Notes: generated by a model not told the origin, from the letters alone. A stretch of DNA of 64,000 nucleotides from Gammaproteobacteria bacterium (GCA_965221955.1 CBDCTA010000029.1:96001-160000); one strand, 5' to 3'; counted from the stretch's first letter, positions 1 to 64,000 are shown. Translations and numbers: made by a program.

Positions 1-1338
1 CCAACCGGATGCACCCTCTTTAATGGCATCAAGCGCGCCAAGGTAGATTGCTGAAACAATTAATAATGCGCCGGAAAGTAATAAAATAATCGGTGCCGGT
101 AAAATTCTTTCTAACATCCAAATGGCTAAGGCTAAAAGCAATACACCAAACACAGCCTTGACTGCATCCATCCATGTCCCAGCTTTAGGTAAAATTTTTC
201 CTGCTGAGGTGCCAATGGCAAGTAAAGGTGCGCCCATACCCATGCTGAGTGCGAATAAAGCGATACCGCCAATAAGTGCATCACCAGTTTCGGCAATATA
301 AATAAGTGCACCAATTAATGGCGCAGTCACGCAAGGACCTACGATGAGTGCCGAGAGTAATCCCATTATGCCCGCGCCAACGTAAGAGCCTTGTTGTTGA
401 CCAGAACTAATGGAGTTGAGTTTAGATTGGATACCACTCGGCATTTGCAATTCATAAAAACCAAACATCGCTAGTGAAAGTAAAACAAAAATGCCTGCGA
501 ATACGCTAATTACCCAAGGGTTTTGAAACCATACTTGAATATTTTCACCTGATAATCCAACGATGACACCTGCAATGGTATACGTCACGGCCATGGCTAA
601 TACATATACCAGTGATAAAGAAAATGCTTTGGAAGTTGAAATGTCTTCCCCTTGTCCAACAATGATGCTGGATAAAATTGGAATCATCGGGAACACGCAT
701 GGTGTGAATGCAAGTAACAACCCTAAGCCAAAGAAGAAAAATACGGTAAACCAAAGTTTTCCAGAAGCTAATGTACCGGCAATTTTATCTTGCTCAGATT
801 GAAACTCAGCTCCCGTTGATGAAGAACTGGCAACACCCTCATCATTTTCTGTAGAGGTTGTAGCACTAACAGCATTAGAGCTTAAATCCACGCGAAGCGT
901 TTTAGTAATCGGCGGATAACATAAGCCTGCTTTGGCACAACCTTGATACTTAAAAATTAAATCTACTACATTCGTGTTGGCAGCTAATTTTTTAATCGGA
1001 ATGTCAGCGTTAAATTCATGATCAATACTTACAATTAATCCAAAGTATTCATCTTGTTTTTCCTTTCCTTCTGGAAGTGGAAGTTCGCCGAGTGCAATTT
1101 GAGATGCATCCGCAGGTGTAACACTGATTTTATCTTTATACAGATAATAACCGTCTTGAATCAGCCAATTAGTTTTGATGGTTTCCGCATCGCCTTGTTT
1201 GGCGGTGACAACAAAAGCAACGTCAGGGTCCAAAAATTCTTCTTCCTCCTCGCTTAAATTAGCAAGCGGGCTATCAGACCAAGCGGCTGTACTTAAAAAA
1301 GTAAAAAGTAGTAGTAGTGTTATGTGTGCAAATTTCAT
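1..1338 (-). CDS. dsbD: Protein-disulfide reductase DsbD (partial, runs off left edge)
   Basis: Not in ORF track. The minus frame starts at ATG 1338, overlapping the cutA stop (TGATG). It reads YQGCAKAGLCYPP, then LLLAFTPCVFPMIPI and LIVGPCVTAPL, which are DsbD motifs. Typical cutA-dsbD order. Confidence 0.92.
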   Translation of the reverse strand, partial: MKFAHITLLLLFTFLSTAAWSDSPLANLSEEEEEFLDPDVAFVVTAKQGDAETIKTNWLIQDGYYLYKDKISVTPADASQIALGELPLPEGKEKQDEYFGLIVSIDHEFNADIPIKKLAANTNVVDLIFKYQGCAKAGLCYPPITKTLRVDLSSNAVSATTSTENDEGVASSSSTGAEFQSEQDKIAGTLASGKLWFTVFFFFGLGLLLAFTPCVFPMIPILSSIIVGQGEDISTSKAFSLSLVYVLAMAVTYTIAGVIVGLSGENIQVWFQNPWVISVFAGIFVLLSLAMFGFYELQMPSGIQSKLNSISSGQQQGSYVGAGIMGLLSALIVGPCVTAPLIGALIYIAETGDALIGGIALFALSMGMGAPLLAIGTSAGKILPKAGTWMDAVKAVFGVLLLALAIWMLERILPAPIILLLSGALLIVSAIYLGALDAIKEGASGW

Positions 1339-1655
1339 CAAGCTGTATTCGTTGTTAACCATGCCAAGTATTTTTCTGAACCATTGTTGATTAGAGTTGA
1401 AATAATCTCGGGAAGTTCGTAGGGGTGTTGTTCTTGTATATACTTCTCAAGTTTTTGGTAGCATTTTTCGGTGGTTTTGATTACCGCTAAATGCTCGTTT
1501 TCCTTACAAAGTTGGTTCTCCCACATATAGGTCGATTGCCCCGCAGGCATAATATTTACACATGCCGCCAACTTTGCCTGCACCATTCCTTCTGCAAGCC
1601 GCTGAGCGGTGTCTATATCTGGAAAAGTGGTCAGTACAAGGATGGGCGAGCTCAT
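1338..1655 (-). CDS. cutA: Divalent-cation tolerance protein CutA
   Basis: LAACVNI, YMWEN and HPYELPEII motifs. Confidence 0.95.
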   Translation of the reverse strand: MSSPILVLTTFPDIDTAQRLAEGMVQAKLAACVNIMPAGQSTYMWENQLCKENEHLAVIKTTEKCYQKLEKYIQEQHPYELPEIISTLINNGSEKYLAWLTTNTA

Positions 1656-1691
1656 AATGGAATACCGGTATCGTTGCCTCTGAATTAACAG

Positions 1692-2264
1692 TTGAAGTTT
1701 GTGCCAGTTGACCCCATATTGCCAGCATCGCCCTTATCGAGAAACTATATGCCGCCGGTTCGTGTTCGTGTTTTTCCAATTTTGATGATCCTATTTTTGG
1801 TGATTCCGATTATTGAGATCTACCTACTAATCCAAGTTGGCAGCATGATTGGTGTGCTACCGACCATCGGGCTTGTAATATTGACCGCAATTATTGGTGC
1901 ATCCTTACTGCGTAGTCAGGGTTTGCAAACCTATATGCGTTTTAATCAATCACTTAGCCAAGGTAGAGTACCTGCTAATGAAATTCTCGAAGGGGTGGCC
2001 CTATTGGTAGGTGGTGCCTTGTTACTTACCCCTGGGTTTTTCACTGATATGATTGGTTTTTTCTGTTTACTGTCGATTACCAGAAGGCCTGTGGTGACCT
2101 TTATTGTGAATCGATTCAATCCCTTAGGGAATTTTTCGAGTGGCTCTTTTTCGGGATCCATTTCAGGAGTGGAGATGGGAGATCATCCATCGCGGCCCTC
2201 TCAAAGAGGTGGTTCTGGAAATGTCTATGAAGGTGAAGTGACTCAGCGTTCTAAAGATCACTAG
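1692..2264 (+). CDS. fxsA: FxsA family membrane protein (true start probably downstream, ~1749-1790)
   Basis: PIIEIYLLI..LLLTPGFFTD motifs; conserved position upstream of groES. Confidence 0.9.
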   Translation: MKFVPVDPILPASPLSRNYMPPVRVRVFPILMILFLVIPIIEIYLLIQVGSMIGVLPTIGLVILTAIIGASLLRSQGLQTYMRFNQSLSQGRVPANEILEGVALLVGGALLLTPGFFTDMIGFFCLLSITRRPVVTFIVNRFNPLGNFSSGSFSGSISGVEMGDHPSRPSQRGGSGNVYEGEVTQRSKDH

Positions 2265-2289
2265 TTAAGGGGTATTTCCTAGAAATTAC

Positions 2290-2343
2290 TTGACTTCAAG
2301 AAGCTCATTCGTATGATTAGCACTCATTAACTGAGAGTGCTAA
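2290..2343 (+). promoter_or_regulatory. Sigma70-type promoter plus CIRCE operator (HrcA site) of groESL
   Basis: TTGACT 2290-2295 and TATGAT 2312-2317; perfect TTAGCACTC-N9-GAGTGCTAA at 2317-2343. Confidence 0.95.
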
Positions 2344-2409
2344 CAATAAAAGTACTCCATAGAAATACCATTTAAATTTATATATTTAACCTTAATTTAG
2401 GAGGCTTCG

Positions 2410-2697
2410 ATGAAGTTACGTCCTTTGCACGACCGAGTGGTCGTTAAACGTATGGAAGAAGAACGCACAAGTCCTGGAGGGATTGTGATTCCAGACTCTG
2501 CAACTGAAAAACCTATCAAAGGCAAAGTGATTGCAGTAGGTAATGGCAAAGTTACCGATAGTGGAGAGATTCGAAAGTTAGATGTTAAGAAAGGTGACGA
2601 AGTCTTATTTGGTAAGTACTCCGGCACTGAAGTAAAAGTTGATGGCGATGAATTATTAGTGATGCGTGAAGACGACATCATGGCAGTTGTCGAATAA
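2410..2697 (+). CDS. groES: Co-chaperonin GroES
   Basis: [28 protein letters not shown]. Confidence 0.99.
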
Positions 2698-2745
2698 GTA
2701 TCATCAACATATTTTTTAATTTTAAAAAGTTTTTAACGCATTTAG

Positions 2746-4407
<1,662 letters not shown>

Positions 4408-4435
4408 TCAATTCTTCTCATATTTTCTCGTAGTG

Positions 4436-4463
4436 AAAGGCCTCGCAATGCGAGGCCTTTTTT
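4436..4463 (+). terminator. Rho-independent terminator after groEL
   Basis: AAAGGCCTCGC-AAT-GCGAGGCCTTT followed by a T run. Confidence 0.9.
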
Positions 4464-4506
4464 ATGCATGTGAGAAAAAGAATACCAACAAATATTTTTT
4501 CTTGAC

Positions 4507-4547
4507 TATTGTACCAATCGGTATATATTGTACCAATCAGTACAATA
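4507..4547 (+). promoter_or_regulatory. Tandem TetR-type operators overlapping the promoter of the DUF1348 operon
   Basis: Two adjacent imperfect palindromes, TATTGTACCAATCGGTATATA and TATTGTACCAATCAGTACAATA, just after a TTGACT -35 hexamer; TetR gene in the operon. Confidence 0.7.
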
Positions 4548-4565
4548 ATAACAGGAGAGATCACA

Positions 4566-5036
4566 ATGCCCGAAGAAAGACCTCCATTCCCACCTTTTAG
4601 TGAAGAAGACGCGAAAAAGAAAGTACGTATGGCAGAAAATGCGTGGAATTTACAAGACCCAGAAAAAATTGCACTTGCCTATTCACCTGATAGCCGTTGG
4701 CGAAATCGCGCAGAATTTTTTAATGGACGTGATGAAATCGTTGCATTTTTAAAACGCAAGTGGGCGCGAGAATTAGATTATAGGTTGATTAAAGAACTTT
4801 GGACGTATAACGGTAATCGTATTGCCGTGCGTTTTCAGTATGAGTATCACGATGATTCCGGTAATTGGTTTCGTGCACATGGTAATGAAAACTGGGAGTT
4901 TAATGACAAAGGTCTAATGCAACGTCGTGAAGCGAGTATCAATGATGTGCCAATAATAGAATCAGAGCGAAAGTTTTTATGGCCACAAGGTGCCCGCCCA
5001 GAAGATCATCCAGGGCTTACAGAGTTAGGTTTGTAG
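4566..5036 (+). CDS. DUF1348 / NTF2(SnoaL)-like protein
   Basis: [38 protein letters not shown]; AGGAGA RBS before ATG 4566. Confidence 0.88.
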
Positions 5037-5039
5037 CAT

Positions 5040-5609
5040 ATGCCAAAAGTCATTGCTGAACGAAGCGATGTCGTACCTGCGCTTGGAGAAATTTTTAGAG
5101 AGTATGGTTTTGCAGGTGCATCGCTTTCAGAAATAACTGATCGAACCGGTCTTGGTAAAGGCAGTCTGTATCATTTTTTTCCACAAGGAAAAACAGAAAT
5201 GGCAGAGGCTGTGCTGGATGATATTGATAGTTGGTTTGAAGATAATGTGTTTACGCCATTGCGTGAAACAGAAGATTCAGTTGCAAGTATTCGATTAATG
5301 TTTAATGAAGTGAATCGGTATTTCAGCTCTGGCAAGCGCATATGTTTAGTCGGTGCATTTGCACTCGACCAGACTCGTGATCAATTTTCAGAGAAAGTCA
5401 GTAACTATTTCAAAGTTTGGATTGATTCGCTTGCGAGTGCCCTGACACGATGTGGTTTAGCAAAAAAAGATGCTAAGTTAATTGCAGAAGAGGTGGTCGG
5501 TGGAATTCAAGGAGCACTTGTGTTGGCAAGGTCACAAGACGATGCAAAAATTTTCACACGTTCAATAAAACGTCTTAAAAAAAGAATTTTGGAAACCATT
5601 AATGGCTGA
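5040..5609 (+). CDS. TetR/AcrR family regulator (LmrA/YxaF-like)
   Basis: N-terminal HTH GFAGASLSEI..GLGKGSLYHFFP. Confidence 0.92.
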   Translation: MPKVIAERSDVVPALGEIFREYGFAGASLSEITDRTGLGKGSLYHFFPQGKTEMAEAVLDDIDSWFEDNVFTPLRETEDSVASIRLMFNEVNRYFSSGKRICLVGAFALDQTRDQFSEKVSNYFKVWIDSLASALTRCGLAKKDAKLIAEEVVGGIQGALVLARSQDDAKIFTRSIKRLKKRILETING

Positions 5610-6384
5610 GTTATTGAAAAATCATCATTGTTCATCGCAAATTGATGAGTTACACAGACAATTATCTAATCACAAGTTATATTGCATGATTGATACAAAA
5701 GAAAAACTCAAAATATTCATGCAGCATCATGTGTATGCGGTATGGGATTTCATGTCTTTGATCAAAGCTCTGCAAAATCACTTTTCACCTATCACATTGC
5801 CGTGGATACCTCCAAAAAATGCGCGTTATGCAAATTTTATTAATCAACTCGTGCTTGAAGAAGAGTCTGATTACGCATTAACGGATTCATCAAGCTCAAC
5901 GCACGCAAGTCATTTTGAAAGTTATCTTCTCGCAATGGAAGAAATTGGGGCTGATACCCAAGCGATTACTTCATTTGTTAATGCGGTGAGTAATAGAGGT
6001 CTTGATGCAGGATTGAAAATGCCAAGTGTTCCTGAACCAGCTAAACAATTCATGCGATTCACATTTGAACTGATTGAACAAAACAAATCGTATCTCCTAG
6101 CAGCCGCTCTAGCATACGGTAGAGAAGACCTCGTGCCTCAATTGTTTCGATCCTTACAAGATGGAATGCATATAAATTCTCAGGTGGCGCCAAATCTATA
6201 TGCTTATATGCAACGCCATATTCAGCTCGATGGTGAAGAGCACGGACCTCTCGCTATTCAACTTTTAAATGAACTTTGTGAAGATTCAAACCAAAAGCAT
6301 TCTGCAGTCGCGAATGCGGCTGAACGTGCATTGGCGGTCAGGCTGGATTTTTGGGATGGTATTCAAAGTGCACTTCAACACTAA
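5602..6384 (+). CDS. DUF3050 family heme-oxygenase-like protein
   Basis: HVYAVWDFMSL, EEESD, SHFESY and RHIQLDGEEHG metal-ligand motifs. Confidence 0.85.
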   Translation: MAELLKNHHCSSQIDELHRQLSNHKLYCMIDTKEKLKIFMQHHVYAVWDFMSLIKALQNHFSPITLPWIPPKNARYANFINQLVLEEESDYALTDSSSSTHASHFESYLLAMEEIGADTQAITSFVNAVSNRGLDAGLKMPSVPEPAKQFMRFTFELIEQNKSYLLAAALAYGREDLVPQLFRSLQDGMHINSQVAPNLYAYMQRHIQLDGEEHGPLAIQLLNELCEDSNQKHSAVANAAERALAVRLDFWDGIQSALQH

Positions 6385-6411
6385 GTGTTAGTGCCTTTTG
6401 GGAGATAAAAC

Positions 6412-6999
6412 ATGAGAGAGTTTATAAGCGACATTGCATTTACCGATACGGTTAAAAAGATTCAAGAACAAAAAGGCTCTAGAACCATCTATGAACGCGC
6501 AGAAGAATTTGGTGGTTGGGAAAATATCGTAACAACTAAATTAAAAAAGTTTCTCGCTGAACGAGATTCTTTTTATATGTCTACAGTTAATAGTGAAGGC
6601 TATCCTTATATACAACATCGAGGTGGACCGAAAGGATTTTTGAAAGTAATTGATAAACACACCTTAGGGTTCGCCGATTTTTCAGGGAACCGTCAATATA
6701 TTTCTTATGGAAACTTAGAAGATAATAACAAGGTCTGTTTATTTTTTATGGATTATCCCAACAGGATGCGTATAAAACTTTGGGGCACTGCTGAAATAAA
6801 TGAAGAAGACAAAACATTAATTAATGAGCTCACGGTATCAGGATATAAAGCTATTGTTGAGCGTGCGTACCTTATTCATGTAGAAGCGTGGGACCGAAAT
6901 TGTCCTCAGCACATAGTGCCTAGATATACAAAACAAGAAATCGAAGATTTAGAGGTTTGTACTGGATGTGAACCTGAGCACAAGGATGTGCGAATATGA
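6412..6999 (+). CDS. Pyridoxamine 5'-phosphate oxidase-like FMN-binding protein
   Basis: PYIQHRGGPKGF, ADFSGNRQYIS and NCPQHI motifs. Confidence 0.88.
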   Translation: MREFISDIAFTDTVKKIQEQKGSRTIYERAEEFGGWENIVTTKLKKFLAERDSFYMSTVNSEGYPYIQHRGGPKGFLKVIDKHTLGFADFSGNRQYISYGNLEDNNKVCLFFMDYPNRMRIKLWGTAEINEEDKTLINELTVSGYKAIVERAYLIHVEAWDRNCPQHIVPRYTKQEIEDLEVCTGCEPEHKDVRI

Positions 7000-7027
7000 G
7001 TAGCGTCTTGGATGATGCGAACAGATT
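6975..7027 (+). repeat. Twin GGA-hairpin leader repeat, copy L1
   Basis: TGAGCACAAGGATGTGCGAATATGAGTAGCGTCTTGGATGATGC..CAGATT; 33/44 identical by hand to 36279-36322. Confidence 0.75.
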
Positions 7028-7084
7028 AGAGTTAGGTAAGTTAAAATGATGCACAGGTTGGGAAATTCTAATCAGATTAATAAA

Positions 7085-7112
7085 ATGACTGCTAACGACC
7101 CAAAGCGGACAT
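7085..7112 (+). repeat. 28-bp palindrome, type B
   Basis: ATGACTGCTAACGACCCAAAGCGGACAT; GGTTGG ends 24 bp upstream, as in the array junctions. Confidence 0.9.
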
Positions 7113-7132
7113 TCTCAGGTTCCTAGTTATCA

Positions 7133-7402
7133 ATGAAAGATTTTTCAGTAGCAATATTAATTGGGCTTCTCGTCATTTCTTTACTAGGTATTGGCATAAG
7201 CTATTTTATTTCCATGCTTACAATGATATCTAATCACGATGAAGACAAAGGGTTAGTTATATTAAATTTTTTTCCTGTGTTTAAAACAGATACATTGAAC
7301 GAGAAAGGTGAAAAGGCAAGACGGGTATATAATAAATCGTTATTGGCATTTGCGATTTGGCTAATTGTCGCTTTAGCTTGCTATGTGGTTTTTAATTCTT
7401 AA
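7133..7402 (+). CDS. Small two-TM hypothetical protein (cassette cargo)
   Basis: 89 aa, two hydrophobic segments; sits between a B and an A palindrome. Confidence 0.7.
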   Translation: MKDFSVAILIGLLVISLLGIGISYFISMLTMISNHDEDKGLVILNFFPVFKTDTLNEKGEKARRVYNKSLLAFAIWLIVALACYVVFNS

Positions 7403-7430
7403 ATGTCTGCTATTGGCCGAATGCGGACAT
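7403..7430 (+). repeat. 28-bp palindrome, type A
   Basis: ATGTCTGCTATTGGCCGAATGCGGACAT directly after the TAA of the cargo ORF. Confidence 0.9.
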
Positions 7431-7456
7431 TAATTATAAAAAATTTAAAATAAATT

Positions 7457-8005
7457 ATGCGAGTTGATCCAGTCAGTCATTTAATTGTGGGAGTGCGGTA
7501 TGTACCCTCTCCAAATTTTGATGAGCGACCTGCGGGTACGCAACTATCTTTAATTGTAGTTCATAACATTAGTTTGCCACCGAATGAATTTGGTGGCACT
7601 TACATAGAGCAGTTATTCACGAACCAGCTTGATCCAAATGATCACCCTTACTTTGCTAAAATTGCAGACAAAAAAGTTTCCGCACATATCTTAATTAGAA
7701 GAAATGGCAGCATGGTGCAATTTGTGCCTTTCAACATGCGTGCTTGGCATGCAGGTGAATCGAACTACAAAGGTAAACCGCGTAGTAATGATTATTCGAT
7801 TGGAATCGAATTGGAAGGTGCGGATGAAATACCCTATGAGCTTGAACAATATGCGGTGTTGGCAAGTTTAGTAGATTCACTTCGAATGGCGTACCCGTCT
7901 TTAACGAAAGAAAACCTTGCTGGACATTCTGATATCGCGCCTGGTAGAAAGAGCGATCCTGGCCTAGCATTTAACTGGAAAAAGTTTCGAGATCTTTTGG
8001 CCTAA
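7457..8005 (+). CDS. ampD: 1,6-anhydro-N-acetylmuramyl-L-alanine amidase AmpD
   Basis: SPNFDERP, HNISLPP, RAWHAGES and GHSDIAPGRKSDPG. Confidence 0.96.
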   Translation: MRVDPVSHLIVGVRYVPSPNFDERPAGTQLSLIVVHNISLPPNEFGGTYIEQLFTNQLDPNDHPYFAKIADKKVSAHILIRRNGSMVQFVPFNMRAWHAGESNYKGKPRSNDYSIGIELEGADEIPYELEQYAVLASLVDSLRMAYPSLTKENLAGHSDIAPGRKSDPGLAFNWKKFRDLLA

Positions 8006-8056
8006 GACTTTCTCCTAGCATTTAACTGGAAAACGTTTCGAGATCTTTTGGCTTAA
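7963..8056 (+). repeat. 43-bp direct duplication of the ampD 3' end
   Basis: 7963-8005 vs 8014-8056, 41/43 identical, 8-bp spacer. Confidence 0.9.
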
Positions 8057-8066
8057 TCAATCATTT

Positions 8067-8753
8067 TTAAACGAGTTGCCATGCTTTGTCGATTAACCCT
8101 TCTATTGGCTTGAAATTCTTTTTATAACTCATTTTACGGCACTCTTTGATCCAATAACCTAGGTATAAATAATCGAGGGTTTGTGTTTTTGCATGTTCAA
8201 TGAGCTTTAGAATTGCGAGTGTGCCTAAGCCACGATTTTGAAATTCTGTAGCATAATAGGTGTATGCGGCCGATAGGCCTTGTGGCAAGCAATCAAATAC
8301 GGCAACACAAATTAATTTTCCGTTTAGACGAAATTCCATAAACTGTGTGTCCGACCAGGTACCGAGAATGAATTCTTCATAGTCTTGCTGGGTCGATAAT
8401 GTCATTGGGCTTTCATTATGCCGGTCTTGTAAATATCGCTTATACAGTTCGAAGTGCTCATCTAGAAACTGTTTTTCAATAATCTGTATTTCTAGATCTT
8501 GATTGCGTTTTAAAGTGCGTTGTTGAGAACGGTTAGGTTTAAAGTTTTTCACATCAACCCTAGTTGGAATACAGGCTTTACAATCAGGACATTGTGGGCG
8601 GTACAAATGACTGCCATTGCGTCGAAAACCATGATCAATTAACCAGCTATAAGTGCGTGTGGATATTTCCTTATTTGGGTCAGCGAATATGTTGATGCTG
8701 TATCGATTGGGTAAATAACCACAGGGATGCACGGGGGTTTGATAAAAATCCAT
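8067..8753 (-). CDS. Arginyl-tRNA-protein transferase family (Bpt/ATE-like aspartate/glutamate leucyltransferase)
   Basis: HPCGYLP, GFRRNG..YRPQCPDCKAC and YLYLGYWI..KMSYK. Confidence 0.9.
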   Translation of the reverse strand: MDFYQTPVHPCGYLPNRYSINIFADPNKEISTRTYSWLIDHGFRRNGSHLYRPQCPDCKACIPTRVDVKNFKPNRSQQRTLKRNQDLEIQIIEKQFLDEHFELYKRYLQDRHNESPMTLSTQQDYEEFILGTWSDTQFMEFRLNGKLICVAVFDCLPQGLSAAYTYYATEFQNRGLGTLAILKLIEHAKTQTLDYLYLGYWIKECRKMSYKKNFKPIEGLIDKAWQLV

Positions 8754-8817
8754 GTGAATATTATTTACCCGCTATACTGTTAGATTCAATACTTAGATAA
8801 CAAGAATACGAAAATTC

Positions 8818-10419
8818 ATGTACCAGCAACTGCACGATACCTTAACTGCTATAGATAAGGATCAACAACTGAGTCTATTAGCAAGCGGTAGTATAGGTTT
8901 GGAGAAAGAATCTCTGCGTGTGGATAAAAATGGCAAGCTATCTCAGTTGCAACATCCATCAAGTTTAGGTTCTGCATTAACCAATCCTTATATCACTACC
9001 GATTACTCTGAAGCATTGCTTGAACTCATTACGCCGCCTTTACAGGGAGTTACAAAAGCGCGTACATTTTTAGAGAAGATTCATCAATTTGTATATACCC
9101 AAATTAAAGATGAATACATTTGGAGTGCAAGCATGCCCTGTGTGGTAGCAGGTGATGACGGTATCCCCATTGCACAATATGGAAACTCTAATCTAGGCAT
9201 GATGAAGACGGTATATCGGCGGGGATTAGGGTATCGCTACGGGAAAATGATGCAAGCGATTGCCGGTGTACATTTTAATTATTCCTTGCATGAAGATTTT
9301 TGGCCGTATTACCAGTCACTATGCAATCAAGAGCATGTGGTGTTGCAAGATTTTATTTCAGATCAGTATATGGGCTTGATTCGTAACATCCAACGTTATG
9401 GCTGGTTAATTTTTTATTTATTTGGAAGCTCTCCAGCAATATGCAAATCCTTTTTAAGTGGGCAACCTGGTGAACTTGAAAGATTTGATGAAAACACTTA
9501 TTACCTTCCGTATGCGACAACTTTACGTATGGGAGACATCGGATACACGAATAAAAAAGAAAATGAAACAGGTGTGCAAGCTTGTTATGACAGTTTGTCT
9601 TCGTATATAAAATGTTTGACTAAAGCCATCGAAACGCCGTGTCCAGAATATGAAAAAATTGGTGTCAAAGTGGGTGGTGAATATAGGCAACTGAATGCGA
9701 ATATTTTGCAGATAGAAAACGAGTACTACAGTACGATTCGGCCAAAACAACCTTTGGTTAAAAACGAAAAGCCTGTGCATGCCTTGGCGCAGCGAGGTGT
9801 TCAATATATAGAGCTTAGATCCTTAGATCTGAATCTATACGATTCTTTGGGTGTGAGTGAATCGCAATTGTATTTTTTGGAAGCGTTTATGTTGTTTTGT
9901 TTGTTACAAAAAAGCCCCTTAATTAATCAAGATGAGCGCGAGGCGGTAAAAGATAATGAAACCAAGGTTGCTCACCAAGGTCGTGATCCTGATTTAACAC
10001 TTTCAAGAGTGAATCAACAAGATTCTCTGCAAGATTGGGCGGGAGAGCTCTTGCATGAGATGCAAGCGATATGTTTCATTCTTGATGAGCAGGACAACTC
10101 AGATTGCTATAGTCAGGCATTGCAAGAACAACTGGCTGCAGTTGAAGACGTGGATCTAACACCTTCAGCGAGAGTACTACAGGACATGCATGAAAATAAT
10201 GAGTGTTTTTTTGAATTTTCAAGACGAGTATCCAAACAATACGAAAAACAATTGCGCAACAGTGTGTTAAGTGAAAAAGACCTAAACTTTTTCCAAACGA
10301 GCGTACGACAGTCGGTCGAAAAACAACGACAAATTGAGGCCTCAGACACACAAACATTCGATCAATTCCTGCACAATTATTTCACAAACACACTATCTGA
10401 ACAGGAAGTGGTGATATGA
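8818..10419 (+). CDS. gshA: Glutamate--cysteine ligase
   Basis: GLEKESLRV, ITTDYSEALLELITP and LQIENEYYSTIRPK. Confidence 0.96.
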   Translation: MYQQLHDTLTAIDKDQQLSLLASGSIGLEKESLRVDKNGKLSQLQHPSSLGSALTNPYITTDYSEALLELITPPLQGVTKARTFLEKIHQFVYTQIKDEYIWSASMPCVVAGDDGIPIAQYGNSNLGMMKTVYRRGLGYRYGKMMQAIAGVHFNYSLHEDFWPYYQSLCNQEHVVLQDFISDQYMGLIRNIQRYGWLIFYLFGSSPAICKSFLSGQPGELERFDENTYYLPYATTLRMGDIGYTNKKENETGVQACYDSLSSYIKCLTKAIETPCPEYEKIGVKVGGEYRQLNANILQIENEYYSTIRPKQPLVKNEKPVHALAQRGVQYIELRSLDLNLYDSLGVSESQLYFLEAFMLFCLLQKSPLINQDEREAVKDNETKVAHQGRDPDLTLSRVNQQDSLQDWAGELLHEMQAICFILDEQDNSDCYSQALQEQLAAVEDVDLTPSARVLQDMHENNECFFEFSRRVSKQYEKQLRNSVLSEKDLNFFQTSVRQSVEKQRQIEASDTQTFDQFLHNYFTNTLSEQEVVI

Positions 10420-10880
10420 GTAGAGTTGGAACGTTTGTAGCAGTATTACTGGGTTTACTTTTTCTAGGCAGTACTGCACATGCAGAAATTTTCAAATGGG
10501 TCGATGCGAATGGCAAAGTTCATTACAGTGACCGCAAAATGAATACCCAAGCGCAAAAGTTAGATGTGGAAACAGGTGCTGCTTCTCTTGGCCAAGATTT
10601 AAACACTGTAGAACAACGTTTAATGCAACAGCAAAAATATGTGAATTATTTGCAGGCAGAACGTTTAGAACGCCAGGAAAAAAGACAAGAGGCCCAACAA
10701 GCTTCTGATAAAAAGAAAAAGCTTTGTTCAAAGCTACAAGACCAACTTAAGAACTTTACTCAAGGAAATTACCGTTGGTATGAGTTAGATGAAACATCAG
10801 GCGAAAGAAAATATTTATCTGATGATCGAATCGAAGCTAAAAAAGAAAAACTACAATCTGAAATAGCAGTTAATTGCTGA
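10416..10880 (+). CDS. DUF4124 domain secreted protein
   Basis: Signal peptide followed by IFKWVDANGKVHYSD. Confidence 0.85.
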   Translation: MSRVGTFVAVLLGLLFLGSTAHAEIFKWVDANGKVHYSDRKMNTQAQKLDVETGAASLGQDLNTVEQRLMQQQKYVNYLQAERLERQEKRQEAQQASDKKKKLCSKLQDQLKNFTQGNYRWYELDETSGERKYLSDDRIEAKKEKLQSEIAVNC

Positions 10881-10888
10881 ATCTAAAA

Positions 10889-10916
10889 ATATGCTGGGTG
10901 CAACCACCCAGCATAT
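10889..10916. terminator. Hairpin terminator between convergent genes
   Basis: ATATGCTGGGTG-CAAC-CACCCAGCATAT. Confidence 0.75.
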
Positions 10917-10937
10917 CTCTCTCAACTAATAATCAGC

Positions 10938-11786
10938 TTAATAACCCGGCGGGTAAGGGGCGTAACCCACTTCATAATCATCATGTGGCCAAAAACGATT
11001 TTTTCGTTCTTTGTGTTTGTAACCACAATCAATGATTTGTTTATGGCATAAAGTCTCCCGCCATTCATATTTGTAAAAACTTTTCATGCTAGCTTTACGT
11101 TTGGCATTAAATTGTACACGGCGTGCATATGAAGTTTGATGGTCGCCAAAACCTGTGCCTGCTTCAGCGTGGTCGTCACTTTCCGCTTCATTAGGTGATG
11201 CAGAGTCATGGGAGCGATTTGATGCTTTTGATTTTGCTTGGGGCTTTGAGCTAAGGATATTTTCGCGTCTTGTGAAGAAGGGTTGTTTTTCTTCATAGAC
11301 AGCAACTGCGATTACACCCATCGCTGAATCATCACCAAATGCATGTGCATAAGAATCTTCGATATCAGTAAAGTAAAAACGATGAATATCGCTACTACTT
11401 GTACGCCAACCTGCGTAGGTTTGTGTTTCGTATGCACCTAGTATGTACATGTTTTCACTATGCTTAAGATTTGATTTTTTGCCGGAAATTATATTTCTTC
11501 CATCCACTGCAATGACTAGGCCGACACGTTGGTTTGTATGATTACGAATTTGTATTGAATAATTTTCACCATTAATCGCCTCAAGATAAGCACGGGTTTC
11601 GTTTTTTAGGTGACGTTGAGTCACAGGATAGAGGGGGAAAAAACGACCGTCATCCGCAATGATTTGTATGTCTACAGGCGAATAATAAGGTGCGATTTTG
11701 CTCGATGCCATGCATGGAACTGTTACACTTAGGGCTAATAATAAATACAACCACCCATATCGAAGCTTGAGTTGTTTGATTTTCAT
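10938..11786 (-). CDS. Conserved hypothetical secreted protein
   Basis: 282-aa ORF with signal peptide; VDGRNIISG, GWR and GTGFG motifs. Confidence 0.75.
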   Translation of the reverse strand: MKIKQLKLRYGWLYLLLALSVTVPCMASSKIAPYYSPVDIQIIADDGRFFPLYPVTQRHLKNETRAYLEAINGENYSIQIRNHTNQRVGLVIAVDGRNIISGKKSNLKHSENMYILGAYETQTYAGWRTSSSDIHRFYFTDIEDSYAHAFGDDSAMGVIAVAVYEEKQPFFTRRENILSSKPQAKSKASNRSHDSASPNEAESDDHAEAGTGFGDHQTSYARRVQFNAKRKASMKSFYKYEWRETLCHKQIIDCGYKHKERKNRFWPHDDYEVGYAPYPPGY

Positions 11787-11886
11787 CTGTTTGATTCCTT
11801 TGTAAGTAAGTTAATGGACTAAAAACTGGTTCTAATGTTGTAAACGCTTAAAACAAAGAAATGGGTTAAATACTTTAGGAATTAAT

Positions 11887-14157
11887 TTGCAGGCTACTAA
11901 AAACACTCCGGTTATTAAGGATTTAGTGCTGATTGGTGGTGGCCACAGTCATGTGGCGGTATTGAAAAAATTTGGCATGAAGCCATTAGCGGGTTTGCAA
12001 ATTACTCTGATTACGCGTGATGTGCATACACCCTACTCGGGAATGTTGCCAGGCTTTATTGCGGGACATTATAGCTATGATGAAAGTCATATCGATTTAA
12101 GACCGTTAGCAAAATTTTGCGGGGCAAGGCTTTTTCATGCACCGGCAACATTTTTACATCTTGAAGATAAACAAGTTATTTGTGGCGATCGCCCACCGAT
12201 TCGTTATGACGTGCTTTCGATTAATACGGGGTCAACCCCATCCCATATAGAGGTTCCAGGTTCAAAGGAACATGCTCTCGCAGTAAAGCCCATCAATAAA
12301 TTTATACATGGTTGGGATGTGTTAATGCAAAATGTGCTTGAACGTAAAGGTGATTTTAAGGTTGTAGTAGTGGGTGCAGGTGCAGGGGGTGTGGAAGTAG
12401 CACTCGCCACGCAATTTCATTTGCGTAATTTATTGCGTGAAAATTCTTATACAGATGCAAAACTACGTTTTGATTTAGTATCTGGTAATGGGCCTATTTT
12501 AGCCACGCATAATCATTCTATACAAAGACGTTTCCGGCGTGTATTAGCTGAACGTGAAATTATAATTCATAAAGGCAGTAAAGCTAATCGAGTTAGCGCT
12601 AATAGAATCGAATTAGAAAATGGTGAGTCATTACATGCCGATGCAATCATATGGGCTACCCATGCATCAGCACCAAGCTGGTATAAGGAATCTGGTTTGG
12701 CTGTTGATGAACGAGGGTTCATTGCAGTTAATGATTCCTTGCAATCTATTTCCCATGAGAATGTTTTTGCAGCAGGTGATATTGCCACGGTGACAAATTA
12801 TCCGCGACCCAAGTCGGGAGTATTTGCAGTACGCCAAGGTCCACCGCTGTATAAAAACATTAGACGTGCGCTTACGAATAAACCACTAAAAAGACACGTA
12901 CCGCAAATAAGTTTTTTAAGTTTAATCAGCACAGGTGATAAGTGTGCAATTGGTTCAAGAGGAATGTTTGCTTTTGAAGGCGCTTGGATATGGAAACTTA
13001 AAGACTATATTGATCGTGAATTCATGCGTAAGTATCAGCAGCTTCCTGATATGGAAGAAGAACAAGATTCTATAAATAGTGAACTTGTGAGCAAAGATGC
13101 AGTAAAAGAAATCTCTGCTATTGCAATGCGGTGTGGTGGTTGTGGTGCGAAGGTGGGTAGCAATGTACTCAGTCGCGTGGTGAACCAACTTACTACCGTG
13201 AAACGCGATGATGTGGTGTTAGGCTTAGATGCTCCAGATGATGCAGCTGTGTTACAAGTTCCACCTGGTAAAGTACAAGTGCAATCGGTGGATTATTTTC
13301 GTTCATTCATTGATGATCCTTATGTTTTTGGACAGATAGCTGCGAACCATAGTTTAGGGGATGTGTTCGCAATGGGCGCAGAAGCACAGGCTGCAATGGC
13401 GATTGCCACAGTGCCATATGGAAAAGAGGAAGTCGTCGAACAACAGCTACTACAGATGATGCAGGGTGCGCTGCAAGTACTGAACCAACACAATGCAACA
13501 TTGATTGGTGGTCATTCCAGTGAAGGTGCTGAGTTATCCTTCGGCTTAAGTGTCACCGGTTTAGTAGAAAAAGAAGATTTACTGGCAAAAAGTGGTATGC
13601 AACCAGGTGATGTCATTATTCTTACCAAACCAATTGGTACTGGGACCTTATTTGCTGCAGATATGCGTGGCAAAGCAAAAGGGCGGTGGATTTCTGCAGC
13701 GATTCGCTCAATGATTCATTCTAACCATGCTGCTGCTCAGTGTCTTTATAAATATGAAGTGCATGCTTGTACAGATGTAACGGGGTTTGGTGTATTGGGA
13801 CACTTAGTCGAGATGCTGCGAGTTGGAGGGGTTGATATTAATATCAATATTAATACTCTACCGATTTTGAGTGGCGCGATTGAATCTATGCAACAAGGAA
13901 TTTATAGTTCTTTGCAACCATCAAATGTTCGTTTACGTAGATCGATTAAAAATCAGAAAGCCGCAGTAGAACATTCCTATTATCCATTGTTATTTGATCC
14001 ACAAACAGCAGGTGGTTTACTAGCCAGTGTGCCTGAAAAATATGAACAGTCCTGCATTTCTGAATTACAAGATTTAGGCTATTCAGATGCATGCGTAATT
14101 GGTCGTGTAGAAAAAGAAGGTGCATCGCTTGAGAGTATCCACATTAATCTAAACTAA
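11887..14157 (+). CDS. selD: Fused FAD-dependent pyridine nucleotide-disulfide oxidoreductase / selenide,water dikinase SelD
   Basis: N-terminal LVLIGGGHSH..YSGMLPG; C-terminal MRCGGCGAKVG, DDAAV, TDVTGFG and DPQTAGGLL. Confidence 0.93.
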   Translation: MQATKNTPVIKDLVLIGGGHSHVAVLKKFGMKPLAGLQITLITRDVHTPYSGMLPGFIAGHYSYDESHIDLRPLAKFCGARLFHAPATFLHLEDKQVICGDRPPIRYDVLSINTGSTPSHIEVPGSKEHALAVKPINKFIHGWDVLMQNVLERKGDFKVVVVGAGAGGVEVALATQFHLRNLLRENSYTDAKLRFDLVSGNGPILATHNHSIQRRFRRVLAEREIIIHKGSKANRVSANRIELENGESLHADAIIWATHASAPSWYKESGLAVDERGFIAVNDSLQSISHENVFAAGDIATVTNYPRPKSGVFAVRQGPPLYKNIRRALTNKPLKRHVPQISFLSLISTGDKCAIGSRGMFAFEGAWIWKLKDYIDREFMRKYQQLPDMEEEQDSINSELVSKDAVKEISAIAMRCGGCGAKVGSNVLSRVVNQLTTVKRDDVVLGLDAPDDAAVLQVPPGKVQVQSVDYFRSFIDDPYVFGQIAANHSLGDVFAMGAEAQAAMAIATVPYGKEEVVEQQLLQMMQGALQVLNQHNATLIGGHSSEGAELSFGLSVTGLVEKEDLLAKSGMQPGDVIILTKPIGTGTLFAADMRGKAKGRWISAAIRSMIHSNHAAAQCLYKYEVHACTDVTGFGVLGHLVEMLRVGGVDINININTLPILSGAIESMQQGIYSSLQPSNVRLRRSIKNQKAAVEHSYYPLLFDPQTAGGLLASVPEKYEQSCISELQDLGYSDACVIGRVEKEGASLESIHINLN

Positions 14158-14175
14158 TCTTGAAGTTAATTAAGC

Positions 14176-14775
14176 ATGTATAAAATAATTTGGCTTAGTA
14201 TATTTTTTATCGTGTTTGTTTGGTCCGCAATCAACCCTAAAGACCAATTGACTTGGTTTTTAGAAGTGTCACCAGCAATAATTGGAATTATTGTAATGGC
14301 GTATACATATAATACTTTCCGTCTTACGCCGCTGGTATATCTCTTGATTTTGGTCCATTGTGTAATTGTGATGGTGGGTGGTCACTATACTTATGCAGAA
14401 GTACCGCTGTTTGATTATATTAAAGAGTGGTTTGGATTAATGCGAAATAATTACGACAAGCTGGGGCATTTAGTACAAGGTTTTATTCCTGCGCTCATCG
14501 CAAGAGAAATTATCATTCGTAAAAACATTATTCCTAAACCTTTTTGGCAATTCTTTTTTATTGTTTGTTTTTGTCTTGCATTCAGTGCGTTTTATGAATT
14601 AATAGAGTGGTGGGCTGCGCTAGCAGTGGGTGAGGATGCTGATGCATTTTTGGCTACACAAGGCTATGAATGGGATACACAATCTGATATGGGTTTGGCT
14701 TTGCTGGGCGCAATACTCGGTCTGTTAACTTTATCCAAGCTGCATGATCAGCAATTAAATCAATTAAAGTCGTAA
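14176..14775 (+). CDS. DUF2238 (YjdF-like) inner membrane protein
   Basis: GGHYTYAEVP, RNNYDKLGH, YELIEW and QGYEWDTQSDM. Confidence 0.88.
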   Translation: MYKIIWLSIFFIVFVWSAINPKDQLTWFLEVSPAIIGIIVMAYTYNTFRLTPLVYLLILVHCVIVMVGGHYTYAEVPLFDYIKEWFGLMRNNYDKLGHLVQGFIPALIAREIIIRKNIIPKPFWQFFFIVCFCLAFSAFYELIEWWAALAVGEDADAFLATQGYEWDTQSDMGLALLGAILGLLTLSKLHDQQLNQLKS

Positions 14776-14778
14776 TGC

Positions 14779-14816
14779 AAAAGAAAGCCCGCGTGGTTTT
14801 GTGTGAGCGGGCTTTC
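14779..14816 (-). terminator. Rho-independent terminator (U tract on minus strand; probably bidirectional)
   Basis: GAAAGCCCGC..GCGGGCTTTC stem. Confidence 0.75.
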
Positions 14817-15139
14817 ATTGCAGGCTTATGTGTGTTTTTGAGATGTTTATTTGCGTCGAAAAATGCGTATTGGTGTTAATTTTGCCTCGTTGAGTAGTGT
14901 TCTACTTTTCCAAAGCATGAATATTAAGTTACGCCAATTCGATCTGCAGGTAGTTGTCTGTCAGCCTACGGTACAAACGACTTAAAAACATCCTCGGTTT
15001 TTAAGCTACGCTTGTTTTGAGTATAGAACAATTAAAAGTTCATTATATTTAAGATTAAACATTTTGATACATGAGCAAAGATTGCTCAATTTGATATTTT
15101 ATGTTTAAAAAACAAGTATAAAGCGTTCATTTAATTAGT

Positions 15140-16108
15140 CTATGTAAATTCATTAAGTAATTTTTTCAAGTTATTTTTTTCTTTTGCATAGGTAAATAAA
15201 GGCGCTTTACTTTTACACGCTTTTGTTAGCTTATTCAGGAAAGATTGATCATTTTCTGCTTTTAGCAATAAGCTTCGTAAAGCTTTTGTATCGCCGTATG
15301 GGTAATAACCAGGATAATTTTTACCTAGTAAACCGATCGATCCATCTATATTCGAAGCAAGCGCTGGCATACCGGCTACACAAGCTTCAGAAATCACATT
15401 GGCGCCTCCTTCCATCTTAGAACTCAGAACCATTACATCTGCATTTGCGTATTGTTGCCGAATTTTCCAATGGGGCACTTCGCCGTACCAGTGGTATCGT
15501 AAATTTGACATCATTTCTTTTTTTGCACGTTCCGCCCAAGCAAACTTATGCGCTTTGCCAAATTGTTTTACCCTAATACGTGAACAATCGGATAGTTTGC
15601 GTACGGCATAAGCGGTGCGCAGAGGGTCTTTTTCTTCTCTTAAATGTCCAATTACGCATACATCAAAATATCTTTTATTTTTGTTAGGTAAACGTTTAAT
15701 TTTTTTAGCAGATTGATAAATGACATTTACTTTTTTTCGATATTGTTTCGGTATTGCTAAATGGGCTAAATCGTGAAGCGATATGAGTGCATCCGCAAGC
15801 TTTATGGAGCGTAGTGTCGGTTTTGGATGAGAATGAATAAACCTGTATAAATCAGTACCAGTTAGTGCAACGATTAGCGGCTTTCCCGGACATTGTGTTT
15901 CGAAAGTAAGAATAGAACTTGCACTACGCCAAGCATGCAAAGCAATCATCATGTCTGATTTTTTGCTAATTTGTTGAATATCATCTTGACTATTTTTAAC
16001 AACTACACGATGCCCGAGGTCGGTCAGTATATTTCTCCAGCGTACAGCGGTAACTCGATTTCCAGCGCGTGCACTGGGTAGGGCTGGAGTTATAAGAAGA
16101 ATATTCAT
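15140..16108 (-). CDS. senB: Selenosugar synthase SenB-like glycosyltransferase
   Basis: GNRVTAVRW, ALHAWRS, LTGTDLY, GHLREEKDP and MEGGANVISEA; divergent from senA and near selD. Confidence 0.88.
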   Translation of the reverse strand: MNILLITPALPSARAGNRVTAVRWRNILTDLGHRVVVKNSQDDIQQISKKSDMMIALHAWRSASSILTFETQCPGKPLIVALTGTDLYRFIHSHPKPTLRSIKLADALISLHDLAHLAIPKQYRKKVNVIYQSAKKIKRLPNKNKRYFDVCVIGHLREEKDPLRTAYAVRKLSDCSRIRVKQFGKAHKFAWAERAKKEMMSNLRYHWYGEVPHWKIRQQYANADVMVLSSKMEGGANVISEACVAGMPALASNIDGSIGLLGKNYPGYYPYGDTKALRSLLLKAENDQSFLNKLTKACKSKAPLFTYAKEKNNLKKLLNEFT

Positions 16109-16175
16109 AGATGTAATATATCTATCGCTATTGTATGGTTATATACATTCAGATTTATTTTCTCCACATCTAGTC

Positions 16176-17480
16176 GTGAATTATAGCAGTGCCACCGTTG
16201 AGAGTATTTCATCCGCATTACTAGACGCGCGTTCCAGAACGCTTGCGCTAGTTTCTGGCTTAAGTGATGAACAACTAATGGGAAAGATATTGCCCACGAT
16301 TAACCCTTTACGATGGGAGATTGCTCATGCTGCGTATTTCCATGAGGTTTGGGTGCTGCGTCATTTAGGCCAGTTGCCAGCTGTACGAGAAGATGCAGAT
16401 GAACTGTTTGATTCCATCGAAATTCAACATGAGGATCGCTGGAGTTTACCATTGCCAAGCATATCGGCAACGTTTGAATATATGAATAATGTATTAGTGG
16501 CCGAATTGGAACTGCTTAGAAATATTGAACTAAATAATTATGCGAAATATTTTTACTTATTATCATTGTTCCATGAAGATATGCATAACGAGGCATTTAT
16601 TTATACACGGCAAACATTGTCGTATCCAGCGCCCGACTTTATCAAGAAGCAAAGCATAAACAAAAACTCATCTGCAACACATAATGAAGATATCCCGATT
16701 CCAGGTGGATCTTTTGTGCTCGGTGCTGAGCGTAATGATGAGTTTATTTTTGATAATGAAAAATGGGGGCATACAGTAAATGTAGCGCCCTTTAAAATCT
16801 CTAAATTTGCCGTTAGTAATGAACAATATTTAGAGTTTGTCGAAGCAGGTGGTTATTTAGAAGAAAAGTATTGGGACGATGTTAGTTGGCAATGGTGTAA
16901 ACAAAATAACCTTCAACACCCTATCTATTGGAAAAAAGATTCAGACGGTCATTGGTATGTAAGAGAATTTGACCAATGGAGGTCTCTTGAATTAAGTCAT
17001 GCCGTTATTCATGTGAGCTGGTATGAGGCCCAAGCTTTTTGTAAATGGGCGCAACGACGTTTACCAACTGAACACGAGTGGGAGTTTGCTGCGGCATGTG
17101 ACCCCTGTGGAGAAAAAGATAATCAGTATCAGAAAAATAATGATTCAAATAATAATAATCAAAAGTGCCATGCAAATCTTGATTGTGAACAATTAAGTAC
17201 CGTCGATGTAGCTGCCTTTTCAGAAGGAGAAAGTGCTTTTGGTTGTCGTCAAATGTTTGGTAATGTATGGGAATGGACTGCATCTACGTTTGATCCTTAT
17301 CCAGGATTTTCCCCAGATTGGTATACTGAGTACTCTCGTCCTCTATTTGGTATAACCAAGGTATTACGTGGTGGTGCATGGACGACGCGAAGCCGCATGT
17401 TGCGAAATACTTTGCGTAATTATTATGGTCCAGATCGGAATGATGTGTTTGCAGGATTTCGTACCTGCGCTCTTGATTAG
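16176..17480 (+). CDS. senA: Selenoneine synthase SenA (EgtB homologue; DinB plus FGE-sulfatase domains); start uncertain (16131/16176)
   Basis: INPLRWEIAH, HEDMHNE, FDNEKWGH, RLPTEHEWE, GNVWEW and FAGFRTC; context with senB and selD. Confidence 0.85.
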   Translation: MNYSSATVESISSALLDARSRTLALVSGLSDEQLMGKILPTINPLRWEIAHAAYFHEVWVLRHLGQLPAVREDADELFDSIEIQHEDRWSLPLPSISATFEYMNNVLVAELELLRNIELNNYAKYFYLLSLFHEDMHNEAFIYTRQTLSYPAPDFIKKQSINKNSSATHNEDIPIPGGSFVLGAERNDEFIFDNEKWGHTVNVAPFKISKFAVSNEQYLEFVEAGGYLEEKYWDDVSWQWCKQNNLQHPIYWKKDSDGHWYVREFDQWRSLELSHAVIHVSWYEAQAFCKWAQRRLPTEHEWEFAAACDPCGEKDNQYQKNNDSNNNNQKCHANLDCEQLSTVDVAAFSEGESAFGCRQMFGNVWEWTASTFDPYPGFSPDWYTEYSRPLFGITKVLRGGAWTTRSRMLRNTLRNYYGPDRNDVFAGFRTCALD

Positions 17481-17505
17481 TAACATTAAGCTTTAAATAT
17501 TATTT

Positions 17506-18336
17506 ATGAAATTGTGGGGTAAATTACTCGGCGGTGTTTTGGGCTATGCGCTTAGTGAATCATTTGTGGGCGCCTTGATTGGTGTATTTTTAGGGCACTT
17601 ATTTGATCGCGCAGGACGGCGGAATTACTCAGCACGCTCGGGTGAGTATAAAAAGAGAACACGTTTCGATCATAGTGCTCAAGAGCGTACACAACGAGAG
17701 TTTTTTAATGCAACATTCTCAGTATTAGGACACATATCAAAAGCGGATGGCCGTGTTTCACCGCAAGAGATACAACTTGCAGAACAGGTCATACAACAAA
17801 TGCGTTTGAGTAAAGAGCAACGCAGTGAAGCTATAGAATTGTTTAATCAAGGTAAACAGGCAGATTTCAATTTAGATGAGACACTATTAGAGTTTCGAGA
17901 AAAATGTAATGGCAAAACGATGCTGCTTCAAATGTTTATTGAGATCCAATTACAAGCTGCATATGCGGATGGTAACAAGAGCAGTGGTGAAGAACAGATC
18001 TTACAGCATATCTGTGAGGTATTAGGCTATCCTAAAGTACTATTGGCTCAGCTCGAGTCGATGTTATTTGCTAGCAAGCGTAGTCGAGCGTCATATGGTG
18101 CAAATGGTTCTTATACTTCTTCTGCTTCTGCGCTAGAGGATGCATACAAAATTATTGGCGTGAGTGAGTCGGCAACTGATGCAGAGGTGAAAAAAGCATA
18201 TCGCAGACTAATGAGTCAAAATCATCCTGATAAATTAATCGCTAAAGGTTTACCAGAAGAGATGATTGAAATTGCTACAAATAAAACCCAAGAAATTCAA
18301 AAGGCATACGATATGATTGCCGAAAGTAGAGCTTAA
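17506..18336 (+). CDS. djlA: Co-chaperone DjlA
   Basis: N-terminal TM, KADGRVS TerB-like region and C-terminal J domain with HPDKL. Confidence 0.95.
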   Translation: MKLWGKLLGGVLGYALSESFVGALIGVFLGHLFDRAGRRNYSARSGEYKKRTRFDHSAQERTQREFFNATFSVLGHISKADGRVSPQEIQLAEQVIQQMRLSKEQRSEAIELFNQGKQADFNLDETLLEFREKCNGKTMLLQMFIEIQLQAAYADGNKSSGEEQILQHICEVLGYPKVLLAQLESMLFASKRSRASYGANGSYTSSASALEDAYKIIGVSESATDAEVKKAYRRLMSQNHPDKLIAKGLPEEMIEIATNKTQEIQKAYDMIAESRA

Positions 18337-18343
18337 GTAATTA

Positions 18344-18766
18344 ATGAGCAATTATATGAAAAAATTTTTTATTATTTTTGTTTTATTGTTTGCGACAAAT
18401 ACACTGTATGCGAGTGAGATTTACCATATTGACAATCAAGATCTTCAGCAGCTGATGCAACAAGGGGTTGCAGTGGTAGATGTTAGAGCGACTTCTGAGT
18501 GGCAGGAGACAGGAGTGATTGAAAATAGCCATTTGATTATGTTTTATGACGAAAAAGGCAAGTATGATTTAAACTCATGGCTTGAAAAAATTGCTAAAGT
18601 GGCAAATAAAAGTGAACCACTGGTTTTAATTTGTCATTCAGGCAGCCGAAGTAAACAACTCGCTAAATATCTGACAAAAGTAGTTGGCTATGAGGATGTG
18701 TACAATGTAAAGCGTGGCATAGCCTATTGGATAAAGAAAAATCACGCTGTTATTAAGTACCCTTAA
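18344..18766 (+). CDS. Secreted rhodanese-like protein
   Basis: VDVR..EWQETGVI and LICHSGSRS. Confidence 0.85.
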   Translation: MSNYMKKFFIIFVLLFATNTLYASEIYHIDNQDLQQLMQQGVAVVDVRATSEWQETGVIENSHLIMFYDEKGKYDLNSWLEKIAKVANKSEPLVLICHSGSRSKQLAKYLTKVVGYEDVYNVKRGIAYWIKKNHAVIKYP

Positions 18767-18791
18767 TCTAAATATTTAAAATTATAATTAT

Positions 18792-19772
18792 ATGACAAGA
18801 CCCTATAACATTTTGATGTGGATGGTGGCATTTGTGTTTGCTGCTGCTATAGCAGTTACATTCGTCTATACCCCAGTTATTTTTGCTTTCAAAACCAATC
18901 CTTGGTTTAACGCCTTAATTTTATTCGTACTGCTTATTGGTGTTTTACACAATTTTCAACAAGTCATAAAGTTATTTAAGGAGATTTCCTGGATTGAGAA
19001 TTTTCGCGCCTCTAAAGGCAGTGCATCTACAGAAGTTATCACTCCACTGCTAGCGCCAATGGCGCGCATGTTGTCAAAAAAAGAAAGTGATCGTTTGACG
19101 CTTTCAACCATGTCGATGCGCTCGCTTTTGGACAGTATCAGTAGCCGACTGGACGAGTCACGAGATATTTCTCGTTACCTGATTGGTTTACTAATTTTTT
19201 TAGGACTGTTGGGTACTTTTTGGGGTTTATTAGTCACAGTAAGCTCAGTGAGTGATGTGATAAAAAACATGTCTGCACAAGGCCAGGATAGTTTGCTTTT
19301 ATTTGAAAACTTAAAAGAAGGTTTGCAACAGCCATTATCAGGCATGGGCATTGCGTTTAGTTCTTCATTGTTTGGGCTGGCAGGGTCATTGGTGTTGGGA
19401 TTCCTTGATCTTCAGGCTGGACATGCGCAAGCGCGATTTTTTAATGAATTAGAAGAATGGCTTTCCGGAATTACACACTTGTCTTCGGGTGCGCTGCCTG
19501 GGGATGGTGAAACTCCAGTGCCAATATATGTGCAAGCATTATTAGAACAAACTGCAGATGGTATTAATAGTTTGCAAAGAGAGTTAAGCAAACAAAATAG
19601 CGATCGTTCACGTTTAGACACACATTTGCTCAATTTGACGCAACAATTAGCAGGTCTAAGTGAATATATGCAGCGTGAACAACAACCTTTTTCTGAAGAA
19701 CTACGAAAAGAATTACGCATTCTCACAAAAACAATTGCTGCATCATTAAGTCATCAAAATAAATCGAACTAA
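18792..19772 (+). CDS. MotA/TolQ/ExbB-like proton channel membrane protein
   Basis: LGLLGTFWGL and GMGIAFSSSLFGL. Confidence 0.85.
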   Translation: MTRPYNILMWMVAFVFAAAIAVTFVYTPVIFAFKTNPWFNALILFVLLIGVLHNFQQVIKLFKEISWIENFRASKGSASTEVITPLLAPMARMLSKKESDRLTLSTMSMRSLLDSISSRLDESRDISRYLIGLLIFLGLLGTFWGLLVTVSSVSDVIKNMSAQGQDSLLLFENLKEGLQQPLSGMGIAFSSSLFGLAGSLVLGFLDLQAGHAQARFFNELEEWLSGITHLSSGALPGDGETPVPIYVQALLEQTADGINSLQRELSKQNSDRSRLDTHLLNLTQQLAGLSEYMQREQQPFSEELRKELRILTKTIAASLSHQNKSN

Positions 19773-19774
19773 TC

Positions 19775-20809
19775 ATGCACTATGCACATTCCAGTCGCCG
19801 ATCGATAAATATATGGCCAGGATTTGTTGATGCACTAGCCGCATTGTTGATGGTAATCATCTTTTTGCTGTTGATATTTTCAGTTGGGCAGTTTTATTTA
19901 TCCGAGGCTTTAAGTGGCAAAGAAAAAACTTTAATCGAATTAGATAGACAAGTGATTGAGCTTGGTGAGTTACTTTCACTTGAAAAGAGTACTTCTGCAA
20001 AGTATGAAGAAAAGCTAGGTATTTTGACTGCTCAGTTAGCAGTGCAGGGTGAAAATACTAAGCTTTTGCAGTCAGATGTAGATTTACTCATGCAAATTCG
20101 TGAGCAACTTGAAAAAGAAGTCGCTAGTTTGACCAATAACTTGCAGCAGGGTGAGGAAACATTACGGGCTGAGAAAGAGGTCTCTGCAAAATCACTTGCT
20201 CAAATTGAAATGCTTAATCGACAGGTCAAGGCACTGCGTGAACAGCTCGGTGCAGTCTCAAAAGCATTAGGTTTAGATTTAGATACTGAATCTGAGAGTA
20301 TAGAAAAGCTTTCAGAGCGCTTGAATGTAGCTTTAGCTGAGAAAGCACAAGAATTAGCACGTTACCGATCAGACTTTTTTGGCCGTTTGCGAGAGGTATT
20401 GGGTGAAAACCCCAACATACAAATCGTTGGTGATCGTTTCGTTCTACAATCCGAGTTATTATTTGAAAGCGCCTCTGCGGAACTTGGAGAAAAAGGTAAA
20501 AATCAGGTCAAAATTCTTTCACAAACCCTCAATTCAGTAGCTGAAAACATACCGAGTGATATCGAGTGGATTGTTCGCATTGATGGACACACGGATCGAA
20601 GGCCTATTAGTACCCCGGAATATCCTTCAAACTGGGAGTTATCTACAGCACGTGCGCTAGCAATTGTAAGATATATGATTTCTCAAGATGTACCCGCACA
20701 ACGACTTGCCGCAACTGGTTTCGGAGAATTTCATCCCTTGGATGCCAGTAAAACACAAGAAGCGTATGCAAAAAATAGAAGAATTGAAATTAAGCTTACT
20801 TCAAGATAA
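19775..20809 (+). CDS. MotB/OmpA-family peptidoglycan-binding protein with long coiled coil
   Basis: WPGFVDAL TM with Asp; GHTD..NWELSTARA..NRRIE. Confidence 0.88.
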   Translation: MHYAHSSRRSINIWPGFVDALAALLMVIIFLLLIFSVGQFYLSEALSGKEKTLIELDRQVIELGELLSLEKSTSAKYEEKLGILTAQLAVQGENTKLLQSDVDLLMQIREQLEKEVASLTNNLQQGEETLRAEKEVSAKSLAQIEMLNRQVKALREQLGAVSKALGLDLDTESESIEKLSERLNVALAEKAQELARYRSDFFGRLREVLGENPNIQIVGDRFVLQSELLFESASAELGEKGKNQVKILSQTLNSVAENIPSDIEWIVRIDGHTDRRPISTPEYPSNWELSTARALAIVRYMISQDVPAQRLAATGFGEFHPLDASKTQEAYAKNRRIEIKLTSR

Positions 20810-20818
20810 TTATTCACA

Positions 20819-21643
20819 ATGAAACTATCTGAATATTATCCCAGCGATGTTTTTGCTCAGCGAACGGTTTTTGTTACCGGTGGAGGGAGTGGTATCAATC
20901 TAGGCATTGCGAAGAGCTATGCATCCGTGGGTGCGCAAGTCGCGATTTGTGGTCGTAACGAAGACAAACTGGATCAAGCTAAACATGAGTTAGAAGATAT
21001 AGGTGCTAAAACGCATGCAGTAGTTGCAGATGTGCGTGACTTTGATGCCATGCAAGATGCATGTGATGAAATTCAGATTGCTTTGGGAGCGATTACAGAT
21101 TTAGTGTGTGGTGCTGCGGGTAATTTTTTATGTCCTGCAAATCAAATGAGTGCGAATGCGTTTCGTACCGTAGTGGATATCGATTTAAATGGTAGTTTCA
21201 ATGCAAGCCGTGCGGCATTTGATCAATTAAAAGAAACGCAAGGTTGTGTATTAATGGTTTCGGCTGGACAAGCCTACATGCCATATTCACATCAAGCGCA
21301 TGCAGGAGCGGCCAAAGCAGGTGTAGAAATGTTGGCAAAAAATTTAGCCCTTGAATGGGGACAATATGGTATTCGTGTTAACACTGTGGTGCCAGGACCG
21401 ATTGAAGGTACGGAAGGCGTTAAGCGACTCACAAATGAGAAACAAAAGCACATGTTATTGCAGTCCATCCCTTTAAAACGTTTGGGCTTAGCTGAAGAAA
21501 TTGGTCAAGTTGCAGTTTTTCTATCTTCACCCTTAGCGTCATATATTACTGGTTCACAGATCGTCTGTGATGGAGGTATGAACCTGTCAGGCTCAGCGTT
21601 GTTTAATATGGGTGCTATGCAAAATAGTACACAACAAGAATAA
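20819..21643 (+). CDS. SDR oxidoreductase (2,4-dienoyl-CoA reductase-like)
   Basis: TGGGSGIN, GAAGNF, HAGAAKAGV and PGPIEGTEG. Confidence 0.85.
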   Translation: MKLSEYYPSDVFAQRTVFVTGGGSGINLGIAKSYASVGAQVAICGRNEDKLDQAKHELEDIGAKTHAVVADVRDFDAMQDACDEIQIALGAITDLVCGAAGNFLCPANQMSANAFRTVVDIDLNGSFNASRAAFDQLKETQGCVLMVSAGQAYMPYSHQAHAGAAKAGVEMLAKNLALEWGQYGIRVNTVVPGPIEGTEGVKRLTNEKQKHMLLQSIPLKRLGLAEEIGQVAVFLSSPLASYITGSQIVCDGGMNLSGSALFNMGAMQNSTQQE

Positions 21644-21788
21644 TTTTATTAATAAGAATTAGATATTTTTATTAATAGACCGCTTATCCTTTGAAATGCA
21701 ACGCTTGTTTCTTGTCAAGGTTGTAATGAGTACTAATTCATATTTTCATGGTCCTAGGGTTATATCAACTAACGATTGGGACAAAAAT

Positions 21789-22346
21789 ATGAAAACTAAC
21801 TACTACTTCTTCATTTTAGTACTTCTATCAGCATTAATTCTTTTACCAGCGCATGCAGCTGAACAAGAGTTTTACCTAGGTGCAAGTATTGGAGAAAACT
21901 ACATCGAAGAAGACAATGTACTATTTGGTGAAGATTTTGATGATGAGGACACTGGTTTTAAAGCCTTTGGCGGTTATCAATTTCACAGAAATTTTGCTGT
22001 AGAGGCAAACTACACGGTATTTGGTGATACTGAAGATAATATTGCTGGAATTGATACTGAAGTTGAGTTTGATTCATTTGGCGTGAGCTTAGTTGGTATT
22101 GCCCCTATTGCAGATCGCTTTGATTTATTTGGTAAATTAGGTTTTGCTTATTGGGATGCAAGAGTAAAAGCTAGCGGATTTGGTTCTGATGATGAAGATG
22201 GAACAGACTTGTCTTATGGTTTAGGTGCGCGATTTAATTTCAATGAACAAGTTTCTGCTAGATTAGAGTATGAAGGTATTGATGTAGATGATTTAGATCG
22301 AGCTGATTTTCTATCTATGGGTGTTGAATTTAACTTTCAGTTATAA
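21789..22346 (+). CDS. OmpA-like outer membrane beta-barrel protein
   Basis: Signal peptide, GFKAFGGYQF and C-terminal aromatic beta signal. Confidence 0.85.
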   Translation: MKTNYYFFILVLLSALILLPAHAAEQEFYLGASIGENYIEEDNVLFGEDFDDEDTGFKAFGGYQFHRNFAVEANYTVFGDTEDNIAGIDTEVEFDSFGVSLVGIAPIADRFDLFGKLGFAYWDARVKASGFGSDDEDGTDLSYGLGARFNFNEQVSARLEYEGIDVDDLDRADFLSMGVEFNFQL

Positions 22347-22371
22347 ATAGACACTTTAAATACTTAAAATT

Positions 22372-22410
22372 AAAAAAGCCCGAAAGTTTTATCAACTTTC
22401 GGGCTTTTTT
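22372..22410. terminator. Bidirectional terminator
   Basis: AAAAAAGCCCGAAAGTT..AACTTTCGGGCTTTTTT between convergent genes. Confidence 0.9.
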
Positions 22411-22423
22411 GTGATTAGTAATA

Positions 22424-23467
22424 CTATTTAATCGAATCAGGATGATATTCCGCTTCAAACATAACCCAGATGGCTAAAAAGAATGCAGCGATGATGGGGC
22501 CGATGACAAATCCAGATAAACCAAACAAACCAAGACCGCCTAGTGTACTGAGCAAAATTAAATAATCAGGCATTTTGGTATCGCGACCTACTAGTATGGG
22601 TCGCAGTACATTATCAATCATGCCAATAAGTAGCGCACCTACAACAAGTAGAATAACGCCTTTTACTATTTCACCATTGGCTAAAAAGATTATGGCTGCT
22701 GGCACCCAGACTAAGGCAGAACCTACAGCAGGTAGTATGGATAAGCCAATCATCACTACTCCCCAAAATACAGCAGACTCGATACCTAAAAGTGCAAACA
22801 TAATGCCACCCAAGGTGCCTTGGATAATGCCGACCACTAAAGTGCCTTTCACTGTGGCTCTGGAAACTTCAGCGAATTTTGATAGCAGATGACGTTCTGC
22901 ATCATCTCCGATCGGTAGTACTCGTATGATAAGTTCAATTAAATTTTTACCATCGCGTAGAAAGAAAAATAACAAATAAAGCATCAAGAAAAATAACACT
23001 GTAAACGTAAGTGCGTTTTGTCCGATATTGAGTAAATTAGTAGCGACCCATTGGCTTGTATTCAAGGCAGTACTTGAAAAGCCTTCTTTGAGCTTTTCGA
23101 AATCGATGCCAACTTTGCTTAACAAATCCGTGACTACTGGCAGGCTATTTTGCACCCATGCAATTGGCTTAGAGAAATCGTAAACACCTTCACGGATATC
23201 GTTATATAGATCTGCACCTTCATTCACAACTGCAATAGAAAGCGTGGTTGCGGGAACAACGACAGTAAATAAGATTAATAGCAAAGTAATAAATGCACTA
23301 AGGTTATTTTTATTTTTAAGTTTTCTTAAAATAAATTTATGCAAAGGCGAAAAAATAATTGCCAATGTAACGGCCCATAAAATAGGCTCGAAAAAGGGTT
23401 TGAGGATAAAGATAAATGCCAGGGTGGCAGCAACCAATATAGTAAAAAAGAAGATGTGTTTAATCAA
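22424..23467 (-). CDS. AI-2E family transporter
   Basis: FFLRDG, IDNVLRPILVG and GFVIGPII. Confidence 0.9.
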   Translation of the reverse strand: MIKHIFFFTILVAATLAFIFILKPFFEPILWAVTLAIIFSPLHKFILRKLKNKNNLSAFITLLLILFTVVVPATTLSIAVVNEGADLYNDIREGVYDFSKPIAWVQNSLPVVTDLLSKVGIDFEKLKEGFSSTALNTSQWVATNLLNIGQNALTFTVLFFLMLYLLFFFLRDGKNLIELIIRVLPIGDDAERHLLSKFAEVSRATVKGTLVVGIIQGTLGGIMFALLGIESAVFWGVVMIGLSILPAVGSALVWVPAAIIFLANGEIVKGVILLVVGALLIGMIDNVLRPILVGRDTKMPDYLILLSTLGGLGLFGLSGFVIGPIIAAFFLAIWVMFEAEYHPDSIK

Positions 23468-23478
23468 AATGAAAGCTT

Positions 23479-26400
23479 TTAAATAGTTGCGTGATTCGTT
23501 TGATTAAAGTTAGTTTTTACGTTGCCTAATTGCAATAAGCTCGGTAGTAAAATTAAAGTAAACGCTGTGCTTACAAACATTCCTCCAACAATAACACCTG
23601 CTAAACCCTTATATAATTCTGTTCCAGCACCAGGAATAATCAACAAGGGCAACATCCCGAAAATACTTGTAAGCGTGCTCATTAATATGGGTCTTAACCG
23701 TATACGTACAGACTCTTTAACTGCTTCACGTCGAGGTTTACCCTCTCGTTCAACTGTGCGTGCTTGATGGACTAATAAGATAGCATTGTTTACTACTAAT
23801 CCCAATAGAATTATAAAGCCGAGCATAGTAAGTAAGTCTGCAGGTAACTGTAGAAAGTGCAACATCAATACACCGCCCACAGTTGCTAAAGGTAGTGCAA
23901 GTACAACGAGCAAACTATCTTTAAATGAGCGGAAAAGAGCGCTGATCAATAAGTAAAGAATGATTACTGCAAGGATAAAACTGTTAATGAAGCTTTTAAT
24001 TGCAGTTTTTAAATTATCAGCTGAACCACTTAAACGAATTTCACCATCTTCAGGTAATTGCTGTTCCATTGCGGGAATAATTTCTTCTTGTATCTTTGTT
24101 AACGCTACTTCTAAAGGCATGTTTTGAGGAGGTCTAAGCTCTAGTGTTACTGTGCGACGCCGATCTAAACGTCGAATGCGATCTGGGCCTGCTGTACGTT
24201 TAATATCGACGAGCTCACCCACTGGTAGTACACCACTAGCAGGTGTGTAAAGTGGAATAGCAGCTAATTCTTCAGGAGTATGCCAAGGTTGAACACGTGC
24301 GATAATGTCGAGTTTTTCTTCTCCATTAAAATATTCGCCCACAAATAAACCTTGACCAAGTAACCGGGTTACGTTTGCCATGGTGCTTCGATCCCATCCT
24401 GCTTCTACTAAGCGATCTTCCTTCGGGTTCATTTGTAATTCAGGTTCGGCCAGCTGCAAACCTGGTCGAGGTCTAGCGCGTGTTTTCGGTCCGAACACTT
24501 GTGGAATTTGTACAAATCCTACTTGCGCTGCACGCAATAAACTATCAATGTCGCTGCCTTGAATATTGATATCGATTTCTGTGCGCCCGCCGACACCACT
24601 AAATAAAGAAGCTTTTTGAACGATCGCAAAGGTATCTGGAAAGCCCGAAACTGCACTACGAACCACGTTTAATGTTTGATCCACTTGTTCTTTGTCTGGA
24701 TTAGTAGCACGTGCGCCCAAGAAAATAGATCCGGCACTGGCAACAAAAAAGTAATGTTTAATGTTAGGTTCCTTTGTACCATCGATATATGGTTGCATGC
24801 GTTTAGCAATCACGTCACCCATTTCTTTTTCAATATGATCGATGTTGACACCAGGGGGAGGAATGACAATTCCAAATACTAAATTACGATTACCGGTTGG
24901 TAAGTAATCTGTTTTTGGGAAGGCTAAATAAGTTACAGCAGCTGAAACAAAAATTAATCCAAATATCCAAAATGCGCGTAGTGTTGGCGTTTTGGTTATA
25001 TTCATAATGAAATTTGTTGCGCGATTCCACCAGCTTGTGTGTAAATCTTCTAAATTGATATCAGCAGTGAATTTATACATTGCCGTTGGTATCACTAAGC
25101 TCGCAACGACGAGAGAGGTGGTAATGGCAGCAGAGATGGCTACCGCAAGGTCAGAAAACAATTGTCCGCTTTGGTCTTTTAAAAAAATGATAGGTAAAAA
25201 AATAGCAATGGTGGTAAGTGTGGATGCCAATAGGGCGGGCCAAACTTGTTTGGTGCCATCCAAAGCAGCTTGCAGTGATGACAAACCGCGTTCGCGCATG
25301 CGCACAATATTTTCTAGAACAATAATGGCGGCATCCATTACCATTCCAACTGCAAAAGCCATTCCTGCTAGTGAAATGACATTCATGGTACGCCCACTGG
25401 CTTTCATTACCATAAAGGTGACAAATAAACATAGCGGGATGGTCAAAGTCACAATGAGTGTGGCACGTAGTTTTCTTAAAAACCACCACAAAATTGCGAC
25501 AGCTAATAGAATGCCTAAACCTAAGTTGTTGCGTAGTAACTCAATTGCACTGTCAATATACACAGTTTCATCATAGACCTGTTCAATGTTTAGATTGGCA
25601 CGCTTAAAAGGGCCAGCTTCAATCTCTTTTACTGCTGCACGGAGATCACTCATGGTTTCTAAAACATTTACACCGGTTTCGCGATAGGCATTCACAGCAA
25701 TTGATTGACTGCCTTTAGTGATGACAAAATTATTTCGATCTACGGTGCGAACTTCGACTTTCGCAATATCACGCAAAGTAATGGCTTTGCCATCACGCCA
25801 CTCCAGATTGAGTTCGCTTAATTGTTGCGGTGTAAGTGCGCCGGTATAGCGTAAGGTATAACGGCGCTTACCAACATTTGCGGTACCACCTGATACATCA
25901 TCATTACCGCCTGCAAGTTGGGCTGCTTTTGGGAGTTCAATTCCAAGCCCCGCTGCTTTATATGGGTCAACTGTGATGCGTACTTCATATTCATGTCCGC
26001 CACGTACTTCTGAAAGTGCGACCCCAGTTACACGTTCAAAGCGGGTTTGTACAACTTCTTCTACAAAGTCTTTATAGGTTTCAATTGGCCGAGTGTTATC
26101 AGCATTCGGTTTAATAATGAACCATGCAATCGGTCTCCCACGACCTCCTGCTGTACTGAGTACGGGTTCGTCTGCATCTTCTGGGTAACTTGGAACTCGG
26201 TTAAGCCGATTGATGACTTCGATGAGCGCACGGTTTAAATCATAATCAACTTCAAAAGTAATAGTGATTTTACCACTACCAATACTGGCTTCTGATAACA
26301 GTTCTTTCATGCCCGGTAAGCCGCGTAGTTGTTTTTCCTGCGGTTCAATTATTTCGGACTCAATCTCTTCCGGCGCTGCTGCACGCCAACTGGTCGTGAT

Positions 26401-26538
26401 TACAATTTCAGGCTGCTCAACTTCAGGTGTGAGTTGGATAGGCAAACGGTCTAGGGCGAGAACACCGAAAATCCCAACAAGTAAACAGGCAACAAGTGTT
26501 GCAACAGGATTACCCAATGCAAGACGAAGAAAATTCAT
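23479..26538 (-). CDS. RND efflux permease (AcrB/AcrD/AcrF family)
   Basis: 1019 aa; GMVMDAAIIVLENI, GLVVNNAILLV and RLRPILMS. Confidence 0.95.
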   Translation of the reverse strand: MNFLRLALGNPVATLVACLLVGIFGVLALDRLPIQLTPEVEQPEIVITTSWRAAAPEEIESEIIEPQEKQLRGLPGMKELLSEASIGSGKITITFEVDYDLNRALIEVINRLNRVPSYPEDADEPVLSTAGGRGRPIAWFIIKPNADNTRPIETYKDFVEEVVQTRFERVTGVALSEVRGGHEYEVRITVDPYKAAGLGIELPKAAQLAGGNDDVSGGTANVGKRRYTLRYTGALTPQQLSELNLEWRDGKAITLRDIAKVEVRTVDRNNFVITKGSQSIAVNAYRETGVNVLETMSDLRAAVKEIEAGPFKRANLNIEQVYDETVYIDSAIELLRNNLGLGILLAVAILWWFLRKLRATLIVTLTIPLCLFVTFMVMKASGRTMNVISLAGMAFAVGMVMDAAIIVLENIVRMRERGLSSLQAALDGTKQVWPALLASTLTTIAIFLPIIFLKDQSGQLFSDLAVAISAAITTSLVVASLVIPTAMYKFTADINLEDLHTSWWNRATNFIMNITKTPTLRAFWIFGLIFVSAAVTYLAFPKTDYLPTGNRNLVFGIVIPPPGVNIDHIEKEMGDVIAKRMQPYIDGTKEPNIKHYFFVASAGSIFLGARATNPDKEQVDQTLNVVRSAVSGFPDTFAIVQKASLFSGVGGRTEIDINIQGSDIDSLLRAAQVGFVQIPQVFGPKTRARPRPGLQLAEPELQMNPKEDRLVEAGWDRSTMANVTRLLGQGLFVGEYFNGEEKLDIIARVQPWHTPEELAAIPLYTPASGVLPVGELVDIKRTAGPDRIRRLDRRRTVTLELRPPQNMPLEVALTKIQEEIIPAMEQQLPEDGEIRLSGSADNLKTAIKSFINSFILAVIILYLLISALFRSFKDSLLVVLALPLATVGGVLMLHFLQLPADLLTMLGFIILLGLVVNNAILLVHQARTVEREGKPRREAVKESVRIRLRPILMSTLTSIFGMLPLLIIPGAGTELYKGLAGVIVGGMFVSTAFTLILLPSLLQLGNVKTNFNQTNHATI

Positions 26539-27602
26539 GAGTCCGCTTGAAGCGGTGCAACGGTAACTGGCATTCCTGGGCGTAAATTTTCTCCTCCACG
26601 AGTGATGACAGAATCACCTGCTTGAATTCCACCAATGACTTCGATGCGACCAAGATCAGAGATACCTGTTTCAACTTGTATACGTTCTGCAATGGAGGCT
26701 GCATTCACTCTAAAAATGTAAACCCCTTCTCGGCGAAGGACTAAAGCATCACGAGGAACTAGAATTGCTTCGCGAGCATGCTCTGTGGGAATGGCCACAC
26801 GTAGTAATTTTCCTGCGACTAAAGTTTCATTATCAGTGCTAATACGCAATTCATATAAACGTGAAGCGTCGCCACCAATTGGAACCAGTGCCCGAACTTT
26901 TCCATGACTACTATTTGTTCCATCTATATAACTTAGTGGTGTGCCAATGGTGACAAATCGCAAACTGCTTGCAGGAATATGTGTTTGAATTTCAAGATTA
27001 CTGGAGCTGACTAAACGAATTATCGTGTCCCCATTGTTGGCCCATTCACCGCTTTGTAGCAACCGTTCTGATACCACACCATCAAAAGGCGCCGTAATGT
27101 TAGTGCGACGCAAGCGCTCTTGAGCTTGTGCAAGACGAGCTTTTGCGGAAGCCATATTACTGCGCGCCACAGCTTGGTCTGATATAGCTTGGTCTAATTG
27201 ATTGCGAGCAACGTTGTTATCCGTTAGTAATTCTGTAAAGCGCTTAACTTCTTTTGTGTGCAAATCATATTTTGCTTTTTCGCTTTGGATGATTGACTGT
27301 TCTTCGATAACTTGTTGTTTAATGAACACATCATCTAATTTAACAACTGAGTCACCCGCTTGGACACGATCCCCAACTTCTGAGACCCAAGTAATGCGGC
27401 CAGCAAGTTCTGCAGATAAATTTGCATCGTCACGACTAATTACTGTTGCGGAATAGAATGCAGTAGGTGCAATGTTTTCTTTTACAGCATGTTCCACCAC
27501 AACAATCGCAGGAGGAGGTCCTTTCCTTTCCTCTGCATGAAGCTGCGTTACAAGAACAAAAAACAATAGGAGACAAACTAAGTGTAAGTGATTCATAAAC
27601 AA
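26535..27602 (-). CDS. RND periplasmic adaptor (MFP)
   Basis: ITAPFDGVV lipoyl-like repeats; coupled to the permease. Confidence 0.93.
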   Translation of the reverse strand: MFMNHLHLVCLLLFFVLVTQLHAEERKGPPPAIVVVEHAVKENIAPTAFYSATVISRDDANLSAELAGRITWVSEVGDRVQAGDSVVKLDDVFIKQQVIEEQSIIQSEKAKYDLHTKEVKRFTELLTDNNVARNQLDQAISDQAVARSNMASAKARLAQAQERLRRTNITAPFDGVVSERLLQSGEWANNGDTIIRLVSSSNLEIQTHIPASSLRFVTIGTPLSYIDGTNSSHGKVRALVPIGGDASRLYELRISTDNETLVAGKLLRVAIPTEHAREAILVPRDALVLRREGVYIFRVNAASIAERIQVETGISDLGRIEVIGGIQAGDSVITRGGENLRPGMPVTVAPLQADS

Positions 27603-27692
27603 GATTGTATATGAAGAAGTGCGCTTATTTCAGAGGTTATAAAAAAATTCCTATGGTAATGCTGTAATAAAAGTAAGGATTAGCCCAAGAAT

Positions 27693-28655
27693 TTAATTAA
27701 ATGCACCACCACAGCTACTCCCTTGCCCTGCGGTACAACCATAACAATGATCTGCCACAGTAATGGCATTATTTTTTAAATCAATATTAATTAGCTCTGA
27801 TAAATGTGTGCGAATTTGATCATTATGAGGGAGAGTAAGACCTAACATTTGGTTAAAGTCACAATCATATGTATAACCTTGCCAATCCACGCTGATCATA
27901 GAACGACACATGACAAACTCAAGGTTTTCTGTGCTGTACGCATCACGCAGTAATTGCATGTATTCCTCAAATTTTCCTTTGCTAATAAGCATGCTGCCAA
28001 AGCGTTGAATAGGCATGTTAGTGATGGTGTAAAGTTCATCGAAACTGATATCAAAATTATCAGTTAAAAATTTGCGGTAATCTTGTTTTAAGCTCTGCTG
28101 AGAAGGGGGTAATTGTGGTCCTTGTGGGTTGTACACAAGAGTAAGCTTTAAATTTTTATTACCTTTTCCGTAACCCAGTACATTGAGTGCTTTAAGGCCG
28201 CGGATACTTTTTTCAAATACACCTTTACCACGTTGTTTATCCACATTTTCTTCTAAATAACAGGGTAGAGAAGCGACAATTTCAACTTGGTGTTGAGCTA
28301 AAAATTGTGCTGTATCTTCTTGGTCTGGTTCCTCCAATACAGTTAAGTTGCATCGATCCATCACGTGAACGCCTAAAGTTCTAGCTGATTGAATAATTTC
28401 TCTAAACTGTGGATGTAACTCAGGTGCACCACCCGTAAGGTCTAAGATACGTATTTCTTGTGCACGTAAATAATCAATAACAACTGCAACATTGTCTGCT
28501 GTCATCATTTCTTTGCGCTTTGGTCCTGCATTGACATGACAATGTGTGCAGGTTTGATTGCATTTATAGCCCAGATTGACTTGCAATGTTTCTAGTCTGT
28601 TACGAACAATGCTTGGGAAATCAGTCTTTTTTAATAAGTGTATAGTTTCATGCAT
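27693..28655 (-). CDS. arsS: ArsS-type radical SAM protein with Cys-rich C-terminus
   Basis: CNQTCTHCH, LDLTGGAPE, YDCDFNQML and HCYGCTAGQGSSCGG. Confidence 0.85.
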   Translation of the reverse strand: MHETIHLLKKTDFPSIVRNRLETLQVNLGYKCNQTCTHCHVNAGPKRKEMMTADNVAVVIDYLRAQEIRILDLTGGAPELHPQFREIIQSARTLGVHVMDRCNLTVLEEPDQEDTAQFLAQHQVEIVASLPCYLEENVDKQRGKGVFEKSIRGLKALNVLGYGKGNKNLKLTLVYNPQGPQLPPSQQSLKQDYRKFLTDNFDISFDELYTITNMPIQRFGSMLISKGKFEEYMQLLRDAYSTENLEFVMCRSMISVDWQGYTYDCDFNQMLGLTLPHNDQIRTHLSELINIDLKNNAITVADHCYGCTAGQGSSCGGAFN

Positions 28656-28680
28656 TATAGATTTTTATTGAATGTATTAT

Positions 28681-30810
28681 TTATTTACGCATGTAAGCAT
28701 GGAACTTTTGCACCCATTCCAATAAACGTTTTGGCGCATGCGCACGTTTCCATTCCCCCGCAGCATATTTATTCGCCTCAGCAAGAGTGGGGTAGATATG
28801 AATAGTGCCCAATATTTTATTTAATCCTAAACCGTGTTTCATCGCGCTCACATATTCACTTATTAAGTCACCTGCATGATCACCTACAATGGTGACGCCT
28901 AATATTTTATCTTTTCCAGGTATTGTAAGCACCTTAATAATACCGTGTGCTTCACCATCTGCAATGGCCCGATCTAATTCTGCTATATCAAAACGTGTTA
29001 CTTCGTATTCAATGTTCTCTGCTTGGGCTTGAGTTTCGTTTATCCCAACATGTGCTACTTCTGGCTCTGTAAAGGTGCACCATGGAATAACTGAGTAGTC
29101 AACACGAAACTTTTTAAAACAGCCAAATAGAGAATTCACGCTGGTATACCAAGCTTGGTGCGCTGCAGTGTGGGTAAGTTGATAAGGACCCGTTACATCG
29201 CCACAAGCATAAATGTTTGGATAATTTGTTTGTAAATATTCATTCACTTCTATGGTTCCGTTTTTGCGCAGTTCAAGATTTAAGTTTTCTGTCCAAACGT
29301 CACTTCCTCGTGCTTTACGCCCGACAGCAACTAATAAAGTATCAAATGGTAACAATAATTCATTATTATCACTTTTACATACCAGCGTATAAGCTCCTGC
29401 GTTTTGTTGAACTTCACTCGCAGTGTGGTTAGTTAATAGATTAACGCCATCACTTCTTAAACTCTGTTCTACCATTTCTGCTATTTCGGGATCTTCCATT
29501 AGCATAATGCGCGGTGCCATTTCGACTAAGCTTACCTTTGCGCCTAGTCGAGCAAAGCTTTGTGCAAGTTCGCAACCGATAGGGCCGCCTCCTAGCACAA
29601 CCATATTTTTAGGCAGCTCTTGTAAATTCCAAATCGTATCTGAAGTAAGGAATGGAGCTTGGTCTAAACTTGGAATGGGTGGAACAAAAGGTTCGGCGCC
29701 TGTTGCAAGAATAATATTCTTACTTGTAAGTGTCTGGCCATTTACCTCAATGGTCCAAGGATCTAATAATTTAGCTTCTCCTTGAATGCATTCAACGCCT
29801 AAGTCGGTGTATCGTTCAATTGAATCATGTGGTTCGATATCTTTAATAACGTTTTGAACACGGTTCATAACATCTTTAAAATCAAATTCTACATTGGCAG
29901 TTTTACAGCCATATTTTTGTGCTTTATGTACATGTGACACAAATTTTGCTGAGCGTATTAATGCTTTAGAAGGAACACAACCTGTGTTTAAGCAGTCACC
30001 GCCCATCTTATGTTTTTCAATCAGCACTACCTTGGCTTTTACTGCAGCGGCTATATAAGAGGACACTAAGCCAGCAGAACCCGCGCCGATGACGGCGAGG
30101 TTGTAGTCAAAACTTTTTGGTTTGTTAAAGCCTTTATAAATACGTTTTGACTTAATGATATTGATAATGAGTTTTGCAACCCAAGGAAAAATCGCAAGTA
30201 GAATAAAAGCACCCCAAATTTTGGGGGTTAAAATTCCGCTAACTGATTCAAGGTTCGCGAGTTGGGTGCCAACATTTACGTAAATTATTGTGCCGGCAAG
30301 CATTCCGAAAAAACTTGTTAACACATATGTGATAGTGCGCATGGGTGTGAGTCCCATCAACACATTTATCACAAAGAACGGAAATATTGGGATGAGTCGA
30401 AGTGTTAATAAATAAAATGCACCGTCTTTCTCTATTCCCGCATTGATTGTTTTTAATTTATCTGCGTACCTTTCTTGAATACTATTTCCCAATAAGTATC
30501 GTGCTAGCCAAAAAGCGATGGTGGCTCCAATTGTAGCGCCAAATATTACTAGAATGCTTCCCAACAACAATCCGAATATCGCTCCAGCAAGCAAAGATAA
30601 AATACTTGCTCCAGGGATCGAAAAACTTGTAACTAATATATAAATTATAAAAAATAATAAAATGCTTTGTGTGGGGTTGGCTTGGTAATAATCAGCAATT
30701 GCCAGTTGTTTTGATTTTATGTATGAGAAGTCTAAGTACTGATGCAAGTCAAAAATAAAAAAACAGGCAGCTAAAATTAAAATAACAAATAAGATAATTA
30801 TTTTTTTCAT
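28681..30810 (-). CDS. VTT/DedA-domain fused dihydrolipoamide dehydrogenase / mercuric reductase-like flavoprotein
   Basis: N-terminal VTT (LRLIPIFPFF), then GAGSAG, GGDCLNTGCVPSK and HIYPT. Confidence 0.9.
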   Translation of the reverse strand: MKKIIILFVILILAACFFIFDLHQYLDFSYIKSKQLAIADYYQANPTQSILLFFIIYILVTSFSIPGASILSLLAGAIFGLLLGSILVIFGATIGATIAFWLARYLLGNSIQERYADKLKTINAGIEKDGAFYLLTLRLIPIFPFFVINVLMGLTPMRTITYVLTSFFGMLAGTIIYVNVGTQLANLESVSGILTPKIWGAFILLAIFPWVAKLIINIIKSKRIYKGFNKPKSFDYNLAVIGAGSAGLVSSYIAAAVKAKVVLIEKHKMGGDCLNTGCVPSKALIRSAKFVSHVHKAQKYGCKTANVEFDFKDVMNRVQNVIKDIEPHDSIERYTDLGVECIQGEAKLLDPWTIEVNGQTLTSKNIILATGAEPFVPPIPSLDQAPFLTSDTIWNLQELPKNMVVLGGGPIGCELAQSFARLGAKVSLVEMAPRIMLMEDPEIAEMVEQSLRSDGVNLLTNHTASEVQQNAGAYTLVCKSDNNELLLPFDTLLVAVGRKARGSDVWTENLNLELRKNGTIEVNEYLQTNYPNIYACGDVTGPYQLTHTAAHQAWYTSVNSLFGCFKKFRVDYSVIPWCTFTEPEVAHVGINETQAQAENIEYEVTRFDIAELDRAIADGEAHGIIKVLTIPGKDKILGVTIVGDHAGDLISEYVSAMKHGLGLNKILGTIHIYPTLAEANKYAAGEWKRAHAPKRLLEWVQKFHAYMRK

Positions 30811-30900
30811 TTTTAAATAAGTTAGGCTAAATATATTGCTAGTTTGCGGTGTTGGTTATCGCTACAATATATTTTTCAAACTTCCTTTTTCATTATTAAA

Positions 30901-31791
30901 ATGCGTATCGCTACATGTAAATACAATGATCAAACGTATCTTGCTGTTGTGCAAGATGATTCAGTATTCCTTCCAGCCAAGCACAAAGATTGGTCTGGAC
31001 AAGTCAATAGCATGCTACAGTTGATCGATGCTGGCGATAAATCCTTACAGGCGCTACAAGAATTAGTTGCAGATACCGATTCTCAGCAATGGTTGCCACT
31101 GTCAAAGGTAGAGCTTATATCACCAATTCCGCGACCACGGCAGAATATTATGTGTCTGGGTTGGAACTATATCGAACATGTCGAGGAAACTAGTGGCAAA
31201 GCGCTGGAAGCACCAAAATTACCTAAATACCCCATTATTTTTACCAAGGCTGCATCGAGTATGAACGGTCCATTTTCTGCAATTCCGGTTGATTTAGAGG
31301 TTTCTAATAAAATGGATTGGGAGGTGGAATTAGCAGTGATCATTGGCAAAGATGGGGATGGAATCAGTAAAGAAAATGCTTTGGATCATGTATTTGGTTA
31401 CAGCATTATTAACGATATTTCAGCACGTGATTATCAAAAGCGTCATAAACAATTTTTCGTGGGCAAGAGTTTTACGGGTGCCTGTCCAATGGGACCATGG
31501 ATTGTAACCAAGGACGAAATAGCGGACCCACAAAATTTAGATTTAAAAAGTTGGGTCAATGGTGATTTAAAACAAGATTCTAATACTAAATATCAAATTT
31601 TTGATGTGGCGACCGTAATCGAGACCCTTTCAAAAGGAATGACATTAGAAGCTGGTGACATTATCGCTACCGGCACACCAAGTGGTGTAGGGTATGTGCG
31701 TAATCCGCCTGAATATTTAATGCCAGGTGATGTAGTGGAATGTGAGGTAGAAGGAATTGGGAAAATCTCTAACCCAATACAGGGAAAGTAA
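30901..31791 (+). CDS. Fumarylacetoacetate hydrolase family protein
   Basis: LGWNYIEH, DWEVELAV, NDISARD and GDIIATGTPSGVG. Confidence 0.92.
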   Translation: MRIATCKYNDQTYLAVVQDDSVFLPAKHKDWSGQVNSMLQLIDAGDKSLQALQELVADTDSQQWLPLSKVELISPIPRPRQNIMCLGWNYIEHVEETSGKALEAPKLPKYPIIFTKAASSMNGPFSAIPVDLEVSNKMDWEVELAVIIGKDGDGISKENALDHVFGYSIINDISARDYQKRHKQFFVGKSFTGACPMGPWIVTKDEIADPQNLDLKSWVNGDLKQDSNTKYQIFDVATVIETLSKGMTLEAGDIIATGTPSGVGYVRNPPEYLMPGDVVECEVEGIGKISNPIQGK

Positions 31792-31797
31792 ATAATC

Positions 31798-32616
31798 CTA
31801 AAGCATTTCTCGTAGAGCCTGTTGTAAACCGCCTATATAATTATTTATGGAAAACAAAAATCCATTACCATGTCCACCCTGTAACTCTATAAATTTTTTT
31901 GGTTCATTTGCGATTGTAAAGTTGCGTTGACTATGCTCGTAGGGGATTACTTCATCACTTTTACTATGTGCGATTACAATTGGGCAGTGAATATCTTTTA
32001 ATTTATAAAATGTTTCATATTCATGCTTAACAATTAAACTTGTGGGCATGAAAGGATAATGTTTTGCAGATACTTCAGTCATCGAAGTAAAAGTAGACTC
32101 TAGAATTAACATCGCAGGTTGCACTTCTTTGGCTAATTCTGCTGCTACACCTCCTCCAAGAGAACGTCCTGCAATAATGATTTGGTCAGGACGTAAATTT
32201 TTTTCCTCAATTAAGTATTGCCAAGCGGTATCCGCATCAAGATATGTGCCTTGTTCGCTTGGTTTGCCAGTACTTTTTCCAAAACCACGATAATCAAAGA
32301 TTAAAAAATTTAAACCCAAGTGGTTGAAAATTTTTATTGTTTCTAAACGATGTGAAATATTACCCGCATTGCCATGTAAAAATAATACTGTTAAAGATGT
32401 TTCAGTAGATGCAGGAATGTACCAAGCATGAATTTTTTCTTTATCAGACGTTATTAAGTTTAGATTCTCATAATTAAGTCCAATATCACTAGGGCTGGCT
32501 ACAATGTCTCGAGTTGGCATATGTGGTGCATAGATAAACATCGCCTGAGCAAAATAAATTGCTATCATTGCAGCCAAGTAAAATAACGTGATGGCTAAAA
32601 ATAATTTAATAAACAT
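31798..32616 (-). CDS. Alpha/beta hydrolase
   Basis: HGNAGN, DYRGFG and GRSLGG nucleophile elbow. Confidence 0.9.
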   Translation of the reverse strand: MFIKLFLAITLFYLAAMIAIYFAQAMFIYAPHMPTRDIVASPSDIGLNYENLNLITSDKEKIHAWYIPASTETSLTVLFLHGNAGNISHRLETIKIFNHLGLNFLIFDYRGFGKSTGKPSEQGTYLDADTAWQYLIEEKNLRPDQIIIAGRSLGGGVAAELAKEVQPAMLILESTFTSMTEVSAKHYPFMPTSLIVKHEYETFYKLKDIHCPIVIAHSKSDEVIPYEHSQRNFTIANEPKKFIELQGGHGNGFLFSINNYIGGLQQALREML

Positions 32617-32753
32617 AAAAATATATATGTTATTTCATCGTATACACAATTATTTGCTATAGTTGAAAAATTGCAAAACAGGATAGTTTGTTAAGTATTC
32701 CTTAGCTTTATGACCGGATTTTATAGTATTAGCCAATAGAGAATAGCGAATTA

Positions 32754-33344
32754 GTGGATATTAAAGACAGAGTTAGAGAAATTTTTGCACAAGAGGCAAA
32801 AGCAATTTCATCCATACCAGTGAATGATGAATTTGAGCGTGCAGTGCATATTCTTCAGGGTTGTAAAGGCAAGGTGCTCACTACGGGTATGGGTAAAGCG
32901 GGCCATATTGCGCATAAGTTTTCTGCAACATTATGCTCCACTGGAACCCCAGCATCATTTCTTCATCCTGGCGAAGCTGCGCATGGAGATTTAGGTCTAA
33001 TTGAAGAGAATGATGCCATTGTAGCGTTTTCTACCAGCGGTAAAACGAAAGAAGTTTTAGATACTCTAGCTGCAGGACGTGGATTGGGTCTGCATACTGT
33101 AATAGGAATTACTTCACATCCCGATTCTGAATTACGTGAGCTCAGTGATGTCGTATTGGATATGGGCATTATAAAAGAGGCTTGCCAAACAGGTCTTACA
33201 CCGACTTCAAGTATGGCAGTGATGTTAGCGATGAGTGATGCACTTGCTTTACTGCTAATGGAACTGAAAGGCTTCAGCGCGGAAGACTTTGGAAAGCGCC
33301 ATCATGGTGGATATTTAGGTAAAAAAGCACGCGCAAGTAGCTAA
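32754..33344 (+). CDS. SIS-domain sugar-phosphate isomerase (KpsF/GutQ-like, no CBS domains)
   Basis: GMGKAGHIA, STGTP, HGDLG and PTSS. Confidence 0.88.
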   Translation: MDIKDRVREIFAQEAKAISSIPVNDEFERAVHILQGCKGKVLTTGMGKAGHIAHKFSATLCSTGTPASFLHPGEAAHGDLGLIEENDAIVAFSTSGKTKEVLDTLAAGRGLGLHTVIGITSHPDSELRELSDVVLDMGIIKEACQTGLTPTSSMAVMLAMSDALALLLMELKGFSAEDFGKRHHGGYLGKKARASS

Positions 33345-33426
33345 ATTTGTGTATTCCCATCATCATAATTACTGATGATTATTCATGCTAGGATATTCTT
33401 GTCATGAGTATCGTTAGCAATCGCTG

Positions 33427-34011
33427 ATGAGGTGGGTGTTTATCATGTTGCATAGAATTCTTTTACTAATCATTTTAATTGCACTATCTAGTTTTTCGGT
33501 TTCGTTTGCAGCTGATGCAAATAAAGTAGTCATTTCGCAAACGGCTACATGTGCTGACCAAGAACTACAATTGAATGGTTTTGGTATACGAAAAAAACTA
33601 TTCATCAAGCTTTATACCGCGTCATTATATGTGCAAGAAAAAACAACGGATGCGAGCCATTTTCTTCAAATGTCCCAAGCTTCATGTATGCGCTTATATA
33701 TTACTTCTTCAAAAATCACATCGAAGAAAATGATCAAAGCCACGCGAGAAGGTTTTGAAAGCTCAACACAGGGCAATACAGCACCAATAGAAGCTGAAAT
33801 CGAAACATTTTTGTCATGGCTTAAGCAACCAATTAAAAAAGGGGACGTATTTGAATTTGCCTTTATTCCACATAATGTCACACATGTTTTAAAAAACGGT
33901 GATGAGCTTGGAGTGATTGAAAACAAAGCGTTTTCTTCTGCGTTATTTGGTATTTGGTTAGGCGATGTGCCAGTACAGCAGAACTTAAAAAATGAGTTAT
34001 TAGGGAAATAG
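33427..34011 (+). CDS. Chalcone isomerase family protein
   Basis: LNGFGIRKKLFIKLY and LFGIWLGD.P. Confidence 0.85.
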   Translation: MRWVFIMLHRILLLIILIALSSFSVSFAADANKVVISQTATCADQELQLNGFGIRKKLFIKLYTASLYVQEKTTDASHFLQMSQASCMRLYITSSKITSKKMIKATREGFESSTQGNTAPIEAEIETFLSWLKQPIKKGDVFEFAFIPHNVTHVLKNGDELGVIENKAFSSALFGIWLGDVPVQQNLKNELLGK

Positions 34012-34038
34012 CGCAAAGCGTAAGTGTGCTCGAGATAA

Positions 34039-34962
34039 ATGCCAAACACGATTGCACATTTTGCTATAAATGGTCTATCCACGAGGACAGTTTTTACACA
34101 TGCAGATTTTAAATGGATTTATCTAGCTTGTGTAATTCCTGATTTACCTTGGATAGTGCAACGTATTATTAAAAAGTTACCTCTCTCCATAGACTTATAT
34201 GATCTGCGTGCGTACTGCATTACACAATCATCACTTTTATTTTGCATTTTGCTATGCATGAGCTTTTCTATGTTGGCCAAACAACGTAGTAAAGTTTTTA
34301 TTATTTTGTTGATTGGGTCTTTGTTGCATTTATTATTAGATGCGACACAAATCAAATGGGCCAATGGTGCGCAATTATTGGCTCCAGTAAATTGGGAGTT
34401 ACTAAGGTTTGATCTCTTTTGGCCAGAGAGTTTTGCAACTTATGTCTTAACTATTTTAGGTTTGATTTATTTTATTTTTAATTTCAAAAAGTCAATTCAA
34501 GCAAATTGCGAAGAATTTAATATATCGATCAAAACTATTGTTTTGAGTGCCGTTTTGCTATCCGCTTGGTTAATGTCGCCAGTTGTTTTTACTCAATCTG
34601 TATATGCTGCGGACAATCACTTCATCGCAACATTAAAAGATTTGGAAAATAGAACAGGAAAAAAGATTGAAATTGATAGAAATATATATTTACAAACTTA
34701 TAACGAGCATAAAATTAAAACTTCGTACGGTGAAATCATAAACTTGCAAGGTTTTGATGCTGAAGTAGAGAGTAGTTCACTGATTTCACTACAAGGAATA
34801 TTTACTGACAATCACACCATTCAAGTTGAGCGGTATCATGTACATACTCGATTTAGAGATTTTGCTTCCATGTTTGGATTAGCTTGTGTTTTGTTCGTTT
34901 GGTTATTTTTTGTGGGGCGCTGTATGACGTTAAAATTACGCCCCAATAAGCTAGATATTTGA
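34039..34962 (+). CDS. Membrane-bound metal-dependent hydrolase-like protein
   Basis: MPNTIAH, IPDLPW and HLLLD. Confidence 0.7.
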   Translation: MPNTIAHFAINGLSTRTVFTHADFKWIYLACVIPDLPWIVQRIIKKLPLSIDLYDLRAYCITQSSLLFCILLCMSFSMLAKQRSKVFIILLIGSLLHLLLDATQIKWANGAQLLAPVNWELLRFDLFWPESFATYVLTILGLIYFIFNFKKSIQANCEEFNISIKTIVLSAVLLSAWLMSPVVFTQSVYAADNHFIATLKDLENRTGKKIEIDRNIYLQTYNEHKIKTSYGEIINLQGFDAEVESSSLISLQGIFTDNHTIQVERYHVHTRFRDFASMFGLACVLFVWLFFVGRCMTLKLRPNKLDI

Positions 34963-34964
34963 AG

Positions 34965-35455
34965 ATGAAACGTGTATTAACTTTAGTGCGCCATGCTAAG
35001 TCAAGCTGGAACGATGCGAACTTGAGCGATTTCGAGCGGCCTTTAAATAGCCGAGGGTTAAAAAATGCGCCAGAGATGGGTAAGCGCCTTGCTGATGAAA
35101 ATTATTTGGTGGACAGTATTATTTCAAGCCCTGCTGTGAGAGCGATTACCACTGCAGAATTTATTGCAAGTGAAATTGAATTTAATATTCAAAAGTTGAT
35201 CGTAATGAAAAAATTTATGAAGCAAGTTTGAATACATTAATAGACCTGGTTGCAGGTTTGGACGATAATTTACATCGTGTGATGTTAGTTGGTCATAATC
35301 CAGGCTTTACGGTTTTATGCAACTATCTATCTAACGCTGAAATAGATAATATGCCGACCTGCGCAATTGCACAGATTCAGTTTGATATAAATAGTTGGGA
35401 ATCCATAACAGAACATTCAGGTAAGCTTTTGGATTTTGATTATCCAAAAAAATAA
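34965..35455 (+). pseudogene. sixA: SixA-like histidine phosphatase split by a 1-bp frameshift (possibly a sequencing error)
   Basis: RHAKS..RPLN in 34959..35231 and MLVGHNPG in 35228..35455; adding one A to the A run near 35191 joins them. Confidence 0.8.
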
Positions 35456-35485
35456 CAATAAGTATGAATAAGAAAATTATAAAAA

Positions 35486-36220
35486 ATGCCTCGACCTACC
35501 AAAGCAAAATTTACTGAATTTAATTTACCTGCTGGTCGCATTATTGCAAAGAAGTATGAGGTGCTTTCTAAGCTAGGTGGCGGGTTTGAAGGTGAAGTGT
35601 ATAAAATACGTGAAATTAGCACAGGGATTGAGCGCGCAGCCAAATTATTTTATCCCAATCGCAATGAAAAGGATCGAGCGGTAAAGTTTAATGCACAAAA
35701 GCTGCATAAACTCAGACAATGTCCAATACTGATTCAGTACCACACAAAAGAGAATTTTGTTTTTAAAAGAACTCCAGTTACGGTTCTAATATCAGAATAT
35801 GTTGAGGGACAACTGCTTTCTGAATTTATTAAAAGCTTTCCTGGTAAACGTCTTACCCCTTATCAAGCATTGCATTTGCTCTATGCATTAACTCAAGGTA
35901 TCGAGTGCATACATAGCCTGAATGAATATCACGGAGATTTGCATTCCGATAATGTCATCGTCAATAAATTTGGCTTAGAATTTGATTTGAAATTAGTTGA
36001 TTTGTTTTCTGCAAAAGAACCTAAACATGAAAGCCGTAGATTTGATATTTTAACTTTGATTCAAGTGTTTCATGAGTCATTAGGTGGAGCTAAGCACTAT
36101 GCAAAGCATCCTGATCCAATCAAGTATATTTGCTGTGGCCTAAAATCAAATTTAATTTTAAAAAAATTTAAAACTGCAGGCCAATTACGAAGACATATTG
36201 AAAGCATGGAATGGTCATGA
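35486..36220 (+). CDS. Compact Ser/Thr protein kinase-like protein
   Basis: LGGGFEGEVY, AAK and HGDLHSDN. Confidence 0.8.
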   Translation: MPRPTKAKFTEFNLPAGRIIAKKYEVLSKLGGGFEGEVYKIREISTGIERAAKLFYPNRNEKDRAVKFNAQKLHKLRQCPILIQYHTKENFVFKRTPVTVLISEYVEGQLLSEFIKSFPGKRLTPYQALHLLYALTQGIECIHSLNEYHGDLHSDNVIVNKFGLEFDLKLVDLFSAKEPKHESRRFDILTLIQVFHESLGGAKHYAKHPDPIKYICCGLKSNLILKKFKTAGQLRRHIESMEWS

Positions 36221-36255
36221 ATTTTGCGAAAAAATTAGAAATACCTAATTTCAAT

Positions 36256-36377
36256 ATGTCCGCTTACGACCCAAAGTGTGAGTCCATGGATGGGCGAATA
36301 TGAGGTGCAACAAGGATGTTGCTTCAGATTCAATATTTCTTTTATTAGAATGTCCGCTTACGACCCAAAGCGGACAT
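36256..36377 (+). repeat. Array start: truncated B (36256-36276), leader L2 (36279-36330), full B (36350-36377)
   Basis: ATGTCCGCTTACGACCCAAAG; TGAGTCCATGGATGGGCGAATATGAGGTGCAACAAGGATGTTGC; ATGTCCGCTTACGACCCAAAGCGGACAT. Confidence 0.88.
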
Positions 36378-36461
36378 TAAGTCTTACAATATTTCATGTT
36401 ATTACATAGTAATATTTTCTAACGCTTTAACCTTCTTGCTTCTCCATCTACTTCATTTATA

Positions 36462-36475
36462 TTGATGTATATCAA
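36462..36475 (+). promoter_or_regulatory. Canonical FNR box
   Basis: TTGATGTATATCAA, a perfect TTGAT-N4-ATCAA, with a TATAAG -10-like hexamer at class II spacing. Confidence 0.75.
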
Positions 36476-36547
36476 TAGACATCAGGTTTAACGTGTTATA
36501 AGAATTTAAGCATCAAGGGATAAGGGGATTGTTTATGGAGAGCAACT

Positions 36548-36807
36548 ATGAAACTCAATCCAATTATTCTGGGAATCTCGAGCGCAATCACAACCGCAAT
36601 TTTATGGGTCATCTGTAGTTTACTCGTTGTCACCTTACCAGGGTTCATGATGAAATGACAGCAGGGATGATGCATAGTGACATTACTACAATGAATTTCA
36701 CACTAACTTGGCCAGGGTTTATTTGGGGTCTTGTAGCTTGGGTTGTATGCGCAGGTATAGCTGGTTGGTTAATTGCAATAATTTATAATCGATTGTTACC
36801 AAAATAA
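36548..36807 (+). pseudogene. DUF5676-like small membrane protein with 1-bp frameshift
   Basis: MKLNPIILG..LWVICSLLV..PGFMMK, then MTAGMMH..LTWPGFIWGL..YNRL in a shifted frame; one A missing at ~36655. Confidence 0.65.
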
Positions 36808-36899
36808 CGATGTGATCAAGAGATTGTAAATCTGGATGTCTAGTTTTATTTTATGTGTTTGATGTTAATTTCAAATTTAGTATTAAGGAGAATACTGTA

Positions 36900-37037
36900 A
36901 TGCACGGTGATGGTGGATTTTTCACGCATTGGGGATTTGGGTTTGGTCATTGGTTTCTTGGTGTTTTGCTATGGTTTATTGTCATACTTGTAGTTGTACT
37001 TTTAATAAGAACGGTATTTAAGACTGATAAACATTAA
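36900..37037 (+). CDS. Small single-TM protein (45 aa)
   Basis: AAGGAG RBS; MHGDGGFFTHWGFGFGHWFLGVLLWF. Confidence 0.6.
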   Translation: MHGDGGFFTHWGFGFGHWFLGVLLWFIVILVVVLLIRTVFKTDKH

Positions 37038-37059
37038 GTAGGCTATCAAAAACATACTC

Positions 37060-37575
37060 ATGAGAATCCCTGAGAAAAATGTAAATAAAACTGCATGGTA
37101 TTTACGTCCATTTTTTTGGAATCAACGTAGAAAATATGGGCAAGTGCTAACCCCAGCGCTGCTTTGGGCAAGGGTGCCTAAGCTTTTTATGGCAGTAGCC
37201 ATTTTATATGGTGAATTGCTATAAAAAACAGTCCATTAGACCCTGTCTGCGTTCTTTGGTAATTCACAAATAAATTGGTGTCACTGTTGAGCTTAATTCC
37301 GCCACATTAGCAGAAGCGAGCTGGTTCGAAAATATTCAGAAGCCATTGGAAAGAAAGTGAACTGTTTAATGACAAAGAAAAATGGTAAATGGAATAATGT
37401 AGAAGCGATTACATATTCATCAACAATAGTGCTTGAATTAACGAAACCGTCTGCTAGAGTTCTTCAGTGAAGATGCGGTAGTGGAGCTCACTGGCTCATC
37501 GCCTTTCAAAGTCTATCTAGTAAATTTACATTCGCTCAGGGGTTTTGTAAGCTTCCTCAAGAAAAAGTTCGGTAA
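37060..37575 (+). pseudogene. Carboxymuconolactone decarboxylase/AhpD-like gene remnant
   Basis: MRIPEK..WYLRPFFWNQRRKYGQVL.PALLWARVP, then fragments SQINWC, EDAVVELT and QGFC in shifting frames. Confidence 0.7.
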
Positions 37576-37618
37576 ATAAAAGCTGCAAATAACTAGTTCA
37601 CTTCATAGATTAGATTGA

Positions 37619-37712
37619 ATGTCCGCTATTGCCGAAAACTCAAACTTAAAGGGGAATTTAAGGTTGGATCTCAAAATAACTAATATGACTGCTTACGACC
37701 CAAAGCGGGGAT
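37619..37712 (+). repeat. Degenerate A-spacer-B junction
   Basis: ATGTCCGCTATTGCCGAAA..AGGTTGGATCTCAA..ATGACTGCTTACGACCCAAAGCGGGGAT. Confidence 0.85.
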
Positions 37713-37959
37713 TTAATTTCTTAATTTCTCAAGTTTTCCTGTTCTTGTTTATTCATACGATTTTAATGGAAATAAACTTGGTGATACATGTGAAAAAGCT
37801 ATTAGGATGAATTAAATTCTGGGCTTCTCAGCTTCCTAGTTATGAGAACTATCTTGGTAGAGCCATCAGGCATGTATTTTTTAACTATGAGGGCCTTGAA
37901 ACATAGCTAGATACGATTGTATAAAAACGTAATTAAGCGCCAAGATTTAACATTTTATT

Positions 37960-38247
37960 TTGATTCATTTGGCTGCCCTACCACATTTTGAAAGCTATAA
38001 AATTTCCGAGAGAATAAATAGGAAAGTTTATGATAGTCAGGAGCAAACCGATAACTTGAACAGAGATATACTTGATATGTTAGCTCCCGTAAGACGTTGG
38101 AGTATATGGGTAGAAGAAAAAGATAAAACAGATTTAATTTTATTTAGATATGAAGGTATGTGGAGACTTTTTTTGAGAACAAAAATTACATATCCACAAA
38201 TGGAAAAATCAAGGGAGCTATCGCTGGTAGTAGGTTTAGACCTTTAA
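37960..38247 (+). CDS. Hypothetical cargo ORF or remnant
   Basis: 95-aa ORF ending 19 bp before an A palindrome; the upstream part looks disrupted. Confidence 0.35.
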   Translation: MIHLAALPHFESYKISERINRKVYDSQEQTDNLNRDILDMLAPVRRWSIWVEEKDKTDLILFRYEGMWRLFLRTKITYPQMEKSRELSLVVGLDL

Positions 38248-38266
38248 TATGTAACAACATAATGAA

Positions 38267-38367
38267 ATGTCCGCTATTGGCCGTAAGCGGACAAAAAAAG
38301 GGACGCAATGTGTTGGAATCAATAAATTACAAACATAAAATGTCTGCTAACGACCCAAAGCGGACAT
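38267..38367 (+). repeat. 101-bp A-spacer-B junction with IHF consensus
   Basis: A 38267-38294; AATCAATAAATTA (WATCAA-N4-TTR) 38317-38329; B 38340-38367. Confidence 0.92.
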
Positions 38368-38389
38368 TAGGTATATTTAAAAAATTATC

Positions 38390-38725
38390 ATGAGCATCTT
38401 AATAGTACGTATAACCTGCTTTTTTTGGGCGATTGCTTGTTTAGTAATTTTAGTTTTATCTTACGGGTCAACTCCAGTCACTAAACTTTCTACTGAAATG
38501 GCAATGACTGCAATTGAAGAAAAGTATATAAATTTTGCATCTATGTCCGATAAACAGCGAGAAAATTATAATTTTCTTTCAAATTGGGTGCGTGGGAATG
38601 ATAAAGGTTTTAAAAATTCCTCAATGTTTCGTCATAAACTTATCTTGATTGTGACTCTAGGTTCATTATTGATTTGCTTTTATATTGCTTTTTTCATGCG
38701 AAATTCAAACAAAGCTAATAATTAA
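38390..38725 (+). CDS. Two-TM hypothetical protein (cassette cargo)
   Basis: 111 aa; starts 22 bp after B and ends 15 bp before A. Confidence 0.7.
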   Translation: MSILIVRITCFFWAIACLVILVLSYGSTPVTKLSTEMAMTAIEEKYINFASMSDKQRENYNFLSNWVRGNDKGFKNSSMFRHKLILIVTLGSLLICFYIAFFMRNSNKANN

Positions 38726-38740
38726 AATTAATTGAATTAG

Positions 38741-38841
38741 ATGTCCGCTATTGGCCGAAAGCAGTCATAAATTGAGACGAACGAGGTTGGATTCAATGCT
38801 TTATACGTTCAAAATGTCAGCTAACGACACAAAGCGGACAT
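38741..38841 (+). repeat. 101-bp A-spacer-B junction
   Basis: ATGTCCGCTATTGGCCGAAAGCAGTCAT..AGGTTGGATTCAATGCTTTA..ATGTCAGCTAACGACACAAAGCGGACAT. Confidence 0.92.
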
Positions 38842-38872
38842 TGACGTTTTTCGACATAAGATTTTAATCTTT

Positions 38873-39421
38873 GTGTTAATGAGCAAGATTATTTCTATAT
38901 GTATTTTGATTTACCTGCTTACAGGTTGCACAGTACCGTGGTCATTTGATGCATCTGATAAACCATATGCTAAAAATATGACAAATCAATGTTATCAATT
39001 AACTAATGATGCTTTTCTAATACAACCGTGTGAACCGCACCCCTCCATAGCAGATTCAACATTGATAGATCCAGAAGGTTTTGAGCCACACTGCACTCCA
39101 CCAAATATAAGTGTTTATAATAAAGACCCTAGTAAGTGGAATAATATTTGTGATGAGTCTAAACGAACTTTATGGACAATAGGTTGCCGTTACAGAGTTT
39201 CAATGGCTCTTCCTAAGGGCTCAAAATTTAAAGTTACTAGAATAATTAATATGACGGGTGGAGGTCCTAGATTTTGGAAAGTAAGTGCTACCTTAGTAAA
39301 TTCTAAAGATGAATTTGAAATTTTTGGTTCATGGCTAAATCCAAGATTTTTTGCCTCAATTAATCCCAAACAAAATTTAGAAATTCTTAATAAATATGCT
39401 AAAGCCTGTACAAACTACTGA
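38873..39421 (+). CDS. Cys-rich putative lipoprotein (cassette cargo)
   Basis: Lipobox LLTGC; stop codon overlaps the next A palindrome. Confidence 0.75.
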   Translation: MLMSKIISICILIYLLTGCTVPWSFDASDKPYAKNMTNQCYQLTNDAFLIQPCEPHPSIADSTLIDPEGFEPHCTPPNISVYNKDPSKWNNICDESKRTLWTIGCRYRVSMALPKGSKFKVTRIINMTGGGPRFWKVSATLVNSKDEFEIFGSWLNPRFFASINPKQNLEILNKYAKACTNY

Positions 39422-39518
39422 TCGCTATTGACCGAAAGCGGACATAAAATAGGATCAAATAGGTTGGATTCAATCTCATACAAGAGGAAAATGTCTGCTT
39501 ACGACCCAAAGCGGACAT
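39418..39518 (+). repeat. 101-bp A-spacer-B junction
   Basis: CTGATCGCTATTGACCGAAAGCGGACAT..AGGTTGGATTCAAT..ATGTCTGCTTACGACCCAAAGCGGACAT. Confidence 0.92.
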
Positions 39519-39629
39519 TCAAATTAGCTAAAATTTGCTCTTTGTCAATTTTAAGAGACAATATGATCCTATTATTATAGTTATGTGGCCTTCAATTTTG
39601 AGCGGCCGATAACTAAAGGAGGTGCTAAG

Positions 39630-40012
39630 ATGAAACTTAAAATCATTTTGGTCATCAACGCTATTGTCGTAGCAATATTTGGAATTGCATTAGTGCTTAT
39701 ACCAGCACAGCTTCTGTCCTTGTATGGCATCACGGTGGACACCCATTAAAATATATGGCGCAGCTATTTGGGGCTGCTCTTATTGGATTTGCCGTGTTGA
39801 CCTGGTCGGCCAGAAACTCCAGTGATTCCGGTGCGCGTAGGGCAATTATCCTTGCATTATTTGTGACCGCTGCAATCGGCTGTATTGTGGCTGTACTTGG
39901 TGCACTTGCAGGATTTATGAATCCTCTTAGCTGGTCAACAGTAGCAATTTACTTGTTTTTTGCAGCAGTCTTTGGATATTTTCAATTTGCTCGACCAACA
40001 ACTTCGTCGTGA
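39630..40012 (+). pseudogene. Four-TM membrane protein with 1-bp frameshift (cassette cargo)
   Basis: AAGGAGG RBS, MKLKIILVINAIVVAIFG..LYGITVDT, then MAQLFGAALIG; one C missing in the C run near 39743. Confidence 0.65.
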
Positions 40013-40105
40013 TGAGATACTCAGTTTAAAAAGCACAGAGCTACAATAACATCAATTACGAAAAATGAGGTCCTAGCGGATGCTTAAATGACACGTATCA
40101 ATTAG

Positions 40106-40133
40106 GCATCCGCTATTGGCCGAATAGCAGACA
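40106..40133 (+). repeat. Type A palindrome (degenerate)
   Basis: GCATCCGCTATTGGCCGAATAGCAGACA. Confidence 0.8.
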
Positions 40134-40389
40134 AAATAGCATAATATTTTCGATTTATGTTTGCGGATTGTGGGGGCAGAGCATCCCACGAATTTGTACT
40201 TGCTTTTCTGCGTTTCCTCAATCCATGCGATCTCAACGCACTCATATTATTTGCTTTGGGTAATGTTCTGTTTCAGTCCCTCGAAATCGAACTTAGTTCC
40301 GTTTACCCCACGCACCGACTACTCTAGTAAGACATTTAAAATTGCAAAAGGTTTAGTGTATTTATTTTCTTTGAGTACAGTAATATTGC

Positions 40390-40417
40390 ATGTCCGCTTA
40401 TGGCCGAAAGCGAACCT
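40390..40417 (+). repeat. Type A palindrome, array end
   Basis: ATGTCCGCTTATGGCCGAAAGCGAACCT. Confidence 0.8.
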
Positions 40418-40437
40418 TTTGATCCTGAGTTATATAG

Positions 40438-40776
40438 CTATCCAGTGCTCCACGATCTTGGTCTTTTCATTCCTGCAATTTTGCAAGCTTGTTTGACGTA
40501 CCCATATGGAAATAATTTAAATAACTGTTTTTTTGCTTGCTTTCCATAACTAAGCTCATCAGAAATATATTTAATTACGTAGCGAGAGTCTGGAGCGGTT
40601 AAGTGATCATTGTAATAATCACGCATGAATTGAATGATTTTCCAATGCTCAGGTGAAAGATCTAGCTCTTCCTTGCTAGCAAGAACTCTAGCGTATGCCT
40701 CATTCCACTCTTCTGGGTCAATTAGATAGCCTTCATTATCAATGTTAATAGGCATTGAGGATATCTGCTGAGACAT
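40438..40776 (-). CDS. TusE/DsrC family protein lacking the C-terminal Cys
   Basis: DNEGYLIDPEEWNE, EHWKII and LFPYG..QACKIAGMKRPRSWSTG. Confidence 0.9.
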   Translation of the reverse strand: MSQQISSMPINIDNEGYLIDPEEWNEAYARVLASKEELDLSPEHWKIIQFMRDYYNDHLTAPDSRYVIKYISDELSYGKQAKKQLFKLFPYGYVKQACKIAGMKRPRSWSTG

Positions 40777-40814
40777 TTGAAATGCCTTTGGCTGGGATTA
40801 GTTAGAATTTAAAG

Positions 40815-40931
40815 TTATAAACTGATAAGAAAATTTACAAATACAGTAATAGCAGCCGCTATAATAAATACTACCCAAAATGCGGTTACTATTGGATTTG
40901 TGTGGCTATTTTCTAAATGTTTTCCACTCAT
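40815..40931 (-). CDS. Unannotated 38-aa single-TM small protein
   Basis: AAGGA RBS; MSGKHLENSHTNPIVTAFWVVFIIAAAITVFVNFLISL; fills the gap between co-oriented genes. Confidence 0.55.
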   Translation of the reverse strand: MSGKHLENSHTNPIVTAFWVVFIIAAAITVFVNFLISL

Positions 40932-40962
40932 GATTAATCCTTTTCAATTCAAATTGAGTTAA

Positions 40963-41331
40963 TTACCTGCAGAGCACATCATCACGATGCTTTTCGATAG
41001 CATCGATAACTTTTGTGGTCTGATTTTTACCAATATTAAGGTCAGATAAGGACTGTTTTACACATTCCATCATGGCATCAACATGTTCATCATTAAGTCC
41101 TTCTTCTACTGCCCCTTTGTGCGCTCGACGCATATCTTTTCCCAAATATAAAGACGGGCCGCCAAAAATGTAGGTTAAAAAAGCAGTCATTTTTCTTTGT
41201 TGTGATTCAACATCTGTTTTTTCAAAAAAATCCTTAATGCGGTCATCATTTAATATATGCACATATAAATAATATGCTGCCTTTTCAACAGTTTCTTTCC
41301 CGCCAAGTTCATCATAAAGGGTTTGATCCAT
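40963..41331 (-). CDS. Group I truncated hemoglobin
   Basis: TLYDELGG, FGGP..Y.GKDMRRAH. Confidence 0.9.
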   Translation of the reverse strand: MDQTLYDELGGKETVEKAAYYLYVHILNDDRIKDFFEKTDVESQQRKMTAFLTYIFGGPSLYLGKDMRRAHKGAVEEGLNDEHVDAMMECVKQSLSDLNIGKNQTTKVIDAIEKHRDDVLCR

Positions 41332-41415
41332 TATTCTTTTCTTTCTATAAAGTTAAATTAATAAGTCGGATTTTTGAGTTAACTTCTATCTAAAATAGAC
41401 ATAGATTGAATAGAA

Positions 41416-42090
41416 TTAAAACTTCCTACCTATGCTTACAAAAAATACCCATGGGTCGATATCGATATCCACGTCTCTGCGTACGCCATTGGTTTTCAAT
41501 GTAGCATCGGCATCAATGTCTACATACCAAAGTGCAGTGTTAAAAAACCAATTTTCATTTATAGAAATATCTGTGCCGATTTGGGCAGCTAGCCCCCAAG
41601 AGTCATCAATATCAAGTTTTGTGTCACCGCCAAGCGCGGTTTCGAGCGAGGAAGAAACGTCTTCATCTGGAAAATGTGTGTAATTAAACCCTGCTCCAAT
41701 ATAAGGATGGAATTTTGCGGATCCATTAAAATGATACTGTAGTGATAAAGTAGGTGGAAACACATCTACATCTGCAATTTTTCCTAATGCGCTTAGACCA
41801 TCCTTGCCTTTTAAATCATGTGTAGATGGGGTAACACCTAAAAGTTCAATTGCAAATCTCGAAGTCAGCATATAACCGATTGTGAAACCTAATGTGACGT
41901 CATTATCAACACCCACTTCGGTGTTAGGTATTCCATCCACATCATTACTACTGTCGTTGGGCTCTATAAATGCGGGGCCGATTCTGGCAAACCAAGTGCC
42001 TTGATCGTAGGCATAACTTGCTGGTGTGATAGAAATGAAAATTATTAACAATAAAAATTTATAATTATTTAAGTGCGCTATTTGGATCAT
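41416..42090 (-). CDS. ompW: OmpW/AlkL family outer membrane protein
   Basis: PPTLSLQYHF, PYIGAGFNYT, DSWGLAAQIG and IDPWV. Confidence 0.92.
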   Translation of the reverse strand: MIQIAHLNNYKFLLLIIFISITPASYAYDQGTWFARIGPAFIEPNDSSNDVDGIPNTEVGVDNDVTLGFTIGYMLTSRFAIELLGVTPSTHDLKGKDGLSALGKIADVDVFPPTLSLQYHFNGSAKFHPYIGAGFNYTHFPDEDVSSSLETALGGDTKLDIDDSWGLAAQIGTDISINENWFFNTALWYVDIDADATLKTNGVRRDVDIDIDPWVFFVSIGRKF

Positions 42091-42187
42091 TATTTATTTC
42101 ATGCTTTTTTGTTAAAGATTTAAAAATTAATTACTCTATGAATTTAATATTCGATTAAAAACGTAACAAAGCTAGTCATATGTTTTG

Positions 42188-42315
42188 CTGACTTGTGTCA
42201 GCTTGAAACACTTTATGGGCTTTTATATCTAAATAGGAAGGGCGGTAGTTAGAACAATTTAATCCTAAAGAAAGTCATTACAGCAGAAAAAATTGATGTA
42301 ACTGATACATATCAG
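42188..42315. promoter_or_regulatory. Two variant FNR-like boxes in the ompW/sirB2 divergent region
   Basis: CTGACTTGTGTCAG 42188-42201; CTGATACATATCAG 42302-42315. Confidence 0.65.
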
Positions 42316-42391
42316 TTACGTTGATGCTATGTTGAGTAGACGATGTTTTAAGTTTGAAAAATTAAACGAATATTAAATGTAAAAAATATCG

Positions 42392-42766
42392 ATGTATGAA
42401 TTAATAAAAGCCATTCATGTTGCTACTGCTATCTTTTCGATTAGTGGATTTGTGATTAGAGGAATATGGATGATGAGCTCGTCTAGTCTATTAGAAAACA
42501 GGTGGGTAAAAGTAGTGCCCCATGTAAATGACACTATTTTATTAACAGCCGCAATAATATTAGTAATATTGAGCGGGCAATATCCGGGTCCAGCTACATG
42601 GATTAACGCAAAAATAGTTGCCTTACTAATTTATATTCTACTAGGGACTGTTGCGTTAAAGCGCGGTAAAACCATACAAATCAGAATTATTGCCTGGATA
42701 TCAGCGATTCTAATTTTTATGTATATACTGGTAGTTGCAAGCAGTAAGACGGTATTACCTTGGTAA
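42392..42766 (+). CDS. SirB2 family membrane protein
   Basis: KVVPHVNDTILL and YILLGTVALKRGK. Confidence 0.88.
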   Translation: MYELIKAIHVATAIFSISGFVIRGIWMMSSSSLLENRWVKVVPHVNDTILLTAAIILVILSGQYPGPATWINAKIVALLIYILLGTVALKRGKTIQIRIIAWISAILIFMYILVVASSKTVLPW

Positions 42767-42782
42767 GCGTCTAAGTACGGGC

Positions 42783-43520
42783 TTAACTCAAACTATAGTC
42801 ACCTTCAGCAACGCCACATAATTTTTCGTGATCTAGAATTGCTATCTTCTTTCGGTCTGCACTAAGTATTTTATTTTCTTTAAATTTTGAGATAAGTCTG
42901 CTGACTGTTTCATCAGCAAGACCTAAATAATTACCAATATCGTAACGGCTCATAGTGAGGTCAAATTCATCTGCAGAATAACCTCGAGCTTTAAAACGAC
43001 CAGAAAGATTAATTAAAAATGTTGCTAATTTTTGTTCTGCATTTCGTCGTGCTAGCAAAAGTAACATTGTATGGTCTTTTGTTATTTCATCACTGATTAA
43101 GCTTAATAATTGTTGTTGCAACCCAGGGATCTTTACACATAAAACGTTTAACTCATCGATGGGCAGTTCACATATTGTGGCGGTGTCAAGAGCAATGCCT
43201 GAGCAACTGTGAATCTGATTGTCTAGGCCATCTAGACCTAGAATTTCTCCTGGGAGGTGAAACCCTAAAACCTGTTCTTCACCGTTTTTTGCGGTCGTGA
43301 AAGTTTTAACTGAGCCAGAACGTACCGCATAAATACATCCTGATTTTTCACCTTGGTTAAATATAGATTCATTTTTTTGCAGTAATCTGCGCTGCTGGAT
43401 GACATCATCTAAAGAATGTAAGTCACTATTATTGAGCCCTCTTGGAAGACATAGCTCAACTAATGAGCAGTTCTTGCAAGATGCTTTCAGGGATCTAAAG
43501 TTGATTTTTTGCTCTTCCAT
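42783..43520 (-). CDS. fnr: FNR-like [4Fe-4S] CRP/FNR regulator
   Basis: CKNCSLVELC plus ICE; GFHLPGE; HTH IGNYLGLADETVSR. Confidence 0.92.
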   Translation of the reverse strand: MEEQKINFRSLKASCKNCSLVELCLPRGLNNSDLHSLDDVIQQRRLLQKNESIFNQGEKSGCIYAVRSGSVKTFTTAKNGEEQVLGFHLPGEILGLDGLDNQIHSCSGIALDTATICELPIDELNVLCVKIPGLQQQLLSLISDEITKDHTMLLLLARRNAEQKLATFLINLSGRFKARGYSADEFDLTMSRYDIGNYLGLADETVSRLISKFKENKILSADRKKIAILDHEKLCGVAEGDYSLS

Positions 43521-43636
43521 ACCTATTAATTAGTTTACTCCAATTCTAGGTAATTACCTTATAAATTAGATACATATGACAGAAAAATCACATAATTCAG
43601 CAAAATTAAGTAATTTTTACCAAAAAAACCTCTTTT

Positions 43637-43699
43637 CTGATATAGATCAGGATTATTATTTTTTTAAAATGGTCCATAGTCTTTCCTGATGTGGATCAG
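43637..43699. promoter_or_regulatory. Two variant FNR-like boxes in the fnr/GST divergent region
   Basis: CTGATATAGATCAG 43637-43650; CTGATGTGGATCAG 43686-43699. Confidence 0.7.
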
Positions 43700-43852
43700 A
43701 ACTTATATTTTCAGATCCTTATAATCTCCTCCTTCAAGCACTCTTGTTGAATTGCTAAAATCCTCTATAGAGTTTGGGGTATTTAAAAAAAAGAGCAAGA
43801 AACAAGTAACTATTTTAAAAAGTCACTGCAGAACTATTTACGGAGATTGATT

Positions 43853-44443
43853 ATGGGTTTATTTAGTAAGTCAAAACCACAAGCAAGCGGAAAACCGAAG
43901 CTGACATGTATGCAAGGTGATGCCGCATCGTATAAGTGCATCTTTTTAGCGTCCTATCGAAAAATACCTGTTGATATTGAATGGGGTGAGCCATCAACTT
44001 TAGACGATAAAATGTCAGAGTCTTTGAACATGTCAAATCTGAATCGCTATCCTTGTATTGAAGATGGTGATTTCACAATTTGTGGGGAGAGTGCTGTATT
44101 AACCTATCTAAATATTAAAGGCCGTACTCCTACGATCCATCCTAGAAAAGCGAGAGTACTGGCAATGCAACAATATTGGATACAAGTACTCAATACTAAA
44201 TGTACTGCAGAAGAAAATTTTCCTGCGGTATTTGAACAGCTAGACCAAGCCCTTCAGGGAAATAAATATATTGTTGGCGAACTTTCGCTTGCGGATTTTC
44301 ATTGGGCAGGCGCATTCAAAGCCATAGAAGAAAGTGGCAATGCCTTAGATATTTCTAAATATGAAAATGTCACTAATTGGCTAGCGCGAATGAAATCAGA
44401 GATTTCTGAATATGACATTAAAAGTGAAAAGGTTGCTGCATAA
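43853..44443 (+). CDS. Divergent glutathione S-transferase-fold protein
   Basis: RYPCIEDGDFTICGESAVLTYL; YIVGELSLADFHW. Confidence 0.8.
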   Translation: MGLFSKSKPQASGKPKLTCMQGDAASYKCIFLASYRKIPVDIEWGEPSTLDDKMSESLNMSNLNRYPCIEDGDFTICGESAVLTYLNIKGRTPTIHPRKARVLAMQQYWIQVLNTKCTAEENFPAVFEQLDQALQGNKYIVGELSLADFHWAGAFKAIEESGNALDISKYENVTNWLARMKSEISEYDIKSEKVAA

Positions 44444-44487
44444 CAGCACTTATGAAAGTTTAAGTATTAAATTATAGGTAAAAAATT

Positions 44488-45282
44488 ATGACTGATTTAT
44501 TTGAATTGATGGCTGAAAAATCTGGAGGCCAAAGTAATTCGGGGTATGGTGCATCGGGTGAAATGAAAAAAACACAGTTTGTATTAGAACTTATTGGCTG
44601 TCCTGCTGATGCTGATACTCTTAAATGTGTAATCACTGCCGCGGAACAAGGTATGGAAATGAATTGTTATAGCATAATCACCGATGCTGTGAGTAATCTT
44701 GATGAATGTATTGCTGAACTATCCCCATTATCCATTACACCATGTTTAAAAGAAGCTGATTTTTATGCATGTGGGAGTGATGCAATCACAGCCTTTGCAG
44801 ATGCTAGAGGATTAGGGTATGCGCTGACACCACGCAATGCATCGTTAGCTGCTATGCAAAATTATTGGGTGGATATTGCAAACTCAAATGTTGCGCCTCT
44901 TGTCAATCAGATTGTTGATGAAGTGTTTGTGAAGCAATATGAAGATTCATCTCATGCTGCAAATCAAGATGTAATTAACTCTGCTGGCGATGACTTGAGG
45001 ATCTTTTATGATGCTTTGGATAAGCAACTTCAGGGTAATAAATACATTGTCTGTGACAAATATACTTGGGCAGATCTTCATTGGACTGCTTATACACATT
45101 TATTAGATGCTGCAGGATGTAGCGTATTAATAAATGAAAGGACAAACGTCAAGCAATGGTTTGATCGTATCAAAACAAGAAAAGCGCAGTGTGGGCAAGA
45201 TGAAGTTGCTTACGAAAATTTACCTAATGCTGAAGAGATTAAACAAGGGAAGCTTAAATCTGTAGTAATTGCTGATTATTAA
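44488..45282 (+). CDS. Divergent glutathione S-transferase-fold protein with N-terminal extension
   Basis: PLSITPCLKEADF; LDKQLQGNKYIVCDKYTWADLHW..NVKQWFDRI. Confidence 0.8.
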   Translation: MTDLFELMAEKSGGQSNSGYGASGEMKKTQFVLELIGCPADADTLKCVITAAEQGMEMNCYSIITDAVSNLDECIAELSPLSITPCLKEADFYACGSDAITAFADARGLGYALTPRNASLAAMQNYWVDIANSNVAPLVNQIVDEVFVKQYEDSSHAANQDVINSAGDDLRIFYDALDKQLQGNKYIVCDKYTWADLHWTAYTHLLDAAGCSVLINERTNVKQWFDRIKTRKAQCGQDEVAYENLPNAEEIKQGKLKSVVIADY

Positions 45283-45321
45283 AACAATAAAGAATTATTA
45301 ATTGTAGAAGAGGAAAATAAA

Positions 45322-46509
45322 ATGCATAAATTTTTAGTAAATATTCGGTATTTTGAAACACCGATTTTAATTTTCTTGACCTTAGTTGGTCTTGTCATTG
45401 GCGGTCCGTGGGTGTGGACGGGTGTTGTCTTATTGGTTGCATCGATCATTGTCGATTGGGCAACGAGTGCCAGCTCATTATTTCACTGTGAGCCAGCAGG
45501 TAGAGACGAAAACGGTGATTTGTATGGAATCGATTGGTTCTTGAAAGTCATGATGTGGATACAATATCCCGTGTTTGTAATGCTACAACTTGCTTTGGTA
45601 TGGCGTGTATACGAATTTTCATCAGGAAATGCATTTGGACCAAATGAGTTATTCGGTATTACGATTCACCACGGTGTTACCGGATGGGAAATGTATGGTG
45701 CAACGGTATCTGCCGGCATCTACATGGGCCTAGGCATTATGTTTGGTCATGAGCTTGCTCATACTAAAGGACCTACATTCGTTTTAGCACGTTGGATGAT
45801 GGCATTAAGTGGTATTGCCCATTTCTGCTATGCGCATGTATACAACCACCATCTAGAGCTAGGTCACCAGGACGACCCTGCTACCTCACCGCGAGGACGC
45901 AACATCTATAAGCATTACCTTCTTTCTCACTTTGGACAATCACGTTTTCTATATGTAATGGAACAACAACGTTTGAAGAAAAAAGGTGTGCCTTTTATCT
46001 CATGGCAGAATCGTTGGATACGTGGATACGCAATGAGCTTGCCCACGATATTTATGTTCTGGTTTGCTGCCGGGTGGTGGGGCCTAGGTGTAATGGTCGG
46101 TTCTTGGGTCATCTCAGCCTTTGAATTAGAAGTGCTCAATTATTTAGAGCACTATGGCTTGATTCGTGAAAAAGGTCAGCCAATTGATTACCACCATTCT
46201 TGGGATGTAGGTGAATCTCCATTTACACAATGGGGCTTCATTGAGATTGGTCGACAAGCAGACCATCATGATAGAGGCGAAACGCATTTCTGGGAGTTAG
46301 AAGATTGTGGAGCGCCTGATACGGGTTATGGATATTACGCCATGCTTGCTTTGCTTCTTGTACCACCAGCGTGGGAAGCGTTTATAAAACCACGTCTCGC
46401 AGACTGGGATGAAAATCGTGCGAGTGAAGGCGAGCGCAAAATTGCTGCAAGGATGAACTATCTTGCCGGCTGGCATGACATGCCGCTATGTGATGCAGAC
46501 CCTAAATAA
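45322..46509 (+). CDS. XylM/AlkB-like membrane non-heme di-iron monooxygenase
   Basis: HELAH, AHVYNHH, DPATSPRG, NYLEHYG and RQADHH. Confidence 0.88.
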   Translation: MHKFLVNIRYFETPILIFLTLVGLVIGGPWVWTGVVLLVASIIVDWATSASSLFHCEPAGRDENGDLYGIDWFLKVMMWIQYPVFVMLQLALVWRVYEFSSGNAFGPNELFGITIHHGVTGWEMYGATVSAGIYMGLGIMFGHELAHTKGPTFVLARWMMALSGIAHFCYAHVYNHHLELGHQDDPATSPRGRNIYKHYLLSHFGQSRFLYVMEQQRLKKKGVPFISWQNRWIRGYAMSLPTIFMFWFAAGWWGLGVMVGSWVISAFELEVLNYLEHYGLIREKGQPIDYHHSWDVGESPFTQWGFIEIGRQADHHDRGETHFWELEDCGAPDTGYGYYAMLALLLVPPAWEAFIKPRLADWDENRASEGERKIAARMNYLAGWHDMPLCDADPK

Positions 46510-46530
46510 ATAAAGAATTAGGAGATAAGA

Positions 46531-46743
46531 ATGTCAAAAGTACAACAAGCGTTACTGGCTATTGCAGCATTTACAGGTGTTATGGGTTTTATCCTTTATT
46601 CACTTGGAATTGGTGACCATCATTTTAATCCATTGTGGGCACTTGGAACTGCAGTCATCTTTTTAATCATTTTGTTAATTGATGTGTGGATGTTTTTTGC
46701 AATATCAGGCGAAGATGCATTTAAATGGGATCCTGATTCTTAA
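46531..46743 (+). CDS. Small two-TM protein
   Basis: AGGAG RBS, 70 aa, last gene before a terminator. Confidence 0.7.
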   Translation: MSKVQQALLAIAAFTGVMGFILYSLGIGDHHFNPLWALGTAVIFLIILLIDVWMFFAISGEDAFKWDPDS

Positions 46744-46763
46744 ACACCTCATTATCCAAACTG

Positions 46764-46799
46764 AAAAAGCCGCAGCATGAATTACTGCGGCTTTTTTTT
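46764..46799 (+). terminator. Rho-independent terminator
   Basis: AAAAAGCCGCAG..CTGCGGCTTTTTTTT. Confidence 0.9.
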
Positions 46800-47019
46800 G
46801 CTCAATAAAAAGTACTTAATGATAAAACCAAAAGTAAATAGATTTATAAACGAATTTTTTAAAATTAGGTATTTATATGTCTTAGATCAATAACTTTATT
46901 GTTATTTAATAGCATACTGCTTGTGTATTGAGATTTACTCCTAGTTAATGGGCGAACCAAGATAGCGTGAAATTCAAGCGGTGCTTTACATATTACTTAG
47001 TAAGATAAGTTAGCCTCCT

Positions 47020-47634
47020 ATGAAAAAAGTATTGCCTTCTCGTTTACTGGTTCGTCTATTTTTTCAACCTAAACAGATATTTTCAGAGCTGGCAGAATTA
47101 GAACCCTCGGCATCGTCCGTTTTTTTTAAAGCCGCATTATGGTTAGGACTATTACCCCCAGTATTTGCATATTTTGGAGCAAGTAAATTTGGTTGGAGAT
47201 TAGGAACGGTAGAACCAATATTTTTAAGCAAAGATATCTTGCTTAGCATAAGTGTTGCATATTTCTGTGCGTTGCTAATTGGATTTTTAAGTTCTGCAAT
47301 CGTATCGCAATGGATGTCAAAGACGTATGGCGCAATAAATTCAATTGGCACTCATTTAGCCTTGATCACTATCGTAGGCGCACCTCTAGTTGTAGGAAGT
47401 ATCATCCATTTATACCCTAATGTTTTTATTAATGTTCTCGTATTTGTGCCTGCTGCACTTTGGAGTATGTACTTACTCTATCGAGGTTTGCCAATTGTGC
47501 TGCATACTACGCCTGAACGTGGCATGTTAATGGCATCTTCTTTGATTGGTTATTTGCTAGTTGCATTTGTAAGTCTATTAGGCATCACCGTTGTGCTTTG
47601 GATCTATGGTCTAGGTCCAGTCTTGGGAGTGTAG
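47020..47634 (+). CDS. Yip1-domain (DUF1282) membrane protein
   Basis: LPPVFAYFGA..GW, YLLYRGLP..PERG. Confidence 0.8.
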   Translation: MKKVLPSRLLVRLFFQPKQIFSELAELEPSASSVFFKAALWLGLLPPVFAYFGASKFGWRLGTVEPIFLSKDILLSISVAYFCALLIGFLSSAIVSQWMSKTYGAINSIGTHLALITIVGAPLVVGSIIHLYPNVFINVLVFVPAALWSMYLLYRGLPIVLHTTPERGMLMASSLIGYLLVAFVSLLGITVVLWIYGLGPVLGV

Positions 47635-47636
47635 GT

Positions 47637-49079
47637 ATGGTAGATCCTGCAAAGAATTTATCCGTCGAAATTTACAGTGATCGTATTGTTACGGTACTAG
47701 TAATGTTTTCAATTTTTTGGTCGGTTTTGGGAATGTTGGCGGGTGTGTACGTTTCAGCAGAACTCATATGGCCAGCACTCAACTTTGATCAACCATGGTT
47801 GTCGTTTGGAAGATTAAGAACCTTTCATACCAATGTGGTGATATTCGGATTTGCTGTATCCGCATTAATGGGTACGGCTTACTATAGTGTGCAGCGCACC
47901 AGTCATGTGCGTCTTTTTTCTCCTAGCCTTGCTTGGTTTACTTGTTGGGCATGGCAATTTGTCATACTCATTGGTGGTTTATCAATTTTAGCGGGTTTTA
48001 ATACTTCAAAAGAATATGCTGAACTTGAATGGCCACTCGATATTGCTATTGCATTGGTTTGGGTTTGTTTTGGTATTGTGTTTTTTGGAACGATTGCAAA
48101 GCGACGTATAAGAGAAATTTACATTTCGAACTGGTTTTATGGTGGGCTCATTATTGTGATCGCCATGCTGCATATCGTTAATAATTTAGAAGTCCCCGTT
48201 ACCCTCACAAAATCCTATTCTCTTTATGCCGGCGCACAAGATGCGATTGTGCAGTGGTGGTATGGCCATAATGCAGTAGGATTTTTGTTAACTGGTGGGT
48301 TTTTAGGAATGATGTATTACTTTCTTCCTAAGCAAGCAGAACGTCCTATTTGGAGTTACAAACTTTCTATCGTTGCCTTTTGGGCATTTACTTATAGCTA
48401 CATCTGGGCAGGACCGCATCATCTGCATTTCAATGCTATACCTGAGTGGGTGCAAAATTTAGGCATGTTGATGAGTTTAGTTTTGCTAGCACCTTCTTGG
48501 GCATCTATGATCAATGGCATTATGACGGTGAGCACAGCATGGGAAAAACTTCGCAGTGATCCGTCATTAAAATTTATTGTATTGGCATTGGCGTTTTACG
48601 GTCTTGCAACCTTTGAAGGTCCTATGCTTGCAATTAAAAGTGTAAACATCATTAGTCATTTTACAGAATGGACGATAGGGCATGTACATTCTGGCGCATT
48701 GGGTTGGAATGCATTAATTACTTTTGGCACATTTTATTTTCTTGTGCCGAGATTAGTGGGAGCAAAACTCTACAGTGTGCGTTTAGCAAATATTCATTTT
48801 TGGTTGGCGTTGGCCGGGACGATTCTTTACATCGTTGCATTGTGGGGCGCAGGTATTTCGCAAGGAGTGCTATGGCTAAGTTTAGACGATTTAGGTGAGC
48901 TTCGTTATAGCTTTACAGAAATTATGGCAGCGATGAATCCATACTATTTATTGCGTTTTGTTGCAGGTGCAATCTTTTTGCTTGGTGCCATATTGATGTA
49001 TTACAACTTTTTTAGAACCATTTTAGGTAGACGTACCGTTGCAGTAAGGCCTCCAGCCTTAGAGGGAGCTGTCATATGA
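47637..49079 (+). CDS. ccoN: cbb3-type cytochrome c oxidase subunit I
   Basis: SFGRLRTFHTN, KEYAELEW, QWWYGHNAVGF, WAGPHHL and WTIGHVHSG. Confidence 0.96.
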   Translation: MVDPAKNLSVEIYSDRIVTVLVMFSIFWSVLGMLAGVYVSAELIWPALNFDQPWLSFGRLRTFHTNVVIFGFAVSALMGTAYYSVQRTSHVRLFSPSLAWFTCWAWQFVILIGGLSILAGFNTSKEYAELEWPLDIAIALVWVCFGIVFFGTIAKRRIREIYISNWFYGGLIIVIAMLHIVNNLEVPVTLTKSYSLYAGAQDAIVQWWYGHNAVGFLLTGGFLGMMYYFLPKQAERPIWSYKLSIVAFWAFTYSYIWAGPHHLHFNAIPEWVQNLGMLMSLVLLAPSWASMINGIMTVSTAWEKLRSDPSLKFIVLALAFYGLATFEGPMLAIKSVNIISHFTEWTIGHVHSGALGWNALITFGTFYFLVPRLVGAKLYSVRLANIHFWLALAGTILYIVALWGAGISQGVLWLSLDDLGELRYSFTEIMAAMNPYYLLRFVAGAIFLLGAILMYYNFFRTILGRRTVAVRPPALEGAVI

Positions 49080-49702
49080 ATGGATTCCAATTACATCAGA
49101 TTCTTGAAAAAAATATTGGCTTATTGATTTTTGGGATATTATTTGTGTCAGCAATTGGAGGACTTGTTCAAGTGCTCCCAAGTTTATTTCAAGAATCATT
49201 AAAAACCGCGAGTCCAAATACTAAAGTTTATCAACCGCTCGAATTAGTTGGGCGCGACATATACATTCGAGAGGCATGTAGTACATGTCATTCACAACAA
49301 ATTCGTCCACTTGTTGCTGAAGTGCAACGCTATGGAACTTTTTCGCGCGCTGGAGAATTTGTTTATGACCGCCCTTTTTTATGGGGTTCAAAAAGAACCG
49401 GGCCTGATTTACATCGTATTGGTGGAAAGTATTCCGATGATTGGCAACGTATACATTTGTTAAACCCACGAGAGGTTGTACCAAATTCTATTATGCCTGC
49501 TTACCCGTGGTTAGCGGAACATGCCGCAAATCGTAGTCACGATATTGAAAAGAAATTGCGCGTATTGAAAAAATTAGGACACCCTTATTCAGAAGAAGAT
49601 ATTGAAACTGCAAGTGCTGTGCTTGAGGGAAAAACGGAATTAGATGCATTGGTTGCATATTTGCAAGTGCTTGGAACAGCCTACTCGATAGGAGAGCAGT
49701 AA
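49076..49702 (+). CDS. ccoO: cbb3-type oxidase subunit II
   Basis: GRDIYIRE.CSTCHSQQIRP and WGSKRTGPDL. Confidence 0.96.
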   Translation: MNGFQLHQILEKNIGLLIFGILFVSAIGGLVQVLPSLFQESLKTASPNTKVYQPLELVGRDIYIREACSTCHSQQIRPLVAEVQRYGTFSRAGEFVYDRPFLWGSKRTGPDLHRIGGKYSDDWQRIHLLNPREVVPNSIMPAYPWLAEHAANRSHDIEKKLRVLKKLGHPYSEEDIETASAVLEGKTELDALVAYLQVLGTAYSIGEQ

Positions 49703-49845
49703 TGGCTTATTTTATTTTTATTGGCGACATGCTTGTGATGGCATTCATGATTGGTGTGGTGGTTTGGGTATCTATGAAATCTTCAGATAAATCTACAAAG
49801 AAAGCAGCGCGTATTCCTTTAGAAGACGAGGACATCAATGGCTGA
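49702..49845 (+). CDS. ccoQ: cbb3-type oxidase subunit CcoQ (47 aa, not in ORF track)
   Basis: MAYFIF..FMIGVVVWV..AARIPLEDED between ccoO and ccoP. Confidence 0.8.
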   Translation: MAYFIFIGDMLVMAFMIGVVVWVSMKSSDKSTKKAARIPLEDEDING

Positions 49846-51130
49846 TATGCCAACAGATTTCTGGGCAGGATGGATTGCTGTTCTAACCATTGTTAGTCTG
49901 CTTGGTTTGGCGTGGTTAGTTTTTAGTATTTATTTTATTGCAAATAAACAAGAGCAAAATGAATCCCCGGTGTGGGATCACACGCTAACCGAAGATAACA
50001 ACCCAGCACCGATGTGGTGGTTTTGGATGACCTTGGGTGCCTTAGTGATCACAGTCGTCTACTTAATATTATATCCAGGGTTAGGCTCATTTAGTGGAAC
50101 ATTAAAATGGTCTCAGCACGGACGTCTTGATCATAGCCTTGGTCGATATAACGAAAAATTTTCTCCCATACGAAAATATATTCTTCAACGCCCTATTGCA
50201 GAAATTAAAAAGAATCAGGCGATTATGGAATCTGCACAACGAGTATTTGTGCAGAACTGTGCGGTTTGCCACGGTGTGGATGGCAAGGGTCAGGCCTTAG
50301 CTTTTCCAAATTTAAAAGACGATGATTGGCAATGGGGAGATACAGAGAATCAAATTGCAGATTCGATTATGCAAGGTCGTCGAGCGGTAATGGTTGGATG
50401 GCAGAATGTAATAGGTGATAAGGGAGTAGAGCAAGTAAAAAACTATGTTAAGACTTTGGCTAGTAAAACAAAGTTAACATCATATAAAGAAGGTAAAGAA
50501 ATTTTTAATAAAAATTGCGCTGCATGTCATGGGTTATTGGGTGAAGGAAATGCGGCACTTGGGGCTCCAAATCTTGCAGACAATATTTGGTTGTATGGGA
50601 GTTCAGATGAGGCTATTACGCAATCCATTGCTTATGGTCGTAGCGGAATGATGCCCTCATTTTCTAGTCGTTTAGATAAAACACAAATTCGCATGCTTAC
50701 GGCTTTATTATTACCAGAGCGTGAATCAACTTTAGTGACAAATCAGATTGAACATGTAGTCAAAAATGAGGCAGAACAAACATTAACACAAGAAACAGCT
50801 TTAGAAACTGATAATTACTTAGGCGATAAAGTATATAAGCAATATTGTGCTTCCTGTCATCAAGTTAATGGAATGGGTGTGCCGGGTGTATTTCCTCCTC
50901 TGATTAATAACGAAACAGTATTAAACAATGACCCAGGTCAACATATAGATGTTGTCTTAAATGGTATTAAAGATAAAGTTATTGCAGGAGTGGCATATCC
51001 AACGCCTATGCCTGGGTTTGCTGCTCAATTAAATGATGAAGAAATTGCAGCCGTGGTAAATCATGAACGTACTAAATGGGGTAATCAAGCAGTACAAATA
51101 AAAATTATTGATGTATCTGCAAGAAGGTAA
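49838..51130 (+). CDS. ccoP: cbb3-type oxidase subunit III with an extra C-terminal cytochrome c domain
   Basis: E.NNPAP.WW, LYPGLG; three heme motifs CAVCH, CAACH and CASCH. Confidence 0.92.
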   Translation: MADMPTDFWAGWIAVLTIVSLLGLAWLVFSIYFIANKQEQNESPVWDHTLTEDNNPAPMWWFWMTLGALVITVVYLILYPGLGSFSGTLKWSQHGRLDHSLGRYNEKFSPIRKYILQRPIAEIKKNQAIMESAQRVFVQNCAVCHGVDGKGQALAFPNLKDDDWQWGDTENQIADSIMQGRRAVMVGWQNVIGDKGVEQVKNYVKTLASKTKLTSYKEGKEIFNKNCAACHGLLGEGNAALGAPNLADNIWLYGSSDEAITQSIAYGRSGMMPSFSSRLDKTQIRMLTALLLPERESTLVTNQIEHVVKNEAEQTLTQETALETDNYLGDKVYKQYCASCHQVNGMGVPGVFPPLINNETVLNNDPGQHIDVVLNGIKDKVIAGVAYPTPMPGFAAQLNDEEIAAVVNHERTKWGNQAVQIKIIDVSARR

Positions 51131-51217
51131 TTTTGATATGGGGAGTAAAGATGCTGGTTTTAATATGTATTATATTTGATTAAAGAAGCATTAGAACTAA
51201 CAAGTTGAGAAATTACT

Positions 51218-51757
51218 ATGTCACAAATTCTAGATAAGTTGCATAAAGATCATACTAACTTCATTAAACTTCTGGAATTTTTAAAACAACAGTTACAACT
51301 TCTAAAAGAATACAAACACTCAGATCTCGAACTTATTTTAGATGCGATTAGGTACATGAAGGAGTACCCAGATCTCATCCATCACCCATTGGAAAATGTG
51401 GTCTTTAAATATTATTTAAAGCACCATAATAAAGTGTATGAAGAAGTCAATGACTTACTCCACGAGCATGATGAAATGCCTCGATTAACTGAAAAACTAA
51501 TTGAAATATTACAAGCTGCTTTATCCGACATGCCTCAAGAAAGGTCTCAGCTCTGTGCGTGTTTAGAAGAGTATATTGCTAAGCAAGTTGAACACATGAA
51601 TCATGAGGAAGTGAGTGTATATCCAGAAATAGATTCTGCGCTTAGTAAGCAAGAATGGCTTGAAATAAAGAGTGAATTAAAAGATATAGAAGACCCATTG
51701 TTTGGGGCGGAAACAAAAAAAATATATAAGGCTTTGTATCAACAAATCATTGGGTGA
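51218..51757 (+). CDS. Hemerythrin-domain protein
   Basis: LHKDH, YPDLIHHPLE, HEH and HMNHEE. Confidence 0.85.
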   Translation: MSQILDKLHKDHTNFIKLLEFLKQQLQLLKEYKHSDLELILDAIRYMKEYPDLIHHPLENVVFKYYLKHHNKVYEEVNDLLHEHDEMPRLTEKLIEILQAALSDMPQERSQLCACLEEYIAKQVEHMNHEEVSVYPEIDSALSKQEWLEIKSELKDIEDPLFGAETKKIYKALYQQIIG

Positions 51758-51811
51758 AATAATTTATGTAAATTTCAGTTTACTGAGTAATTTATAATAA
51801 ACTATTCAACT

Positions 51812-52226
51812 GTGTTTTTTATTATCGCTTCAATGGGTTCTTCAGCGGTACTACTATTTTCAGTACCGCACAGTTCACTTACTCAACCTTGGAATTTAAT
51901 TGCAGGACATATCATCGCTGCAATTGTGGGCGTAAGTTGTGTCAAACTTTTTGGCTCTGAACTCATCGCTGCAGCAGTGAGTGTAGGCGTAACCATGACG
52001 GCATCTCATTTAGCACGCTGTGTTTCATCCTCCTGCGGGCGCAACAACTATTTATGCTGTGATTGGTGGTGCACACGTACATGAAATTGACTACCTTTAT
52101 GTTATTGCACCTGTGCTTATAAACACATTAGTTATTTTCGCAGTAGCAGTTTTATTTAATGGATTGTTTGGCTGGAGGCGATATCCAAAATATATGAGTA
52201 ACAGCAGAGAGGTTGTTTCGGATTAA
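51812..52226 (+). pseudogene. HPP family protein, N-truncated and frameshifted
   Basis: ASMGSSAVLLF..QPWNLIAGH, then HPPAGAT in another frame. Confidence 0.8.
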
Positions 52227-52243
52227 AGTTTCTCAAACTCAAT

Positions 52244-52271
52244 ATGACTGCTTTCGGCCAATAGTGGACAT
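52244..52271 (-). repeat. Type A palindrome (minus strand)
   Basis: Reverse complement ATGTCCACTATTGGCCGAAAGCAGTCAT, 27/28 identical to the A at 38741. Confidence 0.9.
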
Positions 52272-52448
52272 CCATATATCTAGGTTATACCGTATATCAA
52301 AAAATAACTTTTTCCTGTTTTAAATCAGAGCAATTTTGCTAGTTATATGTGTATATTCCACTTATTAAATAGTATGCATGAACATAACTAAATGGCCTGT
52401 ATTCCTCTGTAATACTTTAGGTCAAATATACTTAACAGGTTTATAAAT

Positions 52449-53402
52449 ATGGAAAATAAGGATGTGAAGCTCGTGAGTGTAGATAATGTTGTGGACAATA
52501 CACTTGAATCTTCATTAGATATGGATAGCTCAGCAGAGTTAATAATGAATACTGCTGAAGATGTGTTAACTAAAGAAGAACTACTTGAGCTGCAATCATC
52601 ACGTGACTTTTTTGGTCTACTAAAAAAGAAAGATTATAGCCTTAAAAAATTTAAAAAAGCCCTTGCATATGAAGAAGATCTACGTTTACTACAAGGTGAA
52701 CTGGTAAAACTACAGCGTTGGGCACAAGAAGAACAACGTCGTATTGCGATAATTTATGAAGGGCGTGATGCTGCTGGAAAAGGTGGAACCATACGACGTT
52801 TTGTAGAACATATGAATCCTCGCGCGATGCGAATTGTTGCATTACCTAAGCCAAGTGAAGATGAAGTGGGTCAATGGTATTTTCAGCGTTATGCAAAACA
52901 ATTGCCAAACAAAGGTGAAATCGTGTTTTTCGATCGTAGTTGGTATAACCGTGCGGTGGTGGAACCCGTCAATAAATTCTGCACAGAAAAGCAATATAAA
53001 CAGTTTATGCGTCAAGTGCCGGAATTTGAGCACATGCTCTATGAAGATGGTATAGATCTAATAAAATTCTGGTTTTCGATATCTAAAGAAGAACAGCTTA
53101 AGCGATTTAAGTCGCGTGAAACTAACCCTTTAAAAGTATGGAAACTTAGCCCAATCGATAAACGCGCACAAGAATTATGGGACGACTATACGAAATACAA
53201 GGAGAAGATGTTTAGTCATACACATACTACATTTAGCCCCTGGATTATTGTACAAGCAAATAGCAAAAAATCTGCACGACTAGAAAGTATCCGCCATGTG
53301 CTCTCGAACTTTGATTATGCTGGAAAAGATAGTGCCATCAGTCTTCTGCCTGACCCAAATATCATCATGCGTTATCATCGTTCAACTACGCATATCGACT
53401 AG
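52449..53402 (+). CDS. ppk2: Polyphosphate kinase 2
   Basis: EGRDAAGKGG, QWYFQRY and FDRSWYNRA. Confidence 0.95.
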   Translation: MENKDVKLVSVDNVVDNTLESSLDMDSSAELIMNTAEDVLTKEELLELQSSRDFFGLLKKKDYSLKKFKKALAYEEDLRLLQGELVKLQRWAQEEQRRIAIIYEGRDAAGKGGTIRRFVEHMNPRAMRIVALPKPSEDEVGQWYFQRYAKQLPNKGEIVFFDRSWYNRAVVEPVNKFCTEKQYKQFMRQVPEFEHMLYEDGIDLIKFWFSISKEEQLKRFKSRETNPLKVWKLSPIDKRAQELWDDYTKYKEKMFSHTHTTFSPWIIVQANSKKSARLESIRHVLSNFDYAGKDSAISLLPDPNIIMRYHRSTTHID

Positions 53403-53448
53403 ATCCTTGAATAACTGAAATTTTATATAAAAATTTTGTTATCTTTGA

Positions 53449-53542
53449 GTGTCTGCTTTGGGTTGTAAGCAGACATTTTAAATAAGAATTAAATCAGTTG
53501 CGGCATGAATGCTGTAACTCTTATTCGCTATCCCTATGCTCA
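53449..53542 (-). repeat. Leader L3 (53542-53492) plus type B palindrome (53476-53449), minus strand
   Basis: Reverse complement TGAGCATAGGGATAGCGAATAAGAGTTACAGCATTCATGCCGCAACTGATT..ATGTCTGCTTACAACCCAAAGCAGACAC. Confidence 0.8.
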
Positions 53543-54283
53543 CCAATAACTCTCTGTAGTGATATGCCCAGGGCTGCGGCGTAAATTTTTCTTAAGTCCT
53601 TTTTCTTTTAACGCATTACGTGTATCAACCAACATGTCAGGATTACCGCACATCATCACTTGAGAAAACGTAGGTGATATTTGTAATTTAGTCTTTTCTT
53701 CTAAACTCTTATTTTCAATTGCAGCAGGTATGCGACCAGGCATTGCAAAATTAGTTTCTTCTCGACTTACAAATGAAACCATTTGGAATCGGTCTTTAAA
53801 TTCTTTCTCAAAATTTGCAATGGTATTTTTATATGTCAGTTCATTTGCAAACCGAACAGCATGCACTAAAACAATATTTTCAAAACGATGCCATACTTCT
53901 TCAGATTTAAGAATGGATAAAAAAGGTCCAAGAGCAGTGCCAGTTGCCATCATCCACATATCACGGCCTTCTGGTACTTCGTTTAATGTAAAGAAACCAT
54001 TGACCCGTTTATCAATGTAGATTAAATCACCAGCACGTAATTCTGCGAGTCTTGGTGAAAGCGGGCCTTCAGAAACTGTGATGGAGTAAAACTCTAGCAG
54101 TGATTCATGTGGTGCATTTACAAATGAGTAAGGTCGTCCAACGATTTGGTCACCAATTTCTAAGCCAAGTCTTCCGTATTGGCCCGCAGTAAACGGGTCA
54201 ATATCTGCTTCTATTTGAAGAGAATAAAGCAAATCTGTCCAATGCTTATTCTCGATAACTTTTCCTTTTACCCAATTACTCAT
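53540..54283 (-). CDS. fpr: Ferredoxin--NADP+ reductase
   Basis: FTAGQY, RPYS, GPLSPRL, ATGTALGPF, MCGNP and C-terminal ESYW. Confidence 0.93.
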   Translation of the reverse strand: MSNWVKGKVIENKHWTDLLYSLQIEADIDPFTAGQYGRLGLEIGDQIVGRPYSFVNAPHESLLEFYSITVSEGPLSPRLAELRAGDLIYIDKRVNGFFTLNEVPEGRDMWMMATGTALGPFLSILKSEEVWHRFENIVLVHAVRFANELTYKNTIANFEKEFKDRFQMVSFVSREETNFAMPGRIPAAIENKSLEEKTKLQISPTFSQVMMCGNPDMLVDTRNALKEKGLKKNLRRSPGHITTESYW

Positions 54284-54438
54284 AAAAATATTCGTGTTTG
54301 TAATAAAACGTTTTGAGAGGCAGGATCAGGCAACATAGTGCTGTAGTTGCTAAAAAGCAACTACTCATGCATAGATATAAGCTTAGTTATACTAAGCGTA
54401 AACTATGCATCAAATGTAAAAAGTGATAGCTGAGAGAA

Positions 54439-55083
54439 TTATTTACTTACGGGTAAGTTTGTCTCAGGTGCGTTGGTTTTGCCATTAAATCGGTTCACGA
54501 AGAACTGTAAAACGCGTTTAATTCCGCGCCACAGTTTTGGTAATAACCAAATCATAAGCAGGATAAACACTGCAAGTAATGCAATAAATATATAAGGATG
54601 CTCAATGGCAGCCCAGATGCCTGCAAATACTGCAATGTCTTCTACTAATGAAGCTGTCCAGTTGGTAACCGGTTCGGGTGAAGTATTTATCATCACTCGG
54701 CTTCCAGCCTTTGTGAAATGAGTACCAGCTGCTACAGAGCCTCCGACGATTGCTGCAGCTAATTCTGCAGCCGGCGTGACGTCTCCGATCATGCCGGCTG
54801 CGAGTAATGCGCCTGCAGGTATGCGCACAAATGTATGTAAAGTATCCCAGCCTGTGTCTACTCCGGGAACTTTATCGGCAAAAAATTCTACGCCGTACAT
54901 TAAACCAGCCGCTGCAATTACGAGAGGATCACCGATAATTTGCAAATCCGCAGGTAAATCAACATAACCCGTGTTCGACATAATGCCGAGTGCAAGTAAT
55001 GTTCCATATAGGTTGATACCACTGGCCCAGGCGACACCCATGGTAAGTGCAATGGTTTGTACAAGCGTTGAATATTCTTCCAT
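54439..55083 (-). CDS. DUF4126 membrane protein
   Basis: WASGINLY, EFFADKVPGVD..WD and NTSPEP. Confidence 0.88.
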   Translation of the reverse strand: MEEYSTLVQTIALTMGVAWASGINLYGTLLALGIMSNTGYVDLPADLQIIGDPLVIAAAGLMYGVEFFADKVPGVDTGWDTLHTFVRIPAGALLAAGMIGDVTPAAELAAAIVGGSVAAGTHFTKAGSRVMINTSPEPVTNWTASLVEDIAVFAGIWAAIEHPYIFIALLAVFILLMIWLLPKLWRGIKRVLQFFVNRFNGKTNAPETNLPVSK

Positions 55084-55238
55084 TTTTTGCCTTTACGTGT
55101 TCCAGGTACTAATTATGACTTCGAAAAATGTAATTAGTGCCTTAAATTACAAAAGCTTAACGTAAAATTTTGTAAGGAAAAAAGGCATGTTTTTCAAGGT
55201 TAATCTTGAAATTACTAAGTGTTGCCCCCATATTGCTA

Positions 55239-55568
55239 CTAAAGAAGTGGGATAAGACAGAGCTCAATTCGATTATTCTTTATTCTGACAGGGTAACGTT
55301 GGAGTGCTTGGGTTGCAGGTTTCTCCATGGGTTCGCCGGTGCGAACGTTAAAACGGCTACCATGTAAGGTACAGCTAACAAGCTCACTTTTTAAGCAACC
55401 TAGAGATAACGATGAATCTTCATGTGTACACATATCGTCAACGGCATATAGTTTGCCCTCAACATTGGCTAATAAGATGTCTCCTATTTCAGTAGAAACT
55501 TTTTTAGTTGTACCTATTGGTAAATGTTCTACAGACATAATGTCTATGAAGTTAATATCTTTATTCAT
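55239..55568 (-). CDS. Rieske-type [2Fe-2S] ferredoxin
   Basis: CTH..CTLHGSRF. Confidence 0.9.
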   Translation of the reverse strand: MNKDINFIDIMSVEHLPIGTTKKVSTEIGDILLANVEGKLYAVDDMCTHEDSSLSLGCLKSELVSCTLHGSRFNVRTGEPMEKPATQALQRYPVRIKNNRIELCLIPLL

Positions 55569-55605
55569 GCCAATTTTTAAAAAGCAATTTTAAATTGATC
55601 TAATC

Positions 55606-55845
55606 ATGCCGTACTTTATATATAAAATCACTTCTGGTTCAGCAGGTGCGATTAAAAGTCTTGAGCTTGTTGATCAATATGATGAATTTAAAGTAGCTAA
55701 AAAAACGATACGAGAAAAACGCCCTGAAGTAGAACAAGATAGTCGCACAGTTTTAAAAATGATTTTTGCAGAAAACGAATTTGAGGCTGAACAACGACTA
55801 AGTGCACCTCGTGATGCACCCATCTTGCGAGAGTGGGAAAAATAA
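55606..55845 (+). CDS. Conserved hypothetical protein
   Basis: 79-aa ORF MPYFIYKI..KMIFAEN..AE. Confidence 0.7.
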   Translation: MPYFIYKITSGSAGAIKSLELVDQYDEFKVAKKTIREKRPEVEQDSRTVLKMIFAENEFEAEQRLSAPRDAPILREWEK

Positions 55846-55878
55846 ATTACCTTTATGCCACATTCATAGAAGCAAGTT

Positions 55879-56352
55879 ATGGATGAGCAACACTATCGAA
55901 ACACCTATAGCAGTATTAATCCTCAACGCTGTGTGTTTGAAAAAGCAATTAATTCACGAGTTTGTAACTGTGATAAATCACAACGTTTTAATTTAGCCGA
56001 TCGCGAAGGAGTAGCTTGTAAATCTGCGACTGCACTTGCGCGTTGTGAAGAGCTTCTTGAACGTCTACATGCTAATGCTCGTTTTACTTTGCAACGTCTT
56101 GATGTTGATCAACTTGGTCATGCGCAAGAGATTAAAATACAAAATGGAGGGTTACTGGGTCTTTACACTAATCTCACAAATACAACTCAAAGCAACGTAA
56201 ATGATATTGATTCAGTTGTATCTGCAGCAGAAAATAATTACGGCAGTATAAAAGACTTTCCATATTCGAAGATTATGCAGGTAATCAGTGCTTATCACAT
56301 CCGAGGCAAAAGAATGGCAAATAATAAAGCGAGACCTAAAAAAGAAATTTAA
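55879..56352 (+). CDS. Cys-containing conserved hypothetical protein
   Basis: CVFEKAI..CNC..LADREGVAC. Confidence 0.7.
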   Translation: MDEQHYRNTYSSINPQRCVFEKAINSRVCNCDKSQRFNLADREGVACKSATALARCEELLERLHANARFTLQRLDVDQLGHAQEIKIQNGGLLGLYTNLTNTTQSNVNDIDSVVSAAENNYGSIKDFPYSKIMQVISAYHIRGKRMANNKARPKKEI

Positions 56353-56358
56353 AGCTGT

Positions 56359-56961
56359 ATGCCGCGTCTAACTAAATTAGATCAGTTGTTAACAAACGTG
56401 CGATCTTGTCGTGCATGTGAAGCACACCTGCCTTTAGGGCCAAAACCAGTTTTGCGTGCCAAGCGTAGCGCAAAAATATTAGTAATCGGACAAGCGCCTG
56501 GTACTAAGGTGCATGAAAGTGGTATCCCATGGAATGATGCAAGTGGTAAGCGTTTGCGTGAGTGGATGAAAGTATCAGACGATGTATTTTATGATCAAAG
56601 TAAGGTAGCGATTATTCCTATGGGATTTTGCTATCCTGGTAAAGGTCCATCTGGTGATTTACCTCCACGAGAGGAATGCGCAACGCTTTGGCATAAAATA
56701 CTTTTAGACCACTTGCCCAAAATCAAAGTAACATTGTTAATTGGACAATATGCTCAAAGATATTATTTAGGTAATTCAGAGTATTATAGCCATACTACCG
56801 TTACCGAGACGGTAAAAAATTGGAAAAAATTTGCACCAAATTATTTTCCATTGCCACATCCTTCGCCAAGGAATACATTATGGCTGAAGAGAAATAGTTG
56901 GTTTGAACAAAAAACCATTCCTCAGTTGCGTAAAAATATACGCATGATATTGAATGGCTAA
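56359..56961 (+). CDS. Uracil-DNA glycosylase superfamily protein
   Basis: CRAC, GQAPG, MGFCYPG and LPHPSPRN. Confidence 0.9.
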   Translation: MPRLTKLDQLLTNVRSCRACEAHLPLGPKPVLRAKRSAKILVIGQAPGTKVHESGIPWNDASGKRLREWMKVSDDVFYDQSKVAIIPMGFCYPGKGPSGDLPPREECATLWHKILLDHLPKIKVTLLIGQYAQRYYLGNSEYYSHTTVTETVKNWKKFAPNYFPLPHPSPRNTLWLKRNSWFEQKTIPQLRKNIRMILNG

Positions 56962-56981
56962 TCTTGTTTTAGGAGCTATCT

Positions 56982-57368
56982 ATGTCGGAAAACGAATCAA
57001 AAGCAGAGCATTCACAAATACTCAGCACGGGTATTGAAAACTATGAAAACTTAAAAGATATCACTACGCTTGTGTATCTTTTACAAGCCATTGCTTTTGT
57101 TGGTTTCACTCCTATTATTGCTGTGATCATTAATTATTTTAAAAAGAGTGAAGTCAAAGGCTCTATTTTAGAAAGCCATTTTCGCTGGCAAATTCGTACC
57201 TTCTGGTGGGGGTTATTATGGTTTGCTCTAGCGGCTTTATTTAATTGGACCCTTATCGGAGTTGTCGTTGGTATACCCATATTTGTTGTGGCAACAGTTT
57301 GGTGGTTCTATCGCATTGTGAAAGGCTGGTTAACTTTGAATAAAGATCGACCGATATATACATCATAA
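56982..57368 (+). CDS. DUF4870-like membrane protein
   Basis: SHFRWQIRTFW and YRIVKGW. Confidence 0.8.
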   Translation: MSENESKAEHSQILSTGIENYENLKDITTLVYLLQAIAFVGFTPIIAVIINYFKKSEVKGSILESHFRWQIRTFWWGLLWFALAALFNWTLIGVVVGIPIFVVATVWWFYRIVKGWLTLNKDRPIYTS

Positions 57369-57524
57369 TTTTATTACCGCTCATCCGAGTTAGGAAAATA
57401 AAAAATTATATAAAACAATAGGTTATTATATTTTTAAGAACCTATCTATATTGGTATATTATAAATTACTTATATAGAAGTTATCCTTACCTCATTAAAA
57501 ATTTAAACCATTTGTGAGGATGAA

Positions 57525-57725
57525 GTGATGGAAAACTTTTTCAATAAGGTAAATAAGGTAGATACCAATGCTACTTATCACAACCCCTATTCATTTTTAA
57601 CTAGAGAAGTAAACACTACTGGTAGATCTAAAAGATTAGGTGATTTTGTAACAACTCTATGGCTAGAAACAGCAGGCCTTACTGTATTTATGTCAACGGT
57701 TGCACTAATCCCTACGTTTTTTTAG
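57525..57725 (+). CDS. Small hypothetical protein
   Basis: GAGG RBS, C-terminal hydrophobic segment, downstream terminator. Confidence 0.45.
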   Translation: MMENFFNKVNKVDTNATYHNPYSFLTREVNTTGRSKRLGDFVTTLWLETAGLTVFMSTVALIPTFF

Positions 57726-57777
57726 AAATTTAATGAGTACATAATTTAAGGAAGAAACTACATATATGGATAGTTTA

Positions 57778-57813
57778 GACCGGCTGTGATGGAAACATCA
57801 CAGTCGGTTTTTT
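57778..57813 (+). terminator. Rho-independent terminator
   Basis: GACCGGCTGTGATG-GAAA-CATCACAGTCGGTT followed by a T run. Confidence 0.85.
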
Positions 57814-57893
57814 ATTGCTTGTATGCTTTATATGCAAACTTACTCGGGAACTCGAGCGAACAGGATGACTCTAAATTTTCACACTTATGAATA

Positions 57894-58715
57894 ATGAAAA
57901 TAATGACTATTATGAAAAATATTCTTGCTCTGTTTATTTTTTTAAGTGCAACTTCATTAGTACAAGCAGATACATTGGTGTTATTACATGGTTACTTGGG
58001 CTCATCACAAGATTGGAAACATTCCGGCGTTGTTCAGCAACTCGATGAAGCAGGTTGGCGAGATGCAGGAGTGTTGTTAATTCGCCAAGAGCGTGTGGTA
58101 GCAAGTAACGAAAAAAATAAATACATTAGACGTTTATATGGTGTTGAACTAGCAAGTGAACAATCAATTGATACTCAAGCTGATCAGCTTGATCAATATA
58201 TAGAATATATTCGCCACTTACACCCTGGAGAACAAATCATATTAATTGGTCACTCTGCGGGCGGAGTGGTTGCGCGTTTATATATGGTGAAAAAACCCAG
58301 CTCGGATCTAGGAGCCTTGGTGACGATTGCTAGCCCACACCTGGGTACAGAAAAAGCGGCGTATGCACAAGCAGTTTCAGAAAACTTATTAGTGTGGGTA
58401 GAAGCACTTCCTGGAGTAGGGAAGCTATATCGGTCACAAGGATTGTTTTTTGATTTAATCCCTAATCGTTCTGATAATTTGATTGGTTGGTTAAATTATC
58501 AAGAACACCCGTCAGCTCGTTATTACTCAATCGTTAGAGAGGAAACGGATGATGCTATGCAAGATTTTGTCGTTCCAAGTTGGAGTCAAGATATGAATGA
58601 GGTATATGCGCTACGTGGGCGGTGCGATAGTTATAAAATAAAAAGTATGCATAGTTTGACATACAAAGATGGTGAACTGATCAAAAATATACTTATTGAT
58701 ATTTATACTATTTGA
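57894..58715 (+). CDS. Secreted alpha/beta hydrolase (lipase-like)
   Basis: LLHGYLG, GHSAGG and IASPHLG. Confidence 0.85.
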   Translation: MKIMTIMKNILALFIFLSATSLVQADTLVLLHGYLGSSQDWKHSGVVQQLDEAGWRDAGVLLIRQERVVASNEKNKYIRRLYGVELASEQSIDTQADQLDQYIEYIRHLHPGEQIILIGHSAGGVVARLYMVKKPSSDLGALVTIASPHLGTEKAAYAQAVSENLLVWVEALPGVGKLYRSQGLFFDLIPNRSDNLIGWLNYQEHPSARYYSIVREETDDAMQDFVVPSWSQDMNEVYALRGRCDSYKIKSMHSLTYKDGELIKNILIDIYTI

Positions 58716-59246
58716 TTGGATGCAGATATTTTGAAAGTACTTTATGCATTAGTTTGTGTAATATTTTTGGTTTCTATTTCTGCATGCGCAACCCCAAGTG
58801 CTGTTGAAAAGAAAAAGACAAGTACTAAACTGTATTCGAGTCAATCAAGTCAGTTTGAGAAAAATTTCTTAATAGCCGTAAATCAAGTTAGATCAAAAGC
58901 TAGGAAGTGTGGGAAACAGTTATTTACAGTGGCGCCTGCACTGCGTTTAAGTAATGACTTAAATAAAGCAGCGCATAAGCATTCTCTAGATATGTATGAA
59001 AATCGCTTTTTAGAACACACCAGCTCAAATGGCGATACTATAGTAGAGCGTATGCAAGCGATCGATTATTCATGGAAGGCAGTTGGTGAAAATATTGCGC
59101 ATAATCAAAAAACGATAGGGCAAGTAATCGAAGATTGGTTAAGTAGCCCTGGGCATTGTAGCAACTTAATGTCTGCAGATTACACTGAAACGGGTATAGC
59201 ACAGGTGAACTGGTATTGGACGCAAGTTTACGCCCGACCTAAATAG
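58716..59246 (+). CDS. CAP-domain lipoprotein
   Basis: Lipobox ISAC; GENIA and WLSSPGHC. Confidence 0.88.
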   Translation: MDADILKVLYALVCVIFLVSISACATPSAVEKKKTSTKLYSSQSSQFEKNFLIAVNQVRSKARKCGKQLFTVAPALRLSNDLNKAAHKHSLDMYENRFLEHTSSNGDTIVERMQAIDYSWKAVGENIAHNQKTIGQVIEDWLSSPGHCSNLMSADYTETGIAQVNWYWTQVYARPK

Positions 59247-59304
59247 AAAAATGGATTAATTAAAAGATTAAAATAGTAAACATTGTGTTGAGATTAGGTG
59301 CAAT

Positions 59305-59622
59305 TTAATCGCGTGCGCGACCCATCGCATCTTTAGCAATGTCGTTCGCATAGAACTCACGAATTTGTGCAACAGGTTCAATACGATTTGCGCCTGAACC
59401 GGTTAAGCATTGATCTTTTTTGTCTACTGCCCACATTACATAAGCAGTAAATCCTACAAAGTCTTCAGGAAGCTGATCTTTATGTGGGATACCGGTGTGT
59501 TCTACTCGGTCACCCTTTAATTCTTTTTTAATACGAGCCAGTTCGTTTTTAAGATCGTTAACATCTTCGCCGTCCCATTGGCCGACTACTTCGCCTTTTC
59601 TGCTTATTATATCGTTAGACAT
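59305..59622 (-). CDS. Hypothetical protein
   Basis: 105-aa ORF with host-like codon usage and an RBS. Confidence 0.7.
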   Translation of the reverse strand: MSNDIISRKGEVVGQWDGEDVNDLKNELARIKKELKGDRVEHTGIPHKDQLPEDFVGFTAYVMWAVDKKDQCLTGSGANRIEPVAQIREFYANDIAKDAMGRARD

Positions 59623-59811
59623 GTTATCCCTTGTTTAGTAGTTATGAAAATTTCAGTAAATAAATTCTGTTACATGAAACTTGTTATTTCAAGTTAGGAT
59701 TAAATGGTCGTTCAAATTGATGTGGATGAAGATCTAGGCATGGTAGGTTTTGAGGCAACAATTAACACTACTTGGGCAGTATTGTAGAAATTTATTTTGA
59801 TAGATAATCTT

Positions 59812-59838
59812 AAAACGCGGTTATTAATGCCGCGTTTT
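59812..59838 (-). terminator. Terminator after the CbbQ-like gene
   Basis: AAAACGCGG..CCGCGTTTT. Confidence 0.7.
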
Positions 59839-59863
59839 TGTTTGTGTAGGTAAAAGTAATAAG

Positions 59864-60676
59864 TTAAAAAACTGAAGAACTTAATTCATTTACTGCGGTT
59901 AGCATTTCAGTGTCATCGGTAAGCGCTTGAGAAATACAACTTGAGCAAGCAGTAACAGGGTTTACTCCACTAACAATTAATTTTCCTGCATGTACTAGTA
60001 GACGAGTACTTGCGCCTTCATCTAAACCGCTACCTTTTAGGTTACGAGTCATTTGTGCAAACTTAACAAGCTGTTTTGCAGTGTTGTTATCTACACCAGT
60101 TTCTTTTTCTACAATTTTTTGTTCGGTAGTTGCATCAGGGTAGTCAAATTCTAAAGCGACAAAACGTTGGCGCGTACTTTGTTTTAAATCTTTTAAAACA
60201 CTTTGATAACCAGGGTTATAGGAAATTGCCATACAAAATTCGGGTGGTGCCTCGAGTAATTCACCTAATTTTTCCATCGGCAATACGCGTCGATCATCAC
60301 AAAGAGGGTGTATCACTACGGTCGTGTCTTTGCGTGCTTCGACAATTTCATCTAAATAACAAATGCTGCCTGTGCGTACGGCACGAGCAAGTGGACCATC
60401 TACCCAAACGGTTTCACCACCAGTTACTAAGTAGCGCCCTATGAGATCAGATGCAGTTAAATCATCGTGGCATGAGACGGTAATGAGCGGGCGTTTGAGT
60501 TTCCAACCCATGTATTCCATGAAACGTGTTTTCCCGCAACCAGTAGGGCCTTTTAAAAGAACAGGCAATTGGTTTTTATAGGACGACTCAAACACATTGA
60601 TTTCATCACCTATAGCCTCGTAATAAGGCTCATCTTTTACGAAGTACTCTTCGGGCTTAAAGGATTTAGCTTGCAT
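59864..60676 (-). CDS. CbbQ/NirQ/NorQ family AAA+ ATPase
   Basis: [21 protein letters not shown] and [17 protein letters not shown]. Confidence 0.93.
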
Positions 60677-60737
60677 GATGTAAATATTTTTAAATTGTGT
60701 TTAATACTACTGTTTATGGTCGTTTTTCACACACAAT

Positions 60738-60767
60738 TATCAGTCAAATTTCTATCAGTCAAATTTC
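60738..60767. repeat. 15-bp tandem repeat
   Basis: TATCAGTCAAATTTC twice, plus a partial third copy. Confidence 0.85.
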
Positions 60768-61007
60768 AGTAGCAAATTTAACCTACTTATATACGCATAA
60801 TTGTACTCAACGTACATTACAGAAAAATCTATGCGCAATCGCTATACGCTATATAGAAATCACAAATAAGTGCTAGAAATGAACAACTTACACCACAGTG
60901 ATATAAGGGTACTTAAAAGCACTATAACTTTATTTTTATTGAATTGTTATAGATTAGCTATCAGACTTATCGACCCAAAAAAATAACTTAAGCGGAAATC
61001 CTTAATA

Positions 61008-61862
61008 ATGTTTTCAATTAATCCCTTTGCTGAGCTCTCGGCATTAATATCTCCCACTGTCATACAGGCATATATCGTCCTTATGTTTATCATGGTTGTT
61101 GTCGGTACAATTCTAGACATGATGCATAAAAAGAGTGCCCAGTACTTTTTTGAAAATGCAGAAAAAGCAAAAAAGAATGCCAAGCGAACTTTAAGTGGTG
61201 GTGAGAAGGCATCGCTTGCGGTAGCAACTGTGGCGAATGAGGTTTTAACTTCTGGTGAATTTGCTAAAAGACCCAGTCGTCGTTTTTCTCATCTGCTAAC
61301 AATGTACGGTTTCATTATTTTTGTTGTAACTACCGCATGGTTGATTTTTGGTTATCTTGCTCCTGATGCAGCAGCACCAAAAGCACTGACAGCTCTATGG
61401 CACATCGGGGCAATTATGTTGTGTTTAGGGGGTTACTGGTTCTGGTTTTTCATCCGTGTAGATGTTTCTTCTGAAGGGGTGAAGTGGTACAACTTCAATG
61501 GTCGCGGTGACATCTTCATTGTAGGACTGATTGCGATGGGTACTTTCGCGTTACTTTGGTCTGGCACACTCAATAAAGGCGGATTACTGAACATGATTTT
61601 CCTTGTGCTATTCATTGCATCAAGCACAGTTTTATTCTGCACAGTTTTTTGGTCTAAGTTTGCGCATATGTTCTTCAAGCCTGCTGCGGCGTACCAAAAG
61701 CGTTGCATCAAGGCGGATGGTTCTTATGAGAATCTACCGGAAATTGGAGACTTATCGGACCCTGAAATACATGCAAGGTATCCAGATATTCCAGAATACA
61801 TGGGTAAAAACCCAACTGATATGGGACTTGGAATTAAAGCTGAAGCTCCACGCCATTACTAA
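61008..61862 (+). CDS. aprM: APS reductase membrane anchor AprM
   Basis: DMMHKKSAQYFF, HLLTMYG, FFIRVDV and WSKFAHMFFKP; directly upstream of aprB. Confidence 0.9.
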   Translation: MFSINPFAELSALISPTVIQAYIVLMFIMVVVGTILDMMHKKSAQYFFENAEKAKKNAKRTLSGGEKASLAVATVANEVLTSGEFAKRPSRRFSHLLTMYGFIIFVVTTAWLIFGYLAPDAAAPKALTALWHIGAIMLCLGGYWFWFFIRVDVSSEGVKWYNFNGRGDIFIVGLIAMGTFALLWSGTLNKGGLLNMIFLVLFIASSTVLFCTVFWSKFAHMFFKPAAAYQKRCIKADGSYENLPEIGDLSDPEIHARYPDIPEYMGKNPTDMGLGIKAEAPRHY

Positions 61863-61903
61863 TTCAAACTAATAACGAATTTAATTTTAGAGAGAAAAAT
61901 ATT

Positions 61904-62386
61904 ATGCCTACTTTCGTATATATGACTCGCTGTGATGGTTGTGGTCATTGCGTTGATATCTGCCCTTCAGACATCATGCACATCGATACTACAACTCGAC
62001 GTGCTTATAACATTGAACCAAACATGTGCTGGGAGTGTTACTCCTGTGTAAAGGCTTGCCCACACAATGCGATCGATGTTCGTGGTTACGCTGACTTCGC
62101 ACCCCTTGGTCACTCAGTGCGTGTAATTCGTGATGAGGAGAAAGGTGTTATCGCATGGCGTATTAAATCACGTAACGGTAAAAAAGATATGAATCTATTG
62201 GCGCCGATCACCACTAAGCCATGGGGTTCGGCAACTCCTCAGTTGAAAGACGAGCCCGCTCCAAGTGATGAGATGCGTAAAAGTCAGTTGCTATTCAACG
62301 AGCCAAAATATATTCGTTTAGATGATGGTGACATCCACACGCTTGAATCAAACGGCTTGGAGATGAAAGAAGGGGTGTACTACTAA
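61904..62386 (+). CDS. aprB: Adenylylsulfate reductase beta subunit
   Basis: MPTFVYMTRCDGCGHCVDICP..CWECYSCVKACP. Confidence 0.97.
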   Translation: MPTFVYMTRCDGCGHCVDICPSDIMHIDTTTRRAYNIEPNMCWECYSCVKACPHNAIDVRGYADFAPLGHSVRVIRDEEKGVIAWRIKSRNGKKDMNLLAPITTKPWGSATPQLKDEPAPSDEMRKSQLLFNEPKYIRLDDGDIHTLESNGLEMKEGVYY

Positions 62387-64000
62387 TGTCTTATAAAACT
62401 ATTGTTGAAGACGGTATCGATATTCTAGTTGCTGGTGCCGGTATGGCTGGTACAGGTGCCGCATTTGAAGCACGTTATTGGGGTCAAAATAAGAAAATTG
62501 TCATTGCTGAAAAAGCAAATATGGATCGCTCAGGTGCAGTTGCACAAGGGCTATATGCAATTAATACGTACATGGGAACCCGATTTGGTGAAAATAACCC
62601 AGAAGATCATGTTCGTTACGCACGCATCGATTTGATGGGCATGGTTCGTGAAGACTTGCTGTTTGATATGGCACGACACGTAGATTCTGCAGTACACCAA
62701 TTTGAAGAGTGGGGTCTGCCACTCATGCGTGACCCTAAGACAGGTGCTTATCAACGTGAAGGTCGTTGGCAAATTATGATTCACGGTGAATCCTATAAGC
62801 CCATTGTATCCAACGCTGCAAAGAAATCTGCGGACGAAGTATTTAACCGTATTTGTGTAACTCATCTATTGATGGACGAATCACAAGAAAATCGTGTTGC
62901 AGGTGCTGTTGGTTTCAACGTTCGTACTGGTAACTATCACGTATTCAAATCTAAAACGGTTATTTGTGCAGCGGGTGGCGCTTCAAATATTTATAAGCCA
63001 CGTTCAGTGGGTGAAGGTGCAGGTCGAGTTTGGTATGCACCATGGTCATCAGGTTCAGCTTATGGTTTGATGATTGGTGCGGGCGCCAAAATGACGCAGA
63101 TGGAAAACCGTATTGTATTAGCACGTTTCAAGGACGGTTATGGTCCTGTAGGTGCATATTTCTTGCATCTCAAAACCTACACGCAGAACGGTTTAGGTGA
63201 AGAGTATGAATCAAAGTGGTGGGAACAAACACAAGAAATGGTGGGTAAGGAATACTTAGACCCAGAAGTTTCGCATAGAACGCATCGTCCAATTCCAACT
63301 TGTTTACGTAATCATGCGTTTATCTCTGAAGTAAATGCTGGTCGTGGCCCGATTCACATGGTAACCATGGAAGCGTTCCAAGATCCTCATCTTGAAGAGA
63401 TCGGTTGGCACAACTTCTTAGGTATGACTGTAGGTCAGGCAGTACTTTGGGCGGCTACAGATGTAGATCCTAAATACGAAAATCCTGAACTGACCACTTC
63501 AGAACCCTATGTTATGGGTTCACATGCAACCGGTTGTGGTGCATGGGTATCTGGTCCTGAAGATTTGTCTCCACCAGAATATTTCTGGGGCTATAACCGT
63601 ATGACTACGGTTGCAGGGTTGTTTGGAGCAGGTGATGCTGCAGGTGGAACACCACATGCGTTTTCTTCTGGTTCATTCACTGAGGGTCGATTAGCTGCAA
63701 AAGCGGCTTGTCAATACATTGATGATGGTAAGGCAGAAGGCATCAAGGTTTCTCAAGATCAGATTGATCGCCGCAAAGCGGAAATCTACAAGCCGATGGA
63801 ACATTACAAAATCTATCGTAATGAGATCACTGCAGGTTCTGTTAATCCTAATTACATCAACCCACGTCAAGGTCTCGATCGCTTGCAGAAGCTAATGGAC
63901 GAGTACGGCGGTGGAGTAACAGTGAACTATATGACCAACGAAAAGTTGCTCAACATCGGTTTGAAGAAAATCAAAACGCTGGAAGAAGATCTTGAAAAGA
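62386..64000 (+). CDS. aprA: Adenylylsulfate reductase alpha subunit (partial, runs off right edge)
   Basis: ATG overlaps the aprB stop; MSYKTIVEDGIDILVAGAG..RSGAVAQGL..WQIMIHGESYKPI. Confidence 0.97.
   Translation, partial: MSYKTIVEDGIDILVAGAGMAGTGAAFEARYWGQNKKIVIAEKANMDRSGAVAQGLYAINTYMGTRFGENNPEDHVRYARIDLMGMVREDLLFDMARHVDSAVHQFEEWGLPLMRDPKTGAYQREGRWQIMIHGESYKPIVSNAAKKSADEVFNRICVTHLLMDESQENRVAGAVGFNVRTGNYHVFKSKTVICAAGGASNIYKPRSVGEGAGRVWYAPWSSGSAYGLMIGAGAKMTQMENRIVLARFKDGYGPVGAYFLHLKTYTQNGLGEEYESKWWEQTQEMVGKEYLDPEVSHRTHRPIPTCLRNHAFISEVNAGRGPIHMVTMEAFQDPHLEEIGWHNFLGMTVGQAVLWAATDVDPKYENPELTTSEPYVMGSHATGCGAWVSGPEDLSPPEYFWGYNRMTTVAGLFGAGDAAGGTPHAFSSGSFTEGRLAAKAACQYIDDGKAEGIKVSQDQIDRRKAEIYKPMEHYKIYRNEITAGSVNPNYINPRQGLDRLQKLMDEYGGGVTVNYMTNEKLLNIGLKKIKTLEEDLEK

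Follow-up and report, generated by a model that had tools for sequence, protein, structure and literature searches.

The 64,000-nucleotide stretch of DNA analyzed in this work (the window, C29:96001-160000) carries at three places a motif of two short hairpins with GGA in their loops, each time at the edge of small gene cassettes, and the question raised by this locus is what such a motif is and what it does there. The earlier note, made from the window alone, had taken it for a leader shared by the three cassette loci, which would serve either as an attI-like entry site or as a host repeat of the REP kind that the cassettes target, and had pointed to the likeness of its loops to CsrA/RsmA sites. 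The assembly to which the window belongs comprises 2.69 Mb in 29 contigs with 38.6% G+C and is 96.6% complete with 4.3% contamination. Its host is an uncultured marine bacterium.

Direct reading of the sequence bears out the motif, in the following called L, at positions 6975-7027 (+), 36279-36330 (+) and 53542-53492 (-), referred to as L1, L2 and L3. The common core consists of GTGAGC, hairpin 1, GCGAATAWGAG, hairpin 2 and CAGATT. The central GCGAATANGAG occurs three times in the window, always at an L site, where 2.7 occurrences are expected, so that this count alone is not above chance. The compensatory changes quoted for L1 and L2 are correct, the stems being GCACA/TGTGC and GCGTC/GATGC in L1 and GTCCA/TGGGC and GCAAC/GTTGC in L2, and in both the twin hairpin is the minimum-energy RNA fold (z -0.9 for L1 and -1.8 for L2). 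L3 had rightly been called more degenerate: its minimum-energy fold is not the twin hairpin (z +0.3), and GGA is gone from its second loop. A fourth, degenerate copy faces L3 across an island containing a PPK2 gene. In addition, a variant named long L exists in which extra GGA hairpins are inserted within hairpin 1 while the outer stem is retained. The A-T pair adjoining the loop is frequently disrupted (6 of 37 and 15 of 37), and the loop is therefore best read as a hexaloop A-N-GGA-T/C closed by a C-G pair.

L is a structured 60-base module of two hairpins that is kept by compensatory change. An HMM and then a covariance model built from 37 copies of the same genome (R1) were used to scan the entire genome, and R1 yielded 64 matches at E<=0.01. 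The tallies given below use 61 of these, the three weakest (E 0.0036-0.0086), including the degenerate partner of L3, being left out. With about 60 copies spread over the genome L is thus a dispersed repeat, and the notion of a leader private to three cassette loci has to be given up. Among the 37 own copies 85.6% of the stem cells are paired and 56 double-sided changes are seen as compared to 20.8 in shuffles, with none of 500 shuffles reaching as high a value; sliding the stem partners against each other abolishes the signal. Covariation was also seen in 38 copies from other genomes, which had not been used in building R1 and 16 of which were retrieved by a pattern fixing the inner part of hairpin 2: here 88.8% of the cells are paired, with 45 double-sided changes versus 11.9 and again 0 of 500 shuffles as high. 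The fold of single sequences is only moderately better than that of shuffled ones, with z values over the L copies from -0.8 to -7.6 and mostly between -0.8 and -2.9. Of the non-Watson-Crick stem cells on the L strand, 31 are G.T and 13 are A.C, an excess that is only suggestive of this strand folding as RNA or single-stranded DNA; the associated p of about 0.01 overstates the case, because the copies are related.

The palindromes next to L, here called B, are 28-nt hairpins that bound gene cassettes. From 1776 regex matches, 217 with a loop similarity of at least 7/10 were accepted as B, and a looser first search with 1305 matches was discarded. By their loops they fall into two classes, B1 (..ACGACCCAA..; 119 copies) and B2 (..ATTGGCCGAA..; 98 copies), B2 being nearly an inverted B1. 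A cassette has the form B1-ORF-B2, its ORF oriented as the hairpins in nearly all cases, and adjacent cassettes are joined by B2, a linker, a module M (CAGGTTGGAA...) and B1; in the junctions read directly on contig C5 about 45 nt lie between the two 28-nt hairpins. The products encoded in the islands include GNAT acetyltransferases, M23 peptidases, OsmC, a Na/H exchanger, HSP20, globin, cyanase and PPK2. Many island ORFs are small and of no known function, the genes being otherwise ordinary accessory genes, and no transposase or recombinase was found among 96 island ORFs scanned.

All three L copies first described in the window are followed by a B hairpin, as had been stated. Genome-wide, B is found within 120 nt downstream of L in 33 of the 61 copies as compared to 43 of 5000 random places, the hairpins following L being B1(+) in 17 cases, B2(-) in 15 and B1(-) in one, at offsets of about 7 or about 45 nt. 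Rather than lying at hundreds of sites with no enrichment beside B, or losing its covariation as copies are added, L is hence a repeat of some 60 copies that is both covarying and associated with B. By placement, 42 of the 61 copies are terminal and point into a B cluster, three are internal, four point away, and for 12 no classed B lies in the vicinity. Among 35 clusters with at least two B hairpins, an inward-pointing L is present at an end in 18 and at both ends in seven, 14 are devoid of any L, and L copies converge (L> ... <L) in 14 of 38 L clusters. The islands follow the formula L> B1> [ORF B2> M B1>]n ORF B2> <L, with L as the outer cap. In the window the L3 island is capped at both ends, and L1 and L2 are single caps, each on the flank from which a gene reads inward (Table 1). 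The subtypes of L at the two ends differ, those with CGTC or CATC standing beside M-B1 and those with CAAC beside B2. A small unit L> B <L of about 185 bp is present at C29:575435-575617.

Table 1. Position of L, B and associated features in the window.
Feature	Position	Strand	Basis
L1, twin GGA-loop hairpin module	6972..7041	+	R1 C29:102972-103041, E 8e-15
Linker after L1: B2 left-arm remnant (AAAATGATGCAC) and M (CAGGTTGGGAAATTC...TAAAAT)	7042..7085	+	comparison with the cassette-less site of G014
B1 hairpin opening the one-gene cassette	7086..7111	+	
ORF of the cassette (89 aa, without Pfam family; lacking at the orthologous G014 site)	7133..7402	+	
B2 hairpin closing the cassette, just before an ampD-like gene	7404..7429	+	
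B1 left arm and loop, 3' arm displaced by the L2 unit	36256..36276	+	
L2 unit: L core, 19-nt linker, new B1 left arm and loop	36277..36372	+	metagenome contig
Intact B1 after L2; strain-variable array begins directly behind	36351..36376	+	
Cassette array of B1-ORF-B2-M units, ending in B2 at 40391-40416	36377..40416	+	
Degenerate L facing L3	52176..52238	+	R1, E 0.0086
B2 hairpin of the L3 island	52245..52270	-	
PPK2 (polyphosphate kinase 2) gene within the L3 island	52449..53402	+	Pfam PF03976, E 1e-95
B1 hairpin adjoining L3	53450..53475	-	
L3, decayed copy	53478..53545	-	R1 C29:149478-149545, E 3e-7

The history of the loci was analyzed by comparison with orthologous sites in relatives. In the units designated type a and b, a B hairpin is represented to the left of L by its left arm and loop only, and L is followed by a linker of 19-25 nt and a full B. 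The half B on the left and the full B on the right, read by eye, are different in four of five type-a loci and are thus not a target-site duplication. A metagenome contig from a related strain, which shares about 90% identity over 201 bases, follows the window as far as position 36276 and continues beyond it with the missing 3' arm of B1 and then with unrelated DNA, without L. From the contigs of the four runs compared with the window, this end at 36276 alone was used, as they leave most of the cassette array uncovered and most of their joints there have sides of under 30 letters in repeats. The left border of the L2 unit is thereby fixed between 36276 and 36277, and the unit is an insertion at the junction of loop and 3' arm of B1; its core as delimited by R1 spans 36276-36344 (C29:132276-132344). 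As far as can be judged from their sequence, the L junctions look like the hybrid junctions of site-specific recombination.

At the L1 locus the same gene is present in G013 and G004 with its own stop codon and a B2 40-50 nt further on, with no L between them. L is common to G014 and to G000, the genome of the window, and lies there between gene and B2; G011 has a stump of L only, and in the G014 ortholog the second stem is decayed. The 356-bp cassette found at this locus in G000 is missing in G014. The L2 locus also exists as a strain variant, on contig C10, which has 99.7% identity to the window through position 36378, then carries a different array of 1.4 kb and rejoins the window at the terminal B2. 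The sites in G013 and G004 with B2 alone, the metagenome contig and C10 lead to the conclusion that B was there first, that L was added beside it and that cassettes turn over at B. The earlier idea of a host repeat targeted by the cassettes therefore stands as regards a REP-like kind of repeat, but its direction seems to be reversed, L inserting at a pre-existing B. L units are found at two kinds of place, immediately at a host gene's stop codon or within B at the junction of loop and 3' arm, with an intact B following in fixed register. In the mechanism that we propose, insertion would remove the 3' arm of the outer hairpin, so that nothing further could enter outside L, and L would stay at the island border because this lost arm blocks further entry.

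What L may do at this border is suggested by its loops. The CsrA consensus obtained by SELEX, as given in a review (PMC7652899), is RUACARGGAUGU, with GGA in a hexaloop and AC and GU paired, and dual-site binding by CsrA is described there for spacings of 10-63 nt. The loops of L read ATGGAT, AGGGAT or AAGGAT, and in either hairpin a C-G pair closes them. Both hairpins fit CA-N-GGA-UG, hairpin 2 of the CAAC type reads ACA-R-GGAUGU, and the distance from GGA to GGA is 26 nt in L1 and in the alignment, within the published range. The likeness to CsrA/RsmA sites that had been noticed at the outset thus extends, at the level of sequence, to the SELEX consensus, and the genome has one csrA gene (C2:164402-164557; NCBIfam CsrA, 117.6 bits at a cut-off of 73). 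Perfect CA-N-GGA-TG hairpins number 81 in the genome, whereas shuffles contain 3-5 and four loops searched as controls gave 1-8. Of these, 41 are in L and most others in the sibling modules K and long L, which sit within B loops or beside L.

Furthermore, a single-copy locus at C22:244391-244690, whose hairpin loops contain some ten GGA motifs and which has an intrinsic terminator, is present in all 14 genomes of the genus, and in the 11 that were aligned over its full length the GGA loops are unchanged. It has no Rfam match and is a candidate for a conserved CsrB/RsmY-like small RNA with the same type of loop as L, for which reason we rank binding of CsrA at the RNA level above a pure DNA role. 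Binding of L RNA by CsrA is plausible. When the flanking gene is transcribed, L would be part of its 3' UTR and of read-through into the array, and its two CA-N-GGA-UG hexaloops, being 26 nt apart, would be expected to bind one CsrA dimer. Since L does not lie beside a ribosome-binding site, classical repression by CsrA does not apply; by analogy with CsrA elsewhere (PMC7652899), the bound protein could instead set RNA stability, Rho-dependent termination or the titration of CsrA at the island border. Our preferred reading, to which we give an even chance, is that L is a family-confined, non-coding repeat that rides on B, caps cassette islands and is putatively bound by CsrA in RNA, and that it is not attI-like.

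The most serious rival, which we regard as rather unlikely, holds that L is recognized as folded single-stranded DNA by whatever moves the B units, comparable to the subterminal hairpins of IS200/IS605 elements or to the arms of attC, its GGA loops being contacts for a protein other than CsrA. Much of the above would suit such an element: inverted L pairs bracket islands, the two island ends carry different subtypes, the units enter at a precise point of the B hairpin, the stems covary around fixed loops, and distribution and copy number are patchy, with decay at orthologous sites. However, among the families searched no enzyme able to move L or B was found in the genome. PF00589 is represented at four places, namely two xerD copies (by dsbC), xerC (by DUF484 and hslV) and a 437-aa phage-type integrase at C29:3369, none of them an integron integrase (IntI) and none beside an array. 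The Y1 transposases (RAYT family, PF01797) have no match in this 96.6% complete genome, the same search giving matches in 6 of 14 genomes as a control, and reverse transcriptase (RVT_1), IS110 and TnpB were likewise not found in the genome. A serine recombinase of 544 aa at C26:86441 is not linked to arrays. If the loops served a DNA-binding enzyme, it would be a strange coincidence that an 8-nt CsrA consensus occurs in both hairpins and in the otherwise unrelated siblings K and long L, and the excess of G.T over A.C suits RNA at least equally well. Moreover, B-bounded cassettes in lineages devoid of L already suggest that these cassettes move equally there. The units may also move by homologous exchange, following DNA uptake, between their conserved junctions.

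Ssn nucleases and SRM hairpins, the latter with a search pattern, as well as the dRS3 and NTS repeats are described in PMC11893778. The SRM pattern in the form given there has seven matches in the genome versus 2-8 in shuffles, which is at chance level, and none of the seven overlaps any of the 217 B hairpins, so that the SRM pattern does not fit B. Typically, such repeats flank a small GIY-YIG gene of the ssnA type. The sole small GIY-YIG ORF of the genome (82 aa, C28:159142-159390) lies beside folP, has no B in its flanks and received no NCBIfam name.

The position of L at gene ends is the basis of a second rival, in which L acts as a REP/BIME-like element of 3' ends that stabilizes or insulates the upstream mRNA or modulates translation termination, CsrA playing no part. 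In the window each copy indeed lies at the 3' end of a host gene, as had been claimed. ORF 6412-6999 has its final codons and its stop within L1, a distance of 58 nt and a half B hairpin separate L2 from the stop of ORF 35486-36220, and in L3 the TGA of GTGAGC is the stop codon of an ORF similar to ferredoxin-NADP reductase (fpr-like; 53540-54283, -). Throughout the genome 48 of the 61 L copies lie behind an open frame of 100 codons or more that has the orientation of L and ends between -300 and +45 of it, the tally being one of open frames and not of verified genes; in 10 of the 48 the stop codon is supplied by the TGA or TAA of G-TGA-GC, and four more stop inside L.

The stop position is kept between species. 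For the kinase-like gene upstream of L2, 8 of 11 relatives have a short, long or truncated L whose first bases are exactly the stop in TGG|TGA or TGG|TAA (three of the eight confirmed by R1), and in G000 this gene has its native stop with L 58 nt further. At the fpr stop L was confirmed by R1 in 5 of 13 relatives, with one or two more decayed copies recognized by eye. Judging from such orthologs, the location of L at stop codons appears to be old and long retained. Hairpin 1 at the fpr site varies across species (GCGC/GCGC, ACAT/GTGT, ACAC/GTGT, GCAT/ATGC), which reflects compensatory change at the site itself or else its replacement by sequence from other copies. The second loop is without GGA in four of seven fpr copies (G000, G014, G003 and G013), and this loss, which speaks against a strict function of L, would fit, together with the decayed orthologs of L1, the slow decay of a selfish repeat.

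The mosaic build of the units, too, resembles that of BIMEs, but we hold an RNA-end function of this kind to be quite improbable. The hairpins are short (5-9 bp) and weakly stable, most having the modest z values given above, and the invariant GGA loops would be left without explanation. In addition, 64 of 80 island ends face frames that read inward, whether or not L is present, and the co-orientation of L with its upstream gene is therefore mostly geometry plus tolerance of insertions in gene tails. L caps 36 of the 64 inward-reading ends versus 5 of 16 ends facing outward-reading frames, and flank orientation was discarded as evidence of an RNA role, being weak.

A third rival, namely that L is a primary recombination site like attI or a leader bearing a promoter, was the first option of the earlier note and is by now largely refuted; we consider it very unlikely. 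It could draw on the position of L before the first B in 18 of the 35 multi-B clusters and on the strain-variable array behind L2, and also on the spacing in type a/b units, where 17 nt separate TTCAGA, at the 3' end of L, from a TAGAAT or TAAAAT hexamer that abuts B. The M module behind L1 contains a promoter-like TTGGGA-17-TAAAAT. Promoter-like matches in L are, however, no more frequent than in shuffles (three found versus 2.2). IntI is lacking, the roughly 60 copies are often inverted and found at both ends, B arrays without L exist in this genome and across phyla, and B predates L at the orthologous site, all of which speaks against the entry site that had been proposed.

The taxonomic range leads to the same result. 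L is present in all 14 genomes of the genus with 4-64 copies each and is patchy in other genera of the family, with 27 and 1 copies in genomes of genus g18, 23 in g21 and 1 in g2, a match in 1 of 16 g23 genomes and no match in any of the 13 g3 genomes. Nor was L found in 149 further families belonging to the class. With a sequence pattern, L was also detected in a few further gammaproteobacterial MAGs labelled Thiotrichales, where B always follows. The exact 21-base B1 core occurs, among the matches listed, in alpha-, beta- and gammaproteobacteria, Nitrospina, Nitrospirae and Gemmatimonadales. Neither the L nor the B1 pattern has a match in viral contigs. By these matches L is a lineage-specific rider on a far more widespread B hairpin system, and since L is limited to the family while B is widespread without it, an essential attI-like role is excluded.

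Finally, it is hardly credible that every L copy represents a small RNA gene in its own right, of the CsrB/RsmY/TwoAYGGAY type, since despite its two AYGGAY-like loops and the weak, sub-threshold matches of the sibling K modules to RsmY (E 0.14-0.22), L overlaps coding ends, has no promoter or terminator of its own (no terminator was found in it) and no Rfam match (none at the gathering score in the whole window, only chance matches of snoRNA type at E<=10 for two L regions, and two sub-threshold RF01731 matches of 36.2 and 31.3 bits versus 43 elsewhere in the genome), while a separate conserved single-copy candidate for a Csr-type small RNA exists.

Returning to the reading that we prefer, a wider form of it can be tentatively put forward, although we regard it as doubtful: L, long L and K may be a mobile, modular family of CsrA-binding hairpins that has spread through gene tails, caps islands and wires recently gained cassettes, poor in promoters, into the Csr network. 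If this were true, the approximately 60 L copies and their siblings would form a distributed CsrA sponge beside a single dedicated Csr small RNA, and the 3' UTRs of genes neighboring the cassettes would be wired into the network as well. L would then be a mobile element that carries a post-transcriptional regulatory site instead of a gene, and the repeat would spread sites of a global RNA regulator in the way eukaryotic transposons spread sites of transcription factors. Apart from this, L shows where the islands of a cassette system that resembles integrons but has no integrase begin and end, and it should be helpful as a handle for mapping the islands in one lineage and for finding their mover. 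As a by-product, a candidate Csr-type small RNA is now available for an uncultured marine genus.

How does L compare to known systems? A search of the literature, also by sequence words, found no description of a B-hairpin cassette system. With REP/BIME and NIME/dRS3 elements, L and B share that they are short hairpin repeats located in gene tails, that they combine a small number of modules whose relative orientation is fixed, that they cluster around variable genes, and that they reach hundreds of copies with lineage-specific abundance. In a descriptive sense they belong to a REP/BIME-like class, being extragenic hairpins with linkers in fixed orientation that lie mostly at gene tails. In contrast to REP elements, no RAYT is present here, and L has loops of the CsrA type and caps whole arrays of gene cassettes.

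With integrons the islands have in common that small accessory or unknown genes, co-oriented and mostly poor in promoters, lie between conserved hairpin sites, that the content of the arrays varies by strain, and that inserted units carry most of the hairpin at their 3' side, which results in hybrid junction hairpins. The attC sites of integrons are imperfect palindromes of 57-141 nt with RYYYAAC ... GTTRRRY cores, and an integron platform has one attI, at the integrase-proximal end only. Here IntI is lacking, the sites are paired 28-nt hairpins (B2-M-B1) in place of attC of 57-141 nt, and dozens of small arrays occur per genome. When the junctions on contig C5 were read directly for attC cores, the only near-match was GTTGGAW, in M. 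L differs from attI in being multi-copy (61-64), inverted at both ends and dispensable.

The sponge RNAs CsrB, RsmY and RsmZ and the TwoAYGGAY RNA (RF01731) resemble L in their A-N-GGA-N hexaloops closed by C-G and in having two sites within the range of one dimer, whereas L is a dispersed repeat without own promoter or terminator and without a match to an Rfam model. MITE-like repeats such as ERIC, Correia/CREE, RUP and BOX are likewise non-autonomous, palindromic when paired, located in 3' intergenic regions and sometimes co-transcribed. Inverted L pairs do occur, and visual inspection of a few junctions showed no target-site duplication; unlike in MITEs, the ends formed by L are covarying structured modules, not terminal inverted repeats conserved in sequence, and the B center accepts gene cassettes. 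Overall, L fits none of the defined families fully, and its nearest known counterparts are the mosaics of REP/BIME and NIME elements, the cassette arrays of integrons and the ligand hairpins of CsrA.

The cassettes of the arrays (B1-ORF-B2, where B1 and B2 are the two loop classes of the 28-nt B hairpin) are joined by a module M. M carries TTGGAA or TTGGGA, followed by 17 nt and a TAAAAT-like hexamer, and it ends at the ATG of B1. An xAxxxT sequence is found at the position of this hexamer upstream of 78 of the 119 B1 copies. TTG is present at the -35 position before 46 of the 119, with a 17-nt spacer in 42 of these 46, and both elements precede B1 in 39/119 copies. M may be a cassette promoter, in which case expression of the cassettes need not rely on read-through.

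The exact B1 hairpin core (21 specified bases) is not restricted to this genome (G000, GCA_965221955.1). Among the matches listed (L118-L197), it occurs in Alpha-, Beta- and Gammaproteobacteria, Nitrospina, Nitrospirae and Gemmatimonadales, in both MAGs and isolates of widely different G+C content, and it often adjoins more hairpins of the form ATGTCCGCT..AGCGGACAT. Because one reading frame of the core can be read as a short peptide, spurious small ORFs recur in the window (e.g. 36278-36409).

The L2 locus of the window (the copy of the twin GGA-hairpin repeat L at 36279-36330, + strand) has a strain variant on contig C10 that carries different cassettes, and the xerD region together with part of an array is common to contigs C14 and C23. 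The assembly is therefore a mix of at least two strains, in agreement with its contamination of 4.3%. In three related genomes (G011, G014 and G001) a gene of ~190 codons is found instead of the minimal L palindrome, and in G010 and G004 the same flanks lie 5.6-9.5 kb apart.

Coordinates of the modules, motif matches and RNA candidate (contigs of G000)
Feature	Location	Strand	Remarks
Module M	window 7058-7086, and each B2-M-B1 junction (e.g. locus L072, C5:677-8611)		between cassettes
Module K	C22:41230-41490	-	GGA/GGAG hairpins in B1 loop
Module K	C17:40230-40480	-	GGA/GGAG hairpins in B1 loop
Module K	C3:17840-18140	+	GGA/GGAG hairpins in B1 loop
TwoAYGGAY RNA motif (RF01731), sub-threshold	C5:52065-52230	-	36.2 bits (gathering score 43)
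TwoAYGGAY RNA motif (RF01731), sub-threshold	C29:69046-69208	-	31.3 bits (gathering score 43)
Minimal palindrome L> B2-like <L	C29:575435-575617		~185 bp, between two convergent genes
CsrB/RsmY-like small RNA candidate, single-copy	C22:244391-244690 (L088:480-790), outside window	+	GGA hairpin loops, intrinsic terminator

A sibling module, K (~125 nt), has been inserted into the B1 loop immediately after L and M and adds four or five GGA or GGAG hairpins. The resulting composite is ~330 nt long and holds about seven GGA motifs. A K-type run of GGA hairpins was also observed immediately upstream of a tRNA gene (C2:170950-171330, + strand; tRNA at L090:425-498). The RF01731 match on C29 adjoins a B2 hairpin at C29:69219.

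K matches RsmY weakly (E 0.14-0.22). The single-copy small RNA candidate has no Rfam match; it carries ~ten GGA motifs, placed in hairpin loops, and is present in 14/14 genomes of the genus. Among the 11 genomes aligned over its full length the identity is 72-84%, and the GGA loops are unchanged.

What the first reader, a model, noticed from the sequence alone, without database searches (positions are those of the whole stretch)
36256..40417. Candidate new gene-cassette array: cargo genes separated by A-spacer-B palindromic junctions
Seen: the order is B'(36256) L B(36350) [cargo 1] A(37619)-B(37685) [cargo 2] A(38267)-B(38340) [two-TM gene] A(38741)-B(38814) [lipoprotein] A(39418)-B(39491) [four-TM gene] A(40106) [remnant] A(40390). 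All sites have the same orientation, recognisable cargo is on the same strand, and the two intact cargo ORFs start 22-37 bp after B and stop 0-15 bp before A. Cargoes are unrelated to each other. Established: this layout parallels integron arrays and pdif modules, but the sites lack attC RYYYAAC/GTTRRRY ends and do not match XerC/XerD dif arms. Inference: a site-specific gene capture and shuffling system whose recombinase is encoded outside the window. I recall similar ATGTCCGCT..AGCGGACAT palindromes from other proteobacterial genomes but know of no mechanistic description, so novelty needs a literature check.
Basis: partly seen in the sequence, partly recalled or inferred. Interest (0 to 1): 0.93.

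Follow-up and report, generated by a model that had tools for sequence, protein, structure and literature searches.

The report
Palindrome-flanked gene cassette arrays
Small unrelated genes sit in arrays, each flanked by a conserved 28-base palindrome; the gene sets differ between near-identical strains, as in an integron, but I found no integron enzyme or other known mobility enzyme.

Summary
Window 36256-40417 is an array of 5-6 co-oriented cassettes. Each is bounded by two types of 28-bp palindrome (B before the gene, A after it), with A-45 nt-B junctions.

The genome holds 168 such sites in about 20 clusters. Of 123 neighbouring site pairs, 116 are co-oriented, and 74 of 84 cargo ORFs follow the site orientation.

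Inverted T copies bound many arrays and single-cassette elements elsewhere in the genome; this array has only its left copy.

A second strain haplotype in the same assembly has 98.7-99.7% identical flanks but none of the same cassettes. One cassette is 94% identical to a cassette in another species, whose core genes are only 75-81% identical. Homology ends at the sites.

The same site family and layout occur in cultured Dyella, Lysobacter and Noviluteimonas, and in Sphingomonadales and Nitrospinaceae assemblies.

I found no integron integrase, RAYT, IS110, IS66, IS4/IS5, rve or reverse transcriptase. The sites are unlike the genome's own dif site.

Best reading: an integron- or pdif-like cassette-exchange system with new sites and an unidentified recombinase. 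Cassette turnover is shown; catalysis by an enzyme is inferred. Six literature searches found no description.

The parts
36256..36276 (+). B' half-site: the first 21 nt of a B palindrome, interrupted by the T module.
   Evidence: A contig of run X5 continues here with the rest of an intact B, with no T (table 7, place 36276).
36278..36337 (+). T module, the left terminal inverted repeat of the array. It has two hairpins, hp1 and hp2.
   Evidence: nhmmer hit C29:132278-132337, E 6e-18. The genome has 74 hits at E<=10, of which 35 are full-length. The hairpins are kept by compensatory changes. Inverted copies close other arrays.
36350..36377 (+). B site 1, the start of the variable array. The allelic contig C10 diverges immediately after it.
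   Evidence: A promoter-like site TTCAGA-17-TAGAAT at 36323-36351 ends in it.
36378..37618 (+). Cassette 1: several short membrane-protein ORFs, including a split DUF5676 gene at 36548-36807.
   Evidence: A contig of run X1 has one extra C behind 36650. By my reading that would join the two frames; I did not translate it.
37619..37646 (+). Truncated A site: left arm and part of the loop only.
   Evidence: family D4 gives 76%. It was not recovered at 6 or fewer mismatches.
37685..37712 (+). B site 2 (5 mismatches).
37960..38247 (+). Cassette 2 ORF, 95 aa, no Pfam family.
38267..38368 (+). Junction A(38267-38294), 45-nt spacer, B(38340-38367). The spacer holds TTGGAA-17-TAAAAT at 38313-38341.
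   Evidence: As single-stranded DNA it folds into a long imperfect hairpin, -22.3 kcal/mol, z -5.45.
38390..38725 (+). Cassette 3 ORF, 111 aa, two predicted membrane helices by eye, no Pfam family. A 67%-identical copy in G009 is flanked by A and A.
38741..38841 (+). Junction A(38741-38768), spacer, B(38814-38841).
38873..39421 (+). Cassette 4 ORF, 182 aa, lipoprotein-like N-terminus, no Pfam family. Its stop codon lies inside the next A.
39418..39518 (+). Junction A(39418-39445), spacer, B(39491-39518).
39585..40012 (+). Cassette 5: a membrane-protein gene read as two ORFs. It is 94% identical to a cassette of species G004, and homology runs from position 12 of B (39502) to the end of A (40133).
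   Evidence: A contig of run X5 has one extra C behind 39741.
40106..40133 (+). Degenerate A site closing cassette 5.
   Evidence: family D4 gives 88%. In G004 the same A is followed by an inverted T module.
40134..40389 (+). Remnant cassette with no convincing ORF, 82% identical to a stretch of G004.
40390..40417 (+). Terminal A site. The inverted T expected after it is missing here, and only a degenerate trace is left in the allelic contig C10.

Best explanation
This is a chromosomal gene-cassette array of integron- or pdif-like logic, built on a different site and on an enzyme I could not identify.

Layout. A cassette is B site, short leader, one ORF, A site. B and A are 28-bp palindromes with the same 9-11 bp arms (ATGTCCGCT.. 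/ ..AGCGGACAT) but different centres: CGACCC in B and TGGCCG in A. In this family, neighbouring cassettes are joined by a 45- or 55-nt spacer. The spacer carries a sigma-70-like promoter whose -10 element overlaps the first bases of B, so each cassette would be expressed on its own. Many arrays and single-cassette elements are closed at both ends by inverted copies of a structured 57-nt module (T). This array has only the left copy.

Proposed mechanism. A recombinase pairs like with like (B with B, A with A). The different centres would keep A and B from recombining with each other. One exchange between direct repeats would excise or insert a cassette. Two exchanges, one at B and one at A, would swap a cassette, as in recombinase-mediated cassette exchange.

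Shown: the anatomy, its genome-wide regularity, strain and species turnover with breakpoints at the sites, and horizontal movement of single cassettes.

Inferred: that a dedicated or co-opted enzyme does this, the like-with-like rule, and promoter activity.
For: Regular anatomy:
- 168 sites. 116 of 123 neighbouring pairs are co-oriented, and 74 of 84 cargo ORFs are co-oriented.

Turnover:
- Contig C10 and the window locus share flanks at 98.7% and 99.7% identity. Between the first B and the last A they share no cassette, 4 against 5-6.
- C14 differs from C23 by cassettes gained or lost exactly at A sites.
- The same locus after the kinase gene holds different contents in G014, G011, G010 and G001. 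G006 and G008 show no site or T hit there, and G003 and G013 show none adjacent to the gene.

Single-cassette transfer:
- Window 39502-40133 is 94% identical to G004, while core flanks are 75-81% identical.
- Homology starts at position 12 of B and ends at the end of A.
- Two further shared cassettes, C5/C11 and C5/C26, end at the site edges, 4 of 4 boundaries.

The site is under selection:
- The exact 22-nt B core occurs in at least 114 stretches of the species collection, in genomes of 35-71% G+C. From base frequencies I expect about 0.5 by chance.
- The same P-ORF-P layout is found in cultured Dyella, where 11 of 11 segments are filled 73-102% by a co-oriented ORF, and in Lysobacter soli.

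Site architecture and structure:
- The 11-6-11 layout matches tyrosine-recombinase core sites such as dif (established knowledge).
- The cargo-side arms are conserved and the spacer-side arms are variable.
- A-spacer-B folds as a long imperfect hairpin.
- The T hairpins are kept by compensatory changes: 161 and 162 of 175 cells paired, against shuffle maxima of 150 and 147.

Promoter motif:
- A TTGG[AGT][AT] hexamer lies at -27 in 35 of 73 B sites, 17 nt before the conserved [TC]AAAAT.
Against: No enzyme was found.
- G000 (96.6% complete) has no match to PF01797, PF00078, PF01548, PF03050, PF04754, PF01609 or PF00665.
- G000's tyrosine recombinases are XerC, XerD (two alleles) and one P4-like integrase.
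- The complete genome G010, with 94 sites, holds only the two high-scoring Xer-like recombinases and one 411-aa integrase.
- The Noviluteimonas caseinilytica genome, with 66 sites, shows three hits to the integron-integrase profile, all far below its cut-off.
- The one large serine recombinase is next to a phage terminase, and none was found in G014 or G001, which have 42 and 49 sites.
- No recombinase flanks the 10-kb Dyella array.

Other points against:
- Breakpoints at 28-bp repeats would also arise from homologous recombination.
- At the variable arm positions I found no covariation that favours either the self-hairpin or the A:B pairing.
- No circular or excised form was seen. The public runs gave only contigs, and their joints at the repeats cannot be interpreted.
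- No RNA data were available to test the promoter.
Confidence: 0.5

Rival explanations
1. The palindromes are REP/BIME-like selfish or structural repeats, and T is a MITE. Both pile up in flexible islands of accessory genes. Cassette differences would arise by homologous recombination between the repeats and by replacement of whole arrays after DNA uptake. No dedicated recombinase would be involved.
For: - The sites are extragenic palindromes, some in inverted doublets, as in REPINs.
- Cargo-free T-T elements of 180-205 bp exist, and one is absent from the same place in G002 and G004.
- No recombinase was found.
- In Sphingomonadales assemblies the palindromes also stand in close tandem, 35-74 nt apart, like REP clusters.
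Against: - A RAYT/Y1 transposase is present in only 1 of 14 genomes of the genus. It was not found in three complete site-rich genomes (G010, G014, G019) or in two cultured site-rich genomes.
- The sites are concentrated in about 20 clusters rather than spread over intergenic space.
- They keep a strict orientation and distance to ORF starts and stops.
- Two site types hold fixed positions, B before the gene and A after it.
- Arms of 9-11 bp are short for RecA-dependent exchange (established knowledge).
- REP families are normally lineage-specific (recalled), whereas this core is identical across classes.
Confidence: 0.25
2. The sites are mainly regulatory. B would be an operator overlapping the cassette promoter, for a conserved repressor that silences acquired genes. 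A would be a 3' hairpin that ends or stabilises the transcript. The module would spread with genes as a 'mobile promoter'. This could hold together with either recombination model.
For: - A conserved TTGGAA-17-TAAAAT motif has its -10 element overlapping the first bases of B.
- A lies -4 to +32 nt from the stop codon in 56 of 74 co-oriented cargo ORFs.
- A 9-10-9 inverted repeat fits the binding site of a dimeric protein (established knowledge, for example CIRCE and HrcA).
Against: - The loop or centre is also conserved, and in two fixed types. A dimeric factor that reads only the arms would not need this.
- In Dyella one palindrome serves both positions, and no promoter motif is conserved around it.
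- Regulation alone does not explain array turnover with breakpoints at the sites.
- No RNA-producing run was listed, so this could not be tested.
Confidence: 0.1
3. The sites are unusual Xer sites and the arrays are chromosomal analogues of Acinetobacter pdif modules, recombined by the host XerC/XerD.
For: - The sites are 28 bp with an 11-6-11 layout, as in dif (established knowledge).
- XerC and XerD are the only recombinases seen in every site-rich genome examined.
- One large array lies about 0.7 kb from xerD.
Against: - The genome has a canonical dif on C4, and its arms share nothing obvious with the palindrome arms.
- Both arms of a site are the same sequence, which suggests one protein species rather than a XerC/XerD pair.
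- With about 25 platforms in 2.7 Mb, one lying near xerD is not surprising.
Confidence: 0.08
4. The arrays are clusters of divergent attC sites left by an integron whose integrase was lost (CALIN).
For: - The cassettes are co-oriented, small and mostly of unknown function.
- The A-spacer-B unit is about 101 nt and folds as an imperfect hairpin whose outer arms are better conserved than its inner arms.
Against: - There is no RYYYAAC ... GTTRRRY at the ends.
- No integron integrase scores above the curated cut-off in the 5 site-rich genomes tested: best 83 bits against 265.
- In Dyella the site is a bare 28-bp perfect hairpin, shorter than any attC I know of (the attC length range of 57-141 bp is recalled).
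- Each cassette appears to carry its own promoter.
- IntegronFinder could not be run here.
Confidence: 0.03

Closest known systems
Integron cassette arrays (attC sites, IntI), including CALINs
   Same: Arrays of co-oriented, small, mostly unknown-function genes separated by structured recombination-type sites. Content is hypervariable between close strains. Single cassettes are shared across species. The junction folds as an imperfect hairpin with better-conserved outer arms.
   Different: There are no AAC/GTT core triplets and no integron integrase. There are many small platforms per genome instead of one. The cassettes appear to carry their own promoters. In some lineages the site is a bare 28-bp palindrome.
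pdif modules of Acinetobacter plasmids (XerC/XerD)
   Same: Genes are flanked by 28-bp 11-6-11 sites, and modules are found in different contexts. Whether B and A are in inverted orientation, as pdif pairs are, could not be settled from the sequence.
   Different: The arms do not resemble dif, and both arms are alike. The arrays are chromosomal, hold up to about 20 cassettes, and occur in many orders.
REP / BIME / REPIN-RAYT systems
   Same: Short extragenic palindromes, sometimes as inverted doublets with a conserved spacer, placed right after stop codons.
   Different: No RAYT co-occurs. The sites cluster around accessory genes. Two site types hold fixed positions relative to the gene. The core sequence is shared across classes.
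MITEs with passengers: mobile insertion cassettes (MICs), TIMEs
   Same: T modules are terminal inverted repeats that bound elements of 180 bp to 12.6 kb. These carry passenger genes and no transposase.
   Different: No target-site duplication was seen, and no matching transposase family was found in the genome. The repeats are structured hairpins kept by compensatory changes. The passengers inside are themselves modular.
Neisseria dRS3 repeats and NIMEs (recalled, not checked in any call)
   Same: Short terminal-palindrome repeats separating variable intergenic units, and serving as targets for insertion.
   Different: NIME units are non-coding, and the dRS3 sequence and its IS110-type enzyme are unrelated. 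No IS110 family gene was found here.

Membership tests
Integron (attC array / CALIN) | Integron integrase IntI in the genome or next to the array | tested here: not met
   The PF00589 hits in G000 are XerD (two alleles), XerC and one P4-like integrase. TIGR02249 scores at best 83 bits against a cut-off of 265 in 5 site-rich genomes. A CALIN by definition lacks IntI, so this feature alone does not exclude a CALIN.
Integron (attC array / CALIN) | attC with R'' RYYYAAC and R' GTTRRRY at its ends | tested here: not met
   Read directly from the sequence. The units begin AATGTCCGCT and end AGCGGACATT on either strand, and no AAC/GTT pair stands at the ends. IntegronFinder's model could not be run.
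Integron (attC array / CALIN) | Site folds as an imperfect hairpin with unpaired bases | tested here: met
   A-spacer-B gives -22.3 kcal/mol, z -5.45, with internal mismatches. The single Dyella sites are perfect hairpins.
pdif / Xer modules | Site arms resemble the XerC and XerD arms of the host dif | tested here: not met
   The host dif-like site on C4 was compared by eye with the palindrome arms. I saw no resemblance.
pdif / Xer modules | 28-bp site with 11-6-11 layout flanking each module | tested here: met
REPIN-RAYT | A RAYT (Y1 HUH transposase) gene co-occurring with the repeats | tested here: not met
   PF01797 gives 0 hits in G000 and hits in 1 of 14 genomes of the genus. It gave no hit in G010, G014 and G019, which have 94, 42 and 150 sites, nor in the Lysobacter soli and Noviluteimonas caseinilytica genomes, which have 38 and 66 sites.
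REPIN-RAYT | Inverted doublet of palindromes with a spacer, many copies, extragenic | tested here: inconclusive
   There are 30 A-spacer-B doublets. Whether A is an inverted B or a second type in the same orientation cannot be settled from the sequence: 11 against 12 matches of 16 by eye.
MITE / mobile insertion cassette | Terminal inverted repeats | tested here: met
   T modules at both ends of arrays and of single-cassette elements elsewhere in the genome.
MITE / mobile insertion cassette | Target-site duplication, and a cognate transposase somewhere in the genome | tested here: not met
   No duplication is seen at five elements read by eye, nor at the filled-versus-empty comparison. No PF01609, PF00665, PF03050, PF01548 or PF01797 in G000. 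Other transposase families were not tested.

The most novel reading that the evidence does not exclude
A second, independent invention of the integron idea. This would be a cassette capture and exchange system that spans classes of Pseudomonadota and reaches Nitrospinota. Its 28-bp palindromes, in two mutually incompatible types, would be recombined by an enzyme family not yet recognised as a recombinase, or by a core host protein. Cassettes would carry their own promoters, and platforms would be closed by structured inverted repeats.
Probability: 0.35. Interest if true: 0.92.

Novelty: new variant of a known kind. Interest (0 to 1): 0.8.

Why it matters
Integrons are the textbook example of how bacteria stockpile and shuffle single genes. 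pdif modules are the only other well-known site-flanked cassette system, and they are confined to Acinetobacter plasmids.

The same logic appears here with an unrelated site, in tens of copies per genome, in marine Gammaproteobacteria and in cultured soil Xanthomonadales. No known mobility enzyme accompanies it.

If an enzyme is behind it, that enzyme is a new recombination tool, and the arrays are a large pool of mobile genes that current integron-based surveys would not count. If no enzyme is behind it, the system shows how 28-bp repeats alone can organise hypervariable gene islands.

Either answer can now be tested, because isolates of Dyella, Lysobacter and Noviluteimonas carry the arrays.

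Tried and rejected
Known RNA families: Rfam at E<=1 over window 35000-42000 gave nothing.

Adjacent enzyme in other taxa: I clustered all ORFs of 114 loci that carry the B core. No family was shared by more than 13 loci, and the top families were sensor, regulator and metabolic proteins.

Recurrent cargo as a hidden enzyme: about 90 G000 cargo ORFs form only 9 small paralogue groups, and none is recombinase-like.

G019 tyrosine recombinases beside arrays (L141): these are divergent, not IntI, and I did not search G000 with them, so they were not pursued.

Large serine recombinase: it sits next to DUF2924-like and terminase genes, and none was found in G014 or G001.

P4-like integrase of G000: it is 7 kb from the nearest site, and I did not test whether it co-occurs with the sites.

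Plasmid and phage collections: only weak 30-50 nt matches, in Pantoea plasmids and a Synechococcus phage, with nothing annotated.

Generic promoter scan of the window: not enriched over shuffles, 16 against 18.5. The promoter argument rests on the position-specific motif alone.

Orientation of sites to ORFs in high-G+C loci by a simple ORF rule: too noisy to use.

Public runs: no RNA holder was listed. Laying 4 runs gave contigs only. Their joints at the repeats have short sides (22-39 nt) and come from other arrays, so they say nothing about circles or excision.

Literature: six searches found no description. They covered literal site strings, REP with integron cassettes, integron-like palindromic cassettes, REPIN/RAYT cassettes, Xanthomonadaceae palindromic repeats, and pdif outside Acinetobacter. 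I saw only the listings and the starts of the abstracts, and read no paper. Supplements are closed. Subscription journals are not covered, so an earlier description cannot be excluded.

Full report
**The observation**

All are in one orientation. There are two types, which share the arms ATGTCCGCT / AGCGGACAT and differ in the ten bases between:
- B has (A/T)ACGACCCAA.
- A has ATTGGCCG(A/T)A.

Three junctions are A, 45 nt, B (73 nt start to start). A(37619) is a truncated copy and A(40106) a degenerate one.

The pattern is far from chance. With at most 2 mismatches in the arms it occurs 117 times in the genome, and the control pattern read backwards occurs 0 times.

**The genome**

The window is C29:96001-160000 of a 2.69-Mb assembly of 29 contigs, 38.6% G+C, 96.6% complete and 4.3% contaminated. 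A scan for both types with at most 6 mismatches finds 168 sites in about 20 clusters on many contigs.

The rules are strict:
- 116 of 123 neighbouring sites are co-oriented.
- 58 cargo segments run B to A, 14 run A to A, 10 run B to B, and 2 run A to B.
- The 30 A-to-B junctions have spacings of 73 (x12), 83 (x11), 72, 82, 59 (x2 each) and 71 (x1).
- The longest ORF is co-oriented in 74 of 84 segments (9 opposite, 1 none).
- That ORF starts 6-55 nt after B in 52 of those 74.
- It stops between 4 nt inside A and 32 nt before it in 56 of those 74.

Cargo is diverse. It includes peptidases, hydrolases, transporters, GNAT enzymes, globins and many small membrane or unknown proteins. There are only nine small paralogue groups. 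Five of the seven window cargo ORFs tested have no Pfam family.

I aligned the sequence upstream of the first B of many arrays. This shows a conserved module of about 57 nt, which I call T, of the form GTGAGC..., hairpin 1, GAATATGAG, hairpin 2, CAGATT. The reverse complement of T follows the last A of many arrays, often followed in turn by the right part of an A site.

A profile of T finds 74 hits in the genome at E<=10. They form inverted pairs around elements of 180 bp to 12.6 kb, some with no cargo at all. Among the 35 full-length copies both hairpins are kept by compensatory changes. For example, one pair is A-T in 17 copies and T-A in 17. In all, 161 and 162 of 175 cells are paired, against shuffle maxima of 150 and 147 in 1000 shuffles. 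The copies are related, so this control is generous.

In the window, T (36278-36337) sits inside a B site after its 21st base. A contig of a different marine sample carries an uninterrupted B at that very place (table 7). The right-hand T of the window array is missing.

In several species of the genus, T begins in the stop codon of the same kinase-like gene. The platform is therefore old, while its contents change.

I saw no target-site duplication at five elements, nor at a T-T element that is absent from G002 and G004.

**Turnover**

The assembly holds two haplotypes of some regions.
- Contig C10 matches C29 on both sides of the window array at 98.7% and 99.7% identity. Between the first B and the last A it carries four other cassettes, none shared. 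The sequences part directly after B.
- C14 and C23 share the xerD side and differ by cassettes present or absent exactly at A sites.

Across species, the locus after the kinase gene varies:
- G014, G011, G010 and G001 each hold different contents there.
- G006 and G008 show no site or T hit there.
- G003 and G013 show none adjacent to the gene.

Single cassettes also move.
- Window 39502-40133 is 94% identical to a cassette of G004, while core genes of the two species are 75-81% identical. The homology begins at position 12 of B, at the edge of the central six bases, and ends with A. In G004 the cassette has other neighbours and is followed by an inverted T.
- Two cassettes shared between arrays within G000 end at the outer edges of their sites at all four boundaries.

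**The spacer**

Upstream of 73 B sites the consensus is aGGTTGGAATcAAt ... tTTAAA|ATG. A TTGG[AGT][AT] hexamer stands at -27 in 35 of the 73, followed after 17 nt by [TC]AAAAT, whose last two bases are the first two of B. The generic scan finds two of these in the window but no overall enrichment.

This looks like a sigma-70 promoter overlapped by the palindrome. It is inference only, because no RNA run was listed.

**Structure**

A-spacer-B folds as single-stranded DNA into one long imperfect hairpin (-22.3 kcal/mol, z -5.45). In 47 distinct junctions the arms next to the cargo are conserved and the arms next to the spacer vary. I found no covariation that would decide between self-hairpins and A:B pairing.

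**Spread**

The sites occur in 14 of 14 genomes of the genus and in 20 of 24 of the family. In a sample of 401 Pseudomonadota, 76 have at least one match. Most have 1-8, and about twenty also match the reversed control once or twice, so single hits are unsafe.

The exact 22-nt B core is another matter. The loci range from 35 to 71% G+C. Their record titles name Lysobacter, Noviluteimonas, Frateuria, Dyella, Sphingomonas, Sphingomicrobium, Caulobacter, Kiloniella, Onishia, Nitrospinaceae and a Nitrospirota assembly. One record labelled Mycobacterium has 40% G+C and may be mis-binned.

Of these 114 loci, 60 hold two or more palindromes.
- In Lysobacter soli, B stands 18 and 9 nt before two ORFs, and A stands 32 and 2 nt after their stops.
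- In two Dyella isolates a single palindrome separates the ORFs. All 11 segments are filled 73-102% by a co-oriented ORF, and nothing but the 28 bp is conserved around it. One Dyella array spans about 10 kb with at least 17 sites.
- With at most 3 mismatches, whole-genome counts are 38 (Lysobacter soli), 66 (Noviluteimonas caseinilytica), 39 (Dyella), 48 (a Sphingomonadales assembly) and 5 (a Nitrospinaceae assembly). The controls are 0, 0, 0, 1 and 1.
- Cargo there is again mostly unknown: 6 of 10 ORFs have no Pfam family.

**The enzyme**

I did not find one.
- G000 has no hit to Y1 transposase/RAYT, reverse transcriptase, IS110, IS66, Rpn, IS4/IS5 DDE or rve.
- G000's tyrosine recombinases are XerD next to dsbC (two alleles), XerC next to hslV, and a P4-like integrase.
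- RAYT is in 1 of 14 genomes of the genus. It gave no hit in complete site-rich genomes or in two cultured carriers.
- No integron integrase passes its cut-off in five site-rich genomes.
- The complete G010 holds only the two high-scoring Xer-like recombinases and one integrase. The Noviluteimonas caseinilytica genome shows three hits to the integrase profile, all far below its cut-off.
- The genome has an ordinary dif on C4 that looks nothing like the sites.
- A large serine recombinase is phage-linked, and none was found in G014 or G001.
- The flanks of the Dyella array encode a peptidase, a sensor phosphatase, a pilin and an ankyrin protein.

**Reading**

The anatomy and the turnover are those of a site-based cassette system. 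The 11-6-11 layout, the breakpoint at the edge of the central six bases, and the two site types with different centres fit a recombinase that pairs like with like.

None of this proves catalysis. Short repeats can also guide homologous exchange, and the palindrome may in addition (or instead) be an operator or an RNA hairpin. I put the enzyme-driven cassette system at 0.5, repeats with homologous recombination at 0.25, a mainly regulatory role at 0.1, Xer at 0.08 and a degenerate integron at 0.03.

**Comparison and novelty**

The defining features of integrons (IntI, the AAC/GTT cores), of pdif modules (dif-like arms), of REPIN-RAYT (the RAYT gene) and of MITE cassettes (duplication, transposase) were each tested and not met. 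It works like the first two but is a member of none.

Six literature searches found no description. I saw only listings and the starts of abstracts, and subscription journals and supplements are not covered.

Noticed in passing
G000 contigs C10 vs C29:123675-138671; C14 vs C23; C11 vs C26 and C5: The assembly holds two haplotypes of several regions, 97-99.7% identical in the flanks. This probably reflects two co-assembled strains and fits the 4.3% contamination estimate.
   Followed up: partly
window 36650 and 39741: Contigs from other samples carry one extra C at each place. By my reading this would join the split DUF5676 gene and the split membrane-protein gene of cassette 5. The two 'frameshifts' in the window may therefore be assembly errors rather than pseudogenes (table 4).
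   Followed up: partly
window 36218-36220 and relatives (L126-L133): In several species of the genus the T module begins within the stop codon of the same Pkinase-domain gene (TGG TGA GC...). A second gene, next to a T-T element on C22, ends the same way.
   Followed up: partly
G000 C4, about 89.6 kb from one end on the minus strand: A canonical dif-like site, 4 mismatches from the textbook consensus.
   Followed up: no
L119 (G000:C26:84941-88399): A prophage-like block: a large serine recombinase (540 aa), a 162-aa protein and a terminase large subunit. Similar-sized serine-recombinase hits are in G010, G011 and G019; none was found in G014 or G001.
   Followed up: partly
L141 (G019:C1:1244000-1262000): Three divergent tyrosine recombinases (366-379 aa, not IntI) are interleaved with palindrome arrays. 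One ends 8 nt after an A site.
   Followed up: partly
L025, L026, L051, L076 (Sphingomonadales assemblies): A third loop type (TTCCACCC..) alternates with the B type at 35-74 nt spacing, and there are up to 15 sites in 6 kb.
   Followed up: partly
Pantoea plasmids NZ_CP045723.1, NZ_CP020945.2, NZ_CP082293.1, NZ_CP028350.1: Weak 30-50 nt matches to the B region, with no annotated feature under them.
   Followed up: no
window 40438-40776 (-) and 40963-41331 (-): The array is followed by a DsrC/TusE-like gene (Pfam DsrC, 117 bits). After that comes an ORF that looks like a truncated globin by eye; it was not tested.
   Followed up: no
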